From: an uncultured virus (IMG/VR IMGVR_UViG_3300035180_002914)
Taxonomy: Duplodnaviria > Heunggongvirae > Uroviricota > Caudoviricetes
Reading direction: 5' to 3' (one strand)
DNA length: 20,000 bases
Virus record (IMG/VR): IMGVR_UViG_3300035180_002914
This document shows, piece by piece, positions 1 to 20,000 of the stretch. A model generated the notes under the pieces. That model was not told where the DNA came from. It was given only the letters and a program-made list of their open reading frames with translations, and ran no database searches. The first letter of the stretch is position 1. Each line of letters starts with the position of its first letter. Position numbers and translations under genes: made by a program.

Positions 1-811
1 TCGTTTGAAAAAGAAATGGAACAGGTATCTATCGACAATTTAAATGAAGAAAATTGTATAGGTATAGATATGAATGTTTATAACTTTGCTATATCAAGTG
101 AAATAGATTTTCTCTTTGAACCGATATCAAACTTAGTATCGGTTGAATCAGGAAATTTCATTAACAATGGTTCTTCTAATCGTAAGATACTATCGGAAAA
201 GGATGTAATAAGGCGTCTTAAACGAAAGCAATCAAGAAGAATTCTTGTAAGTAAAAAATCAAAAACCAAATTAGGGAGTAATTATAAAAAGACACAGAAA
301 AAACTGAATAAACTACATAAGAAAATAACTAATAAAAGGAACGGATCTATATCATCAAATCTCCTCCAGATTAACAAACAAATTTGATTTGATAGTAGTT
401 GAAGACTTAAAGCTGAAAAATATGACTAAATCTGCTAAAGGAAATGAAGTCAAACAAGGAAAAAATGTTAAACAAAAAGCAGGTTTAAATAAATCAATTT
501 TAGGCGCTTCATTCTATCAGTTTACTTCTATACTTTCTTATAAGCAGTCGCTTAATGGCAAATTGTTTGTAAAAGTAGATCCATCATATACTTCTATTAC
601 TTGTTTAAACTGTGGTAATATAGACAAAGCTAACAGACCAAAACAAGATAAATTTGTATGTACAGCTTGTGGTCATCAAACAAATCCAGATTTCCAGGCA
701 TCTGTACATATACTGTATAGAGGTATGAAGTCGTTTGGGCTAGGAACTAGCCTTGTGGACTTATATAAACACAAAGCCTTTCGCTCAGCTTCGCTGGAAG
801 CTGCTAGTTAG
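1..811 (+). pseudogene. tnpB: IS200/IS605-family TnpB RNA-guided endonuclease, 5'-truncated by the window edge and carrying a +1 frameshift near 339-341
   Basis: RuvC-I 'CIGIDMN' lies in frame 1. RuvC-II 'IVVEDL', the Zn finger 'CLNC...CTAC' and RuvC-III 'NPDFQAS' lie in frame 2. Removing one base at AGGAACG joins them as ...KKITNKR-TDLYHQISSRLTNKFDLIVVEDL. Frame 1 is open from base 1. Confidence 0.9.
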
Positions 812-843
812 GAAGCTTCGCCGTAAACGGCGAAGCGGTTCAC
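1..843 (+). mobile_element. IS200/IS605-family element, right part, ending at TTCAC (839-843)
   Basis: tnpB is followed by the subterminal hairpin GCTTCGCCG-TAAA-CGGCGAAGC (815-836), with GAAG at its 5' base and terminal TCAC. This fits the IS608-type GR/CR pairing logic. An open phage-like reading frame resumes at 844. Confidence 0.85.
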
Positions 844-860
844 GAGAAATGGCACGGTGA
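729..860 (+). ncRNA. Predicted TnpB omegaRNA (reRNA): scaffold about 729-843 plus a guide taken from flanking DNA (about 844-860)
   Basis: It overlaps the tnpB 3' end and the right end, as is established for TnpB. Hairpins are GGCTAG-GAA-CTAGCC (738-752) and 815-836. The 5' boundary is suggested by the homologous copy at 19979-20000. Confidence 0.7.
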
Positions 861-1020
861 AAAGGGCTTCCAATTTGAAGATATATTTAAACCAGATCCA
901 AAAAGTGAAGAATATATGGCATCTTTGAAACAGGCTTGGGAAAAAGATGCTCAAGACAGAAAATTAGCAGAAAAAAGACTTTTCAAACTACTAACCAGAT
1001 ACAGGAATTGGTGGGATTGA
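844..1020 (+). pseudogene. 3' remnant (58 codons plus stop) of a gene interrupted by the IS
   Basis: The open frame starts exactly at the IS end: EKWHGEKGFQFEDIFKPDPKSEEYMASLKQAWEKDAQDRKLAEKRLFKLLTRYRNWWD*. There is no start codon or RBS at its 5' end. Confidence 0.7.
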
Positions 1021-1073
1021 AAATAAACACGGAAAAATGAAATATGAAACTTGAAAAGGAAGGGATAAAATAA

Positions 1074-1376
1074 TTATCCCTTTAAACAAGGAAGACTCTT
1101 CAAGAATCTTCTAAAATCTGGATCTTTGAGATCCAGCTCTCTTCCAATTATCTTTTCTATTTCTTTAATCCAATCTTTCGAAAGACTAATTTCATAGAGT
1201 TTATCATTATGTGTAAGTTCTATTTTGCCTTTATCAAGTAGTCTTAAATTATAAAGAAGAATGTCATCTTTACTTCCGCCATTTCCGTCGTCGGTAATAT
1301 CGAGCGCTCTATGATTATGATTAGAAATGTCTTTGTATCTTTCGTTGGTTAAAAGAAATTCTTTAAATTTTTTCAT
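1074..1376 (-). CDS. Hypothetical protein, possibly a late or head-internal protein
   Basis: 100-aa ORF with an AGGA RBS. The N-terminus MKKFKEFL resembles T4-like capsid-targeting sequences. AATAAATA lies upstream on the minus strand (1406-1413). Confidence 0.65.
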   Translation of the reverse strand: MKKFKEFLLTNERYKDISNHNHRALDITDDGNGGSKDDILLYNLRLLDKGKIELTHNDKLYEISLSKDWIKEIEKIIGRELDLKDPDFRRFLKSLPCLKG

Positions 1377-1390
1377 TTTGTTTCCTGAAT

Positions 1391-1423
1391 TTAAGGTAAT
1401 TTTAATATTTATTTAGATATAAT
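1391..1423 (+). promoter_or_regulatory. Host sigma70-type (early) promoter
   Basis: TTTAAG, an AT-rich periodic spacer and TATAAT (1418-1423) lie upstream of an AAGGAG RBS. The same pattern occurs before 4360, 4731 and 6560, and in weaker form before 6975. Confidence 0.55.
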
Positions 1424-1453
1424 AATAAAAATCAAAATAAAGGAGTTATTTAA

Positions 1454-1672
1454 ATGACTGAAGCAGAAAAAAAGGAAATTCAAGTTTTAAAAGAAAAGGT
1501 AAAAATGCTTGAAAGAAGAATTCAAATACTAGAAGAGTGTCAATATCAACAAATTGGAAGACAAACATATATAAGCAAGTTTTTAGAAACAACCCCGAAT
1601 CCTGGTCCAGGCGACTATCCGTGGCCACTTCAAGTTACGTGTTCGACATCCGAAGAAACAAAAGGAAGTTAG
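1454..1672 (+). CDS. Hypothetical small coiled-coil protein
   Basis: 72 aa, strong AAGGAG RBS, promoter upstream. Confidence 0.7.
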   Translation: MTEAEKKEIQVLKEKVKMLERRIQILEECQYQQIGRQTYISKFLETTPNPGPGDYPWPLQVTCSTSEETKGS

Positions 1673-1814
1673 AGACAAGGGACTTTGGATATTTGTTAAG
1701 AGGCTTGTCTAAGAAGCTTTTCAAATATTTAAACTTTTTCAAAGTAAAATTTTAATACTCATTGAGAGCGAGAGTATAAACGACTTTCAAATTTTTAACT
1801 TTACAGGAGCATTT

Positions 1815-3368
1815 ATGTTCAAAATCAATCCAGTTCTAGCAATAGATTCATACAAACTCGGTCATATGTCAATGTACCCAGAAGGTACGACAAAAGTTTA
1901 CTGCAACTTCACTGCAAGAAGTTTTAAACACGCAAGAGGTCTTTTCCCAGACGAACTTCCGTTCTTCAACAACAAAGCTGTTGTATTCGGCATTTCTGCT
2001 GCGTTTCAAGAAATAAACGAGGCGTTTCAAGAAAACTTTTTCAATAGAGACATTAATGATGTACTCAAAGAATTTGATACAGCTACTCGACCATTCATTG
2101 GCGACAACGACAATACGCAGTTGTTGAAAAATATAGAAAACCTGCATAAACTAGGTTATCTTCCGCTTCAAGTAAAAAGTCTTCCGGAAGGCTCTCAAGT
2201 AAAAGAGAATATTCCAATGATGACTATCACTAATACGCATCCAGATTTTGCGTGGCTTCCAAACTATCTTGAAACATTCATTTCAAGCCAAATTTGGAAA
2301 TTGAGTACGGCGGCGACGATAGCTAAAGTGTATAAAAACATTTTTGACTACTTCGCTGATAAAACTGGAACACCTAGAGATTTTACTCTATTTCAAGGAC
2401 ACGATTTTTCAAGTAGAGGTATGAGTGGTTTTGCTGATGCCGCAAGAACAGGTAGTGCGCATCTTACTTCATTTATTGGTACAGATAGTGTGGCTTCAGT
2501 AGAATATGTAAAAAAATACTATAAAGCAAGCGGTCTGATAGGAGCAAGCGTACCCGCCTCGGAGCACAGTGTACTTTGTATGGGAGGAAAAGATACTGAA
2601 ATCGAAACTTTCAGAAGAATTCTTAAAAAATACCCAAATGGCGTCGTTTCGATAGTTTCTGATACTTGGGACTATTGGAATACAATTACTAATATAGCGA
2701 AAGAACTAAAAGAAGAAATTCTCGCTAGAGGTAAAGACAGTCTTGGACTATGTAAAACTGTATTTAGACCTGACTCTGGCGATCCAGTAGATGTTATCTG
2801 TGGGACTAAAAAATATAAAATTGGTAGTATCGACGGACATATAACAACTGATAATATGCCAGAAAATTGGCTTAGATTTGTTTCACCAGAAGAAAAAGGT
2901 TCTATTCACTGCCTTTATAACATATTCGGCGGAACAAAAACCTCAACTGGACACATTCAACTTGATGAACACGTGGGTCTAATCTATGGTGATAGTATCA
3001 CTCCAAATAGAGCGTACAGTATTCTGAAAAAACTTGACGAAAAAGGTTTCGCTAGTGGTAATGTCGTTCTTGGTATAGGTTCTTACACATATCAATTTAT
3101 GACGAGAGACACTCTTGGTTTTGCTATGAAGGCGACTTACGGCGAAATTAACGGAGTTCCTACACCGATTTTCAAAGAGCCGAAAACAGATGCAGGTAAA
3201 AAATCAGCGAAAGGTCTTCTAAGAGTTGATAAAATCGGTGGCGAATATGTTCTTGTCGAAAATCTTACTTCTGACGAAGGCGGAGAACTTAAAGTGATTT
3301 TCAAAGACGGTAATTTTGAAAATCTTCCGGCATTTGATGAAATAAGAGAAAGGCTTGCGAATGCTTAA
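1815..3368 (+). CDS. nadV: Nicotinamide phosphoribosyltransferase (Nampt/NadV) homolog; probable Namat of the phage NARP1 pathway
   Basis: Motifs DSYKLGH, HDFSSRG, SVPASEHS, SIVSDTWD, RPDSGDP, LIYGDSIT, TRDTLGFAMKAT and KKSAKG; CAGGAG RBS. Confidence 0.93.
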   Translation: MFKINPVLAIDSYKLGHMSMYPEGTTKVYCNFTARSFKHARGLFPDELPFFNNKAVVFGISAAFQEINEAFQENFFNRDINDVLKEFDTATRPFIGDNDNTQLLKNIENLHKLGYLPLQVKSLPEGSQVKENIPMMTITNTHPDFAWLPNYLETFISSQIWKLSTAATIAKVYKNIFDYFADKTGTPRDFTLFQGHDFSSRGMSGFADAARTGSAHLTSFIGTDSVASVEYVKKYYKASGLIGASVPASEHSVLCMGGKDTEIETFRRILKKYPNGVVSIVSDTWDYWNTITNIAKELKEEILARGKDSLGLCKTVFRPDSGDPVDVICGTKKYKIGSIDGHITTDNMPENWLRFVSPEEKGSIHCLYNIFGGTKTSTGHIQLDEHVGLIYGDSITPNRAYSILKKLDEKGFASGNVVLGIGSYTYQFMTRDTLGFAMKATYGEINGVPTPIFKEPKTDAGKKSAKGLLRVDKIGGEYVLVENLTSDEGGELKVIFKDGNFENLPAFDEIRERLANA

Positions 3369-4260
3369 TCTTAGACTATTTGCCGTGGAAGAAAACAACG
3401 GAGTAAAACAAATTGATATCAAGTTCTCCACATTTCCTGCTGGAGAAAGGTATGTTTGTCTAGATATGGAAGATTTTAAACCAGAAAAACAAAGAACAGA
3501 ATTTGTTATTTGCTTACTTTCGGCTTCTTCGGTAGCCGTTATGGACTCTCTTCTTGTGGCTAATGCTGTCAGAGAGAATTCTTTTGTAAAGGTAAACATA
3601 ACTCTTGACGCTTCGTATCTTCCATATAGTAGACAGGACAGAGTCTGTAAGGCAGGCGAATCGAATTCTCTTAAAGTGTTTGGTAAGCTTATTGAAACTC
3701 AATTCGATAGAGTAGTTACTAAGGATGTCCATAATCGTTCGGCGTTCGAACAAGCCTTCTCGAATTTTAACGGTTTTGCGCTAAACTATAATGTAGATTT
3801 TAAAAATGACAATTTCATTGAGGCGAAAACCGAAAAAATAAAAAATATTTTCTTTCCGAACGATGGTGAAAAAGTCGTAGTTGTTTCTCCAGATAAAGGC
3901 GCTATAACAAGAGCGACTAGCGCCTCTCAACAACTTGGGCTTGGAGATGATATCGTTGTTTTCGATAAAGTTAGAAATGGTTCATCTGTATCAACAGTTA
4001 TTCGTAATGAATCTATCGAACTTTTGAAATCTGCCAAAACTGTGGTTGTAGTGGATGATATATGCGACGGCGGTCGAACTTTTATATCGCTAGCAGAAGA
4101 GATGAAAGCTTATAACGAAAAAGCGAAATTCGTTTTGATCGTTTCTCACGGAATATTCAGCGCAGGCTTGGACTGTCTTTATGCTTCTTATAGTGAAGTT
4201 TTCTGTCTTTATAACCAATACAATCTTGAAAGACTCCAAAAACTTAAAGAGGGAGAGTAA
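3361..4260 (+). CDS. prs: Ribose-phosphate pyrophosphokinase (PRS) homolog; probable Adps (ADPR-PP synthetase) of NARP1
   Basis: Motifs FPAGE, YLPYSRQDR, DVH, VSPDKGA, VVDDICDGGRTF and SHGIFS. The ATG at 3361 overlaps the end of the Nampt gene. Confidence 0.9.
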   Translation: MLNLRLFAVEENNGVKQIDIKFSTFPAGERYVCLDMEDFKPEKQRTEFVICLLSASSVAVMDSLLVANAVRENSFVKVNITLDASYLPYSRQDRVCKAGESNSLKVFGKLIETQFDRVVTKDVHNRSAFEQAFSNFNGFALNYNVDFKNDNFIEAKTEKIKNIFFPNDGEKVVVVSPDKGAITRATSASQQLGLGDDIVVFDKVRNGSSVSTVIRNESIELLKSAKTVVVVDDICDGGRTFISLAEEMKAYNEKAKFVLIVSHGIFSAGLDCLYASYSEVFCLYNQYNLERLQKLKEGE

Positions 4261-4271
4261 ATCTCTCCTTC
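4249..4271 (+). terminator. Stem-loop at the end of the NAD operon
   Basis: GAGGGAGAG-TAAAT-CTCTCCTTC spans the stop codon; the U-tract is weak. Confidence 0.5.
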
Positions 4272-4359
4272 TCAAATCTTGTATTTACGACGATTTAAAC
4301 TTCGTTTAAGAAATTTTTAGTTATAATTCTAAATCTTAAAAGTCGAGAAAGGACTCAAA

Positions 4360-4545
4360 ATGGCAAGAAATCTAAATATAAATGTGAGATGTAGAATAGC
4401 GCTCGGAAAGCTTAAAAGGCATTTTGGCAATTCAATCCCGACTGAGGCTGAGCTTTCTGAAGTAGCTAGAGAATTTTGTATTAGATACAATCTGCCTGCC
4501 GTTTTTATTGTTTACGCATTTTCTTCAATCGAACACAAAGGTTAA
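4360..4545 (+). CDS. Hypothetical protein
   Basis: 61 aa, AAAGGA RBS, TTTAAG...TATAAT promoter at about 4305-4327. Confidence 0.65.
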   Translation: MARNLNINVRCRIALGKLKRHFGNSIPTEAELSEVAREFCIRYNLPAVFIVYAFSSIEHKG

Positions 4546-4659
4546 ATGTTGGAAATAAACCTGACGAATTATATCAAAAAATTTGTATGTTGTTAAAGAA
4601 GAAATTCAATTTAAGTTTACATTAAACTGAAATCGGATAAAATAATAGAAAAGTTTGAA

Positions 4660-4713
4660 ACGAGGAGACTTTAAGAGTCTCTTCCATCCAGACTTTATGT
4701 CTAAAATCATCGT
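4660..4713 (+). ncRNA. Candidate structured RNA or leader upstream of Ro60 (possibly Y-RNA-like)
   Basis: Hairpins GAGGAGACT-TTAAG-AGTCTCTTC (4662-4684) and AGAC-TTTAT-GTCT (4690-4702), with a possible closing ACGA/TCGT pair. It lies between a -10 TAAAAT (4638-4643) and the RBS. Confidence 0.35.
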
Positions 4714-4730
4714 AAAGGAAAACGAATTAA

Positions 4731-6224
4731 ATGAGCAAATTTAACACAACAGCTAAAGGCAAAAACTCTACTCCGACAGGAGAAAACCTAGCAGGCGGCG
4801 TTTCTTTTGATAGAGATCTTAAATCTGAAGTCGCTTCTGTAGTGCTCAGCTCTATGCTAAACGGTGATCAATACTATATGACAGCAGAAGAAAAAATGTC
4901 GTATATCGATCAACTTGCATCAGAGTGTGCTAAAAACGAAGACACAGCAGTATTCTTCGCTAAAGCTATGGTTTACGCTAGAAATGAAGGTTTCTTGAGA
5001 TCAGTTTCACACCTTATGGCGGTTAATTTAGTAGAAAATGTTAAAGGAAAAGAGTTTGTAAAACCTGCTCTTATTAAAACTTTTATCAGACCAGACGATA
5101 TGACAGAAACTGTTGCTCTGTGGAACTCTAGACATCCTGATGTAATGGTTCCAAACTCTATACAAAGAGCTTGTAAAACTTGCCTTGAAACTAAGTGGGA
5201 CAGGTTTCAATTGAAGAAGTATGAGGGCAAATCGAAAAAAGTAAAACTAAGAGATATTGTTAAGCTTTCTCACCCAAAAGACCCAAACGGTGCGTTTAAA
5301 CAACTAATAGAAGGAACTCTACCAAAAATAGACACCATAGAAAGAAATGTTGCCGCTGGCGAGTCAGCTTCTGAATCAATGAGCAAACTATTGAGAGAAA
5401 ACAGACTACCGTATATGGCAGCTGTAAAAAACATAAGGAACGCTCTCGAATCTGGTTTGTCAAAAGATGATGTTCTTAAATTCTGTGAATTGATAGTGAA
5501 TGATAAATTGAGAGCTAAGTCTAAAATAATGCCATTTAGATTTTGGGATGCATATAGACAAGTTGAAATTTCTAGTGGTATCGATAGATTTACAAAAGAA
5601 CACGTAAAAGAAGCTCTTGAAATAGCTTTTATAGCTGCTACAAAAGACCTTAATATTCTGAAAGAAGGTGAAAGAATAGCTCTTTGTCTGGATGAATCTG
5701 GATCTATGGGTCGTATGTATGACAATAAATCACCGTTTTATCACGGAGCTATTTTGACTTGCGCAATTCACGCTAGCGTAGGAGCTAAAAACTCTATTGT
5801 ATACGGCTGGGACACTGGTTGTAGAGAAATATCTATGATAGCGAATTCTCCGTTCGCAACACTGTCTGGAATGGAAGCTAACAGTGGTGGTACATCAGTA
5901 GAAGCTCCTCTTCAAAAAATGATTCAAGATAAAGTATATGTTGATAAAATTTTGATTTTTACAGACGAACAGTTTTTGTCAGCAAGAGGTTGTAAGAATA
6001 AAAAATTTGATTCAGTTCTAAATGAGTACAAATCTAAAATTAACAAGGATGTACAAGTTATATTTTGGAATTTAGCTGGATATTCTGGAGGAGCACCATA
6101 TAATACCTTTAATGGTAATATATCAGAAATCTCAGGTTATTCTGATAGAATTCTATCTGTTCTTGGAAACCTTTGGGGAGACAAAAGTGCTCTTGTAAGA
6201 GAAATTGAAAAAGTTGAGCTTTGA
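4731..6224 (+). CDS. Ro60/Rsr-like TROVE plus vWA domain RNA-binding protein
   Basis: N-terminal 'ENLAGG', 'YARNEGFLRS', 'RPDDMTE', 'KLRDIVKLSHPK', 'LPYMAAVKNIRN' and 'IMPFRF'; vWA MIDAS 'LDESGSM', 'GGT', 'FTDEQ' and 'FWNL'. Confidence 0.92.
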   Translation: MSKFNTTAKGKNSTPTGENLAGGVSFDRDLKSEVASVVLSSMLNGDQYYMTAEEKMSYIDQLASECAKNEDTAVFFAKAMVYARNEGFLRSVSHLMAVNLVENVKGKEFVKPALIKTFIRPDDMTETVALWNSRHPDVMVPNSIQRACKTCLETKWDRFQLKKYEGKSKKVKLRDIVKLSHPKDPNGAFKQLIEGTLPKIDTIERNVAAGESASESMSKLLRENRLPYMAAVKNIRNALESGLSKDDVLKFCELIVNDKLRAKSKIMPFRFWDAYRQVEISSGIDRFTKEHVKEALEIAFIAATKDLNILKEGERIALCLDESGSMGRMYDNKSPFYHGAILTCAIHASVGAKNSIVYGWDTGCREISMIANSPFATLSGMEANSGGTSVEAPLQKMIQDKVYVDKILIFTDEQFLSARGCKNKKFDSVLNEYKSKINKDVQVIFWNLAGYSGGAPYNTFNGNISEISGYSDRILSVLGNLWGDKSALVREIEKVEL

Positions 6225-6238
6225 TGAGGCTCAACTTT
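6210..6238 (+). terminator. Stem-loop after Ro60
   Basis: AAAGTTGAGC-N9-GCTCAACTTT, a 10-bp stem spanning the stop codon. Confidence 0.55.
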
Positions 6239-6253
6239 CTGAAAGGAATGTGA

Positions 6254-6448
6254 ATGGAATTAATGTTAGATATTACTTTGGTGATAGTGTTTATTTTATA
6301 TTTTTTTGTAAGATATAAGCTGAAAGAGAAAGAAATAAGAAAGGAAATTTTCGAGTCTCTCTATAAAGGCTACGAAAAACAAAGTTCTCTAGTCAATTTT
6401 GTGAAACTTTTTACTCAAAGAATTACAATATCTTTTAAAAGAAGTTGA
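6254..6448 (+). CDS. Small single-pass membrane protein
   Basis: 64 aa, N-terminal hydrophobic helix followed by basic residues; AAGGA RBS. Confidence 0.6.
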   Translation: MELMLDITLVIVFILYFFVRYKLKEKEIRKEIFESLYKGYEKQSSLVNFVKLFTQRITISFKRS

Positions 6449-6559
6449 AACTAACATTTTCTTTTGACTTTGAAATGCTTGTGAAAAATTTTAAAAATTT
6501 AAGATAATTTTAAGATTTAATACAATATAATTTTAATAAGAAAAATGAAGGAGAAAGAA

Positions 6560-6928
6560 ATGGAAATGGAAAAAGTTTTAACTAACGCTATGGAAGCTTA
6601 TAAAGCAGAAGATTATAAAACAGCTCTTGAATTATTCACACAAGCTTCTGAAATGGGAAGTGCTAGAGCTTGTTTTTTACTTGGTCTAATGTATGGTTGG
6701 GGAATAGGTGTTCAAGAAAACAATGTGAAAAGAGTTGAGCTATTCGAAAAAGCTTGTGATTTGGGATGTGGAGAGGCGTGTTATAGGCTTGGTTTTATGT
6801 ATGAATGGGGGATGGGTAATATCGAACAAAACTTTTCTAAAGCGTCAGAGCTGTATGAAAAAGCTTGTAATTTAGGATATAAAGAAAATGATTTTAGCGA
6901 AGAAACAAAAAGATTTTTAAATATTTAA
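6560..6928 (+). CDS. Sel1-like repeat (SLR) protein 1, Hcp-like Cys-rich
   Basis: Repeats 'KACDLG..EAC.RLG.MY..G.G..Q'. The start was moved from 6545 to 6560 because AAGGAG precedes it. Confidence 0.88.
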   Translation: MEMEKVLTNAMEAYKAEDYKTALELFTQASEMGSARACFLLGLMYGWGIGVQENNVKRVELFEKACDLGCGEACYRLGFMYEWGMGNIEQNFSKASELYEKACNLGYKENDFSEETKRFLNI

Positions 6929-6974
6929 TTTTTAAAATAGAATACGTTATAATTATATTGAAAGGGAGAAAAAA

Positions 6975-7664
6975 ATGGAAATAACACTAGAAAATGGTTT
7001 GAAAGCTTATGAAGAAGGAGATTATAAAACTGCCTTTGAATTGTTTACAATGGCTTTTGAAAGCGGAAGTCCTGAAGGTTGTAATTATCTTGGTATTATG
7101 TATGACAATGGAGAGGGTATTGAACAAGACAAATCTAAAGCAGCCGAGTTTTTTGGAAAAGCTTGTGAACTAGGTGATGCTTCAGGATGTTATAACCTTG
7201 GACTAATGTATGAAATTGGAGAAAGTGTAGAACAAGACTACTCTAAAGCAGTAGAGCTATATACAAAAGCATGTGAACTTGGAAATTCATACGGTTGTAA
7301 TAACCTTGGAGTTTTGTATGAGTATGGTAAAGGTGTTCAAAAAGATATTAATAAGGCTGTAGAACTGTATATAAAGGCTTGTGATCTTGGAAATGCTAAA
7401 GGATATTTTAACCTTGGACTTATGTGTGCTAGTGGAGAAGGTGTAGAACAAGACTATTTAAAAGCGGCTGAGTTGTTCGCAAAAGCTTGTGAACTTGGAA
7501 TTGCTGAAGGTTGTAATAATCTTGGCGTAATGTTTGCTAATGGATTAGGTGTTGAACAAGACTACAATAAAGCTGGAGAGCTATTTAAAATGGCTTATGA
7601 GATGGGACACGAAAAAGGTCTTGAATCATACAATGAACTAAAAGAAAATGATTTTATTAAGTAA
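6975..7664 (+). CDS. Sel1-like repeat protein 2
   Basis: About five 36-aa repeats 'GC.NLG.MY..G.GVEQD..KA.E...KAC.LG'; AAGGGAG RBS. Confidence 0.92.
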   Translation: MEITLENGLKAYEEGDYKTAFELFTMAFESGSPEGCNYLGIMYDNGEGIEQDKSKAAEFFGKACELGDASGCYNLGLMYEIGESVEQDYSKAVELYTKACELGNSYGCNNLGVLYEYGKGVQKDINKAVELYIKACDLGNAKGYFNLGLMCASGEGVEQDYLKAAELFAKACELGIAEGCNNLGVMFANGLGVEQDYNKAGELFKMAYEMGHEKGLESYNELKENDFIK

Positions 7665-7687
7665 TAATTAAATTAAAAGGAGATACA

Positions 7688-8395
7688 ATGGAAGACATTT
7701 TTTTATTTTTGATAACAAACGGGTCGAAAATCTGCGAAGACGAAAATGATTTCAAAGAAGTAGCGGAAACATTAACAAAAGCTTGTGATAAAGGAAATGC
7801 TAAAGCGTGTTTCAATCTTGGAATTATGTTTGAATACGGAAAAGGTGTTCAAAAAGACATTCCTAAAGCCATAGAGTTATATACAAAAGCTTCTGAAAAT
7901 GGTAACGTCGAAGCGTGTTTTAGACTAGGAACTATGTATGAAAAAGGTCGATATGTCGAAAAAGATTTTCTTAAAGCGGTAGAACTGTATAAAAAGGCTT
8001 GTGATGGCGGATATGCTCCTGGATGTATCAACCTTGGAGATATGTATCGCTACGGAAAAGGTGTTCAAAAAGACATTTCTAAAACAATAGAACTGTTGGA
8101 AAAATGCTGCGATTTGGGATATGATGACGGATTTTATAGTCTTGGATTTAAGTATTTATATGGGAAAGGCGTTAAACAAGACTACTCGAAAGCTGTAGAG
8201 CTATTCACTAAAGCTTGTGATTTAGGAAGCGCAGGTGCGTGTCTTAAACTTGGCGAAATGTATGAGTGGGGAATGGGAAGCATTGAACAAGACTTATTAA
8301 AAGCTGTCGAGTTTTACAAGAAAGCTTGTGATTTGAATGATCCGTATGGTTGTGATCGCTATTCGGTTTTGATGAAAAATATTTTAGGTAAATGA
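7688..8395 (+). CDS. Sel1-like repeat protein 3
   Basis: About five SLRs; AAGGAG RBS. Confidence 0.92.
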   Translation: MEDIFLFLITNGSKICEDENDFKEVAETLTKACDKGNAKACFNLGIMFEYGKGVQKDIPKAIELYTKASENGNVEACFRLGTMYEKGRYVEKDFLKAVELYKKACDGGYAPGCINLGDMYRYGKGVQKDISKTIELLEKCCDLGYDDGFYSLGFKYLYGKGVKQDYSKAVELFTKACDLGSAGACLKLGEMYEWGMGSIEQDLLKAVEFYKKACDLNDPYGCDRYSVLMKNILGK

Positions 8396-8438
8396 TTCTG
8401 GAAACCAGAAATCTTTACAATAAAATGAAGGAAAAGGT

Positions 8439-9215
8439 GTGAAAAATAAAGAGGATTTAGTATCAAAAGGATTGGAAAATCTTGAAAAAGGTGAATACGA
8501 AACGGCTTTAAAAATGTTTACACAGGCTTGTGATTTAGGAAGCTCTGATGCATATTTTATCCTAGGATATATGTATGACCACGGAGATGGAGTAGAACAA
8601 GACTACTCCAAAGCCGCAGAATTTTACGGGAAGGCTTGCGAAATGGGAGATGCTTCAGGATGCTACAACCTCGGACTAATGTTTGATAATGGGGATGGTG
8701 TTGAACAAGATAAAATAGAAGCAGCAGAGTTGTATAAAAAAGCTTGTGATGGCGGAATTGCTGAAGCTTGTCTAAATCTCGGTGTTATGTATGCTTACGG
8801 AAAAGGCGTAGAACAAGACTATTTGAAAGCGGCGGAGTACTATAAAAAAGCTTGCGATAAGGGAGATGCTGAAGTGTGTCATAGGCTTGGTTCTATGTAT
8901 GAAAACGGAGAAGGCGTTGAACAAGACCTTTCAAAAGCAGTAGAATACTATAAAATAGCTTGCGATAAGGGAGATGCTGAAGTGTGTCATAGGCTTGGTT
9001 CTATGTATGAAAACGGAGAAGGCGTCGAGCAAGACTTATCTAAAGCAATAGAACTGTACGAAAAAGCTTGTGAAGGCAGTTATGCTCCTGGATACAGCAG
9101 TCTTGGACTTATGTATGAAAATGGACGAGGCGTCGAACAAGACCTTTCAAAAGCATTTGAATTGTACGAAAAGGCTTGCGAATTAGGAGATACTTTCGGA
9201 TGTTACAAACTTTGA
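8439..9215 (+). CDS. Sel1-like repeat protein 4
   Basis: About six SLRs; GTG start after an AAGGA RBS. Confidence 0.92.
   Translation: MKNKEDLVSKGLENLEKGEYETALKMFTQACDLGSSDAYFILGYMYDHGDGVEQDYSKAAEFYGKACEMGDASGCYNLGLMFDNGDGVEQDKIEAAELYKKACDGGIAEACLNLGVMYAYGKGVEQDYLKAAEYYKKACDKGDAEVCHRLGSMYENGEGVEQDLSKAVEYYKIACDKGDAEVCHRLGSMYENGEGVEQDLSKAIELYEKACEGSYAPGYSSLGLMYENGRGVEQDLSKAFELYEKACELGDTFGCYKL
8838..9025 (+). repeat. Recent tandem duplication of one 108-bp Sel1 repeat unit
   Basis: 69 bp are identical at 8849-8917 and 8957-9025 (offset exactly 108 bp), extending 5' with one mismatch. Confidence 0.9.
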
Positions 9216-9243
9216 ACAAAAATCTAAGAACAAAGGAGAATTA

Positions 9244-9957
9244 GTGGAAAATATTTTTGTATTTTTAGCGCCTGATGGGTTTAAAGGTTATGACGAAAAC
9301 GAAGAAGATTTAAAATCCGCAGTAAATTCATTATCGAAAGCTTGTGAAGAAGGAAATTCCAAAGCGTGTTATAACCTTGGAATTATGTATGAATACGGAA
9401 AAGGTGTAAAACAAGATCTATTAAAAGCGGCGGAGTTATATAAAAAGGCAGGTGATGGCGGATATGCTAGCGGATATAATAATCTTGGTCTTTTGTATTC
9501 TAACGGAAAAGGAGTTGAGCTAGACTATACGAAAGCTGTAGAGCTATTCAGGAAAGCTTATGAAATGGGAAGTATAGCAAGTTGCAACAACCTTGGAGAT
9601 TTGTATTACTATGGACAAGGCGTTAAACAAGATTTTTCTAAAGCTGAAGAGCTATATTCAAAAGCTTGTGAGGTAGGATACTCTCGTGGGTGTTTCAATC
9701 TTGGTGTTATGTATGAAAACGGTAACGGAGTTCCAAAAGACATTCAAAAAGCAATAGAACTGTATTCAAAAGCTGCTGAAATTGGAAATGCTAATGCGTG
9801 TTATTACCTTGGATTTATGAATGAATATGGTATCGGAGTCCAAAAAGACATAAAAACCGCAATAGAATTCTACAAGAAAGCTTGTGAACTAGGAAGTGCG
9901 GCAGGATGCGAACGCTATTCGAAAGCGAGAAAAATATTTGGGAGTATGTTTGATTAG
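9244..9957 (+). CDS. Sel1-like repeat protein 5
   Basis: About five SLRs; GTG start after AAGGAG. The N-terminus is paralogous to that of the 7688 protein. Confidence 0.92.
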   Translation: MENIFVFLAPDGFKGYDENEEDLKSAVNSLSKACEEGNSKACYNLGIMYEYGKGVKQDLLKAAELYKKAGDGGYASGYNNLGLLYSNGKGVELDYTKAVELFRKAYEMGSIASCNNLGDLYYYGQGVKQDFSKAEELYSKACEVGYSRGCFNLGVMYENGNGVPKDIQKAIELYSKAAEIGNANACYYLGFMNEYGIGVQKDIKTAIEFYKKACELGSAAGCERYSKARKIFGSMFD

Positions 9958-9978
9958 TAGGGAGACTTATCTCCCTAC
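9957..9978. terminator. Hairpin between convergent genes (possible bidirectional terminator)
   Basis: GTAGGGAGA-CTTA-TCTCCCTAC, a perfect 9-bp stem. Confidence 0.6.
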
Positions 9979-11358
9979 CCTAATTTCATCACCATATTTA
10001 GCAATTTTACTTCTAACGACTTTTATTAACCTACAACCTACTATATTTACATCGAACTCATTTTCTTTTTCTGTTTCGTTACACAAGTAGGTAAAACCAT
10101 TGTTTAAAGCATTACAATATGGATTGTCAAGTTGGCGATTGTGCCCCAAAACTATTACCTTACTGTTTTGTCCTATTCTTGAAAGAATTAGTCTCATAGA
10201 GCTTCGACTTTCGTTTTGAGCTTCATCGATTATTATTACAGAGTTCTCTAAAGTACTTCCTCTCAAAAATCCTTCGTATGCAGGTTCTATTCTATACTTG
10301 CTAATGAATTCTTTCATTTTTTCTTCAAGAACTTCTTTGTCTCTAAGATTAGTATTTTTATATTTTCTCTTAACAAGCTTTTCTATGCTATTATAAAGAG
10401 GAGCTAAATAACCTCCCATTTTCTCTTCTAGTGTACCAGGAAGAAAGCCAAGTTCTTCTTGTTTATTATCTACAGAAGTAATAGTCTTTCTTATATAGAT
10501 AATTTTCTCGAATTTAGAGTTTTTCTTTTCAATAAGAGCGCAAGCTCCTGAAAGAGCCATAAGTGTCTTTCCTGTTCCAGCTTGTCCAGGGACAACAATT
10601 ATATCAGTGTTATCAGCAAGTATAAGAGAACTTAATACTCTTTGTTCTCTATTCATAGGAACAGCATTTTGTTTTTGTAAAAGGTCTTCGTCTATTTCAT
10701 ATAACTTATCCTTAACTTTATAATAATATTTGTTAATACCTGTTTTCGGATTAATAATTTCGATTCCTGATATCGATTTTGGAATTTCTACTCCTAGATC
10801 TTTCTCAAGCTTTTCTACTTCCAATATAGGAAGTGATATTTCGTGTTGAGTTTCAAACGATTTAAAAAATTCAATTTCAGTTTCTTTCTTATTATCTGTC
10901 TTATACGGTTCGACATTAATATTTTCCAGAATACACTTACTTCTAAATGCTATGTCATTAGATAGGACTAGCAAATTAGGATATTCTTTAGATATCTTTA
11001 AAGCACACTCAATAATCTTCCTGTCATTAAGTATCTTTACATCAGTATTCTCAATAGTGGTATCATACTTAAGAAGAGAAACAAGATGTATTTCACAACC
11101 TTGATAATTCACAATGACTCTTTTAGCTGTATGATTAATATTAGAGTGTCCAACTATTTCAGAGTCAGACATCATTCTATTAAATTCCCTTGCGTGATAT
11201 GAAATGATATCGAAGCCTGTCTTCTTGCTATCAAGCTCGTCTATTACAGTTTCAGGAATGATTATCAGATTTTTAGAGTTATTTGAAAGTTTAATTATGT
11301 TTTGAGGGTCATCCAGCAGTATGTTTGTATCCAAAAGCCAGGATTTTTTATTTTTCAT
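9967..11358 (-). CDS. phoH: PhoH-family ATPase with N-terminal PIN domain (PhoH2/YlaK type)
   Basis: PIN motifs 'LLDTNILL', 'VIDELD', 'NDRKII' and 'SNDIAFR'; Walker A GQAGTGKT, 'LGFLPG', 'LRGSTL', 'IIDEAQN' and 'VRS'. The start at 11358 follows an AGGA RBS. Confidence 0.93.
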   Translation of the reverse strand: MKNKKSWLLDTNILLDDPQNIIKLSNNSKNLIIIPETVIDELDSKKTGFDIISYHAREFNRMMSDSEIVGHSNINHTAKRVIVNYQGCEIHLVSLLKYDTTIENTDVKILNDRKIIECALKISKEYPNLLVLSNDIAFRSKCILENINVEPYKTDNKKETEIEFFKSFETQHEISLPILEVEKLEKDLGVEIPKSISGIEIINPKTGINKYYYKVKDKLYEIDEDLLQKQNAVPMNREQRVLSSLILADNTDIIVVPGQAGTGKTLMALSGACALIEKKNSKFEKIIYIRKTITSVDNKQEELGFLPGTLEEKMGGYLAPLYNSIEKLVKRKYKNTNLRDKEVLEEKMKEFISKYRIEPAYEGFLRGSTLENSVIIIDEAQNESRSSMRLILSRIGQNSKVIVLGHNRQLDNPYCNALNNGFTYLCNETEKENEFDVNIVGCRLIKVVRSKIAKYGDEIRVGR

Positions 11359-12199
11359 TTTCGTTTTCCTTGTAATAAATTTTATAACCAACACACTTTT
11401 CTCTAGTTGCTCTCAATTTTGGATTATTACAATAACAAGGTTTTACTTCTTCTCCTGTATATAGATGATTTTTCATTACTGTGTATGACAATCCATTATT
11501 TTCACAAAATTCCTTAAATTTATTACTTCTGATTATAGTAATCTCACCATTTCTTTCAATACAAAGGTCTTTTACTTTACCGTGATTATCTGATATTTTT
11601 TGTTTTGTTTCTTCTGATCGTTTTCCACCTAACATAGTTTTAATTCTTTTTTGTATTTCCTCTTCTGGTACTACTCTTCCTGAATTTATTCCTTTATATC
11701 CCAATTTTTTTGCTTCGTCTTTGTCCATAACAAAAACTTTGCCTTCATCATTTTTGAAAATACTTTTGTTTTTTGCTCTTTCTTTTATTTTTTTCCTTTT
11801 TTCTTCTGAAACAACAACTGTTAATTTAAATAACGAATATATTTTAGAATTATAAATATTTTCTTTTCTATAAAAACAAAATTTATTCATACAATGAAAA
11901 GCAAATGACATTTTACTCATTTCACTAGTTTCACCAGTTTTCTTATAATGTTTCCATAAAAGTAAATGACAAATATAATGTTCTTTTGGTGTGAGTAATA
12001 CTATATTTTCAGGATTTTTTTTAGGGGAAGAGAATTCTTTAAAGATAGATTTAGGAAGTATATGGTGTGCTTCAAAATATTCATAATTAATATCTGATTT
12101 TGAAGTTTTTATTCTTTTTTTGCTGATAGCATTATTCACAATTTCAAAATATAATTTGATATATTTTGTTTCTTTAAAGAAACTGTGTATCTTTTTCAA
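11348..12199 (-). CDS. Free-standing HNH homing endonuclease with NUMOD3-like motifs (Mob-like)
   Basis: 'EAHHILPKS...PENIVLLTPKEHYICHLLL' and 'RSEETKQKIS'; TTG start after AAAGGA; overlaps the phoH start by 11 nt. Confidence 0.85.
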   Translation of the reverse strand: MKKIHSFFKETKYIKLYFEIVNNAISKKRIKTSKSDINYEYFEAHHILPKSIFKEFSSPKKNPENIVLLTPKEHYICHLLLWKHYKKTGETSEMSKMSFAFHCMNKFCFYRKENIYNSKIYSLFKLTVVVSEEKRKKIKERAKNKSIFKNDEGKVFVMDKDEAKKLGYKGINSGRVVPEEEIQKRIKTMLGGKRSEETKQKISDNHGKVKDLCIERNGEITIIRSNKFKEFCENNGLSYTVMKNHLYTGEEVKPCYCNNPKLRATREKCVGYKIYYKENENEK

Positions 12200-12262
12200 G
12201 AGGATTGTCCTTTACCATATTGGAATTAAATTTTGATATTTTTAAAACTCAACCTCCTGAAT

Positions 12263-12270
12263 TATTTATA
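12263..12270 (-). promoter_or_regulatory. T4-type late promoter TATAAATA
   Basis: Exact consensus on the minus strand about 65 bp upstream of the HNH gene, just past the upstream hairpin. Confidence 0.6.
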
Positions 12271-12274
12271 AGCA

Positions 12275-12306
12275 GTCATTCTCTGCCTCAAAGAACAGAG
12301 AATGAC
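12275..12306 (-). terminator. Stem-loop after the nuclease gene
   Basis: GTCATTCTCTG-N10-CAGAGAATGAC, a perfect 11-bp stem. Confidence 0.55.
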
Positions 12307-12317
12307 GATGTCTTTAG

Positions 12318-13073
12318 TTATTTTCTTGCTGTAGGAAGTACTAGACCTAGTTTATTATCTTTTTGGACTTTAGATAGTTTTGGGAAGTAGTTGATACCAG
12401 ACATTCCTTCAAGCTCAGAGATAGTTATAGTTTTACAGTTACCTGCTGAAGTATTTTCGCAAAGATAGGCTGCTCCTTTTTGTTGTTTTGGACTATAGAC
12501 TACTTTGTATATATGGGTAGGAACAAGAACATTATTTTTACCAATAGCTTTAGGCTTATCAGTTTTAAAGAGTGGACCTGTAATTATATACTCATCACCT
12601 TCTTTAGCTGCTAATAGCCTTGTTTCCTTTTCTATAGCAGACCATATTACAGTATTATTTCTATGATCTTGTGGAACCATATTAGCTAAACTAAAAGACT
12701 CTGCTTGAGTAGCTTCTGATCCCATATCAGCAGAAGGTGTCATATGCCCTCTGTCATAACCTGTTCTTTCATAATCAGATAGTTCAGCTCTTTCTCCAGC
12801 AGAAAGTTTACTTTCAGGATGGAACATATCTTTTCTTGGTATTTTAGCCGATATCTTTTCTTTTGTTAGATGTTCTGCTGACCAAATAGGTGTTTTTGAT
12901 ACACCAGAGTACATTACTACAAAACCTTCAAAACAAAGTTCTTTAGACTTTGTGGCTAGTTTTTGGTCTACTATATCCGGTGCTTGTCCATTAAGATAGT
13001 GTGTTGGACAAGCTGATGTACCTGCTAAAAGTGATATAGCGGTTATAGTTGAAAAAAGAATGTGTTTTAACAT
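12318..13073 (-). CDS. Exported DNA/RNA non-specific endonuclease (NucA/EndoG family)
   Basis: Signal peptide; catalytic 'GYDRGHM', 'ESFSLANMVPQ...NN..IW..IE', 'ITGP' and 'VPTHIYK'; AAGGAG RBS. Confidence 0.93.
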   Translation of the reverse strand: MLKHILFSTITAISLLAGTSACPTHYLNGQAPDIVDQKLATKSKELCFEGFVVMYSGVSKTPIWSAEHLTKEKISAKIPRKDMFHPESKLSAGERAELSDYERTGYDRGHMTPSADMGSEATQAESFSLANMVPQDHRNNTVIWSAIEKETRLLAAKEGDEYIITGPLFKTDKPKAIGKNNVLVPTHIYKVVYSPKQQKGAAYLCENTSAGNCKTITISELEGMSGINYFPKLSKVQKDNKLGLVLPTARK

Positions 13074-13181
13074 TTAAACTCCTTGTTTTGTATATTAAAC
13101 GGTAAGTTGATTAAACTACTTGCCATATATTTTCGTCCAAACTGACACAAAAATTACTATTGTATCTAGATGTAGATATAT

Positions 13182-13189
13182 TATTTATA
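13182..13189 (-). promoter_or_regulatory. T4-type late promoter TATAAATA
   Basis: Exact consensus on the minus strand about 110 bp upstream of the nuclease gene. Confidence 0.5.
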
Positions 13190-13294
13190 TTCTATGACTT
13201 ATCATTTCGACTTGTATTATTCTGAAACAACTATATTATTAGCTTCTACTCACAGAAATAAATAAACATCAATTATATCGGAGAGGTATTCTTT

Positions 13295-13891
13295 ATGGGC
13301 GGTAGCGTCGAAACACACGAAAAATTAGATTCTTTACTTGACTCTCTTGATAATCTTAAAACAGAATTAATGCTTGTAATTACACAAAGTAGATCTGAAA
13401 GGGAAATTTCTGAAAAAATCTTGAATATATCAATGAAATATAGAGACATTCCAGAAGTTTTTGAGCTTATAATGTTTTTGAACGGCATTTTAAGTCTAGA
13501 CATTAAAAGTATGAAAGAGTCAATTATTAAAAGTATTGATACTCTTATTATGATTAAAAAGGCGTCAATAAAAAGAATGATAGACTTAGATCACAGAGTG
13601 TTGAAAATAGAAGAAACTATTCAGGATCTGAATGAACAGTATGAAAACCATATAAAAGAAGATGAAGACGATGAAAAGGACGAAAAAGAAGATTCTGAGG
13701 AAAATGTCATCAAGATCTTTGGAGCGAAAATAAACATACTTAAAGTGGCTGTTATTGTACTTTCAGCTTTTATTATTCTTTTTATAGCCTACTCTATTAA
13801 TGAGAAAGCTGCGTCTAAAGCAGTTTCAGCTATTTCAACTACAACAGAAAAAGTAATTCAAGAAAAGAAAGCAGATGATGGAGAAAAATAA
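13295..13891 (+). CDS. Helical/coiled-coil protein with an acidic linker and one C-terminal transmembrane helix
   Basis: GGAGAGG RBS; TM segment 'ILKVAVIVLSAFIILFIAYSI'; TAATG coupling to the next gene. Confidence 0.75.
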   Translation: MGGSVETHEKLDSLLDSLDNLKTELMLVITQSRSEREISEKILNISMKYRDIPEVFELIMFLNGILSLDIKSMKESIIKSIDTLIMIKKASIKRMIDLDHRVLKIEETIQDLNEQYENHIKEDEDDEKDEKEDSEENVIKIFGAKINILKVAVIVLSAFIILFIAYSINEKAASKAVSAISTTTEKVIQEKKADDGEK

Positions 13892-14619
13892 TGTCACTAT
13901 TTGGTTTTAATTTTACATTTTTAAAAAATGAAGCAGAAAACTTTGAGTCAGACGAAAGACTAAGAAAACTTGAAGAAAGAGTCCAAACAAAAAGAAGCTT
14001 TGATGCATATCTAGTAAATGTCAAAGGAAAAGAAATATCCGGAAATGAACATCAAAAAATAATTATAGTAATTGATGATAGTAGTACTATGATACTAAGT
14101 GTAGAAAGAGATTTTAAAAGAATAGCTCAAATAGCTTCTTATCTGAACGGAAATAGTGATGAAGATAAAAATTTCTTAAAGCTAAGAGAAGAAATAAGAA
14201 GAAGGTATCCATCTAAGGAAAAAGAGTTTATTGAATTTCTAAAAAGGTATAAAGAAATTGATTACTCTGTTACTTACTTTGAAACAGAAAGATGCGGCTT
14301 TGAGTTTTTAAAATCATTATCAGAGTATAAAGGTAAAATAGACTATGCTATTGTGGATATTACATTCGGTAGCCTTCTTATAGATGAAAATGAAAAGATG
14401 GTTTCTCTTGATGGTATAGATGTAGCAGTGAAAATAAGAGAAAGATATCCAGATGCAAAAATTCTCTTTAATACAGGTTATGATCTATCAGATCCAGATA
14501 ACTCACAAGCTCATAAAATAAAAATACTAGGTGAGAAAATAGGAAACTTCAGATACACATTAAAAAGTATTAATCCTTATGAAAGATTATGTGATATTGT
14601 TGAGATGTTATCAGAATAA
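13891..14619 (+). CDS. Stand-alone response-regulator receiver protein with a large insertion and no evident output domain
   Basis: 'IIIVIDDS', phospho-acceptor 'YAIVDI', 'DGIDVAVKIRERYPDAKILFNTG' and 'YTLKS'. Confidence 0.82.
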   Translation: MSLFGFNFTFLKNEAENFESDERLRKLEERVQTKRSFDAYLVNVKGKEISGNEHQKIIIVIDDSSTMILSVERDFKRIAQIASYLNGNSDEDKNFLKLREEIRRRYPSKEKEFIEFLKRYKEIDYSVTYFETERCGFEFLKSLSEYKGKIDYAIVDITFGSLLIDENEKMVSLDGIDVAVKIRERYPDAKILFNTGYDLSDPDNSQAHKIKILGEKIGNFRYTLKSINPYERLCDIVEMLSE

Positions 14620-15686
14620 TGAAAAACTTTTTACATATTCTTTACGGAAAACTATTTAAGATAAAGAAGTTTTCTTCACTCTTTATAGTGAATTTTTTAA
14701 TTTTCGCTAGTATACAGATAGCTTATACTGGAGTTCAATTAGTTTATGATATCAATAAACAATATTCTTCTAGAGAACAAAAAACAGTAGATTACCATAA
14801 ATTTGATAGGAATATTATAATCAATTCTTTATGGTTTTTTGCTATATTTTCCTTCTTTTTTATTGGTAATATTTTCTATTACTTGCGCCTTATTCAAAAA
14901 ATAAGAAAAAAAGATTTGATGTTATTTGTTCAGGAGAAGTCTAATATATCAAGAATAGTCACTTTAATGATGAGTGAAAACCTTCATCATCAAATGAAAA
15001 CTCCTTTAGCTGGAATAAGTTCTGAAATACTTTATATACAAGAACTTTTAGATCCTAAAAATAATCCAAATTCTTGTAGAAAATGTCCTATAGTTAAAGA
15101 TACAAGTTTAGCTCTTCAAAGTATAGGTAATGCTTTAAATAATATCAAAATGCTTCACGATGTAGTTGAATCAGTTAAGCTTTCAAATAATGTAAAATAT
15201 TCTGATAAAGATAAAACTATTGGAGAGATACTTTTAGACGCTATAAGTATAATAAAAAGTTCTGAAGCAAGACTACATCTATTTAATATAGAAATAACAG
15301 AAGAACTTAATAGATATATGTTAGTTAATATGACAAACGAAAATTTTCTTGATGTTATAATATCACACTTAAAAAATTCTATTGAGGCTGGTGCTTCAAG
15401 AATTCTGATAACAAGTAATAATGAATTACATAACAGTATACTTAAAATTTATATTATAGATAATGGCTCTGGGATAGACAAAAAGAAAATACCTTTTATT
15501 TATGATTTAGACTTTTCCATAGAAAAATCAGAAATAAAGAAAATTTCAGGAACTAAGTTATTCTTAGCGAAAGCAATAGTAAAACAATTTCCTGGTTGTG
15601 ATGACAAATTAAAAAGTACATCTTCAAGAGGAGCTACTTTTGAAATAACCGTTCCGGCTAGGTTAATAAAAGAAGAGGAATTTTAA
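14619..15686 (+). CDS. Membrane sensor histidine kinase A (degenerate G2 box)
   Basis: Two TM helices; H box 'NLHHQMKTPL', N box 'HLKNSIEA', G1 'IDNGSGI' and F box 'DLDFS'. The G2 box reads 'SGTKL'. Confidence 0.87.
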   Translation: MKNFLHILYGKLFKIKKFSSLFIVNFLIFASIQIAYTGVQLVYDINKQYSSREQKTVDYHKFDRNIIINSLWFFAIFSFFFIGNIFYYLRLIQKIRKKDLMLFVQEKSNISRIVTLMMSENLHHQMKTPLAGISSEILYIQELLDPKNNPNSCRKCPIVKDTSLALQSIGNALNNIKMLHDVVESVKLSNNVKYSDKDKTIGEILLDAISIIKSSEARLHLFNIEITEELNRYMLVNMTNENFLDVIISHLKNSIEAGASRILITSNNELHNSILKIYIIDNGSGIDKKKIPFIYDLDFSIEKSEIKKISGTKLFLAKAIVKQFPGCDDKLKSTSSRGATFEITVPARLIKEEEF

Positions 15687-16864
15687 TGGCAGTTTTAATT
15701 AAAGATATGTTGTTTAAAGAGATGTTAATTCTTTTCTTATTATTAGTATCAGCAGTATTTTCTATGTTTAGTGTAACATTTATATCTCAACATATAGAAA
15801 ATCAAGAAAAGATAATTAAAAAAAATATAGAAGAGTACGGTGAGTTTGATATATCACATACTTGTAGAATAACGGATTGCAATGAAATAATCATTAAACC
15901 GTCTTCCAGTTTTAAACTAGGAAAGAACGGAATAATGGAAGCGAATAAAGAGAAAACAACTAGAATCGAATTGTCATCATTTTCTTTGTCTAAAAACGGT
16001 ATAGAAGGTTTGATTAAAGTTGAAGATGTGGTGTTCTTTATTCCTATTTCAAACGGTGTGAAATTTTCATTACTTATAGCGTTTACTTTTGCTATCTTTT
16101 TTCTTATCGGCTCTTATATTTTTTTGTATTATGTCAGAAATAGAATAAAAGAAAAAGTTGTGTTTATGAATCAGAAAAAAGAGATGTTAGATGCTCAACT
16201 AGCTAAAATTATAGGCAAAAATATTTTTCACGAAATTAAAACTCCTATATCTTCAATAGCTTATGAACTTAGTATAATAGAAGAAGAATTAGAACAATGT
16301 GGGTCTAATTCTAGTAGTACACAAAAAAGCTTAGAAAATATTAAAACAAATCTTAGTCTAATAGAAAATATTGCTTATAGAACAAGGGCTGACAAAATAA
16401 ACAGGAAGAAAAACCAGAACAATAATAATGTTTACGATATACTTGAAGAGTGTTTTACTAATATTCGCTTCACAGATAAGAAATATACTTATAGTATAGA
16501 CGATATGTTTAAAACATTCTTTTTAGATACAAGTAAGCTTTCAAAAGAAGACTTCCAGAATGTTATTGTAAACCACACTAAAAATTCATTTGAAGCAGAC
16601 GCCGAAACTATTATATTCAAGTTTGTTCTTGCCGAAAATAAGTTTCTTGTTATTGATTTGATAGATGATGGTAATGGAATACCTAAATCTCTAATAAATA
16701 AGGTATACGAGCTAGACTTTAGTACCAAATCTGGCGATTCTGGTTCAAGAGGAATAGGACTTTACTTGTGTAGAGAAATTCTTAGAAATGCTGGCGGTGA
16801 TGATAGAATTTTAGAAACATCAAAGAATGGTACTACTATAGAATTGAAAATTCCAATAATTTAA
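15686..16864 (+). CDS. Membrane sensor histidine kinase B
   Basis: Two TM helices flank a roughly 90-aa periplasmic region; 'IFHEIKTPI', 'HTKNSFEA', 'DDGNGIP', 'DFSTK' and 'RGIGLYL'. Confidence 0.92.
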   Translation: MAVLIKDMLFKEMLILFLLLVSAVFSMFSVTFISQHIENQEKIIKKNIEEYGEFDISHTCRITDCNEIIIKPSSSFKLGKNGIMEANKEKTTRIELSSFSLSKNGIEGLIKVEDVVFFIPISNGVKFSLLIAFTFAIFFLIGSYIFLYYVRNRIKEKVVFMNQKKEMLDAQLAKIIGKNIFHEIKTPISSIAYELSIIEEELEQCGSNSSSTQKSLENIKTNLSLIENIAYRTRADKINRKKNQNNNNVYDILEECFTNIRFTDKKYTYSIDDMFKTFFLDTSKLSKEDFQNVIVNHTKNSFEADAETIIFKFVLAENKFLVIDLIDDGNGIPKSLINKVYELDFSTKSGDSGSRGIGLYLCREILRNAGGDDRILETSKNGTTIELKIPII

Positions 16865-16872
16865 GAGTCAAA

Positions 16873-17130
16873 ATGAAAAAGACAGTTTTATTGCTACTGA
16901 TTGTTACTTCTTGTTTTAGTTTCGATTGTTTAAATGAGCAAGAGAGAAAAACACGAGAAGAAAGGTATTGTTGTGAAAAAATTAGACAACTTAATACTGA
17001 TTTTAGAGCAAAAACTCTTGCTGGTTGGAAAAGAGAAATAAGAAAGGGAGAAGTGAAACCAGATATGGAAGGTTGTATTGAATTATATTTTGCCAGAAGA
17101 AATAGTAACTCAATAGGCGGTACTCTATGA
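16873..17130 (+). CDS. Small exported Cys-containing protein
   Basis: Sec signal MKKTVLLLLIVTSCFS; four Cys in the mature part; ATGA overlap with the next gene. Confidence 0.7.
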   Translation: MKKTVLLLLIVTSCFSFDCLNEQERKTREERYCCEKIRQLNTDFRAKTLAGWKREIRKGEVKPDMEGCIELYFARRNSNSIGGTL

Positions 17131-18299
17131 GAAAAATATTTCTTATTTCTGCTCTTTCTGTCTTAGCTTTAGCTGGTAATTTTCACTTTGAAAATGAGCT
17201 TGATATTACTTACAGTGATATGTCATCAAGCCAAGAACAAAGCAAAGAAAATCAAAAAACTCTTAGAAGTTTCTTTAGTTATGAAACAAAAGATTCAAGG
17301 TTTACTGCTGAAACTATTGCCCAATATGGAAGTGATAAGAATGACCAATGGAATAATAAAAATGGTGGAAAAGAAGGCGGTATGTCTATTGAAAGCCTTA
17401 TGTATGAGAGAAAACTCACAGACGAAATTTCTATTTCTGGCGGAGTAATTCCGTTTACAAACGATAATGACTTTTTCTTTGATGATGGTTTTATAGAAGA
17501 AAATGGTAATCCTATACTAATTTCATTACCACTTCAATCTGTATTTTTGTCTTACAAGAAATCAATAGGAGACTTTGATACAGTAAGTAAACTAGGTTAT
17601 GGCATATATGATTATTTCAAGCTACCACATAGAGACACACAATATTATGAAAATTCAAAATCTGACGGTATTTTCTTTATACAAAGCTGGGATGATGGAA
17701 TAAACAAAATACAGATTGATGCTTATATGGCAAAAATAAAGTATCTAGAAAAAGATGAAGCAACATTAAAACTAGCTAGTATTCTCTATAAAACAGTAGA
17801 CCCTTGGATAGATGCAAAATGGTTTATAAGTGCTGGGTATAGCGAATTTGACCAAAAGACTTCTGATATTAAAAATACTATATTAGACGGAGAAGGTACA
17901 CCAAGATCTTTACCTGATATAATACCTGATGATTTTAGTTTTGAAAACACTAAAAAATCAGGGAAGTTTTTTTCTATCGGAGCAAGTAAAAGATTTGATA
18001 AACTGACTACAAGAATCTGTGCTATATGGATGTCTAAGAATTGGGTTTCTCTAGCATCAACAACAGATACAGATAGTCCTTTTTTCTATGAAAATAGAGG
18101 AAGAAGTATAGCAGGAAAAATTTCGTATGATATAACAAAAAATTTAAGTGTGTCTTTTGAAGATGTGTATATTAAAAAGGATTGGACTAGTAGGATTGGT
18201 TCTTCAATAAATCCTGTACCTAGTGGAAATAATTCTGATTTGCCAAATGATTACAAGTACAAACATATAAGTACTTTTCAATTGTCATATACTTTTTAA
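17127..18299 (+). CDS. Outer-membrane beta-barrel (porin-like) protein
   Basis: Signal peptide ending ALA, alternating aromatic/polar strands, and a C-terminal BAM-type beta-signal 'FQLSYTF'. Confidence 0.75.
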   Translation: MRKIFLISALSVLALAGNFHFENELDITYSDMSSSQEQSKENQKTLRSFFSYETKDSRFTAETIAQYGSDKNDQWNNKNGGKEGGMSIESLMYERKLTDEISISGGVIPFTNDNDFFFDDGFIEENGNPILISLPLQSVFLSYKKSIGDFDTVSKLGYGIYDYFKLPHRDTQYYENSKSDGIFFIQSWDDGINKIQIDAYMAKIKYLEKDEATLKLASILYKTVDPWIDAKWFISAGYSEFDQKTSDIKNTILDGEGTPRSLPDIIPDDFSFENTKKSGKFFSIGASKRFDKLTTRICAIWMSKNWVSLASTTDTDSPFFYENRGRSIAGKISYDITKNLSVSFEDVYIKKDWTSRIGSSINPVPSGNNSDLPNDYKYKHISTFQLSYTF

Positions 18300-18350
18300 G
18301 TAAATGAAGTATTACACAAAAAGATTAAAATAATTTTAAGGACAAGCTAA

Positions 18351-18659
18351 ATGGATGCAATTATTGTAGGAGATAACTATCCTTTTGTTGTAAAACTGAA
18401 AAGAAACGGGATGTCTGTAGATATATCTAATGGTCAGGTATTTTTCAAATATAAATCAAGACAAGATAATCTTAAAACGATTAAAGGAATATCAGCTAAT
18501 CCTACTGTAGGCGAAGTTGTTTTTATTCCTTCATCAACAGACTTCACAGAGGTTGGAAGTTTTGTCTATGACATAGTGTATATTGATGACGAAATAAAAA
18601 TGACATTAGAACAAGGCACATTTGAAATACTAGATTCTGTTGAAACTGTAAAAATATAA
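18351..18659 (+). CDS. BppU N-terminal-like (baseplate upper protein) Ig-fold small protein
   Basis: Pattern 'GDN..F.V.L...G..VDIS...V.F...G.V...P...DF..VG...YD..Y......T...G.F.I'; AAGGA RBS. Confidence 0.6.
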   Translation: MDAIIVGDNYPFVVKLKRNGMSVDISNGQVFFKYKSRQDNLKTIKGISANPTVGEVVFIPSSTDFTEVGSFVYDIVYIDDEIKMTLEQGTFEILDSVETVKI

Positions 18660-18759
18660 GGATATATAATACTTATATCACATAACATTCTAAAAACTGT
18701 CTTATATAATACCGCAATATTTTTAAACTTATTCATAATATAATTCTTAAATTGTTATT

Positions 18760-18783
18760 TAGTAGGTAAGTGACTTCCTACTA
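18760..18783. other. Imperfect hairpin in a 240-bp intergenic region
   Basis: TAGTAGG(T)AAG-TGA-CTTCCTACTA. Confidence 0.35.
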
Positions 18784-18901
18784 TAATAGTTAAACTATTG
18801 TCGAATATAATACAAGTATATATGTTTTTAAAGTGTTATTGTTTTGTTGTGAACAAAAAATCCTGAAGATTTATCAAACAATTTAAAGGAGATACAAAAT
18901 T

Positions 18902-19831
18902 ATGGATAAAAAACTAGGTATTCCATATATGGGAAGTAAGAGAAAAATATCTAAAAAGATTGTTGACTATATTCTCCGACACAATCCAAACACAAAGTAT
19001 GTTTTTGATCTTTTTGGTGGCGGTGGAGCTATGAGCTTTCAATTTCTACAACGCGAGGGAGTTCAAAGAGTTGTATATAATGAACTAAATACGGGCGTGG
19101 TTGAGTTACTAAAGAAAATTCAAAAAGATGGTGTGACGGATGAATTCTATCGTTGGATTGATCGAGATACATTCCTCGCTCATAAAAACGATAACACTTG
19201 GTTCGGTGGTTTGGTTGCTACTTGTTGGAGTTTCGGAAATAATAGTAAAGGTTATAAGTTTAGCAAAGAAAACGAAAGATTTAAACGTCCACTACACGAG
19301 ATAATAGTTAATAAATGTGAGGAAAGTATTAAAGAGTTTTATGAGCTTAGTGGACTATTGATTGATAAAAACTTAATAACAGCTGATACTATTAATCAGA
19401 GACGATTAAACGTTTTAGCTTTTGTTAAAAAGAATTTGTCAGAAACACATCCATCTTCGAGATTACAACAGCTAGAACAGCTACAACAGCTAGAACGAAT
19501 ACAACAGCTAGAACAACTACAACAGCTAGAAATAAGTAATAAATCATATGTTGAAGTGTTAATCGACACACCAATAAACGAAACTATAATCTATCTTGAC
19601 CCACCGTACAAAGATACAGCTAAGTATCAACACGAGATAGATTATGATAAATTCTATGAATGGGTAAATAACAGCCCTTATACTATATATGTATCGAGTT
19701 ATGAAGCTCCTATGAAAGAAGTATTAGCAATAGAACATAGAAGTACTTTATCAGCTACAGCGAATAATAAAGTAGTAGAAAAGCTATTTTGTAATAAGGT
19801 GAAGATTGTGGATTACTTTAATGATTTTTAA
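18902..19831 (+). CDS. DNA adenine methyltransferase (Dam/D12 class), orphan
   Basis: 'PYMGSK', motif I 'DLFGGGG' and motif IV 'YLDPPY'; AAGGAG RBS. Confidence 0.9.
   Translation: MDKKLGIPYMGSKRKISKKIVDYILRHNPNTKYVFDLFGGGGAMSFQFLQREGVQRVVYNELNTGVVELLKKIQKDGVTDEFYRWIDRDTFLAHKNDNTWFGGLVATCWSFGNNSKGYKFSKENERFKRPLHEIIVNKCEESIKEFYELSGLLIDKNLITADTINQRRLNVLAFVKKNLSETHPSSRLQQLEQLQQLERIQQLEQLQQLEISNKSYVEVLIDTPINETIIYLDPPYKDTAKYQHEIDYDKFYEWVNNSPYTIYVSSYEAPMKEVLAIEHRSTLSATANNKVVEKLFCNKVKIVDYFNDF
19464..19531 (+). repeat. In-frame 18-bp tandem repeat (about 4 copies) inside the methylase
   Basis: TACAACAGCTAGAA at 19464, 19482, 19500 and 19518, encoding LQQLEQLQQLERIQQLEQLQQLE. Confidence 0.9.
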
Positions 19832-19937
19832 GCGAATGATTTCTGTAGTATATAACTATTAGGATATAATAGATTTATCTGTTTGTGCGTAAAACGCCGT
19901 CCTTCAGGACGGCGATATAAGCACATCAAATTAACAT

Positions 19938-19975
19938 TTAACAAATTGCTATCGACTAACTATAATAAATATAAT
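19938..19975 (+). promoter_or_regulatory. Promoter(s) directly upstream of the second omegaRNA copy
   Basis: TTAACA-N17-TATAAT (19938-19966) and TTGCTA-N18-TATAAT (19946-19975); AATAAATA also occurs at 19964-19971. Confidence 0.6.
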
Positions 19976-19978
19976 CAT

Positions 19979-20000
19979 AGTCGTTTGGGCTGGGAACCAG
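19979..20000 (+). ncRNA. 5' start of a second omegaRNA-like RNA (truncated by the window edge)
   Basis: 20/22 identity to 729-750. The two differences (A742/G19992 and T748/C19998) form one compensatory base pair. Confidence 0.65.

Follow-up and report, generated by a model that had tools for sequence, protein, structure and literature searches.

A phage-borne two-component signalling operon with two kinase genes, apparently expressed late and possibly acting on lysis timing

Whether a phage carries a two-component signalling circuit of its own, and what such a circuit would control, is the question raised by six adjacent genes in the DNA analyzed here, a stretch of 20,000 nucleotides from an uncultured virus (the window). 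Reading of the open reading frames gave six genes on the + strand with products of 198, 242, 355, 392, 85, and 390 aa. These had been described in a sequence-only reading as coupled and co-oriented, with a motif upstream at 13257-13264, and all of this was recovered on direct re-reading, including the TAATG overlaps at 13891, 14619, and 15686, the 8-bp gap (16865-16872), and the ATGA at 17127. A GGAG/GAGG site lies 5' of 13295. No terminator was found, and sigma-70 promoter-like sites were at chance level (37 found versus 34.5 expected). The neighbors of the operon are a divergent nuclease gene upstream and a BppU-like gene downstream; elsewhere the window holds PhoH and NAD-salvage genes, five Sel1 genes, and IS elements. 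The features of the operon are as follows.

13257..13264, + strand: late-promoter-like site, AATAAATA, 38 nt 5' of the first start codon
13295..13891, + strand: MEM, cytoplasmic N-terminal helical bundle and coiled coil with one C-terminal TM helix (about 137-157); presumed output partner
13891..14619, + strand: REC, stand-alone receiver domain with no output domain, assigned by conservation of the DD/D/T/K residues
14619..15686, + strand: HK-A, two-TM histidine-kinase paralogue, predicted from its residue changes to be kinase-dead and phosphatase-competent
15686..16864, + strand: HK-B, two-TM HisKA-type sensor kinase, intact as judged by a full kinase residue set and HATPase_c
16873..17130, + strand: SEC, small protein predicted to be exported from a signal peptide recognized by eye, with the family motif K-x3-GW-x-R...Y
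17127..18299, + strand: BAR, porin-type outer-membrane beta-barrel with a terminal Phe, assigned by model and fold search

There is no capsid, portal, or terminase gene within the window, so we infer its viral nature indirectly. The PhoH-PIN product shares 32-34% identity over 96-97% of its length with large myoviruses, and the homing endonuclease, Dam, NAMPT, and PRPP synthetase match PHROGs; the uncultured source genome is most likely viral. A comparison of the window PhoH with 5 carrier records gave no match and is uninformative on kinship. For the opposite view, that the window comes from a chromosome or plasmid or that the operon is an island taken recently from a host, one could cite the missing virion hallmark, the Sel1 genes and IS elements, and the lower GC of the operon (0.286 versus 0.333 in the rest of the window). 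A scan of chromosomes, which returned two generic Flavobacterium kinases only, is weak evidence of absence, as its patterns miss the usual HHELNT and INHIKN words and would overlook most family members. We nonetheless consider a host origin very improbable, given the phage-type matches above, the location of every close relative found on a phage or phage-like contig, and the distance of the best database kinases from HK-B (at most about 30% identity across at least half of its length).

Scans with single window proteins or with barrel alignments found no relatives; the first was found with an alignment of the two kinases. The gene order MEM-REC-HK(-SEC-BAR) was then seen on 26 other contigs, which represent three or more unrelated phage types and include 15 IMG/VR phage records, 4 of these being complete genomes. 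Genes near the module in these relatives encode portal, prohead protease, gp23, tail, DNA polymerase, and RNA polymerase proteins and, more variably, ClpX, primase/RNase H, tail fibers, and ribonucleotide reductase. Across the family the catalytic residues are invariant, the motifs ITENxHHELNTP, HxKNSxEA, and RGNGMYL are family-specific, and scores fall far below every NCBIfam equivalog cut-off. In a tree from which 2 of 11 intended outgroup kinases had been dropped, their H-box pattern being unmatched, the module kinases grouped together (99/98), separate from 9 cellular kinases. No module match was present in 50,697 phage records and no cultured phage carrier was found, 72,556 plasmids yielded just generic partial kinase matches at 22-36% and no module, and an NCBI source was found for none of 10 family kinases. 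Among the paper titles and text passages surveyed, mostly from non-subscription journals, there was no prior description of the module. The family has so far been seen only in phage-like DNA, and with its gene order kept beside phage genes and its kinases in a clade of their own, the earlier proposal of a phage-borne signalling circuit stands; by these sequence comparisons, a phage-specific two-component system, with no recent copying of a host operon, is supported.

Timing of expression was addressed through the upstream motif. We take TATAAATA to be the T4 late promoter consensus, from which AATAAATA, at position -38 to the first start, differs by one mismatch. At 11 of the 23 loci an exact TATAAATA lies 5' of the module, against 0.3 expected, and ATAAATA occupied the equivalent position in 15 of 23 (0.74 expected), with 24 of 291 in a comparison set of other ORFs. 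These counts omit L014 and L016, which nearly duplicate L007 and L010, as well as L013 and L023, which have no upstream DNA. Across the window alone ATAAATA is not enriched (9 found versus 13.1 expected), and it gains weight there only because of its position in the relatives. The AATAAATA site is probably a T4-type late promoter of the operon, and the module is apparently made late in infection. Among carriers of the module, the late-promoter motif belongs to those that are T4-like.

The claim of a receiver without an output domain was confirmed by an alignment of 24 sequences, in which DD62-63, D156, and T195 never vary and K224 is at least 90% conserved. REC also carries an N-terminal extension of about 55 aa and a lineage-specific insertion of 36 aa. 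It scores below the curated Pfam cut-off for Response_reg (15.1 bits versus 30.2, E 0.027), and PF00072 matched a receiver in 0 of 5 carrier genomes, which we attribute to divergence too great for the model; the best PDB profile match is a receiver (E 0.0043). Two close relatives of REC are labeled CheY-like by their source.

Both HK-A and HK-B match HATPase_c above the Pfam cut-off (for HK-B, E 5.6e-13 and 49.7 bits versus 26.4), HisKA being below cut-off in each, and both contain two hydrophobic segments. The description of two paralogous two-TM kinases is correct in that both genes are present and their products 27% identical, but a complete kinase set is found only in HK-B. The F box 'YxLDFS' is common to the pair but peculiar to it, the relatives having F-x-P-N-F-S. 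The H box of HK-B, H182-E-I-K-T186-P, has the family-like acidic H+1 residue and Thr at H+4, and its N and G boxes are also family-like (N296, N300, D327-x-G-x-G with G329 and G331, and R355-G-x-G with G356 and G358). Its periplasmic domain of about 95 aa bears the C-x4-C pair of the family. On these residues HK-B is an intact HisKA-type kinase, predicted to autophosphorylate and to pass phosphate to a cognate receiver.

In histidine kinases the H+1 and N-box residues are paired. HK-A, whose periplasmic loop is short (about 29 aa), reads H-Q-M-K-T-P in the H box, S-H-L-K-N in the N box, and I-S-G-T-K-L in the G2 box; thus the H+1 Glu has become Gln, the first N-box Asn (N296) Ser, and the second G2 Gly (G358) Lys. 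All 20 of the relatives compared have the family residue at each of these three positions, and the H+1 Glu is kept in HK-B also. His, the H+4 Thr, KN, and DxGxG are retained. In CrdS, the H+1 change E372Q kills kinase activity and spares phosphatase activity, and transmitter phosphatase activity in HisKA proteins needs Thr or Asn at H+4 (PMC3510030). Since its signature matches that of CrdS E372Q, HK-A is predicted to be kinase-dead and phosphatase-competent, and by this analogy such a twin is more likely than a second active kinase.

None of the 21 relatives visible in full has a second kinase gene, so against these the two-kinase arrangement is new in this copy. The same observation would suit a simpler account, in which HK-A is a decaying duplicate without a role and the window an ordinary five-gene member with a spare gene, as would the lost sensor domain, a branch (1.89) longer than that of any other family row, and a cluster of one sequence only. 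We think this unlikely. The frame is intact with TAATG coupling at both ends, the losses fall on kinase-specific residues and leave the others listed above in place, and 27% identity to HK-B implies an old duplicate. In addition, a relative of HK-A aligned over 755 nt with 111 differences and no gaps (about 85% identity), which fits coding constraint. HK-A and HK-B group as sisters in the tree at only 90/88, both on long branches.

The two downstream genes had been read as an 85-aa exported Cys protein and an outer-membrane beta-barrel. Export of SEC is still predicted, but its cysteines are not conserved in an alignment of 15, where the conserved motif is K-x3-GW-x-R...Y; its reading as a conserved-cysteine protein or a lipoprotein was rejected on this ground. 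SEC lies downstream of the kinase in 13 related contigs, has no PDB match at E below 0.1, and may be a periplasmic partner for the sensor domain of the kinase. The barrel assignment of BAR was upheld by its terminal Phe and by a model with about 16 long strands (pLDDT 73.9), for which the Foldseek matches are porins (OmpF, AlgE, and Campylobacter MOMP, E about 1e-10 to 1e-11). BAR falls with atlas porin and DUF3373 clusters, matches a barrel of phage L001 at 99.5% probability, and has 12 relatives among 1.84 billion representatives, with an NCBI source for 0 of 10 looked up. SEC was undetectable in three complete genomes (G002, G007, and G008), and BAR in G002. Porin and SEC are therefore optional parts of the module, and the suggested envelope-spanning chain from porin through exported protein to kinase is not obligatory.

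These two genes also bear on whether the operon could be a nutrient or solute uptake-and-sensing unit, combining porin, periplasmic binding protein, and sensor as an auxiliary metabolic module in the manner of phage phoR/pstS. The general-porin fold of BAR, the PhoH and NAD-salvage genes of the window, and the phoR and Pst genes that phages carry (PMC10987575) are consistent with such a unit. It is quite improbable all the same, with no DNA-binding regulator and no transporter in any locus map, a SEC that seems too small to bind solutes as such proteins do, complete genomes in which the core occurs without porin or SEC, and a probable late promoter.

The presumed output partner, MEM, is immediately 5' of REC in 20 of 24 related contigs showing REC, across unrelated phage types; in the other 4, which belong to one clade, REC has no MEM beside it. 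A single C-terminal hydrophobic segment is present in each of the 20 aligned members. The MEM model (pLDDT 81.8) returned generic helical-bundle matches only (best Z 8.7), and no Pfam, PHROG, or NCBIfam family, no significant BFVD match, and no resemblance to a known holin in sequence or fold was found; the last excludes little, holins being too diverse. MEM as an HPt protein was rejected, as the common FH His is missing in the window protein and several relatives and the fold matches to HPt proteins (Z 7.4-7.5) do not rise above background. A complex prediction for REC and MEM scored 0.00, which counts neither for nor against contact. In L032 and L033, a GTA-type 3-TM holin gene lies directly upstream of MEM and co-oriented with it, with a GH108 endolysin gene divergent; in complete genome G004, DUF5675 and a 3-TM membrane gene are upstream of the module. 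Named lysis genes flank the module in just 2 of 26 relatives (one lineage) and none lies beside the window operon, so its output is inferred. Among the purposes that had been listed for the operon, lysis timing is the best supported, still indirectly.

The same phage-owned switch might instead have a host target, with REC~P (CheY- or CpdR-like) or MEM acting late in infection on motility, proteolysis, envelope remodeling, or superinfection exclusion. Most carriers, this copy included, have no adjoining lysis gene, MEM can be missing beside REC, and a phage ClpX-like gene is divergent beside the module in four loci (Pfam was run on one). The ClpX adjacency may, however, be gene order shared within one clade, a holin gene precedes the module in two contigs, and the position of MEM 5' of REC in unrelated phage types points to a phage-internal partner. 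We regard a host target as possible, although rather doubtful.

Our own reading, given something near an even chance, is of a phage-owned push-pull two-component switch, made late, at the inner membrane, and probably acting on lysis timing. The porin BAR would let a small ligand in from outside, and HK-B, aided by SEC, would use its C-x4-C domain to read a cue in the periplasm, autophosphorylate on H182, and pass the phosphate to D156 of REC. HK-A, with its retained H+4 Thr, would counter HK-B as a REC~P phosphatase and might also form inhibitory heterodimers, as RetS does with GacS; its short loop suggests a membrane cue or constitutive action that sets a threshold. Having no DNA-binding domain, REC would be expected to act by protein binding, the natural candidate being the co-translated, membrane-anchored MEM, and the most likely output would be to set the time of lysis, through its inhibition by phosphorylation. 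A bolder version, which we hold only tentatively, is a His-Asp phosphorylation clock on lysis in several unrelated lytic phage types, where a porin-admitted phage or lysate cue and a periplasmic partner would set the level of REC~P and so gate MEM as a class IIIb-like holin or antiholin; in this lineage a bifunctional sensor would have divided into a kinase that senses the ligand and a dedicated membrane phosphatase, which together integrate two signals.

Peptides and host autoinducers are known routes by which phages sense their neighbors. Direct holin-antiholin contact serves as a sensing route in T4 and phiKZ (PMC12894885). If our reading is true, a late, phage-only kinase-receiver module common to unrelated large phages would be a further one, and it would make lysis timing of lytic phages without the T4 r genes testable with four purified proteins. 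The window adds a natural split into kinase and probable phosphatase, which yields one-residue predictions at the H+1 Glu and the H+4 Thr.

HisKA two-component systems with stand-alone receivers include HK853-RR468, KinA/B-Spo0F, DivJ/PleC-DivK, and CheA-CheY. The module resembles these in its HExxT H box, its N, G1, and G2 boxes, and a receiver with DD/D/T/K residues and no output domain; unlike them it is phage-restricted as far as seen, with motifs of its own, a probable late promoter, a co-translated membrane partner, and an optional exported protein and porin. The proposed pairing of an active kinase with a kinase-dead relative whose H-box Thr would preserve phosphatase activity has likenesses in GacS/RetS of Pseudomonas aeruginosa (PMC5992135) and CrdS E372Q (PMC3510030), and inhibition of GacS by RetS is a precedent for heterodimers. 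RetS keeps HExxT, lacks G boxes, and has receiver domains (PMC5992135), whereas HK-A keeps G1, has Gln at H+1 and no receiver, and is an adjacent paralogue in a phage. In phiKZ, gp142/gp143 are described as a class IIIb holin and a cytoplasmic regulator (PMC12894885), and MEM, with a large cytoplasmic N domain, one TM, and a short tail, has the topology of that holin, with a gene for a cytoplasmic protein downstream of it. The T/RI/RIII lysis inhibition of T4 and the phiKZ system are, as is predicted for the module, late and envelope-located, but there control is by direct holin-antiholin binding (same source) in place of the His-Asp phosphotransfer proposed here, and MEM matches none of the T4 or phiKZ lysis proteins in sequence or fold. 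The cREC of jumbo phages is, in the available text of PMC7824862, a receiver never linked to a kinase, unlike REC. Two-component parts do occur in phage genomes, as phoR/phoB/phoU auxiliary metabolic genes (PMC10987575) and as two-component genes of ammonia-oxidizer phages (bioRxiv 10.64898/2026.05.02.722434); as far as the accessible parts of these sources describe them, those are host-like single genes, whereas the locus analyzed here belongs to a conserved, phage-only kinase-receiver-membrane operon.

The six open reading frames of the operon at 13295..18299 (+), their overlaps and AATAAATA upstream of them (13257..13264), read again from the window sequence, were all as the sequence-only reading had described:

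13295..13891 (+), MEM, one-TM membrane protein
13891..14619 (+), REC, stand-alone receiver
14619..15686 (+), HK-A, predicted kinase-dead paralogue
15686..16864 (+), HK-B, intact sensor kinase
16873..17130 (+), SEC, small exported protein
17127..18299 (+), BAR, porin-type outer-membrane beta-barrel

HATPase_c scored above the Pfam cut-off in both HK-A and HK-B, the receiver match of REC was sub-threshold, and MEM, SEC and the barrel gave no Pfam match. The last gene product was predicted to form a barrel of roughly 16 strands, for which the best solved-structure matches were AlgE, OmpF-type porins and Campylobacter MOMP; because the operon encodes a porin, a Gram-negative host cell is implied. 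Identical proteins were present on six contigs (longest 133,131 bp), and the stretch itself in four sediment or microbial-mat runs, three of them possible sources of it.

No virion hallmark gene was found within the window. Its other genes (NAMPT, PRPP synthetase, TROVE, PhoH-PIN, homing endonuclease and Dam) form a set typical of large myoviruses, and the PhoH-PIN protein is 32–34% identical over 96–97% of its length to those of Vibrio phage Va1-like and Campylobacter CP220-like phages; we regard the window as very probably phage DNA. NAMPT, PRPP synthetase and the TROVE/Ro60-like gene are clustered at 1815–6224 (NAD salvage and RNA repair), followed at 6545–9957 by a tandem array of five Sel1-repeat genes whose products lack signal peptides, which is unusual in a phage. 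A TnpB-type gene at the left end (1–811) is broken across two frames, and the right end (~19880–20000) is a repeated sequence joined in contigs to position 764, suggesting several IS200/IS605-type copies.

Alignment of the window's two kinases led to a first relative, IMG/VR contig L001, where MEM-REC-HK-SEC-BAR adjoins genes for a T4-type portal, prohead protease and primase. With further scans, 26 distinct contigs were known (15 of them IMG/VR records), counted after merging of repeats (L009=L018, L012=L026=L031, L022=L038, L024=L035). The gene order recurs on these 26 contigs, four complete genomes included.

Gene content of the module (contigs of 26)
MEM-REC-HK-SEC-BAR, complete five-gene set: 8
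MEM-REC-HK-SEC: 1
REC-HK-SEC, barrel present or absent, without MEM: 4
MEM-REC-HK only: 8
Truncated by contig end: 5

Complete carrier genomes
G002, 193.7 kb: T4-type gp23, 38–40% to the Vibrio and Campylobacter phages of the PhoH-PIN comparison
G004, 96.5 kb
G007, 161 kb: twin of L032, which has genes for a multisubunit RNA polymerase
G008, 223 kb

Since these carriers differ, the module is common to at least three unrelated phage types. REC and HK co-occur in 23/23 contigs with both places sequenced, and MEM lies directly upstream of REC in 20/24. SEC was detected in one of the four complete genomes and the barrel in one of two tested; both are optional members, so that of the envelope-spanning operon first proposed the REC-HK core is kept and the outer parts are not obligatory. 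In G002 (L024 8650–9607), REC and HK are separated by an ABM-monooxygenase gene and by one for a 198-aa protein whose two ends each carry a hydrophobic segment, perhaps a replacement sensor partner. The barrel of L022 (10865–11998) and the kinase of L013 (2–1047) are each split into two ORFs by frameshift or assembly error. No family match was found in 50,697 phage records, plasmids yielded generic kinases only, and an NCBI source was found for 0/10 family kinases and 0/10 barrels looked up. One insensitive scan covered bacterial chromosomes and is weak evidence for absence of the family from bacteria.

Across 24 REC sequences the DD, Asp, Thr and Lys residues are kept. The kinases of 20 relatives show no variation at the His, the H+1 Glu (the position after the phospho-acceptor His), either N-box Asn or the G2 glycines, and 22/22 family kinases fell in one clade (support 99/98) against nine cellular kinases. 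The module is a real, phage-borne variant of two-component systems. No description of the module was found in literature searches; PMC7824862, PMC10987575 and bioRxiv 10.64898/2026.05.02.722434 treat other phage two-component parts, and their supplements could list such genes. Most relatives carry a cysteine-rich stretch in an N-terminal extension ahead of the receiver (e.g. L001 9130–9813, L034, L036), possibly a metal or redox site, in place of which the window REC has a 36-aa insertion.

A candidate late-promoter motif clearly stands at a fixed position before the module. TATAAATA, the T4 late promoter motif, lay at most 60 nt upstream of the first gene at 11/23 loci (0.3 expected; 24/291 other ORFs), an enrichment that its nominal P value overstates because the loci are mutually related and intergenic DNA is AT-rich. 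ATAAATA preceded the first gene at 15/23 loci, the window among them.

As for output, REC is without a DNA-binding domain. Lysis timing is our leading, if tentative, interpretation; that the switch acts on a target in the host is less likely. MEM always has one C-terminal membrane segment by topology analysis of its members, matching the topology that the available text of PMC12894885 describes for the phiKZ class IIIb holin, adjacent to which a cytoplasmic regulator is encoded. In L032 and L033 a co-directional 3-TM holin gene lies immediately upstream of the module and a GH108 endolysin gene is divergent; in G004 the upstream genes are a DUF5675 gene and one for a 3-TM membrane protein without assigned function. 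However, lysis timing goes no further than leading interpretation because named lysis genes adjoin the module in only 2/26 relatives and not at the window copy, MEM resembles no known holin in family, sequence and fold comparisons, and one clade has no MEM beside REC.

Other neighbours of the module
window 12318–13073 (-) and L034 8487–9131 (-): secreted-type non-specific nuclease, divergent, directly before MEM
L019 7437–8675, L020 7395–8570, L021 5146–6297, L022 7039–8217: ClpX-like gene, divergent
L006 4819–5175, L007 12834–13187, L010 9188–9529, L014 12819–13172: conserved 113–118 aa two-TM protein, after the module

The nucleases, about 30% identical and seen at these two loci only, bring to mind T4 lysis inhibition, in which DNA is a periplasmic signal. 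Given the ClpX-like neighbours in four loci (zf-C4_ClpX + AAA; Pfam was run on L019 only), REC could possibly be a CpdR-like adaptor. The two-TM protein matched no known family and is holin-like by shape only.

Unlike the window, none of the 21 relatives in which the whole region can be seen has two kinase genes. HK-A and HK-B have in common a YxLDFS motif that relatives lack, and they group as sisters (90/88) on long branches, a pattern consistent with a duplication within the window's lineage though not proof of one. The sequence-only reading's "two kinases" holds for HK-B, which has every residue invariant in the relatives. In HK-A the H+1 residue is Gln, the first N-box Asn (which pairs with the H+1 Glu) is replaced by Ser, and the second G2 Gly by Lys; the protein retains the His, the H+4 Thr, KN and DxGxG, with a 29-aa loop where the C-x4-C sensor domain would be. 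Over the 755 nt of HK-A covered by a related contig there are 111 differences and no gaps, a modest sign of constraint. From these residues, HK-A and HK-B would probably form a kinase and predicted phosphatase pair, which is what the window newly adds to the module. The same H+1 Glu-to-Gln change in CrdS abolishes kinase activity and leaves intact a phosphatase activity that needs the H+4 residue (PMC3510030), kept in HK-A as Thr. A cellular precedent for the role predicted for HK-A is RetS, a partner without kinase activity that acts by dephosphorylation and inhibition (PMC5992135).
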